Positions 1 to 64,000 of a DNA stretch of 64,000 nt are shown here, one piece after another. The position numbers and the translations under genes are program-made. The DNA comes from an uncultured delta proteobacterium (GTDB lineage: Bacteria > Desulfobacterota > Binatia > UBA9968), in contig CAWJZV010000006.1 in the NCBI GenBank assembly GCA_963847445.1, forward strand, positions 32,001 to 96,000, given 5' to 3'. The notes below the pieces were generated by a model. The model made no database searches, had not been told where the DNA came from, and saw only the letters and a program-made list of their open reading frames with translations. Every line of letters starts with the position of its first letter. Within the stretch, counting starts at the first letter, position 1.

Positions 1-1521
1 GACCCCAAGGCCCCCAGGTCTACACCCTCGAAGGCGCCGATCAACCCTATCGCACCTATGTCGAGACCATGAACGAAGGCGCGGTGACGCTTTCGCAGGA
101 TGGAACCGTTCTCTACTGTAATCGGCAATTCGCCGACTTGACCGGAGCGTCCATTGAAGAGACCATCGGCGAATCGATTTTTAGCGTTCATTGCCAGTGC
201 CGACCAGGATGCGGTCGCCGCGCTGTTGCGCGCGGTGCGAGGGCGGCAGCGGCCGGGTTGAAATCATACTTGAAGATCGCGCCGGCACGCCGATCCCGGT
301 GCGGATTTCGGCGCGGCGCACGCGGCTCGGCAGCGACGAATTTATCTGCCTGGTGGTGACGGACCTGCGCGGCCAGAAGCTGCAGGATCAATTGCGCGAA
401 GCCGACCAGCGCAAGAACGAGTTCCTGGCCATACTCGGACATGAGCTGAGAAATCCTCTGGCGATCATGCACAATGTGCTGCAAGTTCTGCGCAAAAAAC
501 ATGGCGCGGATGCGTCGGCCGACATGCGCGAGATGATCGAGGAACAGGTGCGCCAAATGGGGCGGCTGATCGACGACCTGCTCGACGTCTCGCGAATTAC
601 CACCGGCAAGATCCGCCTGGAGTTGGCGCGTTTCGATGTCGCCAAGTTGCTAGCCGAGACGGTGCAAAGCTACCGTGACAGTCTCGAAGCCAATGGTTTG
701 ACGCTCATCTCTCGAACTGCCGAACCGGCAGTTGTTCGTCAATGGCGACAAAACCCGGATCGCGCAGGTGATCGGTAATTTGCTGCAAAATGCGAGCAAG
801 TTTACCGAGGGCGGACGGCCAGGTGACGGTGGCTTTGCAGCGCCGATTCTGACGACAATAGCGCGTTGATTCGCGTGCGCGATACCGGGATGGGCATGGA
901 CAATGAAACTTTGCAGCGTGTGTTCGACGCCTTCGCCCAGGCGGACCGCAGTATCGCGCGCAGCCGCGGCGGGCTCGGTTTGGGGTTGGCGCTGGTCAAA
1001 GGGCTGGTCGAGCTTCATGGCGGCGAAGTGACGGCGGCAAGCGCCGGCCCAGGACGAGGGTTCCGAATTTATCATTCGCTTGCCCATCGAAAGCGCATCG
1101 TTGGAACCCTCGGCCGAAAAAGTAGCGAGCGTTAGGCGAACGCGCTGTTTCCGTATTCTGATCATAGAAGATAACCAAGCCGGCGCCTTGAGCATGCAAT
1201 TGTTGTTGAAGCAGCTCGGCCATGATGTCGAAGTCGCCTATAACGGGCTTCGACGGTCTCGCGGCGGCGGCGCGTTTTAAACCCCAGGTGGTGCTCTGCG
1301 ATATCGGACTGCCGGGGCTTGACGGCTACCAGATCGCTCAGCTGCTGCGCCAGCGTGAAGAAGGCGGGAAAACATTTTTGAGCGCCCTCAGCGGTTATGG
1401 CCAGGACGAGGACAAACGGCGCGCTTTGGCAGCCGGCTTTGACATGCACTTTGTCAAGCCGTTAAAAATCGATCTGCTCGAAAACGTGTTAGCGGAATTA
1501 GAAAAACGCCCAATCGCTTGA
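1..1521 (+). CDS. Hybrid sensor histidine kinase (PAS-HisKA-HATPase-REC), 5' partial, split by several frameshifts
   Basis: Consecutive fragments 69-359 (PAS), 191-778 ([15 protein letters not shown]-box), 866-1135 (DTGMG, GGLGLGL), 1080-1280 and 1222-1521 (REC: CDIGLP, HFVKP) form one colinear protein. Confidence 0.85.
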
Positions 1522-1639
1522 GGTCGTTGACAGCCCCGCAGTGGCAAAACTTTAGAGGTGGCCGCCTTGCCAAGGTGCAAGCTCGCCGAGTTCGCCACTC
1601 AAAGAGAGTCCCGAAAGGGTAACTCGGCATTCAACCCTT

Positions 1640-1657
1640 CGTCTCACATGTGAGACG
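1640..1657. promoter_or_regulatory. Perfect 18-bp palindrome CGTCTCACATGTGAGACG, candidate transcription-factor site
   Basis: Exact inverted repeat, intergenic, about 40 bp upstream of a sigma54-like motif. Confidence 0.4.
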
Positions 1658-1697
1658 CGCCCCACGTAAGTTCGCGCTTTTATAGTTCAATCTTGCG

Positions 1698-1712
1698 TGG
1701 CACAATCCTTGT
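1698..1712 (+). promoter_or_regulatory. sigma54 -24/-12 promoter candidate for rlpA
   Basis: TGGCAC-AATCC-TTGT (1 mismatch to TGGCAC-N5-TTGC), followed by GGAGG and ATG at 1741. Confidence 0.55.
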
Positions 1713-1740
1713 TTATCTCCCTAGTAGGTTGGAGGTTAAC

Positions 1741-2335
1741 ATGGCAAAGGTGCGATTCAATATTGTTGTTGGTGGTTTTCTGCGCTTGCGCTCGAAGCGA
1801 TGCTAATCAGGACATCAAGGCTACACAAAAAGCCGAAAAAGTTGCTGAGACCGTAAAGCAGAAGGCGCAGGCTACGGAAAAAGCCGAGGGCAGTCAGGAT
1901 CTGGTCAAAGATAAAGTTAGCGTAAAATCATCCGCAGACGGCAAGCCCGTAGTCGAACAAACTGGCGAAGCGTCAAGTTACGGCCAGGGTTTTCACGGTA
2001 AAACCACCGCTAATGGTGAAAAATTCGATAAGAATAATATGACGGCCGCGCACCCGACGTTGCCCTTGGGCACAAAAGCCACGGTGACTAATCTGGAAAA
2101 CGGAAAATCCGTCGATGTGAGAATAAATGACCGAGGTCCTTACGTCAAAGGACGCGATATCGATGTATCGGAAGGCGCGGCGAAAGAATTGGACATGACC
2201 AAGAGCGGCATCGCGCCGGTGAAAATAGAGGCGAAGATACCTGTAAGCGAAAAACCTGCAAGCAGCGAGAGTTCATCGGCGCCAGAAAAAACCGGCGTCA
2301 AAAAATCGCCATCGACGAATCCGCCAGCGAAATAA
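1741..2335 (+). CDS. rlpA: Septal ring lytic transglycosylase RlpA family lipoprotein (probable frameshift near the N-terminus)
   Basis: GEASSYG..FHGKTTANGE, MTAAHPTLPLGT, VRINDRGPY, RDIDVS motifs; lipobox-like VVFCAC. The RBS-supported ATG at 1741 is out of frame with ORF 1697-2335. Confidence 0.85.
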
Positions 2336-2343
2336 CGGTAGCG

Positions 2344-3342
2344 CTAATTGGGTGCGGTCCTTAAATAGAGCGGAGTTCGGGTCGGCGCCAAGAAGATGGC
2401 CGGTTTGTCATCGGCTTGTTCACGTCGCGAAAAGAAATTTTCCAGGATATTTTCGATAGAGAGAACGCCGGCGACGTTGTCGCTGCCGTTTACCACGATG
2501 CCAACAGGATTTCCCGTGACATCGAGCACCACGCCGCCGCTCATGTGGTTTTCAACACGCATGCCCCATTTAGTGTCCACGGCAATGCCTGCATTACGCA
2601 AATACGCCGGCGAATAGAGTTCGTAATCCGCGGAAAAGTAGCCGCGATGCTTATCGTCGCGCAGATTCAAGAATCCATGACTGATGTGGAACTGTCCCGG
2701 TTGCGGGTAACCGGCGATAAAGACCTTTTTGGGTGGAAAGAGCGGCTGCAAATCGAAATCCGCCCGTGGCCGGCCGAGGTCGATTGTGCCTTGAGCGAAA
2801 TCTTTGAGCTGCCAGTAGGGAAAACGCGCTGCGGGCCCGGCTTTTAGCCGGGCGATGACAAAGTCGCGTTGTTTGATGATCTCGTCGGGACTGTGGCTCG
2901 ATTTGCCATTGGTCGAGTCGGTTTCGTTCAAATGCGAGAGCACGGTGATTTCATATTCGCCCTCGCCATTTTGGGCCAGATAGCGCATGCGCGGGCGACT
3001 CTCCGAGCAATCGGAAAGACCGGCGAAACGGCTGGTTTCTTTGCTCGCCTCCAAGCAGTATTTCATCACGTGATAAGCGGTGATGAACAGACCGTCGAGC
3101 GAAATCAAGAAACCTGAACCGAGATGAACGCGTTTCTTGGCCGCGCCGTCTTGATACTCAAGCAAAATTTTCACGCTTTTCGACTCAACGTCGGGCCATG
3201 AAAACTCCGCGCCGGCTGATTTGAGCTGCTCCGCTCCGGTCAGATACTCGCCAAGTACCAGAGACGGACAAAGCAACGCAATGATTATGAAAAAAATCGA
3301 ACGTCGCACTGGGAATTCTTCGCAGATTAAAAGACCCCCCAA
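2344..3342 (-). CDS. Secreted trypsin-like (S1) serine protease
   Basis: Signal peptide; GSGFLI...ITAYH (His), RDF (Asp), NHMSGGVV (Ser) in triad order. Confidence 0.7.
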   Translation of the reverse strand: MGGLLICEEFPVRRSIFFIIIALLCPSLVLGEYLTGAEQLKSAGAEFSWPDVESKSVKILLEYQDGAAKKRVHLGSGFLISLDGLFITAYHVMKYCLEASKETSRFAGLSDCSESRPRMRYLAQNGEGEYEITVLSHLNETDSTNGKSSHSPDEIIKQRDFVIARLKAGPAARFPYWQLKDFAQGTIDLGRPRADFDLQPLFPPKKVFIAGYPQPGQFHISHGFLNLRDDKHRGYFSADYELYSPAYLRNAGIAVDTKWGMRVENHMSGGVVLDVTGNPVGIVVNGSDNVAGVLSIENILENFFSRREQADDKPAIFLAPTRTPLYLRTAPN

Positions 3343-3585
3343 TAAAAATCAACTAAATTTTCCTCGATTGAATAATTAATGTGCTGCGCGCAAACAGCCC
3401 GGAGTTTTTCGCGCCCTTGAAGCGACAACCAAGTAATGACAGTCGGTGCCTGTGCCTGTGCGTCGATGCAAAGCGGCTTGTCATTGTCCGAGGCAGCATC
3501 AATCACTCTCTTTGCAGTGCGGGCAAACTGGTCTGGAGATTGCAGGTTATAAGTTTATGGTTTTGTCGCCGGCTGTTGGTCTGGG

Positions 3586-4053
3586 TTGGCGCTGTTCGAC
3601 GTCTGGAGCGAAATGGGTTCTCGAGTTATGGCGAAGTATTTAAAAAAAGTTGTTCCGCCGCCGAGCATACTGCGGCGGCGCAGGCGGATCTTCAGAAAAC
3701 CGCGACTTGCCAAAATCAATCAATCTGCAGAGCCGAAATGGCAAGAAGTTAAGGCGGCACGACTGATTAGATTAGAAGCAAAACCTGGAAAAGAAAACGA
3801 GCTGGCAAGTTGTCTCCGCGCCGGATTGACGCGTGTGCAGCAGGAGCCGGCCACCGCGTCCTGGTATGCGATTCGCTTCGGCCCGTCGACATTTGCGATT
3901 TTCGATGCCTGCGCAGGGGAGGCGAAGCGCCAAGCCCATCCGGCCGGTTCACTCGCGGCAGTGCTCGGAGGCAAATCCGCCGAACTACTGGCTCGGTCGC
4001 CGGTGATCGAAACGGGCGACGTGCTGGCGGCCAAATTGGCCGACTTCGGTTGA
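3586..4053 (+). CDS. Antibiotic biosynthesis monooxygenase (ABM) family protein; start uncertain
   Basis: RLEAKPGKE...EPAT.SWYAIRFGPSTFAIFDA...RQAH pattern. Confidence 0.65.
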   Translation: MALFDVWSEMGSRVMAKYLKKVVPPPSILRRRRRIFRKPRLAKINQSAEPKWQEVKAARLIRLEAKPGKENELASCLRAGLTRVQQEPATASWYAIRFGPSTFAIFDACAGEAKRQAHPAGSLAAVLGGKSAELLARSPVIETGDVLAAKLADFG

Positions 4054-4126
4054 AGAAATACCCAGCTAGCCTGCGCTTTAGTTGCGGCAGTTAGTTAACA
4101 GCGTCTCGAAAAAATTAGGCGGCTTT

Positions 4127-4295
4127 ATGGCTAAAAATAAAAAACCCAAGAAGCAACGCGGCAAAAAAGAAAACTTCCAAAGCTAAAAGACAGCGTCGCA
4201 TCGACGGCTCGCAGACCCGTCAGCCCTTCGAGCAGGATTCTAAACGGCGCATCGGGCAGTACGGCGGAGCAGGCGAGCCACCGATCATGAAGTAG
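4127..4295 (+). CDS. Small basic protein (one probable frameshift near the N-terminus)
   Basis: ATG at 4127 (MAKNKKPKKQ); a second frame gives AKKKTSKAKRQRRIDGSQTRQPFEQDSKRRIGQYGGAGEPPIMK, stop at 4293-4295. Confidence 0.4.
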
Positions 4296-4392
4296 TGTTT
4301 GCGCTCGAGCTGACCGCTCAACGGCAGCAAGTCGAGGGGCCATTAACCAAAAGCAGAAAAGATGGTCTGGCATAAAGCTGGAGACGACGGCA

Positions 4393-4647
4393 ATGCAGAT
4401 ATTTATTAAACTGGCCACCGGGGATTACACTCGATTGAGAAGTCATATCACCCTCCACTCAGTCGCCCACGAGGCGATTGAAAAGGCGACGCGGATTGAA
4501 CATTCGCTCGATGGTTTGTTGTTTGCCGGCTACTCGATTCCTTGTAACGTGGAGCAAGCCCGAACCATACTCGAAACCGCCAGGCGGAATTGCCCCGACA
4601 TGATCGGCAAAATTGAGCAAGCTATATCGCGCTCCCATCAAGGCTAG
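4393..4647 (+). CDS. Hypothetical protein (84 aa)
   Basis: GGAG upstream of ATG; protein-like composition; fills the intergenic gap. Confidence 0.55.
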   Translation: MQIFIKLATGDYTRLRSHITLHSVAHEAIEKATRIEHSLDGLLFAGYSIPCNVEQARTILETARRNCPDMIGKIEQAISRSHQG

Positions 4648-4786
4648 CGTTCGCTGGGTTGAGACAGGGCGGCAATTTCTTGCGCCGACGCATGGCTGCC
4701 CGCGGCGCTGAGGACCAACTGAAGCACTTGAATTTCCTCGCTCGAAACCGGACGGGGCTAGAGCCTAGCCGCCCGAATTAGGCAGA

Positions 4787-4873
4787 CTACTTGATTGATT
4801 TGCCCTTGCCGCGTTTGCGCTTTGGTTTTGGCCGCTTCGGTTCGACGATAACCGCCGGTGATTTCTTGGCCAT
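4787..4873 (-). CDS. 28-aa highly basic peptide MAKKSPAVIVEPKRPKPKRKRGKGKSIK
   Basis: Manually translated; GGAGA RBS a few nt upstream; starts 25 nt after the CBS gene stop on the same strand. Confidence 0.5.
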   Translation of the reverse strand: MAKKSPAVIVEPKRPKPKRKRGKGKSIK

Positions 4874-4897
4874 GAATGGTTTCTCCGATTAACGGTC

Positions 4898-5338
4898 TTA
4901 TCGATTCGGTTCCGACGGCTCCGAGATGTCTTTAAGGGCTTCATCGGCCAGATCCTCGTCTTCGGTGCCTTCGGTGCGCAGGGCGAGATCGCCGAGAGAT
5001 AACATGCCCACCAGCTGTTTGTCTCGGTTTAAAATCGGCAGGCGACGAATCTGCTCGGCCTCCATTAACATCACGGCTTCTTCGACCGATTGATCGTCGA
5101 AACAATAACTCACGCCGGGAGTCATAATGTCGCTCACCTTGGTGCGCGCGGGGTCGCGCCCTTCGGCGACCAGACGTATCGCTAAATCCCGGTCAGTGAT
5201 CACTCCTTGAATTCGCTCGCCGTCGCACACCGGTAACGCTCCGACATCGAGTTCGCGCATTTTCGCCCCGGCTGCTTGGGCCGCGTCATCCAAGTAAACC
5301 ACCTCCGCGCCTTGAGTCATGATTTCCCTAATTTGCAT
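4898..5338 (-). CDS. CBS domain pair protein
   Basis: M...DVGALPV...GVITDRD and M...QIRRLPI...GMLSLGD; GGAGG RBS. Confidence 0.92.
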   Translation of the reverse strand: MQIREIMTQGAEVVYLDDAAQAAGAKMRELDVGALPVCDGERIQGVITDRDLAIRLVAEGRDPARTKVSDIMTPGVSYCFDDQSVEEAVMLMEAEQIRRLPILNRDKQLVGMLSLGDLALRTEGTEDEDLADEALKDISEPSEPNR

Positions 5339-5469
5339 AAAGCACCTCCGATTGATTTTTTACAGTCTTCGATGGTTTGCTAAATTTGTCAGTGGTGGGT
5401 GCTCGCACCGCGCGAACCATTAGCGAGCTTTACAGTCGCGCCGGCGCGTTTATTACGGAGTCATGGAGC

Positions 5470-5484
5470 GCAAGAAGAATGCCA
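5470..5484 (-). promoter_or_regulatory. sigma54 promoter for the CBS gene
   Basis: Reverse strand TGGCAT-TCTTC-TTGC, perfect consensus. Confidence 0.7.
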
Positions 5485-5802
5485 CTGCTGCACAATTGAA
5501 GGCGCTGCTCAATACGTGGCACGCGCGGAGCGATAGATATGAATAGCAGAGTGAAGAGAAGGTTTTTTGACGAGTTAGTGTCCCGAATCTGGGTCATTTC
5601 TAACTGGGCAATCCCATTTATAGTAATTTGCACTCTCGATTCGATTCCAATTCGAACCTTCGCCGTGATAAACGGGAGCGCGCCTCAGCACAACCCAACG
5701 TGGAGATTGACCTGCCGTAGCGACTCCCCAAGAGGCGTTCCCTAGCGAAATTAATGATTGGCTTTGCCGCTCCAAGCTAACCGCGCCCCTGTTACTGTGA
5801 AC

Positions 5803-5817
5803 GGGACAGAATCTTGC
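5803..5817 (+). promoter_or_regulatory. Weak sigma54 promoter candidate for degQ
   Basis: GGGACA-GAATC-TTGC; GG-N10-GC spacing kept. Confidence 0.35.
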
Positions 5818-5896
5818 ATGCAAAAAAACGGGATTGAACTGCGCCGAGCAGTTTATTCAATTGGGTCAGCGAATAGCTTCAACATCGAGAGTGGCC

Positions 5897-7048
5897 ATGG
5901 CTAAGAAATCTGTGATCGGCTTGATCTTATTGACGCTGATCGCTTGCCAGCGCGCAGAGCCGCCTCAGAGCAAGCCCGAAAGCCCGCCGGCGGCGCCGTC
6001 GCCGCGGCTCGATCGCGACTCCACCCCGGCGGGATCTTATGCGCCAATCGTCGATCGAGTCGCGCCGTCGGTAGTGACGATTCGCTCGGCTAGACGGCTG
6101 CGCGCGCCGCGGCAGTTTCCATTTTTCAACGATCCTCGTTTGGGCGAACTTTTCGGCGGTCTGTTCGGCGCGCCAGGCGGGCGCGAACAGATTCGCACGG
6201 GGTTGGGCTCCGGCGTCATCGTGCGCGCGGACGGCTATGTTCTCACCAATCATCACGTGATCGACGGCGCGGATGAAATTACCATCGAGCTGCTTAACCG
6301 GCGCAGTTTTTCCGCCAAAATAATCGGCAGCGATCCGCCGAGCGATCTTGCCGTGCTCAAGGTCGAAGCTAGCGATATGCCGGCGCTGGCATTGGGCAAC
6401 TCGGATGAGACGCGGGTCGGTGACATCGTGCTCGCGCTAGGGAATCCATTGGGCATCGGCCAAACGGTTACCGCCGGAATCATCAGTGCCAAGAGCCGCT
6501 CGACCGGATTGAGCGATGGCAGCTTCGAAGATTTTCTCCAGACCGACGCGCCGATCAATCAAGGCAACTCCGGCGGCGCGCTGGTTAATACCGCCGGTTT
6601 GCTGGTCGGCATCAACTCGCAAATTCTCTCGCCCACCGGCGTTAACATCGGTATCGGTTTCGCGGTGCCGGTCAACATGGCGCGCAACGTCATGGACCAA
6701 CTGATCAGCAACGGCAAGGTTGAGCGCGGCCATTTAGGCATCGGTATTCAGCCGGTGACACCGGAGATCGCCGCCAGTGTCGGATTGAAGGAAACCGGCG
6801 GCGTGATCATCAATGAGGTCCGTCCCAACAGCGCCGCCAGCCGCGCCGGCATGCGGCGCGGCGATGTCGTCGTCGCCTTCAATGGCGCACCGGTTGTCGA
6901 CGGCAACGCGTTGCGCAACGCCATCGCCGGCAGCAAACCCGGTACGGCGGTCAAGCTGACGATTCTCCGCGATGGCACAGAGCAAACGATCGAGGCCAAG
7001 CTGGACGAGTACCGCGCCGAGAGCGCGCCGGCGCGGCGAGAAAGGTAA
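5897..7048 (+). CDS. DegQ/HtrA serine endoprotease lipoprotein with one PDZ domain
   Basis: GLGSGVI, TNHHV, SDLAVLK, QTDAPINQGNSGGAL, C-terminal PDZ; lipobox LIAC. Confidence 0.93.
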   Translation: MAKKSVIGLILLTLIACQRAEPPQSKPESPPAAPSPRLDRDSTPAGSYAPIVDRVAPSVVTIRSARRLRAPRQFPFFNDPRLGELFGGLFGAPGGREQIRTGLGSGVIVRADGYVLTNHHVIDGADEITIELLNRRSFSAKIIGSDPPSDLAVLKVEASDMPALALGNSDETRVGDIVLALGNPLGIGQTVTAGIISAKSRSTGLSDGSFEDFLQTDAPINQGNSGGALVNTAGLLVGINSQILSPTGVNIGIGFAVPVNMARNVMDQLISNGKVERGHLGIGIQPVTPEIAASVGLKETGGVIINEVRPNSAASRAGMRRGDVVVAFNGAPVVDGNALRNAIAGSKPGTAVKLTILRDGTEQTIEAKLDEYRAESAPARRER

Positions 7049-7331
7049 CTCGCACTAGCTAAATCATGACCGCGCATTGGTCGGTATCGCCGCCGGTTTG
7101 GATAATTCTTTACGCTGGCTGTCGCATTTTTGGGACAAAAGCACGGCTAATTATTAAGGTGATTTTTATAAAAATGGTTTACCGCAAAAGAGTTCTTGTC
7201 CCCGAGAAAAATTTTGATAACGTCGGAGCAGCGGTCAGTAGAACGATTGAAATTCGATACCACCGACGCCACCGGCGTTTTGTCGCGGTGGCGGTGACGC
7301 AGCAAACCGCTCAAGCCTGAGGAGAGCTTCC

Positions 7332-13661
<6,330 letters not shown>

Positions 13662-13682
13662 CGGAACACGACCGAGGGGCGA

Positions 13683-14825
13683 TTGATGAATCGCCCCCGC
13701 CTTGATTCTTATGGTATGAGCGAACCGACCAACATTCTCCTCGTCGACGATCAGGCGCGCAATCTCGACGCGCTCGAGGCGGTATTGGCTGCGCCGGACT
13801 ACCGGCTGGTGCGCGCCCAATCGGCCAACGACGCGTTGCTGGCGCTGCTCACCTACGACTTCGCGGTCCTCGTGCTCGATATCCGCATGCCGGAGATTGA
13901 CGGCTACGAGCTCGCGCAGATGATCAAGCAGCGCAAAAAGAACCAGCATCTGCCGATCATTTTCTTGACCGCCTATTTGCAGGATGATAGGGCCGTGCTC
14001 GAAGGCTACGGCGCCGGCGCGGTGGACTACTTAACCAAGCCGATCAACCCATTGATCCTGAGATCCAAGGTCGCTGTCTTTGTCGATCTGTTTCGCAAAA
14101 CCCGCGAGCTGGCGCGCCTGAACGAAATCATGGAGAGCGAGATCGAAGAGCGGGTGGCGCAGGTGCGCGCGAGCCTGCGCGAAAAAGAGATATTGCTCAA
14201 GGAAGTCCATCACCGGGTAAAAAATAACATGCAGATCATCTCGAGCCTGCTGAGCCTGCAAGCCGAGCGCGCCGGCGCAACCCAGCGCGACTTTCGCGAC
14301 GTGCGCGATCGCGTGCGCTCGATGGCGCTGGTGCACGAGAAGCTCTACCAGTCGGAGAATTTAGCGTGCGTGCAGATCGCCGAATATGCGCGCAGTTTGA
14401 TCAACGATCTGTTTCAAGCCTACGCCAGCGGCCTGCCCAAGGTGCAACTCCGCCTCGATCTCGAGAGCGCCGAGCTGCCGGTGGATCGCGCCATCTCCTT
14501 CGGGCTGATCCTCAACGAGTTGGCGACCAATGCCTTCAAGCATGCGTTTCGCGACCGTGACAACGGCGAAATCGAGATCAAACTGCAAACTGTGCCGCAG
14601 GGAGAAATCCGCCTGCGTTTCGCCGACAACGGCCGGGGTTTTGCCGCGCCGTCGAGCTGGGAGAGCGCCGATTCGCTGGGGCTGCGCTTGCTGCGCATGC
14701 TGACCCGCCAGCTTGGCGGGCAAATCGAAATGCGCAGCGACCAGGGCACGACCGTTGAGCTGAGCTTTAAAATCGATCCGGCGCGCGATTCGCCGGGCGG
14801 TAATGAGCCGCGGGTGAGCTCATGA
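13683..14825 (+). CDS. Response regulator fused to a HisKA_2-type histidine kinase
   Basis: N-terminal REC (LLVDD, LDIRMP, KP); KEVHHRVKNNMQ; NELATNAFKHAF; DNGRG. Confidence 0.92.
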   Translation: MMNRPRLDSYGMSEPTNILLVDDQARNLDALEAVLAAPDYRLVRAQSANDALLALLTYDFAVLVLDIRMPEIDGYELAQMIKQRKKNQHLPIIFLTAYLQDDRAVLEGYGAGAVDYLTKPINPLILRSKVAVFVDLFRKTRELARLNEIMESEIEERVAQVRASLREKEILLKEVHHRVKNNMQIISSLLSLQAERAGATQRDFRDVRDRVRSMALVHEKLYQSENLACVQIAEYARSLINDLFQAYASGLPKVQLRLDLESAELPVDRAISFGLILNELATNAFKHAFRDRDNGEIEIKLQTVPQGEIRLRFADNGRGFAAPSSWESADSLGLRLLRMLTRQLGGQIEMRSDQGTTVELSFKIDPARDSPGGNEPRVSS

Positions 14826-16816
14826 GCAGCGCCAACATTCTAGTGGTCGAAGATGAAGCGATCGTCGCGCTTGATCTTAGCCAACGCTTGACCGGCCTGG
14901 GTTACCGAGTCGTCGACACCGTCGCCGAAGGGGAAAAGGTCGTCGCCGCGGTGCTTGAGCACAAACCGGACCTGGTGCTGATGGACCTGCGACTGGCCGG
15001 TGCCCTGGACGGTATCGCCGCAGCGCGACAGATCGCGCAAGTGCGCGACGTCCCGATCGTTTTCTTGACCGCCCATTCCGACCCCGAAACCCTTGCCCAG
15101 GCATGCTTAACCGGCCCCTTCGGCTATATTTTGAAGCCCTTCGATGAGCGCGAGCTGCACACCCAGCTTGAAATCGCGCTCTATCGCCATGGCGCCGAAC
15201 GGCGCGTGCGCGAAAGCGAGGCGCGGCTAAGGTCGATCATGAACACGGCGGCCGATTGCATCATGGAAATCGACGATAACGGCACGCTGCTTAACAGCAA
15301 CCCCGCTGCCGCCCATTTATTCGGTTACGCCGCGGCTGAAATGGCCGGCCGCAACGCCTGCGACTTGATGCCGGAGTTTGCCCGCATCATGCAAAAGGAC
15401 GAGGCGCAGTGGTCGCATAAAACCAGCGGGGGAAAAATTTTTGGCGAGGTTCAGGAACTTAGCGCCATCCAAAAAGACGGGGCGGTCATTCCCGTCGAGC
15501 TTACGGTAAGCCGCAAAGACGATGCGCACGAGCGCAGCTATATCACCATCGTTCGCGATCTCAGACGGCGCAAGCAACTTGAGAACAAACTCACACAGCT
15601 GGTTGACGATCTGCGTGAGACCGACCGGCGCAAGGATGAATTTTTAGCGACGTTGTCGCACGAACTACGCAATCCCCTGGCGCCGATCCGCAATGCCGTG
15701 ACTATTTTGAAGAGTGTCCAACCGGCCGACGACAAATTTAAATGGTGCTGCGAAATCCTCGATACCCAAGTCGATCAGATGAGCTGCGTGTTGGAAGACC
15801 TGCTCGACGTTAGCCGGATCGCCCGGGGCAGTCTATTGCTGCGCCAAGAATGGCTCGGATTTCGCGAAATCATGAGTCATATCGTTGCAATCGCGCGTGC
15901 CGATGTCGAAGCCGCAGGGCATAAGTTGGTCGTTGACCTGCCCGAAAACGACGTCAGTCTGTTTGCCGATCGTGCCCGGCTGACGCAAATCTTCTCCAAC
16001 CTTTTAAACAATGCCGCGAAATATACCGAGGGCAACGGCGAGGTTCGGCTCTCGGCAAAATATGACAACGGCGCAATCGTCGTGCAAATCGAAGATACCG
16101 GCATCGGCATCTCGGCTGAACTATTGCCCCATGTGTTCAAAATGTTCAAGCAAGCCGACAGCAGTTTGGAACGCGGCCGGGGCGGCCTCGGCATCGGTCT
16201 CGCTTTGGTGAAAAGCCTGGTCGCGCTACACGGTGGCACGGTTGAGGCTAATAGCGCCGGCCTTGGCCAAGGTAGTGTGTTTACGGTGCGGTTGCCGGTG
16301 GCGCCGGTCAGCCCGGTTGCAGTTGAGATGCCCACAACCATCGTCGAGGCGGACGGCCGGCCAGCGCAGTTGGTTAGACCGATACGGATTCTAATCGTCG
16401 ACGATAATAAATTACAGGCCCAAAGCCTCGGGCTTCTCGTCGAGCTATGGGGCTTTGATGTCCGGCTCGCTTTTGACGGGCCGCAAGCGCTTGCGGCTTT
16501 AGCCAACTACTCGGCTGATGTCGCGCTTATCGATATCGGCCTGCCGGGTCTCAGCGGTTTTGAAGTCGCGCGGCAGATCCGCGCACAGCCGCAATGGCGC
16601 CACATGACCCTGATTGCCCAGACCGGTTGGGGCCGCGACAGCGATCGCGGTAATTCGGGACAAGCGGGGTTTGATCATCATTTCACCAAGCCGCTCAACC
16701 ACGAGGCTTTGGAAAAAGTGCTCAATCAGACCGCGGCAAAAAAGTTTGGCACAGCTAGCGTTTTCGACAAATTTCAACGCCTTGGTCGAACCAGTCCAAC
16801 GAAACCTAGCGATTGA
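14822..16816 (+). CDS. Hybrid kinase REC-PAS-HisKA-HATPase-REC
   Basis: REC at both ends; EFLATLSHELRNPL; GGLGIGL; start overlaps the upstream stop (ATGA). Confidence 0.92.
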   Translation: MSSANILVVEDEAIVALDLSQRLTGLGYRVVDTVAEGEKVVAAVLEHKPDLVLMDLRLAGALDGIAAARQIAQVRDVPIVFLTAHSDPETLAQACLTGPFGYILKPFDERELHTQLEIALYRHGAERRVRESEARLRSIMNTAADCIMEIDDNGTLLNSNPAAAHLFGYAAAEMAGRNACDLMPEFARIMQKDEAQWSHKTSGGKIFGEVQELSAIQKDGAVIPVELTVSRKDDAHERSYITIVRDLRRRKQLENKLTQLVDDLRETDRRKDEFLATLSHELRNPLAPIRNAVTILKSVQPADDKFKWCCEILDTQVDQMSCVLEDLLDVSRIARGSLLLRQEWLGFREIMSHIVAIARADVEAAGHKLVVDLPENDVSLFADRARLTQIFSNLLNNAAKYTEGNGEVRLSAKYDNGAIVVQIEDTGIGISAELLPHVFKMFKQADSSLERGRGGLGIGLALVKSLVALHGGTVEANSAGLGQGSVFTVRLPVAPVSPVAVEMPTTIVEADGRPAQLVRPIRILIVDDNKLQAQSLGLLVELWGFDVRLAFDGPQALAALANYSADVALIDIGLPGLSGFEVARQIRAQPQWRHMTLIAQTGWGRDSDRGNSGQAGFDHHFTKPLNHEALEKVLNQTAAKKFGTASVFDKFQRLGRTSPTKPSD

Positions 16817-17048
16817 GTCGGTCAAAGCGCAATCTCCCCGACGCGGCGAAGCCGCAATCCAAGCAGCTAAGGCGACAGGCAAAGCGCGCCAATCCAATCG
16901 GACTGGTAGGGCGGTGTTGAAATCCGCCCTGACCGCCAGTCGCCGCCCGGCGGGCGGGTTGGCGCGGTTGGCGACGCTTTTCCGTTATGCTAGTCTGCGG
17001 CAGTTTTCACTTCCGATGATTCGCCAATCCGGCCTTAGGCAGGAGAGC

Positions 17049-17759
17049 ATGGTCTGGAACAGAATTAGCATTGTGAAATTGTCGTTCGGTTTGATTGTCG
17101 CTAGCACTGCGATGATGTCCTGTTACCTGACGCCGAAAATTCCGATCGTTGCCGATGAGCAAGTCGAGAGGATGGTTAACGACGAAGCCGGTCGGATCCT
17201 CAACGCGGCCGATCCGCGCGCCGAGTTTTCCCGTTATAGTTTTCAGCTTTCGGCGTTTCCGCGGCAGGATCTGCTCGGTGTAAGCATTGGCCGCGGGCGG
17301 ATCTATATCAGTTATCAGCTCGCGCAGCTGGCGCTCAAAAAATCCTATTATCGCTGGTTGCTGCGGCAGACCCTGGCCCATGAAATCGCCCACGAGCTTG
17401 CCGGACATGCGAACCAGCGCGGCGCCGTCGCTAACAACCCGTCATTACAAGCGGGGGTCACGGCACGCCATCTCGGGCTCGATGGGCTGGTGCAATTCCA
17501 AAACTATTCCGTCGAAAAAGAGTTGCAAGCGGACTTTTACGCAATGAGTTATTGGGCCACGCTTGGCTGGGATTGCGCCATCTGGGTCAATATTCTGCGC
17601 GGCTTTCAAAAGCAGAATTATGCCGGAGATGCTTTCCACCCGACCGATCGCCGCCTGGAGCAGGCGTCAATCAAACTGTCCCGCGATCCGCCCGCCGCCC
17701 ACGCTTCCGCCTGCCTAGACTGCGGGCTTGGCTTAATCTCTCACGAACATACTTGGTGA
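17049..17759 (+). CDS. M48 family zinc metallopeptidase, probable lipoprotein
   Basis: LAHEIAH, ELQAD, FHP motifs; AGGAG RBS before ATG 17049. Confidence 0.75.
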   Translation: MVWNRISIVKLSFGLIVASTAMMSCYLTPKIPIVADEQVERMVNDEAGRILNAADPRAEFSRYSFQLSAFPRQDLLGVSIGRGRIYISYQLAQLALKKSYYRWLLRQTLAHEIAHELAGHANQRGAVANNPSLQAGVTARHLGLDGLVQFQNYSVEKELQADFYAMSYWATLGWDCAIWVNILRGFQKQNYAGDAFHPTDRRLEQASIKLSRDPPAAHASACLDCGLGLISHEHTW

Positions 17760-18015
17760 CGCGCTCAAATTGCTGAACAGAGAAGCGGTCTCAGCTTGGA
17801 TTCGCTCGCCTAAAGTCAGTGGAATTTTCACCCGCGGTCGCTTGCCAGGTTTTCGAATTGCCAATCTGCATACGCTGTGGCTCTTGCGACCAATGTCTTG
17901 CTCCCTTATTGATTGTCGAAAGGGAGCGGAATTTTTTGTTGCGAAACTGAATGATTTTAACTTTGGCCCTGTCAAAATATCGGACAGCGCAGCAATCCCG
18001 CGCTATTATTTAGTG

Positions 18016-19431
18016 ATGGCAGGTCGTTATGACGCGGTGGTGATTGGCGCCGGACCGAACGGCTTGGCGGCGGCGATCACGCTGGCGCAGGCGGGCCGGT
18101 CGGTGGTCATCTATGAGGCTGAAGCGATCCCCGGCGGCGGGGCGAGCTCGCGGGAGCTTACCTTGCCGGGTTACGTGCACGATGTCTGCTCGACGGTTTA
18201 CCCGCTGGCCATCGGCTCGCCGTTTTTTCGCACCCTGCCGCTTGAGCAGCATGGGCTTCAATGGATCCATCCGCCGGCGCCCCTGGCGCATCCGCTCGAC
18301 GATGGCACGGCGGTGATCGTCGAACGTTCGATCGATGCCACTGCGGCTAATCTCGCTGGCGACGCCGGCTGCTATCGCCGCTTGATGAATTATTTCTGCG
18401 CCCGCTGGGACGGATTGGCGGTGGACCTGTTGGGTCCGCCGCGACTGCCACACGGCCCATGTGCGCTGGCGCGCTTCGGCCTTCTTGGCATTCGTCCGGC
18501 GGCGAACTTTGCCCAGAGCTATTTCAAAGGGGTTCGGGCACGCGCGCTATTCGCCGGATTGGCGGCCCATTCCATGTTGCCGCTCGAGGCATTGGGCTCG
18601 GCGGCATTCGGCCTGGTCCTGGCGATTGCCGCCCATAGCGTCGGTTGGCCGGTGGCTCGCGGCGGCGCGCAAAGCTTGACCGCTGCTTTGACTTCTTACG
18701 CGCGCGCGCTGGGCGTGGCAATTATCACGCGCCGGCGCATTGTCGCGCTTAGCGAGTTGCCGAAAGCGCGCGCCGTGTTATGCGATGTGACGCCGCGGCA
18801 ACTTTTGGCGCTCGCCGGAAATGGCTTGCCGCACAGGTTTCAGCGCCGCTTGCGAAACTATCGCTACGGCATGGGCGTGTACAAAGTCGATTGGGCGCTC
18901 TCGGCGCCCGTGCCTTGGCGAGCCGCCGAGTGCGCGCGCGCAGCCACCGTCCACGTCGCCGGCACGCTGGAAGAAATTGCCCGGTCGGAACGCGCGGCGT
19001 GGCGCGGCGAACAGAGTGCCCGGCCCTTCGTTCTGATTGCGCAGCCCTCGCTCTTCGATGCGTCGCGCGCGCCGCCAGGCAAACACACGCTGTGGGGCTA
19101 CTGTCATGTGCCCCATGGCTCGAAGCAAAGCATGCTCGATAGCATTGAAAATCAGATCGAACGATTTGCGCCGGGGTTTCGCGATATAGTGCTGGCGCGG
19201 CACATGATGGGACCGGCGCTTCTCGAACAGCGCAATGCCAATCTGGTGGGCGGGGACATCAACGGCGGCTCTGCCGATCTGCGGCAGCTATTTTTGCGGC
19301 CGTCCTGGCGCATGTATGGGACGCCGGTAAGGGGTCTTTATCTGTGCTCGGCGTCGACGCCTCCCGGCGGCGGCGTGCACGGCATGTGCGGCTATTTTGC
19401 GGCGCGCCAGGCACTCAGCGAAATGGAATAA
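18016..19431 (+). CDS. NAD(P)/FAD-dependent oxidoreductase, phytoene dehydrogenase-like family
   Basis: VVIGAGPNGLAAA dinucleotide fold; HDVCS; LYLCSASTPPGGGVHGMCG. Confidence 0.9.
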   Translation: MAGRYDAVVIGAGPNGLAAAITLAQAGRSVVIYEAEAIPGGGASSRELTLPGYVHDVCSTVYPLAIGSPFFRTLPLEQHGLQWIHPPAPLAHPLDDGTAVIVERSIDATAANLAGDAGCYRRLMNYFCARWDGLAVDLLGPPRLPHGPCALARFGLLGIRPAANFAQSYFKGVRARALFAGLAAHSMLPLEALGSAAFGLVLAIAAHSVGWPVARGGAQSLTAALTSYARALGVAIITRRRIVALSELPKARAVLCDVTPRQLLALAGNGLPHRFQRRLRNYRYGMGVYKVDWALSAPVPWRAAECARAATVHVAGTLEEIARSERAAWRGEQSARPFVLIAQPSLFDASRAPPGKHTLWGYCHVPHGSKQSMLDSIENQIERFAPGFRDIVLARHMMGPALLEQRNANLVGGDINGGSADLRQLFLRPSWRMYGTPVRGLYLCSASTPPGGGVHGMCGYFAARQALSEME

Positions 19432-19645
19432 AGTCATTGGCTTAGCTGGCGCGATGACCCCAGCGAGACTTTGGTAAATCGTTGGCGCAAACCAGCGCGA
19501 CACGAGATCGGGTGATCGTGAGAGATGAAAAAAAGTCCGGTTATGTCGAACAAAAGGGGCACGATTTCGAGAATTTTTTCGCCCAGGATGGTGCCAATCC
19601 CGGCCACCGCACCGTTGCCAAGTCTCTGTGAATAGTTCGCTTTAA

Positions 19646-20062
19646 CTATTTTTTCAGCGCGCTAATCATTACTCCCCAGAGCACGGCGAGCACGCCGCAT
19701 GCCGCCAGTGTCAGACCGACAAATGGCAGCAAGAGCGTTATCGCCGCGCCAACCATAATCAATCCAATACCGGCGGCGAGTGGATTGAGCGGACGGCGCC
19801 GTGCGTCAGCTACGACTTCATCGTTTACGGATGCGGGATTCAGGCGCAGCCCCTGCTCGCGAAGCAGTGAATTTGCGCTTTGTGCGAGTTCTTCGCGGCT
19901 CTCAGGGTCAGAGTCTTGAATCAAACGGCCGATTTCGCCGGCTAGCCGCTCGATTTCCGCTTCGCGCAGCGATTGCGAAATCAGTTGCGCTTCAACCTTC
20001 GTTGGTAAAATCTCATCGGGCGAAGTTGAGGGTTCCATAACTAATTTGTGAGCAATGCTCAT
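19646..20062 (-). CDS. Hypothetical membrane protein (two C-terminal TM helices)
   Basis: Helical N-terminus and hydrophobic hairpin at the C-terminus. Confidence 0.7.
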   Translation of the reverse strand: MSIAHKLVMEPSTSPDEILPTKVEAQLISQSLREAEIERLAGEIGRLIQDSDPESREELAQSANSLLREQGLRLNPASVNDEVVADARRRPLNPLAAGIGLIMVGAAITLLLPFVGLTLAACGVLAVLWGVMISALKK

Positions 20063-20209
20063 GCCAGCGGGTGGCCGCGGTTGGTGGACGACTCGTGCCG
20101 ATGCGCCAAACTTACGGGTGGATTAAGTTTTGCGAAGAAGGTGGATTGAGTTTTGCGAAGGTTGTTGCGAAGGAACGGTGGTTTGAAAGAAATATCAAGG
20201 CAAGTGCTA

Positions 20210-20427
20210 TGATGAAAATGAAGAAAACATCCGCTGAAAATGCCGGACAAAATCGCGCGGCCGAGCCTCTGCTTATCGAGCTCAGCCCAGCAGCAAATAC
20301 CAATCTGAAAACGCTCCAGTTACTCTCTTTAGATCGCCAGGGGCGGCAACCGAGTCCGTCACAGATTATCGAGAAACTGATCAACGCTGCTGCGGTTAAC
20401 GGCCCTGATGCGCCTTATCCGGGGTGA
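20210..20427 (+). CDS. Small hypothetical protein; start uncertain
   Basis: 3' part of ORF 20071-20427, co-oriented upstream of ndh. Confidence 0.4.
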
Positions 20428-20486
20428 ACGGGAGATTCATGAAGCGCCCGTTCCGGTTATCTAACCCGCCGCCCCAGGGGTAATCT

Positions 20487-21756
20487 ATGCATCGGATCGT
20501 AACGATCGGCGGCGGCTTTGGCGGGCTTTGCGCCGCGCAGTCGCTGAAAAATTTACCCGTGCAGGTCACGCTGATAGATCGGCGCAATTTCCATCTTTTT
20601 CAGCCGCTACTTTACCAGGTTGCAACCGGGTGGTTGTCGCCCGCCAACATCGCGTCGACTCTGCGAGCGGTGCTGCGTTACCAAAAAAATGCGCAAGTTC
20701 TGCTGGCAGAGGTGACCGACATCGACGCGGAGCGGCGTAAAGTGATTTTTGCCGGCGGCGAGCTCGGTTACGATACGTTAATCGTTGCCACGGGATCAAG
20801 CCACGATTATTTCGGACATGACGATTGGAAGGAGGTTGCGCCCGGTCTTAAAACCATCGAAGACGCGACGGAGATGCGCCGACGGATATTTTCCGCGTTC
20901 GAATCCGCCGAGCGTGAGCACGATCCGGCGAAGCTTAGAGCCTGGCTTACTTTCATCATCGTCGGCGGTGGCCCGACTGGAGTCGAGCTCGCCGGGGCAT
21001 TGGCCGATATCGCTAACAAGACCTTAACCCATGACTTTCGTAGTATCGATCCCGCCGACGCGCAGATTCTTCTAGTCGAAGCGTCGGACCGCATCCTGTC
21101 GACTTATCCTGAGGATCTATCGAGCAAAGCGCAAAGTTTTTTAAACCATCTTGGCGTTTCAGTGCAAACTCGCACCGCGGTCGCAGCTATCCGTCCCGGT
21201 CAGGTCGCGGTCAGGCGCGGTAAGATCTATGAGACGATTCCATGTCAGACCGTGCTCTGGGCCGCCGGGGTGCGCGCCTCCCAGCTTGGCGCAGCGCTGG
21301 CGCGGCGCGGCGTTGCGACCCTGGATCGCAGCGGCAGAGTGATCGTTCAGGACGATTTTTCGCTTGCCGAACATCCGGAAATTTTTGTGATCGGCGATCT
21401 GGCCAACTATACGCCATCGCGGCGGCAAGCCATTGCCAGGCATCGCCCCGGTGGCGCAACAGGCGGGTCGCTATGTCGCCAAAGTCATTGGCTCCCGGCT
21501 TACGGGCAAAACCTTACCGCGATTTGAGTATCGCGAGCGAGGCAGCATGGCCATAGTCGGCCGGGCGACGGCAATCGCCGATTTGGCAGGATTCCATCTC
21601 GCCGGATTTACCGCATGGATCGCCTGGTTGTTCGTTCATCTGATGCAGCTGGTTGAATATCAAAACCGTGTGCTGGTACTGGTGCAATGGGGCTGGTTTT
21701 ATTTTCGCCGCAGCCGTGCCGCGCGGTTAATCACCGGCGATAAGTTTAAATCGTGA
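20487..21756 (+). CDS. ndh: Type II NADH dehydrogenase (frameshift near 21415)
   Basis: IGGGFGG, FQPLLYQVATG, VGGGPTGVELAG, WAAGV, FVIGD; continues in 21433-21756 (PGIAPVAQQAG...WIAWLFVHL). Confidence 0.9.
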
Positions 21757-22007
21757 CGCGGCAGGGCGAAATCAGCGCCGTAATAGTCACGCCTCTGTGA
21801 AGTTGCTGCGGCAAGTTTGATAAAAATGGACCATTCCATATAGTACGCCGCCATGCCTGCGGGTAGATAATTCGTCGCGGTACTAGCGTCTCGTTTTCGA
21901 TACACGCCCAAGCTTTTCGTATCGTTTTTGGGATAGCCCCACTGACCGCGGAATTTTGGAACCAATTAATCTTCGTTGATTATTCCTCTTCCAGCGACGA
22001 TTAGTGC

Positions 22008-22022
22008 TGGCATGTCGGTTGC
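22008..22022 (+). promoter_or_regulatory. sigma54 promoter
   Basis: TGGCAT-GTCGG-TTGC, perfect consensus, upstream of ORF 22171. Confidence 0.7.
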
Positions 22023-22170
22023 AGCCTTGTCGTTGCGCGCGATTTAAATTATCCGCCGTCAGCGGATTTCAACAACAATCGCATCGGCGGAAATTGGCGG
22101 AAAATTGTATCGTCGAGAATGCCGAAAAAATAATTAAAAAAGTCAAAAGGAGAATTAAGGAGATCTGAAC

Positions 22171-22491
22171 ATGGCGAATTTTGCTGCAAACGACCGCTTG
22201 AGCCTATGGTTGCAGGTGTTCAACAATAGCAAGGTCAATGGGGCGCCCTATTTGGGTGACGATTTGCCGGCGCACCGTTGGACATGGCCAACCGATACTT
22301 ACATGCGCCGCCGCTTGCGCAGTTTGCACGCCGATGGGGGCGACGAAACGACCACTCCTAATTTCGTTAACCGTCGAGACAATGTTTTGTTCAATAGTTT
22401 GGCGCGTGAAAGACCCGACCCACGAGCAGGCGACCCGAAAAAAGCTCGGAGACGACAAATTTTGCGCGATGCTGAAGCGATCGAGCCGTGA
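22171..22491 (+). CDS. Hypothetical protein
   Basis: AAGGAG RBS and sigma54 promoter upstream; no family recognised. Confidence 0.5.
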   Translation: MANFAANDRLSLWLQVFNNSKVNGAPYLGDDLPAHRWTWPTDTYMRRRLRSLHADGGDETTTPNFVNRRDNVLFNSLARERPDPRAGDPKKARRRQILRDAEAIEP

Positions 22492-22595
22492 AGCCACAGT
22501 CGTTGCAGCAAGCCGTGATTTTGCGCGCACCGCTAGCCAATTCTGAGCCTGGGATTGGAAGTTATAAAAGTATGGAATTGACGAGGAGGTAAACT

Positions 22596-22784
22596 ATGAT
22601 GCACCACGCGAATCGCGAATTACCGGCCGGCGACGGTCCAGCCATGCCGATTGGTTTGATCTGTTCTTCTTGCGGACTCGGTTTTACCTGCGAGAAGGAG
22701 CTGCGCGACCATCAATTGATTTGCCGCAGCAGCGGCGAGTTTCTCAACCAGTTCAACATCGAGATCGAAAGGTGTAACAACTGA
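22596..22784 (+). CDS. 62-aa protein with a single classical-type zinc finger (C2HC)
   Basis: GAGGAGG RBS; C-x2-C-x3-F-x5-L-x2-H-x3-C. Confidence 0.7.
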   Translation: MMHHANRELPAGDGPAMPIGLICSSCGLGFTCEKELRDHQLICRSSGEFLNQFNIEIERCNN

Positions 22785-22909
22785 CAACGTTCCAGTGCAA
22801 AGAGCGCATCGTTGATCACATGATAACTAGGAAAATTGTGATTCAACCGGGCGAAACAGATTTTTTATTTCTCTTGCGGCGGCGATCCTGTCGTTGCCGA
22901 TAGGTATCG

Positions 22910-23746
22910 TTAAGAATACGCGGTGGTGATTTTCGCTTGGATCGGCAGGTGGTCGGAAGCGCTACGTGCCGGGGTGCGCCGGTGCACTCTGGTTTCGACT
23001 AGCGCTTGTCCGGGCCAAACCCAGATGCGGTCGAGCGCAAACAGCGGCATCCATGAAGGAAAAGTGCGCAATCTAGCGGATTTGCCAAAATGGCGCGCCA
23101 TGCTCCGGAGTGAACGGCCATAAGGGTGCCATTCGTTAAGGTCGCCCAGGACAACGACCATGTTATTGTCGCGACGTTTGGCAACCAGATTGCTGAGCAT
23201 GTTGGTCTGGCGCCGCCGTTCGCGGCCGCTGAGGCCCAAATGCGTCACGATGACGCGCACGATGGCGCCGCCGATGTTCAGGTCGACGTCGATGGCGCCA
23301 CGCGGTTCGCGCCGGGACACGCTCAAGTCGACGTTTCTCACCTCAAGAATCTTATAGCGTGTCAATAACACATTGCCAAAGTCGCTATCGCGACGGCGCA
23401 GCGTCGGGCCGGCGACCGCTTTAAAATCGGTCTCGCGCGTAAGATATCTAAGCTGAAAGATTTCATTCTCGCCGGTCTGGCTGTCGACTTCTTGCAAACC
23501 GATGATTCCAGCATCGAGGTTTTGCAGCACCTGCACGATGCGCCGGTCATCACGCCTACCGTCCGGGCCGACACCTTGATGGATGTTGTAGGAAGCCGCC
23601 GAAAAAATCAGCGGTGCTTGAGCAACGGTCGGATTCGAATTCGTCAAAAGTCTCTCTCTGAAAATCTTGTTGATAATATTTTTGACATTTCTCGGGCGCC
23701 GATTCAATGTGCAATCGCGCAGCACGGAACGCGATTTCATCCGCAA
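22910..23746 (-). CDS. Endonuclease/exonuclease/phosphatase family protein (YbhP-like); true start probably later
   Basis: SYNIH, GLQEVD, THL, GDLNEW, LDRIW, ASDHLP. Confidence 0.9.
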   Translation of the reverse strand: MRMKSRSVLRDCTLNRRPRNVKNIINKIFRERLLTNSNPTVAQAPLIFSAASYNIHQGVGPDGRRDDRRIVQVLQNLDAGIIGLQEVDSQTGENEIFQLRYLTRETDFKAVAGPTLRRRDSDFGNVLLTRYKILEVRNVDLSVSRREPRGAIDVDLNIGGAIVRVIVTHLGLSGRERRRQTNMLSNLVAKRRDNNMVVVLGDLNEWHPYGRSLRSMARHFGKSARLRTFPSWMPLFALDRIWVWPGQALVETRVHRRTPARSASDHLPIQAKITTAYS

Positions 23747-23823
23747 ATCTGGGACGCTAACTTATTTAAACAGAGGCACGGGTTTTGGCCCAAACGCCGT
23801 CGGGAACTCGGCCAAGGGTATTT

Positions 23824-23838
23824 TGGCACGTCTGTTGC
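23824..23838 (+). promoter_or_regulatory. sigma54 promoter
   Basis: TGGCAC-GTCTG-TTGC, perfect consensus, 40 nt before ATG 23878. Confidence 0.72.
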
Positions 23839-23877
23839 TGAACTTAATGCCGATAAAAGGAATCGTCGGCTCGACAT

Positions 23878-24180
23878 ATGAGTGAAAAAAGAAACATCCG
23901 GGTTGCCGCTGTCGGGGATTTGCATTGCACCAAAACCTCGCAGGGAAATTTGCAAGTATTGTTCCAGCAGATTTCTGAAAATGCAGATATTTTGCTGCTA
24001 TGCGGCGATTTGGTTGACTAAGGTCGACTCGAAGAGGGCCGATCAAAATTCCCATGCTGGCGGTTGCTGGGGAATCATGGGTATGAGTCTGGCCAGCAGT
24101 TGAGGGTCAACGTGTCTTAGTCAACGCTGTGGTGACTTATCCTCGAGCCTGGCTGGTGGCTCGAAGAGCTTTGGCGGCGA
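23878..24180 (+). pseudogene. Decayed calcineurin-like metallophosphoesterase
   Basis: MSEKRNIRVAAVGDLH...ADILLLCGDLVD then TAA at 24019; LGNH motif follows in the same frame; the rest is degenerate. Confidence 0.75.
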
Positions 24181-24515
24181 TGCAGCAGGAATAAACCTCT
24201 GCGGGCCGTTCAATAGTTCAACCTCAATTTCATCGACAACTTTTTATCCTGGTGACAATTTACATTCAGCAAAAAACCAACCGAGCGCACTTCCGATCAG
24301 CGATGCGATGAGACGACTACTTAACGGTGCGCATAGGTTTAATTGTCATCATTGGACTGACGGCCCGGTGGGATACTATCGGCCAGCGTTCCACGCTGCT
24401 AGTGAACGGAGAAAGCAAACAAGGCAAGGCCTTGCGCCGTCAACCGGCGCGAACAGCGTCACAGTCACAGGCGTAACCGCTTGAACCCCATTTCGCTTAA
24501 ATGTAGAAGCGGCCA

Positions 24516-27338
24516 ATGAAACGATTGCTCGGCTATCAATTTCTACGCCAGCGCCTTGGCACCCTTTCGCTGCGCGCGCATCTGTTTGCGCTAGTAGTGG
24601 TGTCGATGGTGCCGTTTCTGCTATTTGCGTTGCTGGTGCTGAATCTTTTCGCGAGCCGGGAGAAAGCGTCGCTCGCGACCGGCTTGCGCGAAACGACGCG
24701 TGCGCTGTCCTCCGCCTTGGATCGCGAATTCGAAGCGACTAAAACGCCCCTCGAGTCGTTGGGCACTCTGGAGGATTTCGATAGCGGCGATCTCGGCCAG
24801 ATCCAACGCAAGCTGCGGCGCGTCTTACAGAGCCGTCCCACTTGGCGCACCATTGCGCTCCACGACCCGTCCGGCCAGCAGATTTTGCAGTTGGTCAATC
24901 CATTGGGTGAATCCCTGCCCGAGACCGACTTTGAGCAGGAGAGTTTCCGGGCCACGGTAACCACTAAACAGTCCATGCCGATCAATTTTCATCGCCATCC
25001 GACTGCCGGTCCCATGGTCGGATATCGCGTGCCGGTGCTGCGCGCCGGCGAATTGCGCTATGTGCTCTCGGTGGAAATTGCCCCGGCGGTGTACGGCGAA
25101 ATTCTTGCGCGCCAGAAATTGCCGGCCCAGGCCGTCGCGACCGTGGTCGATGGGCGCAATACTATCGTCGGCACGAGCGGGCGCCAGGAACTGGTCGGTC
25201 AGCGCGCGGGACCGCTGGTGCGCCGCGCTACGCCGGGCCAGCTCGAAGGCTGGTTCGAAGGGCCTGACCGAGACGGCGTGCCCTCCTACGCGGCAGTCAG
25301 CCGTTTGCCGACCAATGGCTGGGCGGTCGCACTGGCGATTCCCGCCGCACATCTCGAGGAGCCTCTAACGCGTTCTTTGGGATCCTTATTGGGTGCGGGG
25401 GCGGTCTTTCTAGTCGTTGGCATCCTGCTCGCCGTGATCGTCGAAGCGCGCATTAGCGAACCGCTCGATGAATTGACGCGCCAGGCCGGCGCGCTCGGGC
25501 GCGGCGAAACGGTGGTCATGGGCGGCCATTCTCGGGTGACTGAGGTGGAGAATCTCAGGCGTGATATCGGCCGAACGGCCGGACTGCTTGAGCAGCGCGG
25601 CCAGGAGCGCGACCGCGCGGCAGCGGCGTTGCGCGAATTAAACGACCGCTTGGAGCTGCGCATCGTGGAGCGCACCGAAGAATTGGAAGAAGCCAACAGC
25701 GAGCTCAGGAGAGAAATCCGCGAGCGTCAGCTAGCCGAAGCGGCGCTGCGCGCCGAGCATGTTTATTTAAATCTGCTGCGCAGCACCGAGCAGGTGATCC
25801 ATGAGGCGGCGAGTATAGAGGGCGCCTTGAACGCAGCCCTCGAGCAAATCTGCGGCCATTTGGGGTCGCCGGTTGGATACTGTGCGATGTTGGCTGTTTC
25901 CCAGCAGGAGCGACACACTTCGCTCTGGTATGGCGAAGCAGACCGGGAACGCTTTGCCGCACTGCAACTTGCGCTTGAGCTGGCCGCTGCCGACGGTAGT
26001 GACCCGGCCAGCCTGGCGGTATCGGGCCGTGGACCAAACTGCTTGAACGATCTAGCGGCGCAACCTGAGCCTTGGGCGCGCGCGGCGACCGATGCAGGAC
26101 TGGTATCGGCGTGCGTTTTTGCGGTGTTCGGCGGCGGCGAGCCGGCCGGCGCTCTGGCTATTTTTTTCGACCGCGCGATCGCTTTAGATCAGCGGCTGTC
26201 GGCGTTGTTAGCGCAGTTGGCCATGCAACTAGGCCGGGCCGTCGATCGCCAGCAGGCCGATGAGGCGCTGCGGCTAAGCGAAGAGCGCTTTCGTTCGGCC
26301 TTTGACGAAGGGCCGATCGGCATCGGCATGGTCGATCTCGAAATGCGCTATTTGCGCGTCAACCAAGTGCTTTGCGCGATGCTCGGATTGCGCGGCGAAG
26401 AATTATTGGGGCACGAGTTTTTCGCGAACGTGCATCCCAGGGATCTCAATGAAATTCGCCGCCATGCCGAACGATTACTGCGTGGAGAGACAACAAATTA
26501 TCGCCACGAAACCCGGCTGATCGGGAAAAACGGCGAAGTGCTTTGGTGTTTCATCACCGCCACTCTGATCGCGGTGCGCGGCTCCATGCCCAATTATGCT
26601 CTCTACTTGATCGAAAATATTACCGAGCGGAAACGCATCGAGGAAAAATTGCGCGAGAGTGAACGGCTTGTCGCGGTCGGCGCCACCGCGGCCATGTTTG
26701 CCCATGAAGTGGGGAATCCCCTCAACGGCATTTCCACCACCGTGCAGATGATCGAGCGCGATCTAGCGCGCATGCAAAACGGGGTTAAACCCTCGGTGTT
26801 CTCGGCCCTGGGCGATATCAAAAGCGAGATCACCCGTTTAGGCGCGCTACTCCATGAATTTCGCTATTTAGCACGGCCGCAGCGCTTAGAACAAAAACCG
26901 GTCCGCCTGGACAGTTTAATCGGCTCTGTGTTGATGCCGAATGCTTATAGCGAACGGGGTGTGGCGCTTGAAATCGATGTTCCCGACGATCTGCCGGCCA
27001 TCAGCGGTGACGAAGAGCGGCTCAAGCAGGTGGTGGTGAATCTTGCCGACAATGCCGTCGACGCTATGCCCGAAGGCGGCACGCTGACGGTGCGCGCTTA
27101 CCGCGACGGGAATGAACTTTGCCTGGAGCTCGCCGATACCGGCATTGGCATCCCGCCGGGCGTGAATATTTTTGAGCTATTCACCACGACCAAATCCCAT
27201 GGCACCGGGCTCGGCCTCGCCGTGGTGCGCCAAATCGTATCTGCTCACGGTGGCCGGGTCGATTATCGCACCGTACCCGGAACCGGCACGAGCTTTACCG
27301 TTAGGTTGCCGCTCAGCAATTTTGAAATTGCAAATTAA
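24516..27338 (+). CDS. Membrane sensor histidine kinase (Cache-HAMP-GAF-PAS-HisKA-HATPase, NtrB-like core)
   Basis: Two TM segments; FAHEVGNPL; NAVDAMPEGG; FTTTK.HGTGLGL. Confidence 0.92.
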   Translation: MKRLLGYQFLRQRLGTLSLRAHLFALVVVSMVPFLLFALLVLNLFASREKASLATGLRETTRALSSALDREFEATKTPLESLGTLEDFDSGDLGQIQRKLRRVLQSRPTWRTIALHDPSGQQILQLVNPLGESLPETDFEQESFRATVTTKQSMPINFHRHPTAGPMVGYRVPVLRAGELRYVLSVEIAPAVYGEILARQKLPAQAVATVVDGRNTIVGTSGRQELVGQRAGPLVRRATPGQLEGWFEGPDRDGVPSYAAVSRLPTNGWAVALAIPAAHLEEPLTRSLGSLLGAGAVFLVVGILLAVIVEARISEPLDELTRQAGALGRGETVVMGGHSRVTEVENLRRDIGRTAGLLEQRGQERDRAAAALRELNDRLELRIVERTEELEEANSELRREIRERQLAEAALRAEHVYLNLLRSTEQVIHEAASIEGALNAALEQICGHLGSPVGYCAMLAVSQQERHTSLWYGEADRERFAALQLALELAAADGSDPASLAVSGRGPNCLNDLAAQPEPWARAATDAGLVSACVFAVFGGGEPAGALAIFFDRAIALDQRLSALLAQLAMQLGRAVDRQQADEALRLSEERFRSAFDEGPIGIGMVDLEMRYLRVNQVLCAMLGLRGEELLGHEFFANVHPRDLNEIRRHAERLLRGETTNYRHETRLIGKNGEVLWCFITATLIAVRGSMPNYALYLIENITERKRIEEKLRESERLVAVGATAAMFAHEVGNPLNGISTTVQMIERDLARMQNGVKPSVFSALGDIKSEITRLGALLHEFRYLARPQRLEQKPVRLDSLIGSVLMPNAYSERGVALEIDVPDDLPAISGDEERLKQVVVNLADNAVDAMPEGGTLTVRAYRDGNELCLELADTGIGIPPGVNIFELFTTTKSHGTGLGLAVVRQIVSAHGGRVDYRTVPGTGTSFTVRLPLSNFEIAN

Positions 27339-27544
27339 ATATTCAAACACAACATCGGATGGTCGTTAAAGAACGAGTTTATAAATTTATCCTTAAATTT
27401 GCTTTCCCAGCGACTCAACCGCCGCCTCCAAGCAGCCGCTCCAGACCAGGACAAAGTATTGCTTTGTCGACCTCTCACCGTAAAAACTATATCCCAAAAA
27501 TTGTCCCGGTTCCGATACATCAGCGAAAAGCCTGATTGCAAGTC

Positions 27545-27559
27545 CGGGACAGCAGTTGC
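27545..27559 (+). promoter_or_regulatory. sigma54 promoter candidate
   Basis: CGGGAC-AGCAG-TTGC upstream of the nucleotidyltransferase. Confidence 0.4.
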
Positions 27560-27708
27560 CAGTTCATTGCAGCTCGTGTGAGTTTCGCGCTCTTGTGTCG
27601 GGAAAAAGCCTCGTGACGCGGGCTCGAGACCAGCGTCGGCGCGATGAATTCGCTGGTCCGGGTTTTGCTGTTTCACCTGAGACATTTTCCTCGCACATAG
27701 GAGTGATC

Positions 27709-28716
27709 ATGGTCATGGCCGATAAAAATACCTGGGGTATCGTCCTCGCGGCCGGCGAAGGCAATCGGGTTCGGGAGTTTTTCTCCGCGCTGTGCGGCGG
27801 GCGAGGTATCAAACAATTTTGCTCGGTTCTTGGCAAACGCTCTTTGCTACAAATGACCTTGGATCGTGTGCAGCAACTGATTCCACGCGAGCGCATTCTT
27901 ATCATCGTCGACAAACGCCACCGGCCGGAAGCGGCCGCGCAGCTCGCCGGCTGGCCAGAAGAGAATATTATCTATCAGCCAGCTAATCGCGAGACCGCTC
28001 CCGGCATCCTGTTGCCCCTGGCCCATGTCAGCCATCGCTGCCCGGACGCGACCGTGGCAGTGTTTCCGTCAGACCATTTCATCTCTAACGAGCGCGGCTT
28101 TATGTCCCATGTGGCGAAAGCCGTTGAGGAAACCAAAATGTTCCCGGCCAGCGCGGTTCTGTTGGGGATGACACCGGACCGGATCGAAGAGGGCTACGGC
28201 TGGATTAGCAGTCTGGAGGACGGCAAAGATAAATGCAGCCGCGCAGTGCGCGGATTTTGGGAAAAACCGTCCCTACCCCATGCTGAGAAATTGATGCAAG
28301 ACGGCGCTCTATGGAACACTTTCGTGTTTGCCGCGCGCGCGGCAACGCTGTGGGAGATGACGCGTCAAACCGTCCCAGAGCTCTACGGAGCATTCACGGG
28401 CGTCCGGATCATGCTAGGGACAAACCATGCGGACAAATATATCGATCAAACCTATGAGCGCCTATGCGCGGTCAATTTCAGCTCGGCGATTCTCGCCCGG
28501 TGCGCGGCGCGCCTGCGAGTGCTCCCTGTGCCGGAGATCGGCTGGAGCGACTGGGGTAGCGCCGATAGAATCCTCGACTCAGTAATGCGCATGGGACGTG
28601 TCGGCGAACTTGCTGCGCGCCTGGAGAAACATAGTGTCGGCGACCCGTCGTTGGCAAATCTGCTTTCGCGTTTTCAAACGTATCGGAAGCAGGTAGCGTA
28701 CGAAGCGCAGTTATAG
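27709..28716 (+). CDS. Sugar-phosphate nucleotidyltransferase (mannose-1-phosphate guanylyltransferase-like)
   Basis: IVLAAGEGNR, KQF, QPANRETAPGI, PSDH, YGWI, FWEKP, WSDWG; AGGAG RBS. Confidence 0.88.
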   Translation: MVMADKNTWGIVLAAGEGNRVREFFSALCGGRGIKQFCSVLGKRSLLQMTLDRVQQLIPRERILIIVDKRHRPEAAAQLAGWPEENIIYQPANRETAPGILLPLAHVSHRCPDATVAVFPSDHFISNERGFMSHVAKAVEETKMFPASAVLLGMTPDRIEEGYGWISSLEDGKDKCSRAVRGFWEKPSLPHAEKLMQDGALWNTFVFAARAATLWEMTRQTVPELYGAFTGVRIMLGTNHADKYIDQTYERLCAVNFSSAILARCAARLRVLPVPEIGWSDWGSADRILDSVMRMGRVGELAARLEKHSVGDPSLANLLSRFQTYRKQVAYEAQL

Positions 28717-28861
28717 AGCAGAGCTCCGCGCTCACGACAAGTGATGACTTCACATGGGTTAGAAAACCCATCCGCTAAAAACTGACGCGCCAACGGCGCG
28801 ATTCAGCCGTTTGCGTGGAGGCGGGGCAGCACCCGTTAGATTGCTGCGGCAACCGTAAAAT

Positions 28862-29548
28862 TTACTTTCTCAATGCCGCGATACGGTCTTCCGTGGCAGG
28901 ATGGCTTGATAAAAACCCACCACCGCCGCCGCCGCGTTTTTCCTGGCTGAGAATCCATTGGAGAGTTCGTTCCATGGTTTGAGGAGGAAACCCGGCCCGG
29001 TCTAGCAGTTCCATGCCGTGGCGATCGGCGGCGAATTCTTCTTTACGGCTGTACCCCCGGGCAATCAGAGTACCGGCAATCGGTGTTACCGCACTGCTGC
29101 CGGGGATCAATTGCTCCAACAGAACTACACCAATATTCAATCCGGCGCCGAGCACCTGCGCCTTGGCCACGTGGCCGAGATCGTCATGGGCGATTTCATG
29201 GGCTAGCACGCCGCGCAATTGCTCGTCGCTAGCTTTCTGTAGTAATCCGGTCGTAACGTAAAATTCGCCGCCACCGGCATTGGCCGCATTGATGCTCGGA
29301 TCGTCAATCAATCCGATGCGCACCTGGTTGGCCGATTTGCGCTTATCTGTCGCCTGTAGGAGCGGTATCATTGTGCGCTTCAGCCGTTCAGCCTGGCGGC
29401 TATCGAAGGGAACCGTGCGAACGCTAGACTGCGGCTGCGCCCCAGAGCCGGCGCCTCCCGAACTCGTGACCAGCTCGGCGCATCCGTTGCCGAGCAAGAG
29501 GGCCAGAGCTGTCCCCGCCGCTGTATTCATCATAAATTTCAGCTTCAT
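28862..29548 (-). CDS. M48 family metallopeptidase lipoprotein
   Basis: Lipobox LGNGC; INAANAGGG; LAHEIAH; EFAAD; SSHP...RI. Confidence 0.9.
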   Translation of the reverse strand: MKLKFMMNTAAGTALALLLGNGCAELVTSSGGAGSGAQPQSSVRTVPFDSRQAERLKRTMIPLLQATDKRKSANQVRIGLIDDPSINAANAGGGEFYVTTGLLQKASDEQLRGVLAHEIAHDDLGHVAKAQVLGAGLNIGVVLLEQLIPGSSAVTPIAGTLIARGYSRKEEFAADRHGMELLDRAGFPPQTMERTLQWILSQEKRGGGGGGFLSSHPATEDRIAALRK

Positions 29549-29713
29549 TCGTGACTCTCAGGTCGCAGCAGCGCTTTGTTTCAATGCGACATTATTGCGC
29601 CCATCAAGATGACGCTCAGGCGGGATACCGATAGCGTTGCCCTACGCCGCGGTCCGGCTCCGGGCGTCAACGTTTAGGCGGTTGTAAGAATGTTTGCCTC
29701 TTTACTTTATTTT

Positions 29714-29956
29714 TTAATAGATGATCGACCCTTTTTCGATTTGCTCCTTGCGCTGTTCGTACTCGCGGCGCTCGATGCGGCCGGATCTCAGGTCATCGTC
29801 CAATTGATCCATCTGCCGTTTTGATTGAACTTCGTAACCGGCTCCGGTCCCCAGCACTCCTGCTGCCGCACCGCCCCAAAACGCGGGGCTGCACGCGCTA
29901 AATCCCAGTGTCGATGCAAGTAATCCCAGCATGGCAAACTGTTTCAATCTTTTCAT
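29714..29956 (-). CDS. Small lipoprotein (glycine zipper plus SHOCT-like C-terminus)
   Basis: Lipobox FSAC; GGAAAGVLGTGAGYE; G.I.RREYEQRKEQI; paralog of 33835-34059. Confidence 0.85.
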   Translation of the reverse strand: MKRLKQFAMLGLLASTLGFSACSPAFWGGAAAGVLGTGAGYEVQSKRQMDQLDDDLRSGRIERREYEQRKEQIEKGSIIY

Positions 29957-30012
29957 AGTATCCCCCTGTTTATTTTTGCGCCGCCAATTGCGGCCTCATA
30001 AGAGCAAGGGGA

Positions 30013-30027
30013 GCAAAAGAAATGCCA
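30013..30027 (-). promoter_or_regulatory. sigma54 promoter
   Basis: Reverse strand TGGCAT-TTCTT-TTGC, perfect consensus, about 57 nt upstream of 29956. Confidence 0.72.
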
Positions 30028-30180
30028 TCGTGCTGACAGAGAAATTAAAAAGACTCATCAATTGAACTCAAGTTTTGCTGCCGCACTGTCCTACAAACGA
30101 GAGCATTATATTAAAAACAATTGCGGGAGTGGGACGTTGTTAGACGGAATAATGGGTAGTGGTTCAGTTTCGAAATCATC

Positions 30181-30243
30181 TGTAGGGGCGACCCCCCTGT
30201 GGTCGCCCGTCCCAGAGGGCAGACACAGGGGTCTGCCCCTACA
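30181..30243. repeat. GTAG-family REP doublet (REPIN-like)
   Basis: TGTAGGGGCGACCCCCCTGTGGTCGCCC followed by the inverted unit GGGCAGACACAGGGGTCTGCCCCTACA. Confidence 0.8.
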
Positions 30244-30362
30244 TTGGGGATTGGTTGAAATCAAAGTGAACCACTACCGAATAATGGCGTGACTGGCGAT
30301 AACTTGTTGGTCCGCAGTTTGCTGGACTCTTTCTTCATAACAATTACAAGGGGAATAAAATT

Positions 30363-30980
30363 ATGCATGCTCAATCCTATCGCCCGAAAAAATTCAATAT
30401 CGCTGGACTCAAGGGAATTTCCGATAAGACCGTTGAAATGCATCTGAAGCTCTACGACGGCTACGTGAAAAATACCAATCTCATAACTGAGCAATTGGCC
30501 GAAATGATGCGCCAGAAAAAAGCGGCAGCGACAAACCCTGCGTATGCCGAACTTAAGCGCCATCTCGGCTTCGAATATGGCGGCATGGTCCTGCATGAGT
30601 ATTACTTCGGTATTCTTGCGTCCGACGGCGGCACGCCGACTGATAATTTTAAAAGCGCAGTCGAAGAGAGTTTCGGCAGCTTTGAGAACTGGAAGACGGA
30701 TTTCGTCGGCGTCGGCAATATGCGCGGCGTTGGCTGGGCGATCCTTTACCAAGATCCGGTAACCGAGCAGCTTTCTAATCACTGGATCGAACTTCATCAG
30801 CAAGGTGTGCCCTCCGGCTTCAAACCGATTGTGGTCATGGATGTCTGGGAACATGCTTTCCTGCTCGACTACAAGCCCGCCGAGCGTGATAAATATATCG
30901 ACGCGTTCTTTGCCAACGTCGATTGGCACAGGATCGACGACAATCTGACGAGCGCGGCCGCGACCCGCCCCGTGGGTTAA
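30363..30980 (+). CDS. Fe/Mn superoxide dismutase family protein (ChrC-like subtype)
   Basis: MHLKLYDGYV, LHEYYF, FGSFENW, GWAIL, MDVWEHA. Confidence 0.92.
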   Translation: MHAQSYRPKKFNIAGLKGISDKTVEMHLKLYDGYVKNTNLITEQLAEMMRQKKAAATNPAYAELKRHLGFEYGGMVLHEYYFGILASDGGTPTDNFKSAVEESFGSFENWKTDFVGVGNMRGVGWAILYQDPVTEQLSNHWIELHQQGVPSGFKPIVVMDVWEHAFLLDYKPAERDKYIDAFFANVDWHRIDDNLTSAAATRPVG

Positions 30981-31181
30981 AATTACCCCGCGATGTAAAA
31001 CCTGGCGGGTTATGTGCGCAGTAATTTACCGGGTTGGTGGCCGAGAATTACTGGTTAGGACAATCCCAATTCGTCGCCGTGAATCCGAAACAGCTGTCTC
31101 AATAACAATACACTGACTTAATACAAGTCCTGTTTATAGCACATTCAGCGAACCGGCTTGGCCAAATTGAAAGGTTGGCGT

Positions 31182-31196
31182 CGGCACACTGTTTGC
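31182..31196 (+). promoter_or_regulatory. sigma54 promoter
   Basis: CGGCAC-ACTGT-TTGC, 13 nt before ATG 31210. Confidence 0.6.
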
Positions 31197-31209
31197 ACCA
31201 ACTAAGACC

Positions 31210-31389
31210 ATGGAATTCGTATGTCGACATTGTGATGAACTTTGCAACGACGAGGCTTACCGAGTAGTCAGCGTCGAAAACGACATAGTTTTGCTGAACA
31301 TGATCGTCTGTCACCGATGTGCACAGGTGGCCCGCGGCTTAAATCTGCCAACGCTGAAAATCGACCTTCGTTCCCACCTAGTAACCTAA
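31210..31389 (+). CDS. 59-aa C4 zinc-binding protein (not in ORF track)
   Basis: MEFVCRHCDELCNDEAYRVVSVENDIVLLNMIVCHRCAQVARGLNLPTLKIDLRSHLVT; two CxxC motifs. Confidence 0.7.
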   Translation: MEFVCRHCDELCNDEAYRVVSVENDIVLLNMIVCHRCAQVARGLNLPTLKIDLRSHLVT

Positions 31390-31692
31390 CGCACGACAGA
31401 TTTTAAACCGTCACGTAAAATAGTTTGCCTTTTCGCCGGACGGAGTTCATAAAGCCTGCCCGCGTAGTTTGTAATGTCGGGTAGCGCATCCCATTAGGAT
31501 AAATCATTAAGGCCTATGATTAATGCAAGAGGTTAAGAATTCTTTTAATTTTGTCCCTGGTAAATTTGTAGATCCCAGTTCCTCCGATCGTTGCTCAAAA
31601 TAATTTCTTGCGGGAGTCCTGCAAGAAGGGCCATGGCGAACCTGCTCGCGAAAGAGATACCGCAATATTCCACGCGATAGGTTTGCGGAATC

Positions 31693-31707
31693 TGGCACGT
31701 GCTTTGC
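31693..31707 (+). promoter_or_regulatory. sigma54 promoter
   Basis: TGGCAC-GTGCT-TTGC, perfect consensus. Confidence 0.72.
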
Positions 31708-31875
31708 CATTTCAATTCGACTAATGGATTGCGACCAGCATGGTCTATCGACTTCGTGGAATTGCGCGCAACGGCGATGGAAAGGTGTAAGCCTCGAGTA
31801 ATCATGCGAGCGACAAGATCAACGTCGTGGGTCACTAGTTTAGCGAAAGCGCCATTAAGAATGGAGGTCGTCGCC

Positions 31876-32514
31876 ATGTCAAGCCTGGTTTTCATTCTGG
31901 CCCAGGCAGTGGCGCCACTAGGCGGAACACAGGTTCACGGTGGCGAACCGGCGCCGGCGGCGACTCAAAAATATGTCGATGCTGAAACCGCGCAACGCCT
32001 TTATCGAATTATCAAGCCGCTGCTGGCCGCGATGGACCATTCGCTTAGGCCTCGACAGGTGAGCGTTGGCATCGTTGCCGATGACGCCATCAACGCCGCG
32101 AATGGCGGCGGCGGCAAGTTTCTCGTTACCACTGGTTTATTGGCGCGAGCCAATGACGAACAGTTGCGCGGCGTAATGGCGCACGAGATTGCCCACGAGG
32201 ATCTTGGTCATGTCACCAAGCTGAAGACATCGGCAACCGGGACGAATATGGTCTTGCTCGAACAGTTGGCGACGGAAAGCAGCGCGTTAACGCTGATTAA
32301 CGGACCGCTGACTACTTTGAGTTTCACCCGGTCCGAGGAGCTCGACGCCGATCGCCATAGTGTCGCGATTCTGGCGCGCGCGGGGCATCCGGGAGCCGTG
32401 ATCATCGAGACACTGAGCTGGCTGGCAAAAAATTCGGCAAGAGCCGATGGGTTTGTTGCTACCCATTCGTATATTCGCGAACGCATCAAAGCCTTGAAGG
32501 CGATGCCGGGATAG
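31876..32514 (+). CDS. M48 family metallopeptidase (paralog of 28862-29548)
   Basis: INAANGGGG, MAHEIAHEDLGH, ELDAD; GGAGG RBS before ATG 31876. Confidence 0.85.
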   Translation: MSSLVFILAQAVAPLGGTQVHGGEPAPAATQKYVDAETAQRLYRIIKPLLAAMDHSLRPRQVSVGIVADDAINAANGGGGKFLVTTGLLARANDEQLRGVMAHEIAHEDLGHVTKLKTSATGTNMVLLEQLATESSALTLINGPLTTLSFTRSEELDADRHSVAILARAGHPGAVIIETLSWLAKNSARADGFVATHSYIRERIKALKAMPG

Positions 32515-32550
32515 AAAGCGCGATAAATATGATCCAAGGAGGAAAATACT

Positions 32551-33156
32551 ATGCAATCTTTAACGGGCAAGTTGTTGGCAGTTTTTGGGCTGGTCACCCT
32601 ATTAGCTTGCGCGGCCTGCGAAAATATCGCGCTTATCAAACGGCCCACGCCTCAACTCGATGGCGATGAGTTCGTCGGTGAGATAACCGGTGTCGACTCG
32701 CGCCTCAAGCAAATCCATTTGCGCCCCGCTACGGAGGTCTCGAGCGGCGCTTCGATTCAGACAGTTCGGTATGACGACAATACCCAAGTTCTTTATCGCG
32801 GCCGAGAATACTCGGTGAACTCACTTGAGGTGGGCGACGTTGTTGCGCTGCAGGTTTGGCACCGTGACCGAGAGCGCAGCGCCGATTTGATCCGAGTGCA
32901 GCAAAGCCGCCGTGACCGCGACCTGGTGCGAACCGGAAGCGAGATTCAAAGAATTGAAGGCACGGTGGAGCGGATCGATTCGCGCGATTTGTTTGAACTG
33001 CGGGAACGCTCGGGGGCAAAGGTCATGATCTCAGTACCGTCGAACGCGCGTCAATCGGTTGTCGATCAGGTCGAGCGCCTGCGCCGCGGCGATCACGTCT
33101 TAGGCGAGGGCCGGTATGTCAGCCGTGACCGCTTCGAGCTGGAGAGTTTGCTCTAG
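32551..33156 (+). CDS. Lipoprotein with two OB-fold-like (DUF5666-like) repeats
   Basis: AGGAGG RBS; lipobox; two G.I/V..ID...L..GD.V repeats. Confidence 0.8.
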   Translation: MQSLTGKLLAVFGLVTLLACAACENIALIKRPTPQLDGDEFVGEITGVDSRLKQIHLRPATEVSSGASIQTVRYDDNTQVLYRGREYSVNSLEVGDVVALQVWHRDRERSADLIRVQQSRRDRDLVRTGSEIQRIEGTVERIDSRDLFELRERSGAKVMISVPSNARQSVVDQVERLRRGDHVLGEGRYVSRDRFELESLL

Positions 33157-33276
33157 GCCATTCCGAGAAGAAAGTGGGCATGGGAACGGTTTAGGCTTGC
33201 TGAAGCGTTGATTTCTCATCACAGGCCGATTCCGAAAGTTGCATAAAATCTCGAACCTTCTAGGCAAGGAGAAAAC

Positions 33277-33354
33277 ATGGCCGATCTCACTGCTTGGTTT
33301 GTCGCTGTGCCGATATCTTTAGTCGCCTTGTTCTGGGTCTTTGGAGTCATCTAG
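33277..33354 (+). CDS. 25-aa single-TM small protein MADLTAWFVAVPISLVALFWVFGVI
   Basis: AAGGAG RBS; almost entirely hydrophobic. Confidence 0.55.
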   Translation: MADLTAWFVAVPISLVALFWVFGVI

Positions 33355-33779
33355 TCACCGAGACTGAGAAGGAGTCCGCATTAATACTCACGATAAACGC
33401 GCAAAATATCGAGACGACAAACAACGAACTCATTGTAGTGCTGCGAAAATTCACCAGCGAGAGCGATAGCCGCCAGCGCGAGACGCAAATTCTACTAGCT
33501 TGCGCCCTCTCCGTGCTTTTTGGCAGCGAAAGCCTCTGTTCCCATCGCTGGCATTGAGAATCCCAGCTCGCAGGCGAATCGAAAGCGAGGGCGTAAAAAA
33601 CCTGACGGCCAAAATTCATCTACTCATCGATGGCTAACTGTTTATTTCCAATCCCGTCTGCTGAGCGCTGCAAGGAAAATTCCTTCTTAGCGGAAGGATT
33701 CTTCTCGCCGTTTCTTCTGCTCTCGATCCTCAACGGAGTGTTCTTCTTAAGTTACGCAGTTTTTCGTGCACGTCACCAC

Positions 33780-33794
33780 TGGCATCCCGATTGC
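33780..33794 (+). promoter_or_regulatory. sigma54 promoter
   Basis: TGGCAT-CCCGA-TTGC, perfect consensus, 40 nt before ATG 33835. Confidence 0.75.
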
Positions 33795-33834
33795 GAATGA
33801 AACGATGTAGCTCAGTAATAAGGAGGTTTCAGAT

Positions 33835-34059
33835 ATGAAGACATTTTTAGTTTTGTTGTTGACGGCGGTGGTGACCCAATCGGGTTGCGCTTTTCTTGGC
33901 GGCGCTGCTACTGGCGTGCTCGCGACCGGCGCGGGATACGAGATCCAGGCGAAGCGGCAAATGGACAAACTAGACGAGGATCTTAGGAATGAAAGAATTT
34001 CGCGGCGCGAGTATGAACAGCGCAAGCAGCAGATCGAGAGCGGTTCGATCATTTACTAG
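33835..34059 (+). CDS. Small lipoprotein (paralog of 29714-29956)
   Basis: AAGGAGG RBS; lipobox QSGC; GAGYEIQAKRQMDKLDEDLR...RREYEQRKQQIESGSIIY. Confidence 0.85.
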   Translation: MKTFLVLLLTAVVTQSGCAFLGGAATGVLATGAGYEIQAKRQMDKLDEDLRNERISRREYEQRKQQIESGSIIY

Positions 34060-34118
34060 AATACAAACCAGCGAGCGGTGGATGAAATGGTAAGCGATAA
34101 AAAAGAAAGGGTGAACCT

Positions 34119-34289
34119 ATGTTGAGCTATGCGCTGGCATTTTTAATCATCGGCCTAATCGCCGGGCTTGTCGGTCTGGCGGGAGTGGCCGCCGTGGCGA
34201 CACATGTCGGCTGGGTCCTGTTTCTCGTCGGTCTCGTCCTGCTGATCGTACATGCGGCTGTTCGTGGCCGTGTGCCGCCAGCCACATAG
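34119..34289 (+). CDS. DUF1328 (YtjA-like) small membrane protein
   Basis: MLSYALAFLIIGLIAGLVGLAGVAAVATHVGWVLFLVGLVLLIV..., manually translated. Confidence 0.85.
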   Translation: MLSYALAFLIIGLIAGLVGLAGVAAVATHVGWVLFLVGLVLLIVHAAVRGRVPPAT

Positions 34290-35040
34290 GCGTGCGAAAG
34301 CCCTCCGTGGAGCGGAAACAAAGCTGCGTGTTTACCGCCCCATGGCGGGTATTCTGCCATTATCCCTGCGCTCCTGCTGCTCTGAGTTTTTGGCAGTTCC
34401 CATAGCGCTTGCTGAAAAACTTGCTCATCCGCTTTAAGCAGTTTAGAAGCTCAGCGGTGAGCACAATGATGCGCCGGCTAACCGCGATCACGGCGGGCGG
34501 CGAGTAGCACGGCGAGGCCTAAATAAACCATGTCTTCCCCTGCTAATTATCGTGGTTAATCACTGACAAAGGCTGTGTTGTCTTCGGAGTGCTCTGCCAT
34601 TTTATCCCATTCCATAATCGATGCTTGAGTTCGAGCGCTGTATCTTCGCCTATCATTTTTGGGTTCGGCGTTCCTCGCGGTTTGCCAGCTATAAAAAGCA
34701 ATTTGAGTTCCCTTACACCGATAGTAGAGTTATTCTTTCCGGCCGTTACCCTGAGTAGGGCCTAAGTAAGGCAACTAACCAAGATTGGGACAACGCGATG
34801 ACTAGCACGTCTTTAAAATGGGAACGGCTAAAATGCGTCTCCCTTTGAGGCATTTCGACAACGACCAAACTCTTTAGCGAGGCAAGCTTCCGATAAGGTT
34901 GGTTATGGAGCGAGCTCCGACAGCGGAAATCCTACTAAGAAGAGAATTCCCGACAGTTTCTAGAGACGAGTCGCACGCTAGTTAGACGATAAAATTGCGC
35001 AAGTGTCTTTTACAAATGAGAATTTCACATGGTGGTGGGA

Positions 35041-35055
35041 TGGCATAGCGGTTGC
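35041..35055 (+). promoter_or_regulatory. sigma54 promoter
   Basis: TGGCAT-AGCGG-TTGC, perfect consensus, ahead of four small genes. Confidence 0.75.
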
Positions 35056-35124
35056 TCTATTGGTTGCTTAAATGCGCATCGAGCTCGACGAGCAATGGAG
35101 CGCAACGAACAGGAGGCGATTAAG

Positions 35125-35307
35125 ATGACTATAAAACTATCCAAGAAGGCGACGCTAGGAGACTTGATTGCGGCCGTGACCGATGAAGTATCGCGGCTAA
35201 CCCGAGGGTCGGCCAATACGAATATTCTGGTCTCGTATATTGTCAGAGATGTCTTAGCCAAGCGAAGAGCGAGGCCGGAGAGTCGGGGAGTCCTAAAAGT
35301 CGCGTAG
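35125..35307 (+). CDS. Small hypothetical protein (60 aa)
   Basis: AGGAGG RBS; MTIKLSKKATLGDLIAAVTDEV... Confidence 0.7.
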   Translation: MTIKLSKKATLGDLIAAVTDEVSRLTRGSANTNILVSYIVRDVLAKRRARPESRGVLKVA

Positions 35308-35361
35308 TACCATGGATTAACACTCTTGGGGTTTAATAATGACACAAAGAAGGGGAAGACA

Positions 35362-35466
35362 ATGCTGAACAACGAAAAAGGCGCAATTGGCTGGATTCTT
35401 TTATGGGCGCTCGGTATTCCGATCCCGCTCTTGTTATTGTTCTTCATGGTTCGCGGCTGCACATGA
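35362..35466 (+). CDS. 34-aa membrane protein MLNNEKGAIGWILLWALGIPIPLLLLFFMVRGCT
   Basis: Purine-rich RBS; one hydrophobic segment; manually translated. Confidence 0.7.
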   Translation: MLNNEKGAIGWILLWALGIPIPLLLLFFMVRGCT

Positions 35467-35582
35467 TCCAGAACGGCCAAGTGGCGAAGGTAGCTGTAGA
35501 AAACGTGGCAGAGCCTGAGCCGCAGCGGTCGTGGAAGTTCTGATTACTGTCCCGGCAACCCGCGCGTGTGGAGATTTAAGCC

Positions 35583-35720
35583 ATGCAAATGTACGTCGCA
35601 CTGCAGCCGTTAGTGGCGCTCATCGCGGGAATATTGATTCTGTTGATTCCGAGGTTGTTGAATTACATTGTCGCCATTTATCTGATCGTGATCGGCATTT
35701 TGGGACTGGCGCGAATGTAG
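35583..35720 (+). CDS. DUF3096 small membrane protein
   Basis: PLVALIAGILILLIPRLLNYIVAIYLIVIGILGL signature. Confidence 0.88.
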   Translation: MQMYVALQPLVALIAGILILLIPRLLNYIVAIYLIVIGILGLARM

Positions 35721-35799
35721 TATTTAACCGCTCGAACGCGGCGGCATCCCAGAAGGTTAGAAAAGCGAAAGCACATTTCGCGGAAAGGAGGACATGTCG

Positions 35800-35964
35800 A
35801 TGTTAAATTGGGCTGTAACTTTTCTTGTGATCGCGCTCATCGCCGGTCTATTGGGCCTTAGCGGTGTGGCCGGCGCGGCGACTCAGATCGCATGGATCCT
35901 GTTTGTGGTGTTCTTGATCCTATTTCTCGTGGGCTTGGTCATGAACCGAAGACCGCCTGCTTAG
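35800..35964 (+). CDS. DUF1328 (YtjA-like) small membrane protein
   Basis: AGGAGG RBS; [44 protein letters not shown]... Confidence 0.9.
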
Positions 35965-36355
35965 CGGTGGGCATGACTTCGCGCCAAAATCCTCGTCATC
36001 ACAGCCTGCACCAGGGTCCCGGTTTCCTCGCCGTTGGGCGATGAGATCGGGACCTCCCTCCTTAGATGCTGAACCAAAGCAATTGCGGCGGGATCTAGAA
36101 AATGCGCACCGACAAATGTCGAGGGTAAGGAAATCACAAGCCATCCAAAAGCGCACGACAAGGAACGGAATGTCTTGATCTGGAGCTGTGAATCATAACG
36201 TCATTTGCACCGGATGTATTCGTGGTTCTTCGGATGAAAATGTCCGACACTGTTGGTTTCTTGTGTAAGGAATAACCCTGCTACAGACGACCCTGCGACG
36301 AAATATAAAATCTATAACTCACTGAAAAGCGACCGTTAGACAAGGGCGAAATAGT

Positions 36356-36370
36356 TGGCATCGTATGTGC
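36356..36370 (+). promoter_or_regulatory. sigma54 promoter
   Basis: TGGCAT-CGTAT-GTGC (1 mismatch); IHF-like TTTCAGTGAGTTA on the reverse strand about 35 bp upstream. Confidence 0.6.
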
Positions 36371-36483
36371 GTTAACTCGTCTATAGGAAGTTGCACGCGC
36401 GATCGCCGCATCGACGATCTCGAGAAATATATTGCGGTAGGTCTTCGTGATTAACATTAACGCAAGTCAGAGGAACTCAGACC

Positions 36484-37230
36484 ATGCTACGAAAAATGAA
36501 AGATCTGAAGGGTTCAGCAATCGGCGCTAAGGACGGTGATATCGGTGAAGCAAACGACTTCATTTTCGACGACAAGAACTGGACGGTTCGCTACTTAGTG
36601 GCGGATACCGATCGCTGGCTGCCTGGACGCAAAGTCTTGATCTCACCCATCGTGATTGATCGAGCCGATTGGAATGACAAAAGGCTTCCGGTTCTGCTCA
36701 CCCAAGAGCAAGTAAAGAACAGTCCCGACATCAGTATGGACGAAACCTTATCTGCGCAAGATGAAGTTAAATACTACGACTATTACGATTGGCCGTACTA
36801 TTGGACGGGCGGAGAAATTTGGGGTCCTGTGACGTTGCCGCAAGATCTTATTGCGGCAGGAATCGATAGAAAGATCGTGCTGACTGAAGAAATCAACCGT
36901 TCTCATTTGCGCAGCATGAAAGATGTGACCGGATATTCGATTCAGGCCACCGACGGAGAAATCGGTCATGTCGATGATTTCGTACTTGACGATGACAGCT
37001 GGACCATACGTTACATAATCGCCGACACACGCAATTGGTTGCCCGGTAAAAAAGTGCTTATTTCGCCGCAGTGGATAGCGCAGGTCGATTGGAAGAATTC
37101 CAACCTGTACGTCAATTTGTCGCGGCATGCGATCAAGAGTGGTCCCGAGTATAACCCGGAACGGCTAAATCGCTCTTACGAGACGGAACTCTACGGGCAT
37201 TACGGCCAACCCAATTATTGGTGGTGTTGA
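36484..37230 (+). CDS. Tandem PRC-barrel domain protein
   Basis: Two copies of A.DG.IG...DF..DD..WT.RY..ADT..WLPG.KVLISP. Confidence 0.9.
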   Translation: MLRKMKDLKGSAIGAKDGDIGEANDFIFDDKNWTVRYLVADTDRWLPGRKVLISPIVIDRADWNDKRLPVLLTQEQVKNSPDISMDETLSAQDEVKYYDYYDWPYYWTGGEIWGPVTLPQDLIAAGIDRKIVLTEEINRSHLRSMKDVTGYSIQATDGEIGHVDDFVLDDDSWTIRYIIADTRNWLPGKKVLISPQWIAQVDWKNSNLYVNLSRHAIKSGPEYNPERLNRSYETELYGHYGQPNYWWC

Positions 37231-37366
37231 GAGGAATTCGGGGAAATATTGTTTCTAAAAAAGGAGGATTTATAGAAAAGATCAATTAAAAGGGAGCTGG
37301 CTAAAGTCCAGCAAGTCGATGAAATAAGAAAATCAAAATTAAATGAGAAAGCAGAAGGAGAAATGT

Positions 37367-37741
37367 ATGCGGAATAAAATTATGACGTCATGTTTGGTCG
37401 GGGTCGGAATGCTGGCTGTGACGGCTAGTGGCTATGGGCAAAATATGCCCGCGAATCCGTCCAAGCCGGAATCGGGCGCGGAAAGCAAGGCCAGTGAAAA
37501 GCGAGCCATGGGTGAAGTGACTTCTGTTGACGCCAAAACCGGCAAGCTAGCGGTCAAGACCGCCGAGCAGGACCTCAGCCTCAACGTTACGGCGAGTGCG
37601 ACCAAAAAGTCTCTTGAGTCGATCAAGGTCGGAGATAAGGTAAGCGTGTCCTATCGAGATCAGGGCGGAATGTTGGTGGCCAGCTCTGTAAATAAATCCG
37701 CAGGGATGGAAGGCGCCGGCTCTTCTGGCAAAACCAAATAG
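37367..37741 (+). CDS. Exported OB-fold-like small protein
   Basis: AAGGAG RBS before ATG 37367; signal peptide; GEVTSVD...IKVGDKVSVSY. Confidence 0.75.
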   Translation: MRNKIMTSCLVGVGMLAVTASGYGQNMPANPSKPESGAESKASEKRAMGEVTSVDAKTGKLAVKTAEQDLSLNVTASATKKSLESIKVGDKVSVSYRDQGGMLVASSVNKSAGMEGAGSSGKTK

Positions 37742-37837
37742 GCGATTGGAGAGCACTTAATTATAGTGGTGTCCTCGTTGGGGGGCGGGGCAATCCGCCG
37801 CCTCCCCGTGACACCACTCGACAGAAGGAGTTGGAGG

Positions 37838-38062
37838 ATGGACCAATTCAAAAAGAGCCGACGAGAGTACAAGGAAAGCATGAAGAGTCAGTCGGGTCGG
37901 TTCTCTGTCAACGATCTCGTGGAAGCCGAGGCCGATTATGACAAATTCCTAGAGTATATGCACAAACGCTGCGTCGACCAGAAAGAAGAAGTAGAGCGCT
38001 GGGCGGAGGATTGGTGTGAACGGGGAGGCTGGCGGAACAATCGCTCGGCTCACCGAGATTAG
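37838..38062 (+). CDS. Divergent CsbD/YjbJ-like stress protein
   Basis: RBS present; K..MK.Q.GRFS.NDL...E..YDKF...MHKR...QKEEVERW aligns by eye with the CsbD pattern. Confidence 0.55.
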   Translation: MDQFKKSRREYKESMKSQSGRFSVNDLVEAEADYDKFLEYMHKRCVDQKEEVERWAEDWCERGGWRNNRSAHRD

Positions 38063-38181
38063 AAATGTAATCTTCGATTGGATTCGAGTAGAGCCTGGCG
38101 TACGGTCCGTCATTTTTGCCTGCGAACATCGGCGGCAGAAGCATCGAACCAAAACTGAGTAAGTGGGTGGGGGTGATCGGT

Positions 38182-38466
38182 TCAGTTCTTTTGCGATGGC
38201 ATACCATCAGTGTCGTGCGCAAAACAATTCGCCACCGTGGCAGGCACTATCTCAACCTCGTCCGGAAATACGTAAGCACAAATACCACTTCCCCAACGTA
38301 CCTGGAGAAGATGACGACCGAGGTTGTCGATCTCCGAAATTATCGTTCCCACCGTGGCGGGCCGGACATTTCCTGCATGGGTACGAATTTCCCTTCTTGC
38401 TCGACAACGCACTACCGGCGCATTCGCTACTCTGTTCAAACTTTCGTTCTCAAGTAATGGCTTCAT
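38182..38466 (-). CDS. Hypothetical protein, SH3-like beta-barrel pattern
   Basis: AAGGAG RBS; VGTII...LLQVRW..G...YVFPDEVEIV; sigma54 promoter upstream. Confidence 0.7.
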   Translation of the reverse strand: MKPLLENESLNRVANAPVVRCRARREIRTHAGNVRPATVGTIISEIDNLGRHLLQVRWGSGICAYVFPDEVEIVPATVANCFAHDTDGMPSQKN

Positions 38467-38660
38467 AATTTCTCCTTTGTCTCTAACCTTGGATGAAATC
38501 TCTTACGAAATCTGAAACCGCGTATCATTGATTCCAACCTCGCGCCGGCTTCGACGTCGCGACGGAGCACTGCTCTCAACTGGGCGACTTTAACCGGCCT
38601 CACGGCGCCATGAACAAGCGCAAAGTTTTGTGTTTAGACAATCCATGAAACCCCATTAAC

Positions 38661-38675
38661 GCAAGGCGCGTGCCA
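38661..38675 (-). promoter_or_regulatory. sigma54 promoter
   Basis: Reverse strand TGGCAC-GCGCC-TTGC, perfect consensus. Confidence 0.72.
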
Positions 38676-38919
38676 GACGCGATGAGCGTAGTATCGAGCG
38701 AAATTTGTTTTAGCCCTCCGTAGAAGTAAATACGGGAGGAAGATCAATTCGTTGATCGTTACTGTTGCACTCGTCTGACTGGTCTGGTGAAGTTTGTAAT
38801 CGATGAAGCACGAGCGCAGGGACCATGGCAGCAAACGATTAATCGCAATGAAATGAATCGTCGATTAATGTCCTTCTCGGGAATGATTGAAATCCCGCAC
38901 CTCAGCCGAAGAGAATTTA

Positions 38920-38948
38920 CGTCATGCCGGCGCAGGCCGGCATCCAGG
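38920..38948 (+). repeat. CGTC-family REP-like palindrome
   Basis: CGTCATGCCGGCGCAGGCCGGCATCCAGG. Confidence 0.55.
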
Positions 38949-39231
38949 CCCATCGTCCACATAAGGATACCGTGATGCAACTATTTGGACGCTACCCGTC
39001 ACCTGGATTCTCTGCCTGCTAATTGCGGGAAAGCCGGCAAGAAAAAAGTCGTCATGGAGTCGAGCGTAGCTTATTCGACTTCCGAAAATAAATCGTTTGG
39101 CGGAACTTTAAACATGATTAATCAGGTTAAATCCCCTTTAAATAGGGAAACTCCTATCAACCTACTCCGCTATTACGTTCCGCCGGTGAATAAATGCTAT
39201 TAAATTCAATAACCTAAAAAAACATTCGCGT

Positions 39232-39246
39232 TGGAACGTTTTCTGC
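39232..39246 (+). promoter_or_regulatory. sigma54 promoter candidate
   Basis: TGGAAC-GTTTT-CTGC in an AT-rich region upstream of the response regulator. Confidence 0.55.
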
Positions 39247-39320
39247 TAGTGTAATATTAATCAGGACATACCGTTAGAAATCTGGGAAGAGGAGGCAATC
39301 TGCGCTTCGATGACTCCGTT

Positions 39321-39725
39321 ATGGATACCCGTTGGACATTAAGCACGGGAAAATCGATGGTCAAATCGGTATTGGTTGTCGACGATGAGCAAAACTTCGT
39401 GAATCTTTTGGATTGGTTTCTGTCCAAGAGGGGCTATGAGGTTCGGACGGCCCTGAACGGTGACGAGGCTTTGAAACTCGTCGAAAAAACCTCTCCCGAC
39501 TTGGCGCTGCTAGATATCAGAATGGGTCCGGTGAGTGGACTCTCGCTCCTGGATGAAATGAAGCAGCGCTGGCCGGATATTACCGTGATCATGATGACCG
39601 CCTACCCAACCAGTGATTCCCGCAGCCAAGCATTTGGCAAAGGCGCCGTCGCTTATTTTACCAAACCCATGGATCTCGAGGAGCTGCTGAAGACTATTCA
39701 TGGACTCTCAAATTCCTCCGAGTGA
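39321..39725 (+). CDS. Single-domain response regulator
   Basis: VLVVDD, LLDIRM, MMTAY, FTKP. Confidence 0.92.
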   Translation: MDTRWTLSTGKSMVKSVLVVDDEQNFVNLLDWFLSKRGYEVRTALNGDEALKLVEKTSPDLALLDIRMGPVSGLSLLDEMKQRWPDITVIMMTAYPTSDSRSQAFGKGAVAYFTKPMDLEELLKTIHGLSNSSE

Positions 39726-39800
39726 GCGCGGGATGAAATCGATAGATTCTGACAATTCAACCTGAAAGTTCGGTTGGCGCAATAGAAAGCAGGTGACAAT

Positions 39801-40217
39801 ATGTTGGTATTACTCGTGGCAGTTATTTCCGGTATCGCAATCGCTTACTTTGGAATGCAAAATGTTGACCCCGTGACGATCAGACTCAATGAATACGTCT
39901 GGAACGATGTCCCCTTGTATCTGGTCATCGTGGGCTCGTTGTTGGTCGGACTCGTCATGGCAGGGATTCTGTATTTTGCCAAGTCGATTTCCTCAAGAGT
40001 GACCATCTACGGAAAAGATCGCGCGATGAAAAAAGCCAAACATACGGTAACCGAGCTGGAACAACGGATCCGCGAACTCGAAGCGGAAAAGGCACGACTC
40101 GAAACCACAGTTTCTTCCCCGGTTGTTAATCCGCACCACACTGACGTAGCGCAAACCGACCTCCACCACGACCGCCTCTTTGCCGAGATTAAGAGAGGCC
40201 GTGGAGTAATAAAGTAG
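39801..40217 (+). CDS. LapA/DUF1049-like membrane protein with coiled coil
   Basis: TM-F..QN..PV.I-PLYLVI..S.L.G TM pattern followed by a coiled coil. Confidence 0.75.
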   Translation: MLVLLVAVISGIAIAYFGMQNVDPVTIRLNEYVWNDVPLYLVIVGSLLVGLVMAGILYFAKSISSRVTIYGKDRAMKKAKHTVTELEQRIRELEAEKARLETTVSSPVVNPHHTDVAQTDLHHDRLFAEIKRGRGVIK

Positions 40218-40506
40218 TGTAGGGGTTGTCTATTATTCGAATGTCGGATTGCACTGACTGCCGGAGTAGTCTGCACCCGGGATGGCGCGCTCAGCCGGAA
40301 AAGCATAGAAATCCGAAAATGATTTTGTAGGTAAATTGCCTTCAAAGAAGGGAAATTCCTATACGTCGGAGGCTTGAGCCGATCAACGTCAAACTAAAAA
40401 CTTTAAACAATCCACCACATCCCAACCAAGCAGTAATGGAATGATTTCTGCTTGTTTTTCTTCCGACCGTACGCTTCACTGTGTGAAGCCTGTGAAATTC
40501 TTTGTC

Positions 40507-40660
40507 GAAATGGAGGGCTAAGCTCTGCTACCGAGGCTCGCTCTAATCGCCAGGTCGATAAGGCGACCGGCAGAAGTGTCTGAAAGCCGGCGCAGTCGAT
40601 TATATCGCCCAACCGGTTAACAGCGATGAGTTGATCGGAATGCTGGCCATCAGGTTAATT
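40507..40660 (+). pseudogene. Remnant C-terminal receiver domain of a hybrid kinase
   Basis: EMEG*...LALIA...GDRQKCLKAGAVDYIAQPVNSDELIGML matches the C-terminus of 7332-13661. Confidence 0.7.
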
Positions 40661-40691
40661 TGCAAGCAACGCATGCGACGGGGAGGTCGTT

Positions 40692-42223
40692 ATGACCCAT
40701 TCCACGGCGAACATTCTCGTCGTTGACGACGACGAAAAGAGTTTGCTCGCTATGGAGGCCATACTCGCCGGGCCGGGGCGCAACATCGTAACGGCGCGCT
40801 CGGGCGCCGACGCGCTATGCGAACTTATGCGCCGGGAATTTGCCGTGATGTTGCTCGACGTGCGCATGCCGGAGATGGACGGATTTGAGACGGCGGCACT
40901 GATACGGCAACGCGAGCGACTGCGCCATTTGCCGATCATTTTTCTCTCCGCGGTGGATACCTTGGATGCGGATGTGTACCGAGGAGTGGCCAGCGGCGCG
41001 GTTGATTACCTTTTCAAGCCGGTCGTTCCGCAAGTCTTGAAAGCCAAGGTCGCCGTGTTCGTCGACCTATTCCGTATGCATGAGCAGATACAAGCAGCAA
41101 GCGCTCGAGCAAAGTGAGGCGCGGTTTCAGCTTGCCGTCGAGGCTTCTCCAAACGCGATGATCATGATTGCAACGGATGGGCAGATAGTCTTGGCTAATG
41201 CCCAGGCCGAGCAACTTTTCGGGTACACGCGAGAGGAGATGTTCCGCCAATCGATTGACTCACTCGTGCCGGAGCGTTTTCGGGAAAAACATGCCGGCCT
41301 CCGGGCCGGTTTTTTTTCCTATCCCAAGTCACGCCCTATGGGAGCGGGCATCGATCTCTTTGGCATGCGCAAGGACGGATCGGAAGTCTCTGTCGAGATC
41401 GGCCTCAACCCGATCCAAATCAATGACGTAACTTTCGTCCTGGTGTCGATTATCGATATCACTAATCGCAAACGGACGGAGCAGGCCCTGCGGGAAAGCG
41501 AGCAAAAGCTCCGCAAACAGGCCGACGAACTGGAGCAGCAACTCATCGCCTCGGGCCGTCTGGTTTCCGTCGGCGAGCTATCGGCCTCCATGGCCCATGA
41601 GTTCAATAACCCCCTGGGGATTGTCCTTGGATTTACTCAAGGACTGTTAGCCGAGATGGACCCCGCCGACCCGAACTATCGCCCCCTACAGATCATCTCT
41701 GAAGAAACCAAACGCTGTGAAAAAATGGTCCGCGATCTTTTGGAATTTGGCCGGCCCAAAAGCACGGATTTCATATCGACCGACGTCGAGCAGGTCATTG
41801 CCAAGACGTTGGAGATGATCTCGCTCCGGCTCTACAATCAAAACATCGAAGCGATCAAGGAAATAGCGCCAGACCTGAGCCGAATCGATGCCGACCCGCA
41901 GCAGTTGCAGCAGGTGCTGGTGAATTTGTCTTTGAATGCCGTGGATGCCATGCCAGCAGGTGGAAAGTTAACCCTGAGCGCAAAGCAAAATTCGTCCGGT
42001 CAGATGACCATCGCGGTGGCGGATACCGGATTTGGCATTGACGCGGTCACGCTGGCCAAGATCTTTCAGCCGTTTTTTACCGCTAAGAAGTGGCGTGGCA
42101 TGGGTTTGGGGCTGCCGATATGTGCGAGGATCATAAAATCTCACGGCTGGGCGAATTGACGTGGAGAGCCAACCTGGACAGGGCACAACCTTCACCATTC
42201 ACCTGCCATTAAAGCAGCCTTGA
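40692..42223 (+). CDS. REC-PAS-HisKA-HATPase kinase (two frameshifts, near 41085 and 42148)
   Basis: REC 40692-41117; PAS (SRPMGAG) and MAHEFNNPL in 41080-42159; GRIDVESQPGQGTTFTIHLP to TGA 42223. Confidence 0.88.
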
Positions 42224-42266
42224 GATCGGTTGATTGACGCGATAGTAAAATCGCCAGAGGCTTGTT

Positions 42267-43679
42267 ATGCCCATGGGAAAAATTCTGGTTGTCGACGACG
42301 ATCGCAATCTCCTCGAATTGGTCCGGACCAGGCTCGAGGCGGCCAAGTACGATGTCGTAACAGCCGTTACAGGCGACGAGGCAAAAAAAGCACTAAATGG
42401 TGATAGCATTGATCTCTCTATTGTTGATTTGAAGCTTGCTGACCAAGACGGCATGTCATTGATGGGGGAATTGCATGCAATAAACCCCGCGCTGCCGGTT
42501 ATTATTCTCACTGGCTATGGAAGTATCGAAAGCGCCGTAGAGGCCATCAAGGGGGGCGCCTACGGATATCTCACCAAGCCCATCGATCCGCGGGAGCTGC
42601 AATTACAAATTGCCCGAGCGCTGGAAAATCGCCGGCTCGCCTCTGAGAATGTGCGGCTCAAGGAGCTGCTCAAGGAAAAATTTGATTTTCCCAATATTGT
42701 CGCCAAGAGCGACAAAATGCAGAAGGTGCTGTTGGGGGTTTCGCGAATCGCACAGACCGAGTCCACTGTTTATATTCACGGGGAAAGCGGCACCGGCAAG
42801 GAGGTGATCGCCAAGGCGATTCATCTTGCCAGCGAAAGGAAAAATAAGCCCTTCGTGGCGATCAATTGCGCCGCCGTCCCTGAAGCATTGCTGGAAAGCG
42901 AGCTGTTCGGTCACGAAAAGGGATCGTTCACCGGCGCGGTGCGAAGCACAAAGGGATTTTTTGCGCAGGCTCATGAAGGCACTATTTTATTAGATGAAAT
43001 TGGCGATATGCCGCTGTCGATTCAGCCTAAACTATTGCGCGCGTTGGAGGAGCGGCAATTTTATCCCATTGGAGGCGAAAAGCCGATTCATGTGGATGTC
43101 AGAGTTATTGTCGCCACGAAAAAGGATCTTGCAGAAGAAGTAAAAAGGGGACTTTTTCGCGAGGATCTCTTCTACCGGATTCACGTCATTCCGGTTCGTC
43201 TTCCGCCTCTGCGGGAACGGAAAGAAGACATCCCACACCTGGTAAGCCATCTGCTGCAGAAAATCGCGCGGCAATTAAAAAAGGAGGTAAAAGGTCTCAC
43301 GCCTCAAGCTATGAAGAAGCTTATGCTGCATGACTGGCCGGGCAATGTTCGCGAGCTCGAAAACGCGTTAGAGTACGCCGTCACAATGGCTGAGGGTGAG
43401 GTTGTCACGGAAGAGCTCTTATTCGAAACGAGAGCCCCGACGGCTGTCCGTTCCCAGGAGTCGGCTCGCCGCGGTGACTTGCTAGCGGCCGAGGGCCCGC
43501 TCAACTCTCTCAAACAAGCGCGGGCGGAATTTGAGAAGGCATACCTTATTCGCCTGCTAGAACACTGCAGCGGCAGTGCCGCTAAAGCAGCGGAGATTGC
43601 CGGGAAATACCGGGCGGATTTCTATGATCTACTGAAGAAACACGGCATCAATCTCCAAGAGTTCAAAAAGGCGGACTAG
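42267..43679 (+). CDS. sigma54-dependent enhancer-binding response regulator (NtrC family, GlrR-like HTH)
   Basis: REC; GESGTGKE; ESELFGHEKGSFTGA; LDEIGD; FREDLFYR; WPGNVREL; C-terminal HTH KYRADFYDLLKKH. Confidence 0.95.
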   Translation: MPMGKILVVDDDRNLLELVRTRLEAAKYDVVTAVTGDEAKKALNGDSIDLSIVDLKLADQDGMSLMGELHAINPALPVIILTGYGSIESAVEAIKGGAYGYLTKPIDPRELQLQIARALENRRLASENVRLKELLKEKFDFPNIVAKSDKMQKVLLGVSRIAQTESTVYIHGESGTGKEVIAKAIHLASERKNKPFVAINCAAVPEALLESELFGHEKGSFTGAVRSTKGFFAQAHEGTILLDEIGDMPLSIQPKLLRALEERQFYPIGGEKPIHVDVRVIVATKKDLAEEVKRGLFREDLFYRIHVIPVRLPPLRERKEDIPHLVSHLLQKIARQLKKEVKGLTPQAMKKLMLHDWPGNVRELENALEYAVTMAEGEVVTEELLFETRAPTAVRSQESARRGDLLAAEGPLNSLKQARAEFEKAYLIRLLEHCSGSAAKAAEIAGKYRADFYDLLKKHGINLQEFKKAD

Positions 43680-43861
43680 ATTCCAGCTGGTTCTTGCTCT
43701 GCTCGGAATTCCCGAAGAGGCGAAATTAGGCGTAACGACGCGGAGCTATGGGTTGTCGTCTTCCTGTGTTAATGCAACAAGTTCGCTGCAACTTCAAGCC
43801 ATTGTGAAACAGCGCCTGACTTGATTACGAATCAGTTGCTATACCAACTGCGCTAGGGTGG

Positions 43862-44167
43862 CTACGTGGGCTTAATGAAGTGAACTATTCCTGCGATGAC
43901 GAAGGAACCGATGAAAGCCGCCATCAAGTCGATAAAAATGCGCAGCCCCTGCAGGCTGTCGAGATATTCGCTAAGTTGGTAATAGTTAATCACGAAGTGA
44001 CCGAGGAAAAAACCAATCAAGCCGATTATTGTGAACCCGATAACTCCCGGGCGGCGCTCTGCCGCCACCAGGCGCGTCGCCAGAAACCCGGCGATGAACG
44101 CTATCACCAAACTCCCGGCCAAGTTTGTTCTTACATAGGCGATGACTTGTTGAAGGGTTTCTGGCAC
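43862..44167 (-). CDS. Small three-TM membrane protein (GlsB/YeaQ/YmgE-like)
   Basis: IAFIAGFLA...IIGLIG..G...AAFIGS hydrophobic pattern. Confidence 0.7.
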   Translation of the reverse strand: MPETLQQVIAYVRTNLAGSLVIAFIAGFLATRLVAAERRPGVIGFTIIGLIGFFLGHFVINYYQLSEYLDSLQGLRIFIDLMAAFIGSFVIAGIVHFIKPT

Positions 44168-44171
44168 GGGT

Positions 44172-44798
44172 TTACCTCGTCAGCAGTGCTAACAGCCGTT
44201 TCGCCGCCTGGCTAGGCTCATCGGCGCTCATGATTGCCGAAATCAGGGCCACACCGCGGCTGCCCGCTCTTTGGGTTTCCAGCAAATTTTCCAGCTTGAT
44301 TCCTCCTATAGCATAAACCGCTAGGGAAATCTTTGCGACAATTTTTCGCAGCGCGTTGAGCCCTTGTGGAGCACCGTAATCGGCTTTGGACGGTGTGAAA
44401 TAAACTGGCCCGAACACGATGAAATCGGCGCCTTCCCGTTCTGCTTTGCATGCGCCTTCAAGGGAGTGCGTAGAAACACCGATGATTCGTTGCGCGCCTA
44501 AGAGCGCGCGGGCGAATGGCACCGGCATGGAAGTTTCGCCAAGGTGGACCCCGGCAGCGTCGACGGCCAGCGCGACATCGACGCGGTCATTGATGAATAA
44601 TTGGGCTTGATAGCGGTGACAGAGTTGGGAAACCCGCTCCGCGAGGCCATGCAGCTCCTTGCCGCTCAGATCCTTTTCGCGTAGTTGGACCGCTCTGACG
44701 CCGCCGTCCAAGGCGCGCTCCAGCACCCAGAGGAGATCACGCCCGTGGGTAAGCTTGCGGTCGGTAACGAGGTACAGATCGAAATTTGGCTGAGGCAC
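44172..44798 (-). CDS. thiE: Thiamine-phosphate synthase (ThiE/TenI family)
   Basis: LYLVTD, VQLREK, INDRVD, GVHLG, GVSTH, TPSK, AIGGI. Confidence 0.85.
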   Translation of the reverse strand: MPQPNFDLYLVTDRKLTHGRDLLWVLERALDGGVRAVQLREKDLSGKELHGLAERVSQLCHRYQAQLFINDRVDVALAVDAAGVHLGETSMPVPFARALLGAQRIIGVSTHSLEGACKAEREGADFIVFGPVYFTPSKADYGAPQGLNALRKIVAKISLAVYAIGGIKLENLLETQRAGSRGVALISAIMSADEPSQAAKRLLALLTR

Positions 44799-44808
44799 TG
44801 GCGGTCAG

Positions 44809-45589
44809 CTAATTGAGCATGCCATCCAGCGGGCTCGATGCTGTGGCGTAGAGTTTTCTCGGGATACGGCCGGCGAGATAGGCTTTGCGGCCGGCTTCAA
44901 CGCCCTGGCGCATCGCTTCGGCCATCAAGATTGGATCTTTGGCGCTGGCGATGGCGGTGTTCATTAAAACTCCGGCGCAGCCCATTTCCATGGCCACTGC
45001 CGCATCCGAGGCCGTGCCCACGCCGGCGTCGACGATCACCGGTACTTTGGCGTGCTCCAAAATGATTCTGATGTTGTATGGATTCCTAATGCCAAGTCCG
45101 GAACCGATCGGCGCGGCCAGCGGCATCACCGCGGCGCAGCCCATGTCTTCGAGTTTTTGTGCCGTGATCGGATCGTCGGTAATGTAGGGCAGGACGATGA
45201 AGCCTTCTTTGACTAGTATCTTGGCGGCATCGAGGGTCGCGGGCACGTCGGGGAAAAGCGTTCTGTCGTCGCCGATCACTTCGAGTTTGACGAGTTTTCC
45301 GACGCCCGCTTCGCGGGCGAGCCGGCAGGTGCGCACGGCGTCATCGGCGTTATAGCAGCCGGCGGTGTTGGGTAAGTATCGTGTATTGCTTGGGGTCGAG
45401 ATAGTCGAGAAGATTTTCTTTGTTGGGATCCGTAATATTGACGCGGCGCACGGCCACGGTGACGATTTCGGCGCCGGAGACTTCGATGGCTTTTTTCGTT
45501 TCGGCGAAGTCTTTGTATTTTCCGGTGCCGACGATGAGCCGTGAACGGAACTTGGTGCCGGCTAATTCAAAAAAGTCTTCCATGGTCAT
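44809..45589 (-). CDS. thiG: Thiazole synthase (frameshift near 45375)
   Basis: [47 protein letters not shown]. Confidence 0.93.
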
Positions 45590-45789
45590 CCTCCGCCCAC
45601 GAAGTGAACGATTTCTAATGTGTCGCTATCATTGATCAATGTCGCGTTATAGCTATCGCGCGGGACGATCTCCCGGTTGCGCTCGACGACCACGCGGCCC
45701 GGCCGAATTTGTAGCGATGCCAACAGCGCGGTCAGGGTCAGGCCGTTGTCAATTTCCCGCTCTTCGCCGTTTATTTTAACTTTCATCAC
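45586..45789 (-). CDS. thiS: Sulfur carrier protein ThiS
   Basis: INGE...VERN.EIV...[11 protein letters not shown]-terminus. Confidence 0.95.
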
Positions 45790-45792
45790 AAT

Positions 45793-45844
45793 AAAAAAAC
45801 CGCATTCGCACAGACCACCCGATTGTGGTCAGGGAATACGGTTT
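45793..45844 (-). terminator. Riboswitch expression platform / intrinsic terminator
   Basis: AAACCGTATTC...GAATGCGGTTTTTTT hairpin plus U-tract immediately before thiS. Confidence 0.65.
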
Positions 45845-45888
45845 CAAGTGGGTTGCGCCGAATCGACTTCGACGCGACTTTGACTTTC

Positions 45889-45980
45889 ACGCTTCCCTAC
45901 GCCGGTGCGACCCGGATCAGGTTCAAAGGGTTACCTGTTTTTCAGGCTCTCAGTCTGACTCGGGCAGACACCCCTAGCTA
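45889..45980 (-). ncRNA. TPP riboswitch
   Basis: Reverse strand GCTAGGGGTG...CTGAGA...ACCCTTTGAACCTGATCCGGGTCGCACCGGCGTAGGGAAGC upstream of thiSGE. Confidence 0.95.
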
Positions 45981-46142
45981 CGACAGCACCCTTAACAAAG
46001 CACCAGCTCCAAGTCAAATTCGCGCCGCCGAACGCTTGATTCTGGAACTGTTGATGGAACGGAGACTTCAACTGTCGAACGGTGGCGGGATAATTTTATC
46101 CGGCCACTGCTAATCGGAGTTGTTCCGTGGCGTGTCAGCGTA

Positions 46143-47087
46143 TTACGGCGCGACGATGTCGACGTGTAAACTGCCGATGCCTTCGATTTCGCCTTCGACC
46201 TTGTCGCCGGGATTTAGAAACACCGGCGGCACGCGGGCGAAGCCGACGCCCGACGGGGTGCCGGTGCTGATGATGTCGCCCGGTTCTAGGGTCATACCGC
46301 CGGAGAGCGATTCGATGATCGTCGGGATGTCGAAGATCATGTCGCGGGTATTACCATCCTGCATGACTTGGCCGTTGACTCGGCAGACGAGCCGCACTTG
46401 TTGCGGATCGGGCATGGCGCTCTTGTGGACGATCCAAGGTCCAAGCGGGCATAGGGTATCGAGGGCTTTGCCTTTGAACCATTGGCCGTGGATTCTCTGC
46501 AGCTCACGGGCGGTCATGTCGAGACAGATGGTGTAGCCGAACACGTAGTCGTAGGCCTTTGCTTTGGGAATATCGCGGCCTTTTTTGCCAATGACCAGAG
46601 CCAATTCGACTTCCCAATCGAGCTTGTCGGTAACTTTATGTTTGATGACTTTACCATACTGGCCGATGACGGAGGTGGCCGGCTTGGTGAAAAACACCGG
46701 GTAGTCAGGATACTTGATATCCAGTTGGCGCGCCCGGGCGCCTTCGTCGACATGCTCGCGGTAGTTGATGCCGAGCATGACACAATTCTTTCTTGGCGTC
46801 GGGATCGGCGAGATGATCTTGGCCTGGGTTGGTTTTACCAAGGCGCCGGCGGCGGCGAGTTTTTTTTGCTCGTCGGGATTCTTTCCCGCCACATACTTTC
46901 CCGCGTTGCGCGCTACCTGCATCGCTTTGCCGCCGGCTTCGATGAACGCTTGCATGCTCGCCAAGAACGGCGCGTTGCCGCCTTTGAGATAGCGCCGATT
47001 GACTTCGGCTAAATCGATAATCTGATCCTGCGGCCCCATCAGGCCGACACGTTGCTGGTTCTTGCGCGTGAAAGTGACTAGTCGCAT
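46143..47087 (-). CDS. Fumarylacetoacetate hydrolase family protein
   Basis: GINYREH, FFTKP, LDWEVEL, DMTAR, GK..DT.CPLGP, PGDIISTGTPSGVG. Confidence 0.93.
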   Translation of the reverse strand: MRLVTFTRKNQQRVGLMGPQDQIIDLAEVNRRYLKGGNAPFLASMQAFIEAGGKAMQVARNAGKYVAGKNPDEQKKLAAAGALVKPTQAKIISPIPTPRKNCVMLGINYREHVDEGARARQLDIKYPDYPVFFTKPATSVIGQYGKVIKHKVTDKLDWEVELALVIGKKGRDIPKAKAYDYVFGYTICLDMTARELQRIHGQWFKGKALDTLCPLGPWIVHKSAMPDPQQVRLVCRVNGQVMQDGNTRDMIFDIPTIIESLSGGMTLEPGDIISTGTPSGVGFARVPPVFLNPGDKVEGEIEGIGSLHVDIVAP

Positions 47088-47114
47088 GGCTCCTCCAGAA
47101 AAAAATTGATCTAA

Positions 47115-48111
47115 CTAAATGCCGATTCGCAATAGTTTACAAGCGTTGGTGCTGGCGATCCGCTCCAGGCTGGCGCGGTCAATACGCGCCGCGCCCAGTG
47201 AGGCCACCGGTTCGGGATCGCCCATGTCATAGGGATAGTCGCTGCCCAACACCACATGATCGGCGCCGAAGTTGGCGACCAAATATTCCAGCGCCATGGT
47301 GCTATGGGTGATGGTGTCGAAGTTGAGCAGCTTGAGATATTCTCCCGGCGGCTTGGAAATTTTCGCCGTCGCCGAGTCTTGAATCCGATAGCCGCGGTCC
47401 AGTCGGCCCCAGGTATAAGGTAAGAAGCCGCCGGCGTGGGCGAGCAAGAGTTTTAGTCGCGGATAACGTTCGAGCACGCCGCTGAAAATCAGTTTGGCGA
47501 TCGCCAGGGAGGTGTCGGTCGGATTGCCGATCAGGTTAGCGAGATTGAACTCCTTCATGCGATCGGCGCCGACCACCTGATTAGGGTGGACGAAGATCAG
47601 CGCGTCCAAGGCTTGGGCCGCTTCCCAAAAAGGATTGAACGCCGGATCGTCGAAGTAACGGCCATTGATGTTCGATGCGATCTCGACGCCGCGCAGTCCC
47701 AGTTTCGCGATCGCTCGTTCCAGTTCTCCCACGGCTTTGGCGCTGTCTTGCATTGGCACGGACCCGAGGGCTACCAGGCGCTTAGGATGTTTAGCGACCG
47801 CTTCGGCCATGCGATCGTTGAGCCACTGGGCGTATGCCAACGATTCTTCAGCGGCCATCCAGTAAAAAAAATAGCTACTCGCCGGCGACAGCGCCTGCAT
47901 GTCGACGCCCTGGCTGTCCATGATCGACAGCCGCAGGTCGAGGTCGGAGAATTCGGCTTTGGGTTGGGTCAAATAGGGCTTGCCGTCACGGCTAACGATC
48001 TCGCGGCCGCGCTCGTTTAAGCCGAGCTTCATGCCGTGGCGTTTGCCGATCTCGCTGGCGACTTTCAGGCTGTGCGGCGGGAACAAAGTGGGCGTGAACG
48101 TCGATATTCAT
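47115..48111 (-). CDS. Amidohydrolase_2 family protein (ACMSD-like); frameshift near the N-terminus
   Basis: MNIDVHAHFVP from 48111 in an adjacent frame; FVHP, HAGG, LGSDYPYDMG. Confidence 0.88.
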
Positions 48112-48264
48112 TGGTTGCGGAGTGGTAGAACTCTCCGGACAGCTACCGGAGGGTCGGCTGATTGTCAAGTTTATAATGCGATCGCGGCGCACAATCGGTA
48201 CATGGGCTCGGCTTTATGGCGTGAAATCATTGCCTGTGGAAATCGCCGGTGATAGCTTTCCCCC

Positions 48265-48498
48265 ATGGCCAGTAGGCGCAGACGAGAAAACCAAGTAACC
48301 ATGCGTGAGGGCGACCGCATCCTTATCAACAAGGGCATCGCAAAAAAAGTCATGATCATTGCACGCACCGAGATTCCCCACTCGATGGAACGTATTTTCG
48401 TCACCAAATCGGGTGGCAAGTACACGATCGGCTTGAAAGTCTGGCGCTCGGATTACGCCTGGAGTGAGAAAAACCAGATGTGGGTGCCCAAGCATTAA
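48265..48498 (+). CDS. Small basic hypothetical protein
   Basis: 77-aa ORF co-oriented upstream of holA. Confidence 0.65.
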   Translation: MASRRRRENQVTMREGDRILINKGIAKKVMIIARTEIPHSMERIFVTKSGGKYTIGLKVWRSDYAWSEKNQMWVPKH

Positions 48499-48582
48499 AC
48501 GCGGCGATCGCAACTTTCATCTACTGGCGGGATTTCCCAATTGGCCGCGGCTCAATAACATTCGATTCACCACTTACCCGCC

Positions 48583-49947
48583 ATGAAACGCGATTTACCT
48601 ACTGTCATTTCCGAACTTAAGAGCGCCAAAGGACCGCGGCTGTTGCTGCTTTTTGGCGACGATCTGCAAGTGCAAGAAACTTGCAAGCAGGTGGTCGATA
48701 CTTTGGTGCCGGAAGATCAAAGAGGTTTTAACTTCGAACGCTTCGATGGCCGGACGGTGAGCTGGGATCAAGTGGAGGGCTCGCTGATGACGCCGCCATT
48801 TTTTCCCGGCAAGAAAGTCTTGTGGGTGGAAAATGCGCCGTACTTCTTCTCGCGTGGGCAAAAAGGCGAGATGGGCGAAAAGATCCTCGATCTCTGGCGC
48901 GAGGGGCGGCGTGACGACGCCGCCAAATTGCTGGCGGATCTTTTAATTGTCGAAGGCTGGACTCAGGAGCGCTGGGAGCGGCTTGACGTAGCGGCGTCAA
49001 GTGAGCTCGTAGGGCTCCTCGATGCCGACGGCAGTGCGGCACTGGAGGACGCCGGCGCGCTGCTGGCTTATGTCAAGAGCCGCGACCTTGATCTGAGCAA
49101 ACGCAAAGGCGCCGACAGCCATCGCTTGGGCGAGTTTTTGGATGGCAAGTTGCCGGAATGGGCATTTTTGCTGCTCTCCGCGGTACAAGTCGACCGGCGG
49201 ACAAAACTATTCAAACGTTTCGAAGAATTGGGCGTGGCATTGTTTCTCGGCTTGGAACGTGATCGTTACGGCAAAGTCGATCGCGACAGTCTGCTCAACT
49301 TCATCTCCCAACGGCTACGCCAGGCGGGCAAGAATATCGAGCCCCAGGCTCGCGACATGATCGTCGCCCGCGCCGGCGACGATCTCCGAACTTTGCAACA
49401 GGAGCTCGACAAGCTGCTACTTTATGCCGCCGAGCGGCCGGCAATTCAGCCTCAGGATGTTGAGGCGGTGGTTGCCGACCATGGCGAAGGCTGGATTTTC
49501 GATCTCACCCGCGCTATCGGTGACCGCGATGCCTTGGGCGCGCTCGGGCAACTGTCCCGGCTGATGGGCCAGGGCGAGCATCCGTTAAAAATATTGGGCA
49601 CCATCGCCGGCGAAGTGCGCCGTCTGCTCGCTGCCCGGCAGCTTTTGGACGGCGACCTGCGGCCACATTGGAAACGCGGCATCAGCTACCAGCAATTTCA
49701 GCAGATCGCCGCCAAGCAGGGAACCGCGGTGCTGACGCGCAGTCCCTACGCCGACTATATGTGCTTTCAACGGGCCGAACGGTTCGCCATGGCGGAACTC
49801 GTCCTCCATATGGAATCCTTGTTCGACGCCGACCTGCGGCTCAAGTCGAGCGGCGGCCAACCGCGGTTGGTGATGGAAAAGCTGATTCTCGGCATGTGTC
49901 TGACCGCCCGCCGCAATCAACCGCAAAGCGTCGTTCCAGCAAGGTAA
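48583..49947 (+). CDS. holA: DNA polymerase III subunit delta
   Basis: LLLFGDD, FNFERFDG, PFF..KK, DRRTKLFK, GDDL..L.QELDKL..Y, IFDL..AI, D..LKSSG. Confidence 0.85.
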   Translation: MKRDLPTVISELKSAKGPRLLLLFGDDLQVQETCKQVVDTLVPEDQRGFNFERFDGRTVSWDQVEGSLMTPPFFPGKKVLWVENAPYFFSRGQKGEMGEKILDLWREGRRDDAAKLLADLLIVEGWTQERWERLDVAASSELVGLLDADGSAALEDAGALLAYVKSRDLDLSKRKGADSHRLGEFLDGKLPEWAFLLLSAVQVDRRTKLFKRFEELGVALFLGLERDRYGKVDRDSLLNFISQRLRQAGKNIEPQARDMIVARAGDDLRTLQQELDKLLLYAAERPAIQPQDVEAVVADHGEGWIFDLTRAIGDRDALGALGQLSRLMGQGEHPLKILGTIAGEVRRLLAARQLLDGDLRPHWKRGISYQQFQQIAAKQGTAVLTRSPYADYMCFQRAERFAMAELVLHMESLFDADLRLKSSGGQPRLVMEKLILGMCLTARRNQPQSVVPAR

Positions 49948-49949
49948 CT

Positions 49950-50484
49950 ATGCTTCGCCTACTTGCCGCGCAGCTGCTTTGGCTCACCCTTGTTCCCTCA
50001 GCCTGCGTGGCTGAAATGGTCGTGCAGGCTTGTTTCAGCCCCCAGGGCAAATGCTCGACGCATATCCTGCGCGAGATCGACCAGGCAAAAAAAGAGTTGC
50101 TCGTGGCGGTCTACGCGTTTACCAACGATGACCTTGCCAGCGCGCTGGTGCAGGCGAAAAAACGCGGCGTCGCGGTGCAGGTGGTGATCGACCGCGACTT
50201 CGACACCCGCACGGAAAATTCCAAGGGAAAGTATTTCGAAGCGCATAAAATACCGTTGCGCCGGCTTTCAGGCACCAAATCCAAACAGCCAGGAGCGCGA
50301 GGCCGGCTTGATGCACCAAAAATTCGCCGTCATCGACCGCAAGACTGTTTTTACCGGTTCGTACAACTGGACCCACTCGGCGGAAAACACTAACGACGAA
50401 AATCTGCTGCTCTTTCGTAACGCCGGGCCGCTCGCCGAGGACTATCGCCAAGCTTTCTTGCGCCTGTGGGAGAGGAAGCCGTAA
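49950..50484 (+). CDS. Phospholipase D/Nuc-family endonuclease (frameshift near 50290)
   Basis: FSP.G, LVAVYAFT, then MHQKFAVID...TGSYNWT.SA...N.EN (HxKxxxxD) in the next frame. Confidence 0.85.
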
Positions 50485-51027
50485 ATGAGTCGCGCGGCGG
50501 GAACGGGTTTGCTCATCGTGCTGGCTTTCGCCGCTGGCCTTCTCACTCATGGTTTGTACCAACGCTGGAATCCACCGGCCAGCGACGCACCGCCGGCAAG
50601 GGTTTCACGGGCAGATTTGCTTGGCGCATCCACCGCGGTGCCAGGGCAAGCGCATCGGGTGACATACCTGCCGCTGGGCGAGCCGGCGGCGCAAGCGGAG
50701 CAGGCAGCCGAAGTTCCAACTTTAGCGGCCAGGGATGTGGAGAAAATTCGCTCGCTTACCGGCAAACCAGCCCGGGTACGTGGCCGGGTATTTCGCGTCG
50801 GCCATTCAGCCAAGAGCAATACTTATTTTCTTAACTTCGGCCCATCGCGGGAGGCGCTGACCGCAGTGATTTTTGCTTCGGCGCTCGAACTATTTGAAAA
50901 GAACCAGTTGGCGCCGAGGAATTTTGAGAATAAAGAAATTGAAATCACGGGCCAGATCAAAGACCACCCGCAGTATGGCTTGGAGATAATTCTCGAGAAC
51001 CCGCAGCAGGTCAAGATTCTCCAATAG
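50485..51027 (+). CDS. Membrane-anchored OB-fold nucleic-acid-binding-like protein
   Basis: N-terminal TM; VRGRV...FLNFG...TAVIF...EITGQI. Confidence 0.7.
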   Translation: MSRAAGTGLLIVLAFAAGLLTHGLYQRWNPPASDAPPARVSRADLLGASTAVPGQAHRVTYLPLGEPAAQAEQAAEVPTLAARDVEKIRSLTGKPARVRGRVFRVGHSAKSNTYFLNFGPSREALTAVIFASALELFEKNQLAPRNFENKEIEITGQIKDHPQYGLEIILENPQQVKILQ

Positions 51028-51065
51028 TTATTGATCAGGGTCGCCAATAGAGGAAAGGTGCCGTG

Positions 51066-51245
51066 ATGAGCGAAGCCGCTAAAAAATGTATGATCTGTGC
51101 AAAACCTTCCGAGGCTTTGAAGGGCGGCATTTGCCAGCCCTGCCAAGAGCGCATCCGCCGCGAGGCTTTGGGCGAGCAGGCCGGTGTTGCCGACCGCGCC
51201 GAGCGGGAAATCTCGCGCCAGGGAATCGCGCCGATTAAAAAGTAA
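51066..51245 (+). CDS. Small zinc-ribbon protein
   Basis: CMIC...CQPC; GAAAGG RBS. Confidence 0.65.
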   Translation: MSEAAKKCMICAKPSEALKGGICQPCQERIRREALGEQAGVADRAEREISRQGIAPIKK

Positions 51246-51311
51246 TCGACAGATCCGCTGTAATGTCGTGCCAGTGCCCGCAACCGGGATTCCGCAGTTT
51301 AAATTAACCCG

Positions 51312-51512
51312 GGAAAGGGGCAAGCCCGCCGCCGTGATGCGAACGGGCCTGTCTCTAAGTATTTGACCATGGTGGGTCCGGTTAGCGAGTAGGGCAGCGC
51401 AAGCATTGACCTAAAGTTGGGTCGCTTCAACTCTCTGGGTTTACCCGGGCGATTGCCGTTTCCCCACTGGTGGATTTCGGGGTCAATTGCTACGACTCCC
51501 TCCACGCGGCGA
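51312..51512 (+). ncRNA. ssrS: Probable 6S RNA
   Basis: About 190-nt rod: CGCCGTG/CACGCGGCG closing stem, TTGACC/GGTCAA and GTGGG/CCCAC helices. GATGCGAACGGGCCTGTCTCTAAG resembles the 5' arm of enterobacterial 6S as recalled. Confidence 0.65.
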
Positions 51513-51679
51513 TAGCGGCCAGTGCAAATTCTAGTTTTTAGCTGTCCTCATTGCCAAGGACATGTTATAAAACAATATTATCAGATTGCTGAGCGAGAAC
51601 CTTCTGGCTTGGCTTCTAATTAGCGATTGAGAGGTTAAAGGTTCTGCGCTGCCGTCAACTATTTTCTGCCGCGATTAGC

Positions 51680-52852
51680 TTGGCTATTCTGGTTGTTCTC
51701 GTTTCGATCACGCCGCTCTGGTCGTTTACCCCGGAGGACGATCTGACGGCGAAGTCCGCGCTGCTGATGGATGCCGCCACGGGCAGGATCCTGTTTCAAA
51801 AAGAGGCCGACCTGCGGTTACCGCCTGCAAGCACGACCAAGGTGATGACCGCCATTCTGGCTTTAGAAAGCGGCCGCAAGCTCAGCGAAAACCTGACGGT
51901 ATCTAAAGACGCCACGCGCGTGCCGCCTTCCAAGTTGTACTTGCGCCCTGGGCAGACGCTGCCCATCGAAGAGCTGCTCTATGCCATCATGCTCGCTTCG
52001 GCCAATGACGCCAGTGTGGTCTTGGCCGAAGGGATCGGCGGATCGGTGGAACGCTATACCGATCTCATGACCAAAAAAGCCCATAGTTTGGGTGCCACCA
52101 ACAGTCATTTTACCAACCCTCATGGTCTGACGGCGCCGGACCATTATTCGACGACGCGCGATCTGGCGACGATTTTTCGCTACGCCATGAAGATTCCGCT
52201 GTTTCGTGAAATCGTCCAGACCAAATTCAGCTCGGTGAACTCGCTGGCGGTGATAAAAAAGAAAGTCGTGCCGCGCCGCATCTCGGTGCGCAATCATAAC
52301 CGGCTGTTATGGGACTACGAAGGCGCTCTGGGAGGCAAGACTGGTTACACCCACGCGGCGCAACGTTGTTATGTCGGCGCGGTGCAGCGCGACGGCGCGA
52401 CACTGATCGTGGCGATCTTGGGCGCCACCAATATGTGGAGCGACGCCAAACACCTGCTCGCATACGGCTTTGACAATTACGAGACCCTCAAGTCCGCGTC
52501 GCAGACCACGCAAAAGCCGGTATTCAGCGAAGGCTCGTCACGCCAACGGATCTCGACGGTCATCCTACCCGGCGATAATCCGCGGCCTAAATCTCTCGAC
52601 GGCTTCGTATTGCAAGTCGGTTCGTTCCGCGAACGGGAACGCGCCGAATTGCTGTCACGGCAGATTAACGAGCTGGGTTTCGACGCGTTTATCGATGTCG
52701 CCGAGGCGGGCCGGAACGAAGCCGCCTATCGCGTCCAGGTGGGCCCCTATGCCGAACTGGTGGCCGCTCAGGAAGTCGCTCAAGTCCTCCTCGCCAAAAA
52801 CGGCCAGCGGTCATTGATCCGGCAATTCCCGGCAGCGCGCGAGGGCAGCTGA
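51680..52852 (+). CDS. D-alanyl-D-alanine carboxypeptidase (S11) with C-terminal SPOR domain
   Basis: ASTTK (SxxK), SAN (SxN), KTG; LQVGSF...YRVQVGPY. Confidence 0.92.
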   Translation: MAILVVLVSITPLWSFTPEDDLTAKSALLMDAATGRILFQKEADLRLPPASTTKVMTAILALESGRKLSENLTVSKDATRVPPSKLYLRPGQTLPIEELLYAIMLASANDASVVLAEGIGGSVERYTDLMTKKAHSLGATNSHFTNPHGLTAPDHYSTTRDLATIFRYAMKIPLFREIVQTKFSSVNSLAVIKKKVVPRRISVRNHNRLLWDYEGALGGKTGYTHAAQRCYVGAVQRDGATLIVAILGATNMWSDAKHLLAYGFDNYETLKSASQTTQKPVFSEGSSRQRISTVILPGDNPRPKSLDGFVLQVGSFRERERAELLSRQINELGFDAFIDVAEAGRNEAAYRVQVGPYAELVAAQEVAQVLLAKNGQRSLIRQFPAAREGS

Positions 52853-52865
52853 GCGAGAGCGCTGA

Positions 52866-53600
52866 CTAAAGCTCAAGCACCATCCCATCGTCGGCAACCA
52901 CAGCCGATATTTCATTTCTACGCGATAGCATTTCTTCGCCCAGGTGGGTGAGGACGAGCTGCTTGCAGCGCAAACGGTCGAGGTTGGCTGTTATGGCCTG
53001 ATAGTTGACATGCATGCCGGGCTGCTCGCTAAAAAACGAACATTCGCAGAGAAACAAATCGACGCCGCGGGCGTGCTCGATGAAACTCTCGGTCCACAGC
53101 GAATCGCCGGAAAACAAAATCTGTTTGCCGTCATAGCCGACCTTCAAGGCTAACGAAATCTCGTCGGTTTGGTGCGGCACGCGAAAAGGCACGACTTCAA
53201 TGCCGTTGACGTTAGCCGGTTCGTCAGGATGCAAGACCATAAAGCGCGTCGGCGGAATCTCCTTGTCATTGGTCGTCCCGCCATACATCAATTGGAACAG
53301 CGCGCGGACTTTCACTTCCGTCCCCGGCGGGCCGGCAATCACCAGCGGTTCGAGTCTGGGCCGGAGATACAAATACTCGATGAAGAAAAATGCAATGCCG
53401 CCGAAATGATCGCCATGCAAATGGCTCAGAAGGATCGTATCGATGCGCCGTGGATCGAAGCCGGCGCGCTTGAGCGCCAATAAAGTCGTCGGCCCGCAGT
53501 CGAGCAGAAATATCTTGTCCGCAGTTTCGACAAGGTAGCCGCTCTGATTGCGCCCGCCGCTGCCAAAGGCATCGCCGCAGCCGAGAATGTGCAGTTTCAT
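52866..53600 (-). CDS. MBL-fold metallo-hydrolase (RNase Z/BN-like)
   Basis: LGCGDAFGSGG, SHLHGDHFGG, FSGD, LTH. Confidence 0.9.
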   Translation of the reverse strand: MKLHILGCGDAFGSGGRNQSGYLVETADKIFLLDCGPTTLLALKRAGFDPRRIDTILLSHLHGDHFGGIAFFFIEYLYLRPRLEPLVIAGPPGTEVKVRALFQLMYGGTTNDKEIPPTRFMVLHPDEPANVNGIEVVPFRVPHQTDEISLALKVGYDGKQILFSGDSLWTESFIEHARGVDLFLCECSFFSEQPGMHVNYQAITANLDRLRCKQLVLTHLGEEMLSRRNEISAVVADDGMVLEL

Positions 53601-53738
53601 ACTGGCAGTTGAACTTCTCTACACCGTACCTAACATCGCAACTGGCGCGTTAGCAATGCCCTGTGGTGACCATCGCTGCTCGTTCGTTGCCCCAGCGATA
53701 AGTTGCTTTTTCCCTAGCGTGCGACTAAAGTTGCCGTC

Positions 53739-54191
53739 GTGGCAGAAGTCAAGCGGCCGTTTTTCACCTCTTATAGCACTAGCCTTTGGGTTCGTTTTCT
53801 CCGTTTTGGTTTGCATTCGCACAAGAAGCTTGAGGACGACTTGCAAGAATTAGGGCTGACACCGCCGCAATTCTACGTGCTGGCGACCATCGGCTATGCT
53901 GGCAGCCTGCCCTTCGGCGAGATCGGCGCGAAAATGTTGGTGACGGTGAGCAATCTCACCGGCATCGTCGACCGGCTTGAGGGTAAAAAATTCGTCGCGC
54001 GCAGGCGTGACGAGAGGGACCGCCGGGTCGTCCATGTGATGCTGACCGACAGGGGCGCCAAACTTTACAAGAGCACGATTCCGTTATTCGAAAAATGCGT
54101 CGGCGAAATCTTCGCCGGGCTGAGCAAGGCCGAGCAGAAACAGCTGTCGGCGCTGCTGCGGCAGCTCGATCATGAACCCGTGGCGAAGTAA
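53739..54191 (+). CDS. MarR family transcriptional regulator
   Basis: GLTPPQFYVL, TGIVDRLE, R.RD.RDRR...V.LT..G. Confidence 0.93.
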   Translation: MAEVKRPFFTSYSTSLWVRFLRFGLHSHKKLEDDLQELGLTPPQFYVLATIGYAGSLPFGEIGAKMLVTVSNLTGIVDRLEGKKFVARRRDERDRRVVHVMLTDRGAKLYKSTIPLFEKCVGEIFAGLSKAEQKQLSALLRQLDHEPVAK

Positions 54192-54287
54192 CCGACGGGC
54201 GGCGATGCACGCGCCGTAATCTCTCAATATCGATCTGGGTATTCATTCTTTAGAAGGCGGAGGTCAGACGGATGATGCGCCGTTTGA

Positions 54288-54331
54288 TTGACACCGAATA
54301 TGGGCAAGTTATAACAGTTTATACTTTAACT
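54288..54331 (+). promoter_or_regulatory. sigma70 promoter with adjacent AT-rich inverted repeat (candidate MarR operator)
   Basis: TTGACA (54288)-16 nt-TATAAC (54310); AGTT-N8-AACT at 54316-54331 over the predicted start site. Confidence 0.6.
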
Positions 54332-54354
54332 AATTTTCTTCGGCGTTAATTTTC

Positions 54355-55569
54355 ATGGCAGACGAAAACAACAAACCGCTGGGACTCGAACGAGTTAAAA
54401 AATGGCTTTATGCCAAGGGACTCGACGAGCGCAGCAGCGGCTGTGTGCTTTGCGGGTCGTGCTATGGCCATGGGCCGGCCAATCCGATGGAGGATGTGCC
54501 TGGGCCGAAAGAAAAATGTCCACCCTATGAGTACTACAAATTTCAGCGTCACACGCCGAAATCGCGCTGGCTGATGGCGCAGCGGGTGTTTCATGGTCTC
54601 GATCCGATCACGCCGGAGCTGAAAGAGGTAATGTACGCCTGCACAAACTGTCTGATGTGCCAGGAACTCTGCGGCGTGCGCGGCGATGGTTACGGGCCAT
54701 GGGATATCACCGTGGCGATGCGCGAGGAAATCACCGAAAAAGACGGTCCGTTGCCGGCGCACCGGCCGATTTACAATGGACTCCAACAACATGACAGTCC
54801 TTGGGGGCAAACCACGCGCGGCGCATGGGCCGCAGGCTTGGGACTAAAACAACTCAGCGACGGCAAAGCCTCGACGCTACTATTCGCCGGCTGTTCGGCG
54901 GAACGCGCCAGCGGCAAGAGCGGCGCCATCGCACTGGCCAAGTTGATGCAAAAAGCCGGTGAGGATTTCGCGATACTCGGCGATCGGGAAAAATGCTGCG
55001 GCCTGTACGCCTTCGATCTCGGTTTCCGCCGCGAGTATGAACGTTTGAAAGACACCAATTTGGCGACGTTGACGCAAGCGGGCGTCAAGAAAGTGGTCGT
55101 CGCTTGCGGCAGTTGCCAACGCATCTGGCGCGAGTACGCCAAAGAAGCGCAAGGCTTTGAAGTTATCCATGGAGTCGAGTTTGTCGCCCAGGCGCTCCAA
55201 GCCGGCCAGCTCAAATTTACCAAGCCGATCGCCAAGAAAGTAACTTACCACGATTCTTGTCACCTCGGCCGCGGCTGCGGGGTTTACGATCCGCCGCGGC
55301 AAATTCTCCGGGCGATTCCTGGCCTGCAACTGGTCGAGATGGAGCGCAACCGGCGCTGGGCTTGGTGTTGCGGCGGCGGTGGCGGCGTGCCCGAAGCCGA
55401 TCCCGATTTAGCCCAGTGGAACGCGACGGACCGCATGCGCGAAGCGCATGCCAGCGGCGCCGAACTGATGCTGACATCGAGCGCGCTGTGCCAACGGTCC
55501 TTCGGCGAGTTGCCCGATGGCGGGCTGCCGACCGAAGATTTACTCGAATTTATTTTACCGGCGCTTTGA
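54355..55569 (+). CDS. Fe-S oxidoreductase, GlpC/HdrD-like (4Fe-4S motifs plus CCG domains)
   Basis: CVLCGSC, CTNCLMCQELC, FAGC, EKCCG, ACGSC, YHDSCHLGR, CCGGGGG. Confidence 0.9.
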   Translation: MADENNKPLGLERVKKWLYAKGLDERSSGCVLCGSCYGHGPANPMEDVPGPKEKCPPYEYYKFQRHTPKSRWLMAQRVFHGLDPITPELKEVMYACTNCLMCQELCGVRGDGYGPWDITVAMREEITEKDGPLPAHRPIYNGLQQHDSPWGQTTRGAWAAGLGLKQLSDGKASTLLFAGCSAERASGKSGAIALAKLMQKAGEDFAILGDREKCCGLYAFDLGFRREYERLKDTNLATLTQAGVKKVVVACGSCQRIWREYAKEAQGFEVIHGVEFVAQALQAGQLKFTKPIAKKVTYHDSCHLGRGCGVYDPPRQILRAIPGLQLVEMERNRRWAWCCGGGGGVPEADPDLAQWNATDRMREAHASGAELMLTSSALCQRSFGELPDGGLPTEDLLEFILPAL

Positions 55570-55581
55570 TTTTTCAATCTT

Positions 55582-56316
55582 ATGGTTAAAGAACCGCACT
55601 TCACACCGCAACGGATGCTCAATATGCTCGGGCTCAAGCCGAACTCGCTCGGCCCCTACGCGCTGGTCCCCGGTCCGAAGGAACGCAGTGAGATGATGTT
55701 GAAACTCTTGGACGAGCCGCAAAAGAGTTTCACTTTCCTCGACTACGAGATGCACACCGGCGGGCTCGACGGCAAGCGCGTCAGCATCGGTAACGGCGGC
55801 CGCTACGCGCCGGACACGGCGATTACCACCGAAATTCTTTGCGGCGCCGGCGCGGAATCTTTGATCCGTGTCGGCAGCTGCGGTTCGCTGCAAGACCACG
55901 TCAAGATCGGCGACCTGGTGATCGTCACCGGCGCCCTGCGCGGCGACGGCACCTCGCGCTACTATGTCGCCGAGAATTTTTCCACTGTGGCTAACGCTAG
56001 TATTGTCGTAGCCTTGAAGCGGGCGGCGGAGGATTTAAAAGTCCGTTATCATCTTGGCTGGATCTTCACCACCGATGCATTGTTTCAAGAGACGCCGGAA
56101 CTGATCGACCAACTGAACCAGCAAAACGTTGCGAGCATCGACATGGTGACCTCAACCTTCTTGACCATCGCCCAGGTGCGCGGCAAAAAAGCCGGCGCGG
56201 TGCTGGCGGTGTCGGATGAATGTCTCTATGGCAAGTTCGGCTTTCGCGATCCGGTGTTTTTCGCAGCCGAGCAAAAGACCATCGAAGTGGCGCGCCAAGC
56301 ACTCCAATACCTTTAG
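55582..56316 (+). CDS. Nucleoside phosphorylase (PNP/UDP NP-I family)
   Basis: LVPG...R, IRVGSCGSL, GDGTS..Y, TTDALF.E, IDM, LAVSD. Confidence 0.88.
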   Translation: MVKEPHFTPQRMLNMLGLKPNSLGPYALVPGPKERSEMMLKLLDEPQKSFTFLDYEMHTGGLDGKRVSIGNGGRYAPDTAITTEILCGAGAESLIRVGSCGSLQDHVKIGDLVIVTGALRGDGTSRYYVAENFSTVANASIVVALKRAAEDLKVRYHLGWIFTTDALFQETPELIDQLNQQNVASIDMVTSTFLTIAQVRGKKAGAVLAVSDECLYGKFGFRDPVFFAAEQKTIEVARQALQYL

Positions 56317-56342
56317 CCATCTCTTTTCATTGAGCTAAGAAA

Positions 56343-57860
56343 ATGAGCGTCGTCCAAAGTCCGCTGTTTGAACCGGTTCTATGGCACGATGGCGGCTTCA
56401 AGATTCTCGATGAGATTCAAGTCCCGCAAAAACTCGAGTACATTGAAGTGACTGAGGTCGTCCAGGCGCTCGATGCCGTGCGCGAAATGAGGACCCGCGC
56501 CTACGGCCAGGTGCTGACCTTTCTCTACAGCAATGCGCTGGTGGCGCAGCAATACCCGGGCGATGACCCGGCGCCGCTGCGCCTGCGGTTGGCGCAGTTA
56601 ACCCAGCAATTTTGCGACGTCCGTCCGACCTTCGATTTTCGCAGTCTCGGCGGTTGCGTCGCTGAGTTTTTCGACAAGTTACCGGCTAATGGCCCAGTCG
56701 GCGAAACTATCGCGCGCCAGGCGCGGGAGTTCGGCGGTCAAATCACCCGGGCGCGCAGCGCCCGCGCTAAACGCACCGCTGCGATCCTGCCCAATCCGGC
56801 GCGGGTGTTGACCCATTGTAACATCAGCGGCGAATTGGTCGCGGTGGCTGCTTACTGCAAAGAGCTCGGCAAAGAGTTTTCTGTCATCGCCACCGAAACC
56901 CGGCCGTACTTGCAGGGCGCGCGGCTGACCGCCTGGGAGCTGGCTCAAGCTGGCGTGCAAGTATCATTGATCCCCGACTGTGCGGTGGCGCAGGTGATGG
57001 CCCAGGGCGAAGTCAACGCGGTGATCGTCGGCGCCGACCGGGTGGCGCAAAACGGCGATGTCATCAACAAAGTCGGCACCTACCCCATCGCGCGCATGGC
57101 CAAAGTGTACGGCGTGCCGTTTCACGCATTGGTGCAAGATCCGCGTTCGCTCACGCGCGGCGCCGATGTGGCCATCGAAGAGCGGCCGGCCGAGGAACTA
57201 TTAGTCTACCATGGCCGCGCATTGGTCGCCGGCGAGCAAGCGCATCTCAAAGTGCGCTATCCATCGTTCGATCTGACGCCGGAAGAGTTTATCACCAACT
57301 ATGTCGGCCTGGACGGTCTCTATACACCGGCAACCTTTCGGCTGAAATACCAGGCGGGAGCCGCGGTTGATGCGAGGGTGGCGCGCGCCGGCGCAAAATA
57401 TTTGCTGATCTACGGCGTGCCGCCGCCGAGCCAATACGCTTTTTTGCTCAGCGCGTTGAAGGCGGAGAGAGCTGAGAGCTTTTTGGTTCCCGAAATGCGC
57501 CCGGAGCTGTGGGGCGCGCGTTTGATCGTAGCAGAATTGCTCAAGCGCAATGCCCCGACCACGGTGATTTCCGACAACATGATGGGCACGTTGTTCGCGC
57601 AGGGAGAGATTGGCAAGTTATGCTTTTTCTATGACAACTTGGCGGCCGCGGGACCGCAAGGGATTTGCGGTTCGCTCTTGGCGGTGCAGCTAGCGCATTT
57701 GCATGGTGTCCCCATCGAGCTGTTTAGCGGCGAGGGTCGCAAAGAATCGACTCATGATAGCGACGTCACGACCTTTCTCGGTGAGCCGATTTGTCCGGCC
57801 GGAGTCGCGGTACGAGCAGTCGGGTCGGAAGCGGTGCCCTGGGGTTTATTCAAAAATTAG
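56343..57860 (+). CDS. MtnA-like ribose-1-phosphate isomerase (eIF-2B fold) with an extra degenerate C-terminal copy of the fold
   Basis: LTHCN, ETRPYLQGARLTAWEL, VGADRVAQNGDVINKVGTY, IEER; second copy EMRPELWGARL..EL, ISDNMMG. Confidence 0.88.
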   Translation: MSVVQSPLFEPVLWHDGGFKILDEIQVPQKLEYIEVTEVVQALDAVREMRTRAYGQVLTFLYSNALVAQQYPGDDPAPLRLRLAQLTQQFCDVRPTFDFRSLGGCVAEFFDKLPANGPVGETIARQAREFGGQITRARSARAKRTAAILPNPARVLTHCNISGELVAVAAYCKELGKEFSVIATETRPYLQGARLTAWELAQAGVQVSLIPDCAVAQVMAQGEVNAVIVGADRVAQNGDVINKVGTYPIARMAKVYGVPFHALVQDPRSLTRGADVAIEERPAEELLVYHGRALVAGEQAHLKVRYPSFDLTPEEFITNYVGLDGLYTPATFRLKYQAGAAVDARVARAGAKYLLIYGVPPPSQYAFLLSALKAERAESFLVPEMRPELWGARLIVAELLKRNAPTTVISDNMMGTLFAQGEIGKLCFFYDNLAAAGPQGICGSLLAVQLAHLHGVPIELFSGEGRKESTHDSDVTTFLGEPICPAGVAVRAVGSEAVPWGLFKN

Positions 57861-57873
57861 CTAAGGTTTACCT

Positions 57874-58869
57874 GTGGTTAAAATTGACAGTGAAATGATA
57901 CGCTGGGGCGAGCGGCTCTTCGAGCGCCGGCTGATCAGTGGCTGGGGCGGCAATCTGAGTTGCCGTGTCGGGGAAAACGATTTCCTCATCACCGGCCAGC
58001 ATGCGCCGCTCGGTTTCTTAACGAGGAAAGATTTGGTGCGTATCCACGCCGACGGCAAACCGGTCAAGAAAAGCCAGCGCGCTTCGAGTGAAACGCCGAT
58101 GCATTTGGCGGTCTACGCCGGCACCGACGCTCAGGCGATCGTCCATGTGCACCCGCCGATGGTGCTGGCGTTCTCGTTGTCGCATGACAGCTTCGCGCCC
58201 CTCAGCTATGAGGAGAAGTACACCATCGGCAACGTGCCGGTGATTTCCCAGGACACGCCGACGGTGACCAAACCGGAAGCGGTGGTCGAGGCGCTTAAAT
58301 ATCATCCAGTCGCGATCATCAAAGGCCATGGCACGGTGGCGATCGGCAAAACTTTTCAAGAAGCGTTTCTCTACACCGACCTGCTCGAAGAAGCGGTGCA
58401 TTGCCAATTCTTTCAAAGCGGTATCGGCGCGGAGGGTAAGGTTGATGCGCGCTTGACCGAGCCGGTCACGGTTAGCGCCGCGGTGGGGGAAGCCTACGAG
58501 CTTTTCTCGCACGAACACATGACTGCGCTGGTCGACAGCGCCAACGGCGACCGCGACTTTCGCCAATTTGCCAGCGACACCAGTCTGACGACGTCGCTGA
58601 GCTTGCACATGGAAAATAATGACGTGGCCTGGACCGTGCAGTTCGTCGCCGGCGAGATTACCGCTTTAACCGATAATTCCGGCGGCGATTTTCTCATCAG
58701 CGGTAACGCCGAATGGTGGCGCGCGGTGTTCAGCAATAAGATCGATGCATTTTTAGCGACGCAGCAAGGTAAGTTGAAACTCAAGCGAGGCGAACTGGCG
58801 CAGTTATCGCGCTGGTACAAACCATTTCAGAGGGCATTTGCGCTATGGCAAACCATACCGATTCACTAG
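57874..58869 (+). CDS. Class II aldolase/adducin domain fused to an SCP2 sterol-carrier-like domain
   Basis: GGNLS, SSETPMH, HVH, GHG; C-terminal DFLISG..E.W..V....ID...A..QGKLKL.G.L. Confidence 0.85.
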   Translation: MVKIDSEMIRWGERLFERRLISGWGGNLSCRVGENDFLITGQHAPLGFLTRKDLVRIHADGKPVKKSQRASSETPMHLAVYAGTDAQAIVHVHPPMVLAFSLSHDSFAPLSYEEKYTIGNVPVISQDTPTVTKPEAVVEALKYHPVAIIKGHGTVAIGKTFQEAFLYTDLLEEAVHCQFFQSGIGAEGKVDARLTEPVTVSAAVGEAYELFSHEHMTALVDSANGDRDFRQFASDTSLTTSLSLHMENNDVAWTVQFVAGEITALTDNSGGDFLISGNAEWWRAVFSNKIDAFLATQQGKLKLKRGELAQLSRWYKPFQRAFALWQTIPIH

Positions 58870-60374
58870 GTTTTTACGCCGCTGAAGTTTTACAGCGGAC
58901 GGCGGCGCGCCAACCGGACAAGACCGCGATCATCGCCAAGGAAGAGGAGCTGACTTTCGCCGCGCTCAATCAGCGCGTACAGGCGCTGGCCGGCCACTTG
59001 ATCGCAGACGGCATCCGCCAAGGCGATCGGGTCGGCGTGCTCTTGCCCAACTCCACGGCGATACCGCTCGCTTATTATTCAACGCAGAAGATCGGCGCCG
59101 TGACCGTGATCCTCGACGCCCGCTTGAAGGGCAAAGAGCTAGAAGGCGTGTTGCAGGACGCCGATTTGAAACTGTTGGTGGTGCACCAAACTCTTTATTC
59201 GGAAGTCGAAGAGATTTTTAAAACTATCGCGCCGATCCCGGTTTGGATCGCCGGTGGCACGGGCGAGCGCGGTTTCGAGCATCGTTTCACCGCTACGGCT
59301 GGCGCGACGTACCTGCCAGAGCTCAAGCCTGACGACGATGCTTTGATACTTTATACCTCCGGCACCACCGGCGAGCCCAAAGGCGTGGTGCTGTCCTATC
59401 GCAATCTGCTGCAGTATCCCAAGGTGATGGGCGCGATGAACGTCTGCGATGCCACGACGATGCGTGGCTGCGTACTGCCGATGTCGCATATCGTCGGTCC
59501 GGTGGTGTGTAACGAGTTAGCGGAAAAGGGCTACACGCTGGTGATCTTCGATCAGATCAATCCGGTTACTTTGCTCGAAGGCATTCAAAAATACCGCGTC
59601 AATGTTTTCGAAAGCGTGCCCATCGTGTTTCAGCTTTTGCTCGGTGTGAAAAACTTGGCTAGCTACGACACCAGCAGCATGAAGATCGCCGCGATGATGG
59701 GCACGAGCATTCCGATGCCGCTGTTGCGCGCGTTCCAAACCGCCCAACCGCATATCAAAGTCATCCAAGGTTACGGTCTGACGGAAACGTCGCCGATGAT
59801 CACGCTGGTCGAGCCGGAAAAAGCGGAAGCCAAGATGGGCAGCATCGGCCGCGCCGTACCGGGCGTGGAAGTGAAGATCGTCGATGACTACGACAAGGAA
59901 GTGCCGGTCGGCGAAGCGGGAGAAATCATCACCCGCGGCCCCCATATCATGAAAGGTTATTTTCGCCGGGCCGATGCTACGGCGCAACGTATCCGCAACG
60001 GCTGGCTCTATACCGGTGATGTCGGCAAGGTGGAAGCGGATGGCTACTACTATCATCTCGGCCGGCGCGACGACATGATCATCACCGGCGGCTTGAACGT
60101 CTATCCCGCCGAAGTGGAGAATTTGATTTACACCTATCCTGGCGTGCAGGAGACCATTGTCTTCGCCATCCCCGATGCCAAGCGCGGCCAAGTGATCGGC
60201 GCCGCGATTGTACAGCGGCCGGGCGCGACGGTGGTCGAAAAAGAGCTGCTGAGTTTTCTGCGCGCCAACCTGGCGAATTTTAAAGTGCCCGACCAGATCG
60301 TTATCCGCGAGTCGCTGCCGCGCACCTCGTCGGGCAAGACGATCCGCGATGCGGCGACGCTGCTGGGGAACTAG
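58845..60374 (+). CDS. Acyl-CoA synthetase (class I adenylate-forming, long-chain fatty acid-CoA ligase-like)
   Basis: YTSGTTGEPKG, GYGLTE, YTGD, GR.DDMII.GG.NVYP.EVE, PRTSSGK. Confidence 0.93.
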   Translation: MANHTDSLGFYAAEVLQRTAARQPDKTAIIAKEEELTFAALNQRVQALAGHLIADGIRQGDRVGVLLPNSTAIPLAYYSTQKIGAVTVILDARLKGKELEGVLQDADLKLLVVHQTLYSEVEEIFKTIAPIPVWIAGGTGERGFEHRFTATAGATYLPELKPDDDALILYTSGTTGEPKGVVLSYRNLLQYPKVMGAMNVCDATTMRGCVLPMSHIVGPVVCNELAEKGYTLVIFDQINPVTLLEGIQKYRVNVFESVPIVFQLLLGVKNLASYDTSSMKIAAMMGTSIPMPLLRAFQTAQPHIKVIQGYGLTETSPMITLVEPEKAEAKMGSIGRAVPGVEVKIVDDYDKEVPVGEAGEIITRGPHIMKGYFRRADATAQRIRNGWLYTGDVGKVEADGYYYHLGRRDDMIITGGLNVYPAEVENLIYTYPGVQETIVFAIPDAKRGQVIGAAIVQRPGATVVEKELLSFLRANLANFKVPDQIVIRESLPRTSSGKTIRDAATLLGN

Positions 60375-60388
60375 CTCGGAATTCTGGC

Positions 60389-60506
60389 CGCAAAGATCGC
60401 AAAAAAGAATGTCATTCGAGCGAAGAGAGAAATCTTTGTGAGAAACCTCGGATTGGGATGACGGGCTTTGCCCGTCACTTGGCGTCTTTGCGCCTTTGCG
60501 GGAGAA
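60389..60506 (+). repeat. Palindromic intergenic repeat, copy 1
   Basis: GGATGACGGGCTTTGCCCGTCACTTGGCGTCTTTGCGCCTTTGCG core (from 60456) with a partial CGCAAAG left arm. Confidence 0.8.
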
Positions 60507-60524
60507 ATTTCTTAACTGGGTCGA

Positions 60525-60854
60525 ATGAAGAAAGCCAAGACTAAGGTCGTCGACAGCGGCGAAGAGCTGCTGGCGACGTTTACGAGCGCGGCGGGGATCA
60601 TTCTCGCTGTCACCGAGAACCGCAATTGGATCGAAGTGTTTTTCGACGGCGTGATCATGCACACCGAGACCGTCAATCTGCCGGCGGGCAAGCTCTTCAA
60701 TATCTACGTCGAAGAGATCGCGCATAAGTCGACGGTTTACGAGCATCCGCGCACGATGATCTATTTCGACGGGCCGTACGATCTGCGAATGACGCGCGAC
60801 GGCGATCGGGTGATCGTCACCGGCACGCCCAACCCACGCGAGAATACGGCGTGA
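60525..60854 (+). CDS. Hypothetical protein (109 aa, beta-rich)
   Basis: Codon usage like its neighbours; lies between repeat copies 1 and 2. Confidence 0.75.
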   Translation: MKKAKTKVVDSGEELLATFTSAAGIILAVTENRNWIEVFFDGVIMHTETVNLPAGKLFNIYVEEIAHKSTVYEHPRTMIYFDGPYDLRMTRDGDRVIVTGTPNPRENTA

Positions 60855-60867
60855 AGGCTCGGATTAT

Positions 60868-60964
60868 CTCTCGCAAAGGCGCAAAGACGCAAAGGTAGAG
60901 AAGTTTCCTCGGCTCTGGATGACGGGCCTTGCCCGTCACTTGGCGTCTTTGCGCCTTTGCGGAG
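60868..60964 (+). repeat. Palindromic intergenic repeat, copy 2
   Basis: CTCTCGCAAAGGCGCAAAGACGCAAAG pairs with CTTGGCGTCTTTGCGCCTTTGCGGAG; inner TGACGGGC-CTT-GCCCGTCA hairpin. Confidence 0.85.
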
Positions 60965-61010
60965 TAATCTCCTAATCCGATGTCTCTATCTTACCGTGGT
61001 GAGTAAATCT

Positions 61011-61731
61011 ATGACAACCTGGCCGGCAGCGCCTGCCGAACTTCCGGCGCTTGAACGGACCGTCCATGTTTGGGCGGTGCCGTTAGATGACGCGCGTGTC
61101 GATCTCGACGGCGGGCGGGAGCTGCTCTCGCCGGACGAGCGCGAACGCGCGGCGCGCTTTCATTTTGAACAGCACCGGCGGCGCTATCTGATTGCCCATA
61201 TCGCGCTGCATAGGATTCTCAGCCGCTATTTACAGATTGACCCGGCGCGACTGTCATTTCGAACTTGGCAGCAACGGCAAGCCCAAGCTGCCACCGGTGC
61301 TGGCGCCGGCCGGCGTCGACTTCAATCTCTCTCATTCCAACGAAATGGCTTTGCTCGCGGTCAACCTCATCGGCGAGATCGGTGTCGATATCGAGTACGT
61401 CAAACCCGACTTCAAGTTCGAGGAGATCGCCGAGCGATTTTTCACGGCGCGAGAAGTAGCGGCGCTGCGCGGACTTCCATCCGAGCTGCAGCGCCAAGCG
61501 TTTTTCAAATGCTGGACCTGTAAAGAGGCCTTTCTCAAAGCCAAGGGCACCGGGCTATCAGGCAAGCTGGATGAGGTGGAAATCACTCTTGGCGCTGCGG
61601 ATCAAGTACTGATCCGCGCAGACGTGCCCGGTTGGTCACTCGCCGAATTGAATTCCATCGACGCTTACCAAGCCGCGCTCGTGGTCGCCGGCTCCTCGGT
61701 ACCCATCCGATACTATCTCTGGCAGCCGTAA
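61011..61731 (+). CDS. Sfp/HetI-type 4'-phosphopantetheinyl transferase (frameshift near 61258)
   Basis: LSPDERERAARF, GKPKL, FNLSHS, IGVDIE, WTCKEAFLKAKG.GL. Confidence 0.9.
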
Positions 61732-61753
61732 TCAGTTGTCCGGTTCGGGATAT

Positions 61754-61829
61754 TTCTCGCGCCAAGTCGCAACGCGCGCCAAGTGACGGGCCGAAGTCCG
61801 TCATTCCGGGCGGCGACCCGGAATCCAGG
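61754..61829 (-). repeat. Palindromic intergenic repeat, copy 3 (inverted), fused to a CGTC-type REP
   Basis: CGCCAAGTGACGGGCCGAAGTCCGTCATTCC is the reverse complement of the core; continues GTCATTCCGGGCGGCGACCCGGAATCCAG. Confidence 0.7.
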
Positions 61830-62251
61830 TTCATGGGTAGGGCGGGCTTCAGGCCTTTTCTTTTCAGGCGCCAGAACATTGCGCAGCAATAACAAATCCG
61901 CAGTAGCCATCGCTCAGTTTTATAAACCGCTCCGCAAACCGAAGTCTTTCTGTTTCTCCCGCCGGGAGTATCAAAACGACTACACAGTGTAGCAATCGGG
62001 CGACAGCTTAGAAGCTTTTCCCAGGGGGTGTTCTTTATGGCTCGGGAACCAGGTTTCTTCCGTAATTTCAAAATCTTAACCCGTCTGCACCACTGCGCCT
62101 CTGTTCTGGTACAACGATTGCGCTAGAGCGAAGCGTACCGGCGCTGCGAATCTCGCCCGTGCTTGGGGCTAGCGAGCCGGGGGCGCGGTTCGCGATGGCA
62201 GAAAATTTCTCTCGACAGCGGTCGATTTACGGCGGTAGGATCGAATCCAAT

Positions 62252-62303
62252 CAGATACGGCCTGACGATTGCGCCGAACGTGCTGGTGCGGGCGGATAAG
62301 GTG
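62252..62303 (+). pseudogene. C-terminal tail remnant of an ABC transporter substrate-binding protein
   Basis: QI/GLTIAPNVLVRADKV matches the ABC_sub_bind C-terminal motif GLTIPPxVLARADKVI; no upstream gene body. Confidence 0.7.
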
Positions 62304-62986
62304 CTTCGGGAAGCGTCGGCAAAAGCCGGAGGAAGGTAGCGAATGAAAGAGTCGTACGAAGGTAAGACCTAGCCAGTCGCCTTGGCCTCGAGTGATGCGT
62401 TGTGTCGGGCAACCGGCACGGCGAAGCGTTCACAGAGGTACAACCGGGCGGTGTATGGAGCTCCGAAAGCACCCTTTTGAGGTGGCCGACCTTATCCTGA
62501 ATATGGGGAAGGCAACAGTCATGTCGAACGATAAAGGCGAGTTCGATGTGGCCCCCACGGAGTCAGAGACCACCGGCACGGTTGGAAACTTTCCTCACGG
62601 AAGCCGAGAGACCCCGGTAACATCCGTTTCTATCGTAGAAGCGGATCGGTCGGAGAAGGCGCGAGGCCACAATGCCGACGTGCACGTTATCGGGGAGTCA
62701 CACAGTTCCATAGTACCAAAGAAGCCGGCGAACAAAGGCCGAGTGCCCAGGCCTGCGGAGTCGGGGGAGGGAAGGGGACTGACCAAGGAGAACACCGAGC
62801 AATCGCTACTGGACCGGACACAGAGCCGGAACTCGGACGGGAAACCGTTTGTAGCCAGGTCGCGTGGATTGCTGGGTGTACGTGTAGCTTTTGCACGTCA
62901 ACATCCGAGGTAAGAGCCGTATGCGGTAGCTCCGCACGTACGGATCTGTGCGGGGGGCGGTCAGCAATGACCGTCCCTACCGCGAT
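62286..62986 (+). mobile_element. Group II intron with the reverse-transcriptase ORF deleted (non-autonomous)
   Basis: 5' GTGCG, CGGCAAAAGCCG hairpin, domain I motifs (GAAGCGTTCACAG); domain V GAGCCGTATGCGGTAGCTCCGCACGTACGGATC at 62914-62946; domain VI with bulged A; ends CGCGAT. Confidence 0.9.
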
Positions 62987-63120
62987 TAAGGCAAAAGTAA
63001 AAATGAATAAGGCAAAATGAAAAGAAAAAAGGCCTGATGCGGCAGGCGATGAATTTTGGCTGATCGAAATCGGCGATTGACAGGTGACCGGGCGTTGGTA
63101 AACTAACACCCTTAACGGAA

Positions 63121-63453
63121 ATGACTCACTTGGCGCGAGAAGCTCATAATAGAGAAATCGATGGGGCACGTGCGCGGGAGATCGCGCGCGAGGTTGCCAA
63201 ACTTGCGCGATCGCTGCTTGGCGAAAACACGCAGGTGATCTGGTTTGGTTCTTGGCCCCGTGGCAAGGCGGTGGCTCACTCGGACATCGATGTGGCGGTT
63301 TCGATTGGCATACCGATTCCCGCGGAGCGCATGGCGTTGCTGCACGATGCTGTCGACGACATCGCGACGCTTTATGAAATCGATTTGCTTGACCTTGGCT
63401 CCGCTGGTCCGGGCTTGCGCGACGAAGTTCTAAAACATGGGGAACGACTGTGA
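63121..63453 (+). CDS. Minimal nucleotidyltransferase (MNT) antitoxin
   Basis: FGS..RG.....SDID; EIDLLDL; GERL C-terminus. Confidence 0.9.
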   Translation: MTHLAREAHNREIDGARAREIAREVAKLARSLLGENTQVIWFGSWPRGKAVAHSDIDVAVSIGIPIPAERMALLHDAVDDIATLYEIDLLDLGSAGPGLRDEVLKHGERL

Positions 63454-63815
63454 CTAAGCGGCGTCAGGCGTTAGCTTCGGCGCTCGCTCGCCTGCGCGAG
63501 GTCTTGGCACAGCCGGAAAACGACGTGAGCCGTGACGCAGCGATTCAACGCTTCGAGTTCTGTTTCGAACTGGCTTGGAAGGCGATTCAAGAGCAGGCGC
63601 GAGACGAGGGCATGGACTGTCAGTCGCCTAAGAGCTGTTTAAAACTCGCCTTCAAAAACTCTTGGATCCTTGACGAACCGGCGTGGCTGGCGATGCTGGT
63701 GGATCGTAATCAAACCTCGCATACCTACGACGAAGCCCTCGCCAAGGCGGTCTATAGTCGCCTGCGCGGTTACCTGCCACTGTTTGAAGATTTAACGAAT
63801 AATCTTGCGGCGTAG
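63450..63815 (+). CDS. HEPN toxin / HI0074-family nucleotidyltransferase substrate-binding protein
   Basis: DAAIQRFEFCFELAWK; RNQTSH (Rx4H); 4-nt overlap with the MNT gene. Confidence 0.92.
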   Translation: MTKRRQALASALARLREVLAQPENDVSRDAAIQRFEFCFELAWKAIQEQARDEGMDCQSPKSCLKLAFKNSWILDEPAWLAMLVDRNQTSHTYDEALAKAVYSRLRGYLPLFEDLTNNLAA

Positions 63816-63842
63816 GACTTTTCCCGCGTTCAATCCCTCTCA

Positions 63843-64000
63843 TCAAGATTCCACGGCTACGAATCTGGCAAACGCCGGCTGAAATTCAAACTCCAACTTG
63901 CTTCTTTCTCCGCCGCGGTTTTTAACGATGTGCAGCGTGAGTGCTTGATTGGGTTCGGTGAGTTGATTACTCCTCGCCTGATTTTTTTCCATGACCAAAA
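63843..64000 (-). CDS. C-terminus of a DnaB-like helicase-fold protein (gene extends beyond the window)
   Basis: Reverse strand ...LTLHIVKNRGGERSKLEFEFQPAFARFVAVES*, containing the KNR.G arginine-finger motif. Confidence 0.65.
   Translation of the reverse strand, partial: LVMEKNQARSNQLTEPNQALTLHIVKNRGGERSKLEFEFQPAFARFVAVES

Follow-up and report, generated by a model that had tools for sequence, protein, structure and literature searches.

In published outlines of the DHAP shunt, release of the nucleobase leads to a 1-phosphate, which is isomerized by an enzyme of the IF-2B/MtnA type and then cleaved by a Zn-dependent class II aldolase to DHAP and an aldehyde that carries the 5'-group. The participating enzymes are reportedly MtnP (or MtnN plus MtnK), MtnA and Ald2, and the pathway is said to operate in Rhodospirillum rubrum and in extraintestinal E. 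coli. For the disposal of 5-deoxyribose by DrdK, DrdI and DrdA of Bacillus thuringiensis, the outline likewise has a 5-deoxypentose 1-phosphate pass through an isomerase and a class II aldolase (PMC6079011). The attachment of adenosine to a lipid by the radical SAM enzyme HpnH, followed by removal of adenine by the NP-I enzyme HpnG, is the single known case of its kind according to the account in PMC13459092.

The operon described here probably encodes chemistry of the DHAP-shunt type, with every step predicted from enzyme families and conserved residues. The fuller reading, that this module acts on a purine nucleoside with a hydrophobic 5' substituent, is our preferred one but is held tentatively; both the base and the hydrophobicity of the substituent are predictions.

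A conserved five-gene operon

The window, i.e., the whole analyzed stretch of 64,000 nt, covers positions 32,001-96,000 of the forward strand of contig CAWJZV010000006.1 in assembly GCA_963847445.1 (the source genome, G000). According to the ORF list and the Pfam and NCBIfam profiles, its plus strand carries a MarR gene, a promoter, and then five close-packed genes at 54355-60374, which encode, in this order, a CCG Fe-S protein, an NP-I phosphorylase, an MtnA-like isomerase, a class II aldolase-SCP2 fusion and an ANL ligase (Table 1). The MarR and CCG genes are separated by 163 nt; the following gaps measure 12 nt (CCG-phosphorylase), 26 nt (phosphorylase-isomerase) and 13 nt (isomerase-aldolase), and the aldolase and ligase genes share a 25-nt overlap that is also present in relatives. 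No kinase was found within the operon genes. The earlier note's description of five co-oriented, tightly spaced genes behind one sigma-70 promoter is thus borne out by the ORFs, the profile assignments and the promoter sequence. The synteny of all five genes is conserved as well: of 45 related Binatia loci, 37 have the full set in this order, seven are truncated at a contig end, and one (L039) has no CCG gene. The operon is a genuine conserved unit, beyond chance; a literature search found no paper describing it.

Table 1. Features of the operon and its flanks, numbered from the first nucleotide of the window.
Feature	Positions	Strand	Details
MarR-family regulator	53739-54191	+	150 aa; PF01047, 60 bits (cut-off 24.6); upstream of operon promoter
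Sigma-70-type promoter	54288-54315	+	TTGACA 54288-54293, 16 nt, TATAAC 54310-54315; read directly from sequence
Imperfect palindrome GTTTATACTTTAAC	54317-54330	+	candidate MarR operator at transcription start
HdrD-like CCG Fe-S protein	54355-55569	+	404 aa; PF02754 in two stretches (100.5 bits) plus PF13183 Fer4_8
NP-I hexameric-type nucleoside phosphorylase, divergent clade	55582-56316	+	244 aa; PF01048 (PNP_UDP_1), 108 bits
MtnA-like aldose-ketose isomerase domain	56343-57332	+	gene 56343-57860, 505 aa; IF-2B/MtnA-like, 179.6 bits
Extra C-terminal half-domain of isomerase (partial IF-2B repeat)	57348-57857	+	PF01008 piece, E 1.1e-5
Zn class II aldolase domain	57874-58422	+	gene 57874-58869, 331 aa; PF00596, 136.9 bits over residues 7-178
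SCP2 lipid-binding-type domain fused to aldolase	58495-58866	+	homolog PF02036 matches and fold match to 2cx7
ANL-family acyl-CoA (or acyl-carrier) ligase	58845-60374	+	509 aa; PF00501 282 bits, PF13193 62 bits
Sfp/HetI-type phosphopantetheinyl transferase, split over two frames	60957-61731	+	HetI N-terminal part; PF01648 ACPS domain in second frame

Beyond these loci, a related operon in another Binatia genome (G193) includes the MarR gene, has no CCG gene and encodes an aldolase without SCP2. A distant set consists of fusion homologs at 23-46% identity in 80 metagenome loci, many of them on short contigs; these loci keep the set of ligase (35 of 80), phosphorylase (42), isomerase (59) and aldolase/SCP2, with an ALDH gene beside the aldolase in 50. 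The MarR gene, whose product reached no NCBIfam equivalog cut-off, adjoins the operon in the Binatia loci and in G193; the distant loci are without it and have PadR instead. A promoter scan with default settings gave no hit ahead of the operon (2 sites vs. 3.4 expected), because it demands T at the last -10 position and therefore missed this promoter; among 34 aligned MarR-CCG spacers, 26 contain TTGACA-N15-18-TATAA[ACT] and 32 a looser form. A GTTWA-N4-7-TWAAC palindrome occupies the same aligned place, just downstream of the promoter, in 19 of the 34 spacers; MarR may bind this palindrome, which overlies the transcription start, and repress the operon as long as no ligand is bound. Downstream of the ligase gene, homologs of the phosphopantetheinyl transferase occur in 22 of the 45 Binatia loci, within ~700 nt in 19 of those; this gene is a possible sixth member of the operon, its membership being uncertain.

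The catalytic core and its housekeeping paralogs

The phosphorylase has its best NCBIfam match in uridine phosphorylase (TIGR01718, 139 bits vs. a cut-off of 280), with DeoD at 94 bits. All 38 members share residues R35, R96 and S211-D212, and in 37 of them Val189 stands at the Glu position of PDB uridine phosphorylases. The protein does not belong to the MtnP/MTAP family, of which a true member (MTAP, 320 bits, over cut-off) is encoded on another contig of the source genome. The isomerase likewise stays under the MtnA cut-offs (TIGR00512, 221 bits vs. 279; PRK05720, 244 vs. 271), and a canonical MtnA is found elsewhere in the genome (TIGR00512, 442 bits). Cys159 and Asp232 do not vary among the 43 members and correspond in the alignment to the conserved Cys/Asp pair of Bacillus subtilis MtnA (2yrf); the module isomerases have in common a deletion of 7-8 residues after the catalytic Cys159. 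A C-terminal extension of ~170 residues holds the weak second IF-2B piece; in many distant loci this half-domain is a separate ORF (~160 aa) between isomerase and aldolase, and others are without it. Canonical MtnA is also kept in five of five distant carriers (426-444 bits), four of which have the module paralog (153-163 bits) beside the fusion. Because carriers retain canonical MtnA in addition, the operon is better viewed as a specialized paralogous module than as housekeeping salvage; the separate canonical MtnA and MTAP, the isomerase deletion, and the replacement of Glu by Val in the phosphorylase were counted toward specialization.

The aldolase is predicted to be a Zn class II enzyme of the Ald2/DrdA type by family, residues and fold: all 25 members retain E73, H91, H93 and H152, and Foldseek matched the domain to Thermus FucA (2fk5, E 4e-16) and DrdA (6btd, E 7e-13). 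Since a profile search of the source genome found no MtnB or ARD over cut-off and the operon aldolase is its best MtnB-like match, this enzyme could also serve ordinary salvage. The earlier recognition of phosphorylase, MtnA-type isomerase and class II aldolase as the core of a DHAP shunt is upheld to the extent that the core is DHAP-shunt-like and its catalytic residues are intact. The phosphorylase would strip the purine base from a 5'-modified nucleoside to yield a 5-substituted ribose 1-phosphate, the isomerase would convert this to the ribulose 1-phosphate, and the aldolase would cut between C3 and C4 to release DHAP and an aldehyde bearing the 5' substituent.

The uridine phosphorylase match also bears on ordinary nucleoside catabolism, in which ribose 1-phosphate would be converted via ribulose 1-phosphate to DHAP and glycolaldehyde, the latter then oxidized and activated; this would amount to a bacterial short form of the non-carboxylating pentose bisphosphate pathway of archaea. 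A weak match of the aldolase to ribulose-1-phosphate aldolase (NF053831, 68 bits vs. a cut-off of 300) and a faint GlcF match of the CCG protein are consistent with such a route. However, the isomerase is closer to MtnA structures (E 1e-39 or better) than to ribose-1,5-bisphosphate isomerase (E 1e-17), and such a route accounts neither for the SCP2 domain and the FadD-type ligase nor for the radical SAM and fatty-acid context, so that ordinary nucleosides appear improbable as substrates.

The SCP2 domain and the fate of the aldehyde

Taken alone, the SCP2 region (the C-terminal 147 aa of the fusion) matches PF02036 below the default threshold (E 0.0018; 19 bits vs. a cut-off of 21.3), and 17 of 25 full-length fusion homologs match this profile, at best with 3.9e-8. 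The AlphaFold model made for residues 205-331 (pLDDT 94.5; separate full-length aldolase-SCP2 model, pLDDT 92 and pTM 0.87) matches, by Foldseek, Thermus SCP2 (2cx7; TM 0.83-0.85, E 1.4e-8), followed by UbiJ-SCP2 and the C-terminal domains of alkylsulfatases. The homolog matches and the model match confirm the aldolase-SCP2 fusion proposed earlier: as modeled, the C-terminal domain has the SCP2 alpha/beta fold, and lipid binding is predicted. SCP2 is kept across the whole fusion family, down to 23% identity; nevertheless it is not indispensable, since the G193 operon is without it and no stand-alone homolog was found in G193 with this SCP2 query. The 5' substituent would most likely be hydrophobic and held by the aldolase-tethered SCP2 domain.

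The ligase reached no equivalog or subfamily cut-off (PRK06187, 425 bits vs. 476); among PDB entries it is closest to feruloyl-CoA synthetase and FadD13, and it contains the motif YGLTE. In the distant loci, the ALDH has its best matches among betaine-aldehyde and phenylacetaldehyde types, and neighboring genes encode an SRPBCC protein, a LolA-like/DUF1329-DUF1302 pair, a FabF pair, ACP and AccA, which places these clusters in fatty-acid/polyketide gene contexts. Fold and conservation of SCP2, these lipid-type neighbors and the FadD13/feruloyl-CoA type of the ligase were counted in favor of a hydrophobic cargo. The released aldehyde may be oxidized to the acid, a step that ALDH would perform in the distant clusters, and the ligase would turn the acid into a thioester; the ALDH, the BchE/HpnJ-like radical SAM enzymes and the fatty-acid/polyketide genes of the distant loci support this route. 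No ALDH was found within 8 kb of the Binatia loci, which counts against the preferred reading. The earlier note had proposed aldehyde oxidation by the Fe-S protein followed by CoA ligation; the route itself gains from the 50 ALDH and 35 ligase genes in the 80 distant loci, but the assignment of the oxidase does not hold, the CCG gene being absent from all 80.

The CCG protein combines two CCG domains with a 2x[4Fe-4S] ferredoxin domain, and the cysteine motifs are visible in the translation. Its ten NCBIfam matches, among them electron-transfer or disulfide-reductase subunits of the HdrD/TfrB/GlpC type, all fall below their cut-offs (best TfrB, 136.8 bits vs. 385); DsrK and HdrB are among its family matches as well. 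The component is limited to one Binatia family and is missing from L039 and the related G193 operon in addition to the distant loci, and no flavoprotein or membrane partner was found among the operon genes. A role as aldehyde oxidase is unsupported on all these counts.

The same protein could be linked to sulfur salvage from a 5'-thio nucleoside, whereby aldol cleavage would yield a 2-(alkylthio)acetaldehyde that is oxidized and CoA-activated, and the Binatia CCG protein would perform reductive C-S or disulfide chemistry. Proteins of the CCG/HdrD type are known for thiol/disulfide chemistry, in keeping with the TfrB, DsrK and HdrB matches, and the source genome, having neither MtnB nor ARD, therefore has no classical route from MTA to methionine. 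The restriction of CCG to one Binatia family argues against this purely inferential reading, which also leaves SCP2 without a role; we regard it as decidedly unlikely.

Radical SAM association and comparison with described systems

In 24 of the 80 distant loci, the cluster that holds the module also encodes a BchE/HpnJ-like, B12-binding radical SAM enzyme. In a class sample of 201 genomes, orthologs at E 1e-60 or better are found only in 13 genomes of family f1 and in G193 (best elsewhere, 3e-54); these are the two operon-bearing Binatia lineages of the sample, and the between-lineage pattern comprises these two lineages only. Within f1, the fusion is present in 33 and the radical SAM enzyme in 36 of 41 genomes, and their co-occurrence says little because both traits are near-universal there. 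The Binatia radical SAM gene is unlinked to the operon and was found without conserved neighbors. The module may be functionally tied to this one enzyme family, which is not of the HpnH/MqnE adenosylating type. That the radical SAM enzyme is BchE/HpnJ-like, that its Binatia gene is unlinked, and that no substrate-making enzyme was found were counted against the hydrophobic-substituent reading.

The specific radical SAM association would also suit the main rival, dedicated disposal of 5'-deoxyadenosine (and perhaps methylthioadenosine) made in bulk by the B12 radical SAM enzyme: 5-deoxyribose 1-phosphate would be converted via 5-deoxyribulose 1-phosphate to DHAP and acetaldehyde, then to acetate and acetyl-CoA, which would feed the adjacent FabF enzymes in the distant clusters, with SCP2 as an accessory, e.g., for localization. 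This chemistry is established in the available accounts of the DHAP shunt and the 5-deoxyribose pathway; ALDH and ligase suit the removal of a toxic aldehyde, the source genome has no other MtnB/Ald2-like match over cut-off, and the G193 operon does without SCP2. Yet canonical MtnA in the source genome and in five of five distant genomes, together with MTAP in the former, leaves no need for another phosphorylase and isomerase on these substrates, and both module enzymes have remodeled active-site regions; SCP2 conservation down to 23% identity, the ALDH types, and a 509-aa ligase of FadD13/feruloyl type with YGLTE, rather than an acetyl-CoA synthetase (a group that has an acetate-gating Trp), also speak against it. 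Disposal of 5'-deoxyadenosine is therefore possible but on balance doubtful.

A further reading, by analogy with HpnH acting on diploptene, is that a radical SAM enzyme (the B12-binding one or another) transfers the 5'-deoxyadenosyl group from SAM onto a fatty-acyl, polyketide or other lipid chain, forming a bond to one of its carbons; the module would then trim the adenosine to a C2 stub (-CH2-CHO, -CH2-COOH, thioester) that the FabF pair would elongate. We consider this unlikely; if true, the ribose of SAM would supply C2 units for making C-C bonds in lipid biosynthesis, with DHAP returning to glycolysis.

Adenosylhopane itself, which the earlier note had named as candidate, would on cleavage yield DHAP and the C32 hopanoid aldehyde, and from the latter bishomohopanoic acid. 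The chemistry is formally identical, the triterpenoid could sit in SCP2, and soil adenosylhopane from other organisms may be taken up. The genome counts, however, oppose an endogenous version: a profile search of the source genome found neither HpnH (42 bits vs. a cut-off of 225) nor SHC (23 vs. 431), and co-occurrence with shc/hpnH is sparse among the 33 fusion carriers in the f1 sample, with SHC in nine (absent from 24) and HpnH in seven (absent from 26). In five of five hopanoid-positive carriers, shc is adjoined by a separate HpnG-like gene (161-182 bits), the operon phosphorylases scoring 24-35 bits to HpnG, and the distant clusters lie in fatty-acid/polyketide rather than hpn contexts. 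Adenosylhopane thus fails as a general explanation; this cleavage is highly improbable, and a hopanoid is very unlikely to be the true substrate.

Among described systems, the SCP2 fold is shared with UbiJ-SCP2 (6h6p) and the alkylsulfatases SdsA1 and Pisa1 (2cfu, 2yhe), in which SCP2 brings a hydrophobic tail to the partner that carries out catalysis; SCP2 fused to a sugar-phosphate aldolase was found neither among the PDB matches nor in the literature searched. The operon differs from the HpnH/HpnG system in its phosphorylase, which scores 25.5 bits to HpnG (TIGR03468, cut-off 187), and in the absence of HpnH and SHC from the source genome; an isomerase or aldolase step is not known for hopanoids. 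With the Drd pathway it shares an isomerase and a class II aldolase whose domain matches DrdA (6btd, 6btg; E 7e-13, TM 0.82 on target), yet entry is by a phosphorylase instead of a kinase, the aldolase has 22% identity to DrdA, which is without SCP2, and acid activation follows downstream, a step missing from the Drd pathway as outlined. The DHAP shunt has an equivalent three-step logic. In contrast to the shunt, a divergent NP-I phosphorylase of the hexameric type takes the place of MtnP, the isomerase falls under the MtnA cut-offs and combines a loop deletion with an extra half-domain, the aldolase carries SCP2, and the module adds a ligase, a transcription factor, and either the CCG Fe-S protein (Binatia) or ALDH (distant clusters); new relative to the shunt are a built-in lipid-binding-type domain, an acid-activating enzyme and an Fe-S protein.

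Gene Order and Conservation of the Operon in the Binatia

ORF calling, followed by Pfam and NCBIfam assignment, gave six open reading frames on the forward strand at the operon, and the gene list of the earlier note was borne out by these assignments. From the MarR gene onward, successive genes stand 163, 12, 26 and 13 nt apart; the ligase gene overlaps that of the aldolase by 25 nt. The sigma70 promoter that the earlier note had placed before the operon is present, and its position can be refined to the spacer between the MarR gene and the gene of the CCG protein; the default promoter and terminator scan returned nothing useful at the operon and missed it. Among 34 aligned MarR-CCG spacers, 26 carry the motif TTGACA-N15-18-TATAA[ACT], and in 19 the palindrome GTTWA-N4-7-TWAAC follows directly 3' of the promoter; it is a candidate MarR operator. 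RNA sequencing runs contained no more than 0.09 of the sampled words; only short contigs at 90-100% identity could be assembled from them, and these do not show transcription of the operon. An antisense ORF over the ligase gene, without a family match, was taken as a spurious chance ORF in GC-rich DNA.

Features of the operon and its surroundings (window positions)
Feature	Position	Strand	Length	Basis or remark
D-Ala-D-Ala carboxypeptidase with SPOR domain (Dac-SPOR)	51680-52852	+		beyond MBL gene
MBL-fold protein, RNase Z / cyclic-nucleotide phosphodiesterase-like	52866-53600	-		all matches below cut-off; divergent from MarR
Operon, six ORFs	53739-60374	+		ORF calling
MarR regulator	53739-54191	+	150 aa	Pfam/NCBIfam
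Promoter, TTGACA	54288-54293	+		by eye and by alignment; 16 nt to TATAAC
Promoter, TATAAC	54310-54315	+		by eye and by alignment
Palindrome, candidate operator	54317-54330			alignment
HdrD-like protein, two CCG domains and dicluster ferredoxin domain (CCG protein)		+	404 aa	Pfam/NCBIfam
PNP_UDP_1 nucleoside phosphorylase		+	244 aa	Pfam/NCBIfam
IF-2B/MtnA-like isomerase		+	505 aa	Pfam/NCBIfam
Class II aldolase		+	331 aa	Pfam/NCBIfam
AMP-forming ligase		+	509 aa	Pfam/NCBIfam
Antisense ORF, rejected	59517-60746	-	409 aa	no family match
Sfp/HetI-type phosphopantetheinyl transferase, split	60957-61731			two overlapping frames
 N-terminal part	60957-61523
 ACPS domain	61192-61731
Polbeta-type nucleotidyltransferase and NTase_sub_bind/HepT-like protein	63121-63815		110 and 121 aa	adjacent

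A scan of close relatives, one genome per species, yielded 45 loci, nearly all from metagenome-assembled genomes (MAGs) that bear the name Candidatus Binatia or "delta proteobacterium". The synteny check proposed in the earlier note came out in its favor: the five genes after MarR are kept in the same order in 37 of these loci, at protein identities down to about 55-60%; seven others are interrupted by contig ends, and in the last (L039) the phosphorylase gene follows MarR directly and the CCG gene is missing. The upstream MBL and Dac-SPOR genes are likewise conserved, and in most Binatia loci they keep their place beside the operon, so that synteny within the Binatia could by itself be inherited rather than selected; neither gene was counted as a member of the system, since the MBL gene does not adjoin the phosphorylase gene in a sister-family genome (G327). 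The aldolase-SCP2 fusion occurs in 33 of 41 sampled genomes of the window's GTDB family (31/39 without two unpublished genomes, G350 and G354) and in 16 of 17 high-quality genomes. All genomes compared are MAGs, sampled from larger groups, and absence refers to the genomes searched.

Genomes of two sister families carry versions with fewer genes. One genome (G193) has MarR, the phosphorylase, an isomerase with the extension, an aldolase without SCP2 and the ligase, and is missing the CCG gene; in two genomes of another sister family (G327 and G283, loci L138 and L139), phosphorylase and unfused aldolase genes (aldolase domain 57-62% identical) stand together without isomerase and ligase. The L138 pair adjoins TctC, Amidohydro_2, SDR, glycine-reductase-B-like and TauD genes.

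A homolog of the split phosphopantetheinyl transferase lies 3' of the ligase gene in 22 of the 45 Binatia loci, in 19 of these within approximately 700 nt, and its place after the ligase suggests that the acid produced by the module may be transferred to a carrier protein instead of CoA. Split genes in the window's genome also include a radical SAM gene and a UPF0182 gene; the latter, two ORFs at positions 11755-14518 of locus L135, is a single ORF of 900 aa in a same-genus relative (L142), which points to indel errors in the assembly of the window. With several genes split in this way, the frameshifts in this genome, including that in the phosphopantetheinyl transferase, are probably assembly errors. 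Farther downstream, the adjacent nucleotidyltransferase and HepT-like genes are arranged like an MNT-HEPN toxin-antitoxin pair.

Distant Loci and the Radical SAM Enzyme

The functional signal comes from distant relatives. A phmmer search of 1.84 billion representatives recovered about 25 full-length two-domain fusion homologs at 23-46% identity, and a metagenome-contig scan with six fusion homologs recovered 80 loci, in which all ORFs were clustered and the clusters annotated. The fusion gene is accompanied by genes for an MtnA-like isomerase (59/80), an aldehyde dehydrogenase (PF00171, 50/80), a phosphorylase (42/80), a ligase (35/80), a B12-binding radical SAM enzyme (24/80), a PanE/ApbA-like reductase (21/80) and a pair of FabF-like ketosynthases (19/80); these counts are minima, since many of the contigs measure just 1-5 kb. 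Further neighbors are a TIGR04076 protein, ACP, PadR, AccA, a putative cyclase, SRPBCC, an MFS transporter, SDR and an amidohydrolase, with a LolA-like/DUF1329-DUF1302 pair in two loci; the small ORFs c9 and c10 had no family match. In five loci a radical SAM gene beside the ligase proved to be housekeeping RlmN (381 bits vs. a cut-off of 290) and was treated as a chance neighbor. The commonest order is PadR, ligase, phosphorylase, isomerase, isomerase C-terminal piece, aldolase-SCP2, aldehyde dehydrogenase, radical SAM enzyme and fatty-acid-type genes. Source names for the distant homologs are limited to one Syntrophaceae protein and one Atlas cluster, in which most of the few members with a label are Myxococcota; the Atlas cluster labels, Candidatus Binatota and Myxococcota, each rest on a handful of members.

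The CCG protein and MarR are missing from all 80 distant loci, which reduces the invariant module to four parts (phosphorylase, isomerase, aldolase-SCP2, ligase) and marks the CCG protein as an addition specific to one lineage. Members of its families serve as subunits in electron transfer or disulfide reduction and normally act with a partner, which the operon does not encode. Its only PDB matches were an unnamed "iron-sulfur-binding reductase" (9ojn) and HdrB. Sulfur salvage involving this protein appears improbable as the function of the operon. In the distant lineages, aldehyde oxidation is assigned to the predicted aldehyde dehydrogenase; homologs of this enzyme, of the radical SAM enzyme and of the ketosynthases were sought within 8 kb of the 45 Binatia loci, and none was found.

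The radical SAM enzyme of these clusters resembles BchE and HpnJ, with scores of 211 and 161 bits that fall far short of the cut-offs, and has only remote PDB matches (CysS, TokK and OxsB, E 8.2e-11 or weaker). Its homolog in the window's genome lies on contig 7 at 51038-52499 (L135 9021-10536, reverse strand), is split into two ORFs by a frameshift, and neighbors genes for an SDR, an FAD-linked (FAD_binding_4) oxidase, a haem-oxygenase-like protein and an O-methyltransferase; in four Binatia genomes, nothing in this neighborhood was conserved beyond the genus. In a 201-genome sample of the class, matches at E ≤ 1e-60 (38-44% identity, spanning the full length of intact genes) were confined to G193 and 13 members of the window's family, exactly the two operon-bearing lineages; the best match in any other family reached 3e-54, one weak-match genome (G329) being unpublished, and the sister family with the phosphorylase-aldolase pair had no ortholog in 11 genomes. 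Within the window's family both the fusion (33/41) and the radical SAM enzyme (36/41) are near-universal, and their co-occurrence there is therefore uninformative; the association, resting on clustering in distant lineages and on two Binatia lineages, is suggestive but not proof. Under ladderane biosynthesis, excerpts of an article on radical SAM enzymes in lipid modification (PMC13459092) refer to B12 radical SAM/FabF clusters that are unassigned.

The most economical account of the radical SAM link would be disposal of the 5'-deoxyadenosine that a high-flux B12 radical SAM enzyme releases, returned as DHAP and acetyl-CoA; a salvage unit dedicated to one such enzyme would, if real, represent a new principle in the design of radical SAM pathways. 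This account leaves the SCP2 domain, the ligase type and the redundancy with canonical MtnA without explanation; it is the main rival of the reading favored below and is judged less likely than that reading.

Nucleoside Salvage and Hopanoids

The operon is not the housekeeping salvage pathway, because its carriers keep a separate canonical MtnA. In the window's genome, which measures 7.19 Mb and is 91.8% complete, other contigs encode canonical MtnA (442 bits), with a glutamate-cysteine ligase gene next to it, and canonical MTAP (320 bits); the operon isomerase scores 193-221 bits against the MtnA profile (cut-off 279). Canonical MtnA (426-444 bits) is likewise present in five of five distant carriers, which belong to other classes of the phylum, and four of the five have an MtnA paralog (153-163 bits) beside the fusion gene. 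Neither MtnB nor ARD exceeded the cut-off in the window's genome, where the operon aldolase is the best MtnB-like match; a side role of this aldolase in ordinary salvage is thus conceivable.

The operon isomerase carries about 170 extra residues, a partial second IF-2B domain, which in many distant loci is a separate ORF of ~160 aa between isomerase and aldolase (e.g., L063 7517-7996) and in another group is wholly missing. In all 43 module isomerases, a Cys and an Asp are kept that align with the conserved Cys/Asp of Bacillus subtilis MtnA (2yrf), its catalytic pair; relative to the MtnA of the window's genome, 7-8 residues are deleted immediately after the Cys. The module phosphorylases have two phosphate-site Arg and an invariant Ser-Asp pair like that in purine enzymes; in 37 of 38, Val replaces the Glu of the D-M-E-T-S motif of uridine phosphorylase (4lnh), a residue that binds the ribose hydroxyls. 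Ordinary nucleoside catabolism via ribulose-1-phosphate is regarded as quite improbable.

Adenosylhopane, the candidate substrate of the earlier note, has become very improbable. The window's genome has neither HpnH (42 bits vs. 225) nor squalene-hopene cyclase (SHC, 23 vs. 431), and the suggested co-occurrence with shc and hpnH did not emerge: in the 41-genome family sample, SHC exceeded the cut-off in nine genomes and HpnH in seven, all of them carriers, against 33 with the fusion. SHC is thus missing from 24 of 33 carriers and HpnH from 26 (22 and 24 of 31 once the two unpublished genomes are set aside). In five of five hopanoid-positive carriers, shc has an HpnG-like gene (161-182 bits) as its immediate neighbor, and the operon phosphorylase scores only 24-35 bits against HpnG. 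This separate gene, and the lack of SHC and HpnH in most carriers, argue that endogenous adenosylhopane is not the general substrate; uptake from other soil organisms is conceivable, though nothing supports it. In excerpts of PMC13459092, HpnH/HpnG is named as the only lipid adenosylation route.

The SCP2 Fusion and a Candidate Lipid-Linked Substrate

On the window protein, the SCP2 domain claimed in the earlier note stays below the Pfam cut-off (19 bits vs. 21.3); it is secured by its homologs, as 17 of 25 full-length proteins match PF02036, and by structure. The model of the C-terminal 127 residues (pLDDT 94.5) matches Thermus SCP2 (2cx7, TM 0.83-0.85), followed by UbiJ-SCP2 and alkylsulfatase C-terminal domains.

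As far as sequence allows, the gene set fits a sequence of the DHAP-shunt type, in which phosphorolysis of a nucleoside and isomerization of the resulting 1-phosphate would lead to aldol cleavage into DHAP and an aldehyde bearing the 5' substituent, and this aldehyde would be oxidized and converted to a thioester. A hydrophobic 5' group is favored because the entire fusion family retains SCP2, the ligase belongs to the FadD13/feruloyl-CoA type and carries YGLTE, the neighbors at distant loci are lipid-handling proteins, and the regulators are of the MarR and PadR types. Against it stand the one lineage without SCP2 (G193) and the fact that this analysis found no adenosylating radical SAM enzyme. 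A DHAP-shunt-type module for a nucleoside with a hydrophobic 5' group is therefore proposed tentatively, its chances as a whole being judged slightly less than even.

A full-text literature search of main texts found no paper on this gene set or on an aldolase-SCP2 fusion, and extracts of PMC6302742 contain no mention of CoA ligase, acyl-CoA, sterol or aldehyde dehydrogenase. The module occurs in the Binatia, which are common in soils, and in other uncultured lineages; in the distant ones it sits in unassigned fatty-acid/polyketide clusters with a B12 radical SAM enzyme, so that knowledge of its substrate could reveal what a whole class of "orphan" lipid gene clusters produces. Were the substrate lipid-linked or some other unusual nucleoside, the module would represent a new branch in the metabolism of SAM by-products or SAM adducts.

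A further reason to favor a hydrophobic 5' group lies in the comparison with FucA-type aldolases. The tail of FucA closes over the aldehyde site; in the fusion, where the modeled aldolase domain ends near residue 183, this C-terminal stretch is replaced by SCP2, and with such a substrate the protein would be the first example of an aldolase to which a lipid carrier is tethered.

Follow-up and report, generated by a model that had tools for sequence, protein, structure and literature searches.

In Thermosynechococcus elongatus, ORF-less group II introns share a breakpoint, fall into families with diverged EBS sequences and are mobilised in trans (Mohr, Ghanem and Lambowitz 2010, PMC2882425). 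As described there, the TeI3 introns descend from an RT-encoding intron in which a domain IV deletion left N- and C-terminal remnants of the ORF, one breakpoint recurs in many copies at different sites, and the families differ in EBS1, EBS2 and EBS3, each matching its own exons. The lineage described here resembles TeI3 in all of these respects. RT action in trans was shown for TeI3, whereas for the present lineage we infer it. The two also differ in lineage and host, and the present lineage has undergone at least three separate deletions. TeI3 was amplified within one genome, whereas the present lineage is found across many genomes and metagenomes with a single such copy in the genome studied here, and, unlike TeI3, it has the end of a protein-coding paralog family as its target.

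Other described introns resemble the present lineage in their choice of site. The stop/start-codon-associated IIB1 lineage includes Avi.groEL and EcKTE56.groEL (Gomes et al. 2025, PMC12584367, citing Michel et al. 2007). In that account, as in the lineage studied here, insertion is site-specific at the end or stop codon of a coding sequence, the host ORF stays essentially intact, and a delta-ORF form goes into the same place. The groEL introns lie between bases 2 and 3 of the stop codon in single-copy housekeeping genes of proteobacteria, whereas the present lineage inserts ahead of the whole stop codon, in a multi-copy paralog family. The groEL introns are all described with a 300-700 nt insertion in subdomain Ia near the 5' end; the intron studied here has no room for one, with 38 nt from its first base (62310) to the start of the RF02005 match (62348), and its 5' end is not GUGYG, unlike theirs. 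The same source describes IIC introns as combining a compact ribozyme and an RT without a detected endonuclease domain with the use of a generic many-copy motif downstream of genes as a safe landing site, all of which applies here too. However, IIC introns find their target by a DNA hairpin together with very short IBS pairings, whereas in the present lineage EBS1 (5-6 nt), EBS3 and a candidate EBS2 pair with coding sequence, and a hairpin is unneeded. The ORF-less dnaN introns of Trichodesmium, served by the RIR intron maturase, also need the protein supplied by a related intron that has kept its ORF; they interrupt an essential gene and must splice, whereas the present copy lies in a dead gene remnant (PMC12584367). 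A literature search of limited coverage found no relevant publication on group II introns at the target described below.

We analysed a stretch of 64,000 nt (the window) and found a 677-nt intron on its forward strand, beginning with GAAGCG and ending with CGCGAT (Table 1). With a probability of roughly 0.85, we read it as an RT-deleted, non-autonomous group II intron that was inserted by retrohoming at an orphan tail of a substrate-binding protein (SBP) gene, and whose lineage uses this multi-copy tail as its site and stayed mobile after the deletion.

Table 1. Features of the intron and its flanks (window coordinates).
Feature	Position	Strand	Basis
Orphan 3' remnant of a PF04392 (ABC_sub_bind) SBP gene, ...GLTIAPNVLVRADKVLR; 5' exon	62247..62309	+	BLAST to SBP tails of the own genome
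IBS2 GGTGC (62300-62304) and IBS1 TTCGG (62305-62309), last SBP codons	62300..62309	+	Complementary to GCACC and CTGAA(T)
ORF-less group II intron	62310..62986	+	Empty site L080; divergence of relatives at both ends; Rfam matches
5' terminus GAAGCG, non-canonical, in place of GUGYG	62310..62315	+	Common to the window copy, L031, L032, L033 and 42 metagenome loci
Domain I core	62348..62572	+	RF02005 (D1-D4 type 6), 153.9 bits, E 2.8e-45, cut-off 49, model 1-225 of 225
Candidate EBS2 GCACC, domain I internal loop	62469..62473	+	Five contiguous Watson-Crick pairs with 62300-62304
N-terminal remnant upstream of the RT domain	62494..62889	+	Overlaps ribozyme domains; in open frame 62392..62913
EBS1 CTGAAT, domain I hairpin loop	62497..62502	+	5/6 pairs with CTTCGG, which ends at the last exon base
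EBS3 A, pairs with IBS3 (T62987)	62565	+	Column covaries with first base of the 3' exon
Domain IV remnant hairpin where the RT ORF was deleted	62873..62907	+	Alignment to full-length copies
Domains V and VI, AT at 3' end	62912..62986	+	RF00029 (DV-DVI), 43.4 bits, cut-off 40, model 1-77 of 77
3' exon: stop codon TAA (62987-62989) and A-rich flank AAGGCAAAAGTAAAAATG...	62987..63035	+	Comparison to L080

To the left of the intron, 32 SBP tails of the own genome align to 62247-62309/13 (BLAST). The orphan tail maps to PF04392 profile positions up to 292 of 293, and tblastn with an SBP query found no SBP homology in the 1300 nt upstream of it. The own genome holds at least 40 SBP tails, 37 with a stop codon directly after, and the A-rich flank to the right of the intron resembles those that follow the SBP genes at C6:133322, C24:77991, C24:31204, C4:216886 and C12:28514. 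The window copy is the only SBP-tail intron copy in this genome, so that one of the at least 40 tails is occupied. A related genome carries the orthologous site without the intron (L080), which reads ...ATCAGA/TAAGGCAAAAG, or at greater length ...GTCATCAGA/TAAGGCAAAAG (the slash marks the insertion point), and which contains the tail including the equivalent of 62286-62309. It matches the window over 61500-62298 at 68% and over 62987-63020 at 91%; around the second match L080 reads ATCAGA/TAAGGCAAAAGTAAAAATG. The 11 nt between the two matches correspond to window 62299-62309, and exactly 62310-62986 is absent. Since L080 has the tail without the intron, the comparison indicates that the orphan tail preceded the intron, and it places the insertion between the last sense codon CGG and the stop TAA, immediately 5' of the stop codon.

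The relatives define the same limits. All of their alignments break off upstream of 62310-62313, and those at other sites part from the window sequence precisely at 62310 and again after 62986. In public runs, the alignment of one contig to the window ends at 62310 (X1 record 2), and loose contig ends begin after 62986 in X1, X16 and X17. Excision of 62310-62986 leaves ...GTG CTT CGG/TAA. The joint between 62309 and 62987 occurs in no contig of four public runs, where contigs were the material searched and coverage from RNA libraries may come from DNA or from relatives. An insertion within the stop codon, in the style of the groEL introns, was considered and rejected: occupied sites read sense codon-GA...GAY-TAA/TGA and the empty site sense codon-TAA, which leaves a single parse.

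By its Rfam matches, the window copy is a group II intron of self-splicing type. The sequence-only reading had recognised domains I, V and VI, which stand, but had given the intron a length of 701 nt. It had also described an RT ORF reduced to its two ends, and the alignment to C45:134-2077, a full-length relative in the own genome, bears this out. C45 aligns to 62313-62888 at 90% and to 62890-62986 at 98%, and its positions 710-1980 are missing from the window copy. Alignment to C45, L030 and L031 puts the absent part at about 1270 nt, flanked on each side by what is left of the ORF. The junction made by the deletion, at about 62885-62892, reads GTG-TAGCTTTT-GCACG. The two ends of the C45 ORF, ...GLLGVREAARKDKK... 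and ...PYPDVRFARQHPR before the stop codon, are joined in the window as GLLGVRVAFARQHPR before the stop codon. This in-frame join, which had been pointed out earlier, is present in the window but incidental, because the junction of the sister copy L033 is one T shorter, which puts it in another frame. The window copy keeps only RT residues 5-135, 82.6% identical to the intact RT of L031 (tblastn), and the last seven codons; no Pfam domain was found in its 173-aa frame. It has no intron-encoded RT/maturase, and its description as non-autonomous holds. The short domain IV remnant folds into a hairpin of -17.1 kcal/mol, a modest value (z -1.79; 7 of 200 shuffles equally good), and the delta-ORF derivatives all keep a domain IV hairpin.

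The RT/maturase encoded by full-length relatives is of the group II kind (TIGR04416, 354.8 bits, cut-off 300), and such RTs are carried by L030 and L031. The RT of L031 is intact; C45 is 90% alike but has three indels in its RT frame. No endonuclease domain was detected in the RT of this lineage. Comparison with solved IIA, IIB and IIC RTs (PDB) gave E values of 1e-37 to 1e-41 throughout, which does not discriminate between the classes, and the best plasmid RT relatives are about 50-54% identical and labelled generically as ltrA.

We then located the pairings between intron and exons. EBS1 lies opposite 62304-62309, and its loop has one extra U in the window copy compared with the nearest relatives, in which EBS1 is CCGAAT opposite ATTCGG. 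IBS1 and EBS1 covary across copies, with the alleles CUUGAU:AUCAAG (9 copies), UUUGAU:AUCAAA (4), UUUGAU:AUCAGA (2) and CCGAAU:AUUCGG (2). Among 16 order-level copies, all six pairs form in 10, five in 5 and four in 1, and 23 of 24 metagenome copies form all six. When EBS1 was taken from other copies as a control, the mean was 4.69 pairs versus 5.56 for self; the control is weak, since the targets are all similar. EBS2 was read by eye from the alignments and is weaker than EBS1; its counterpart in a sister subfamily is UCACC opposite GGUGA. EBS3 and IBS3 pair in 11/12 order-level copies, where A:T, T:A and G:C all occur, and in 17/18 metagenome copies. The exons can thus be paired with EBS1, EBS3 and, by eye, EBS2, and the window site is not the IIC type of target, a hairpin with an IBS1 of 3-4 nt and no EBS2.

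Next, we compared the sites occupied by the lineage. SBP tails are the site of 10 of the 17 order-level copies with a readable 5' junction. When the sites were classed, L269 fell in the 'other' class only because its contig stops 13 nt upstream of the intron, and L164 is not counted separately, having the same 5' flank as L033. L032 (G074, unpublished) adds a single non-SBP copy and a single junction, of the second deletion type described below, and no conclusion rests on it. In metagenomes, a 23-mer probe from the intron only retrieved 42 loci. Among their flanks 36 are distinct, and 32 of these 36 have the tail motif at their end; in 18/19 metagenome copies, TGA, TAA or TAG opens the 3' exon. 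The target can be written as ...GGTGATTCGG/TAA, and also as ...AAGGTGATTCGG/TAA. These counts agree with the earlier suggestion that the intron targets the 3' end of SBP genes. As judged from the junctions, the target of the lineage is the 3' end of genes in the expanded PF04392 SBP family, where insertion always separates the last sense codon from the stop. The conserved end '...(K/R)-V-I-(K/R)-stop' serves as a multi-copy landing site, with EBS1 alleles that match the variants of the last codon. In MAGs labelled Bryobacterales, distant members of the same Rfam type were seen directly after hairpins.

Taken together, the pairings and comparisons suggest the following course. The intron would have entered by reverse splicing and then reverse transcription (retrohoming), at a target made up of the last PF04392 SBP codons and the first base of the stop codon. 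The pairings EBS2 GCACC:GGUGC, EBS1 CUGAAU:(C)UUCGG and EBS3 A:U of UAA would guide the insertion. The target at this locus would have been an old orphan SBP tail with no working gene. The deletion took about 1.27 kb of the RT ORF and left the domain IV hairpin, and the RT of a full-length relative would have given mobility in trans.

The deletion junctions bear on the last of these steps. The window's junction type, GTG-TAGC-T(T/G)T-GCACG, is shared by L033, L035, L256, L258, L263 and L273, all with different flanks, and L273, an ORF-less copy at another tail, is 97.6% identical to the window copy. Because the same deletion type sits at seven different sites, the window's type has moved after it lost the RT, presumably helped in trans by an RT. 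A second junction type is found at at least six sites, and L238 and L274 differ again; to judge from these junctions, ORF-less forms arose at least three times.

These patterns could also be attributed to descent, with one ancient SBP insertion multiplied by paralog duplication and the deletion spread by gene conversion, with no trans-mobilisation. Gene conversion among copies could spread a deletion without retromobility, the SBP genes are highly paralogous and stand in tandem arrays, and L263, whose 5' flank is an SBP tail while its 3' flank resembles that of C45, shows that copies recombine; no intact helper RT was seen in the own genome (G000) or in G079 and G075. However, intron copies of different genomes are 89-98% identical, versus 68% for the flanks of the empty ortholog, and the flanks of different copies are unrelated past about 60 nt. 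The sites other than SBP tails look like the IBS motif AAGGNG-TCRGG, which is what off-target reverse splicing predicts, and the EBS1 alleles fit the codon variant of their own exon. We consider descent without targeting unlikely.

As to a helper for the retrohoming intron, C45 is the only related RT in the own genome: a search of G000 at E<1e-5 gave no further RT. G079 and G075 yielded no related full-length copy. Because the sole related RT gene, C45, has its frame broken by three single-base indels, the window copy is probably stranded now in its own genome. G000 is a MAG (91.8% complete, 6.9% contamination) in whose genes single-base indels are frequent; the indels of C45 may be assembly errors, and C45 may belong to another cell.

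The ends of the intron raise a further alternative, that of a degenerate fragment which illegitimate recombination fused, just once, to an SBP tail. The 3' AT conforms to the GUGYG/AY rule for group II termini and the 5' GAAGCG does not, which could reflect decay; the RT has been deleted, the host 'gene' amounts to a remnant of about 60 nt, and the copy is the sole one at an SBP tail in its genome. But the same GAAGCG end is found in L031, with an intact RT frame of 565 codons, and in the 42 metagenome loci. Related copies begin with GAUGCG, GAGGCG, GAAAGCG, GAGCG, GUAAGCG or GUGCG, so departure from GUGYG is characteristic of the lineage. The two junctions are exact to the base, the ribozyme core is full-length in Rfam, and many independent copies occupy similar sites; a one-off recombination, which the sequence-only reading had allowed for, does not fit a junction that recurs in this way. 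We regard such a fragment as very improbable. GAAGCG was also considered as a repaired 5' truncation after linear-intron retrohoming, and rejected, with the same end present in dozens of copies and in one with an intact RT frame. In the AGC triad of D5, a G opposite an A is likewise seen lineage-wide. Since both are lineage-wide, the GAAGCG end and the D5 G.A are probably tolerated by the ribozyme.

A different 5' splice site had been proposed in the sequence-only reading, at the GTGCG of 62286. The first 24 or so intron bases would then encode the end of the SBP motif (VRADKV), doubling as or mimicking the SBP C-terminus. This GTGCG is present and fits the canonical GUGYG, and the SBP-like tail is indeed continued in frame into the intron as described, up to a TAG at 62337-62339 (ORF 62163..62339). 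However, the GTGCG is just part of the SBP codons CTG-GTG-CGG, and 15 of the 32 intron-free tails of the own genome have it at the same position, none followed by an intron. The full-length and ORF-less copies at non-SBP sites (L029, L030, L034, L035, L061) share nothing upstream of 62310, the empty ortholog keeps the whole tail, and the partners of EBS1 and EBS2 at 62300-62309 would fall inside the intron. The whole tail is 5' exon, present in L080 without the intron and paired by EBS1 and EBS2, and this leaves hardly any room for a splice site at 62286. Removal of 62304-62984, also proposed, is not the natural excision, and we found no evidence that the intron disperses or copies the SBP tail. 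Finally, that the intron or its unspliced extension (EASAKAGGR before the stop codon) has been domesticated to regulate or modify SBP genes for the host is scarcely credible: insertion just before the stop does leave the SBP frame intact apart from an extension of 4-12 residues when unspliced, and L214 and L217 lie in apparently intact SBP genes, but 7 of the 10 order-level SBP-tail copies, the window's included, lie in orphan or truncated tails with nothing to regulate, the copies are patchily distributed, one of at least 40 own-genome tails is occupied, and the extension shows no sign of selection.

Beyond this locus, we think it slightly better than an even bet that a compact non-GUGYG lineage (GA(N)GCG), in which no endonuclease domain was detected, has become a specialist for the border of last sense codon and stop in PF04392 genes, its safe harbour. 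Its EBS1 would be tuned to AAG, AAA, AGA and CGG, and its ORF-less forms, having arisen at least three times, would outnumber autonomous copies in the environment and persist without a resident helper RT.

These results correct the attractive reading of mimicry, in that the intron does not mimic a protein tail, and replace it with a well-supported target specialisation in which the last codons and stop of a large gene family are used as a landing pad time after time. Parallels are found in the stop-codon introns of groEL and in IIC introns at terminators, and the paralog family as target is the difference. The many natural insertions form a ready covariation series for EBS1/IBS1 and EBS3/IBS3, and the lineage provides a natural set of delta-ORF derivatives with the domain IV hairpin kept throughout. 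Apparent mobility with a non-GUGYG end and a D5 G.A could inform how far the ribozyme core tolerates change. For annotation, the target accounts for short SBP ORF extensions and for orphan tails found in these genomes.

The object in the window is an RT-less group II intron, as the sequence-only reading had proposed. No reverse transcriptase (RT) is present between its RF02005 and RF00029 matches, and the open frame from 62392 to 62913, in which no Pfam domains were found, has the C-terminal end GLLGVRVAFARQHPR before its stop codon. A full-length relative is located in the same genome on contig C45 (positions 134-2077). We found that it matches the window at 90% over 62313-62888 and at 98% over 62890-62986, and that its positions 710-1980, with ...GLLGVREAARKDKK... 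before them and ...PYPDVRFARQHPR and a stop codon after, have no counterpart in the window. This alignment confirms that the RT ORF was cut down to its two ends. The in-frame join of these ends is present, yet incidental: the sister copy L033 reads another frame there, because it has one T fewer than the window.

Coordinates of the intron elements and nearby features (window positions unless a contig is named)
Feature	Position	Strand	Sequence or score	Remark
RF02005 (D1-D4 type 6)	62348-62572	+	153.9 bits, E 2.8e-45	Rfam
RF00029 (domains V-VI)	62912-62986	+	43.4 bits, cut-off 40	Rfam
EBS1	62497-62502		CUGAAU	hairpin loop; complementary to the last 5' exon bases
EBS2 candidate	62469-62473		GCACC	internal-loop segment; faces GGUGC (62300-62304); read by eye
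EBS3	62565		A	base after GGAGUC; partner is the first base of the 3' exon
Polbeta/NTP_transf_2 nucleotidyltransferase	63121-63453
NTase_sub_bind protein (PF08780)	63450-63815			4-nt overlap with the nucleotidyltransferase gene
A-rich motif sites	62987-63035; C6:133322, C24:77991, C24:31204, C4:216886, C12:28514			contigs of the window's own genome

Four lines of evidence put the intron start at 62310 and overturn the 5' splice site first proposed at GTGCG (62286). Relatives at other sites have nothing in common with the window upstream of 62310-62313, and in public-run contigs with related copies, divergence from the window sets in precisely at 62310 on one side and directly after 62986 on the other. 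The orthologous intron-free site of a related genome (L080) matches the window at 68% over 61500-62298 and at 91% over 62987-63020, with just 11 bases, corresponding to window 62299-62309, between the two matched stretches. There L080 reads ...GCAGATAGCGTCATCAGA followed directly by TAAGGCAAAAGTAAAAATG, whereas the window reads ...GCGGATAAGGTGCTTCGG, then 677 nt, then TAAGGCAAAAGTAAAAATG; thus, the insert is 62310-62986. It begins with GAAGCG, ends with CGCGAT, and lies after the last sense codon and before the TAA stop of a substrate-binding protein (SBP) tail. GTGCG at 62286 is formed by the codons CTG-GTG-CGG (L-V-R) of this tail. It occurs at the same place in 15 of the 32 intron-free tails examined in this genome, and no intron follows any of those 15.

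The 5' exon tail belongs to PF04392 (ABC_sub_bind), the motif being the final part of the domain. About 20 codons are left in the window, and tblastn over the 1300 nt upstream found no further SBP sequence. The intron-free L080 site shows that the tail had become an orphan by the time the intron inserted. The window's own genome holds at least 40 PF04392 tails, 37 of them with a stop codon directly after, and its SBP genes are often arranged in tandem arrays.

In the order survey, 123 genomes were searched, 34 had a match, and 17 copies had a readable 5' junction. SBP tails account for 10/17 (the window copy, L031, L033, L037, L045, L051, L059, L060, L072, L217). Eight tail copies could be read across the 3' junction, and every one of their 3' exons begins with TAA or TGA. 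The other seven (L029, L030, L032, L034, L035, L061, L036) are located elsewhere, at sites similar to the same motif, AAGGNG-TCRGG, a similarity also seen at many sites that related introns occupy in other phyla. Metagenome contigs were probed with the first 23 intron bases alone, so the flank had no influence on their selection. Among the 42 loci obtained, 36 different 5' flanks were counted. The tail motif forms the end of 32 flanks, of which 23 carry a recognisable tail of at least 15 codons (e.g. ...AKQIGLTIPPNVLARADKVIK), and one of the remaining four flanks is merely cut by the contig end. In 18/19 metagenome copies, a stop codon opens the 3' exon (TGA 12, TAA 4, TAG 2). The exception, L263, has an SBP-tail 5' flank and a C45-like 3' flank, and evidently arose by recombination between two intron copies.

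Alignment of 16 order copies revealed three D1 elements whose sequences vary in step with the flanks. EBS1 of the window faces (C)UUCGG; its counterparts are CUUGAU facing AUCAAG (L033), UUUGAU facing AUCAGA (L031), CCUGUC facing GACAGG (L030) and CCUGAC facing GUCAGG (L034 and L061). With pairing anchored on the last exon base, EBS1 forms 6/6 pairs in 10 of the 16 copies, 5/6 in five and 4/6 in one. The non-self control is weak (mean pairs 4.69 non-self vs 5.56 self), because the targets all resemble one another. Among metagenome copies, 23/24 have 6/6 pairs, and the EBS1 alleles track codon variants: CUUGAU with AUCAAG (9), UUUGAU with AUCAAA (4), UUUGAU with AUCAGA (2) and CCGAAU with AUUCGG (2). 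EBS3 pairs in 11/12 order copies, with A:T, T:A and G:C all seen, and a sister subfamily has UCACC as EBS2, facing GGUGA. Site recognition is IIB-style (EBS1, EBS2 and EBS3), as described in PMC2882425 and PMC12584367. The idea that the intron mimics the SBP tail does not hold, the mechanism being ordinary base pairing to the exon.

The C45 copy (C45:120-2100; L002/L029) sits in the middle of a palindrome, between GGGCGTATGG and CATACGCCC, that resembles a REP-type element. EBS1 of this copy forms only 4/6 pairs with the exon and EBS3 is unpaired, indicating an off-target insertion. This copy and the window remnant are the only RT-like sequences in the genome. The C45 RT frame is interrupted by three single-base indels, which may be assembly errors, because such indels are frequent in genes of this MAG and its relatives, such as the window's 4'-phosphopantetheinyl transferase gene and several SBP genes; their recurrence in many SBP genes of this MAG and its relatives suggests the same origin. 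The transferase gene (60957-61731; PF22624 weakly on 60957-61250, PF01648 on 61192-61728) is split over two frames near 61240-61260, likely by a single-base indel, and its ortholog in L080 is a single frame. Open RT frames are found in the full-length relatives L030 (574 codons) and L031 (565 codons). The L031 protein passes TIGR04416 (group II RT/maturase; 354.8 bits vs a cut-off of 300), and its intron has the GAAGCG end of the window copy and lies at an SBP tail. RVT_1 was the sole domain that Pfam detected, with no HNH endonuclease domain. No related full-length copy was seen in G079 and G075, which both carry a window-type ORF-less copy and, like the window's own genome, are incomplete MAGs.

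Of the metagenome copies whose two ends are both available, 7 have the full length (1943-1944 nt) and 11 lack the ORF (672-687 nt), a ratio biased because short contigs favour complete short elements. The deletion junctions are of at least three types. The window type, GTG-TAGC-T(T/G)T-GCACG, is shared by the window copy, L033, L035, L256, L258, L263 and L273; a second, GTGAAGC joined to CGTGAGGTTTGCACG, by L250, L259, L269, L270, L275, L247/L276 and L032; L238 and L274 differ again. All ORF-less types keep an ACGUG...CACGU stem, and therefore a short domain IV hairpin in place of the ORF (in the window -17.1 kcal/mol, z -1.79, which is modest). The seven window-type copies have seven different flank pairs, and identity is 97.6% between the window copy and L273, a copy at a complete tail (...PPNVLVRADRVIR, intron, TAA). 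Among worked examples, the T. elongatus TeI3/TeI4 system comes closest: there, according to PMC2882425, ORF-less introns share one breakpoint at many sites, with well-matched EBS and IBS, and trans-mobilisation was shown by experiment. By analogy, the shared breakpoint and the matched EBS/IBS at many sites argue that the window-type intron would be mobilised in trans. The main alternative is that gene conversion between copies lies behind the shared junction. The proposal of a non-autonomous, SBP-tail-targeting element is supported.

The 5' termini of the lineage are not GUGYG but GAAGCG, GAUGCG, GAGGCG, GAAAGCG, GAGCG and GUAAGCG, with GUGCG also seen. For D5, 38 copies were compared, the window's (62914-62946) among them: in 33, an A lies opposite the G of the AGC triad (AGC...GAU), and two have the swapped pair AAC...GGU; the Rfam consensus here is a G.U pair. 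The unusual 5' termini and this D5 pair are probably compatible with activity, since they occur both in a copy whose RT frame is intact and in dozens of independently inserted copies. Related introns commonly have GAAAGCG and GAUAGCG ends in MAGs with the labels Acidobacteriota and Planctomycetota. Loci L094-L173, common in MAGs with these and other labels, have the same conserved 5' motif with GAAAGCG, GAUAGCG, GAGCG or GUGCG ends. In Bryobacterales/Solibacter-labelled MAGs (e.g. L134, L135, L144, L158, L160, L163), the intron directly follows a short perfect hairpin, like IIC introns. The window's own genome also carries a ~50-nt 5' piece of a related intron (C25:172010-172075; GAAAGCGCCGGTAAAAGCCGG...GTAGCGGATGAAAAG, after AAAAGGGGTCGAG), which is a truncated copy because similarity ends beyond it. 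Two more domain V/VI matches, C11:775-848 (55.6 bits, at the contig start) and C11:94193-94268 (37.4 bits, below cut-off), belong to another intron type, and tblastn with the lineage's RT found no RT there.

Left unspliced, the intron lengthens the ORF by only 4-12 residues (EASAKAGGR and stop in the window). The ten order-level tail copies follow an apparently intact PF04392 gene in two cases (L214, L217), a frameshifted gene in one (L037) and orphan or truncated tails in seven, the window copy included. This excess of orphan tails may reflect purifying selection that removes insertions from functional genes. About one fifth of the tails in the window's own genome (8/40) are orphans, and deletions within tandem arrays are one possible origin. 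In L213 (G047:C334) and L218 (G044:C188), one or two extra orphan tail fragments come after a complete SBP gene, within 0.1-0.8 kb, and the last of them holds the intron. Several SBP genes have the A-rich motif TAAGGCAAAAGTAAAAAT.AA.AAGGCAAAA after the stop codon, and others the T-rich motif ATTTTGGATTTTCGATTTTGGA instead. The two genes downstream of the window intron have the layout of a nucleotidyltransferase-type toxin-antitoxin pair; in G075 and G058, too, the orthologs are found immediately downstream of where an SBP gene ends.

According to PMC4424553 and PMC3245105, bacterial group II introns without an ORF are rare, and a related intron that carries one nearly always occurs alongside them. 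The groEL stop-codon introns, according to PMC12584367, have their insertion point between bases 2 and 3 of the stop codon, and each carries a subdomain Ia of 300-700 nt. The window intron resembles them in how it works but is outside their lineage, because it lacks subdomain Ia, with only 38 nt between its 5' end and the start of the Rfam D1 match. In the set of papers searched, we found nothing relevant on group II introns with substrate-binding proteins, ABC transporters or Binatia. The recurrence of the target in the order and metagenome junction counts, with EBS1 alleles following its codon variants, supports the proposed adaptation to the 3' end of an expanded SBP family. Taken together, the data support the SBP tail as a niche for which no description was found in those papers, and which now has a mechanism in exon base pairing.
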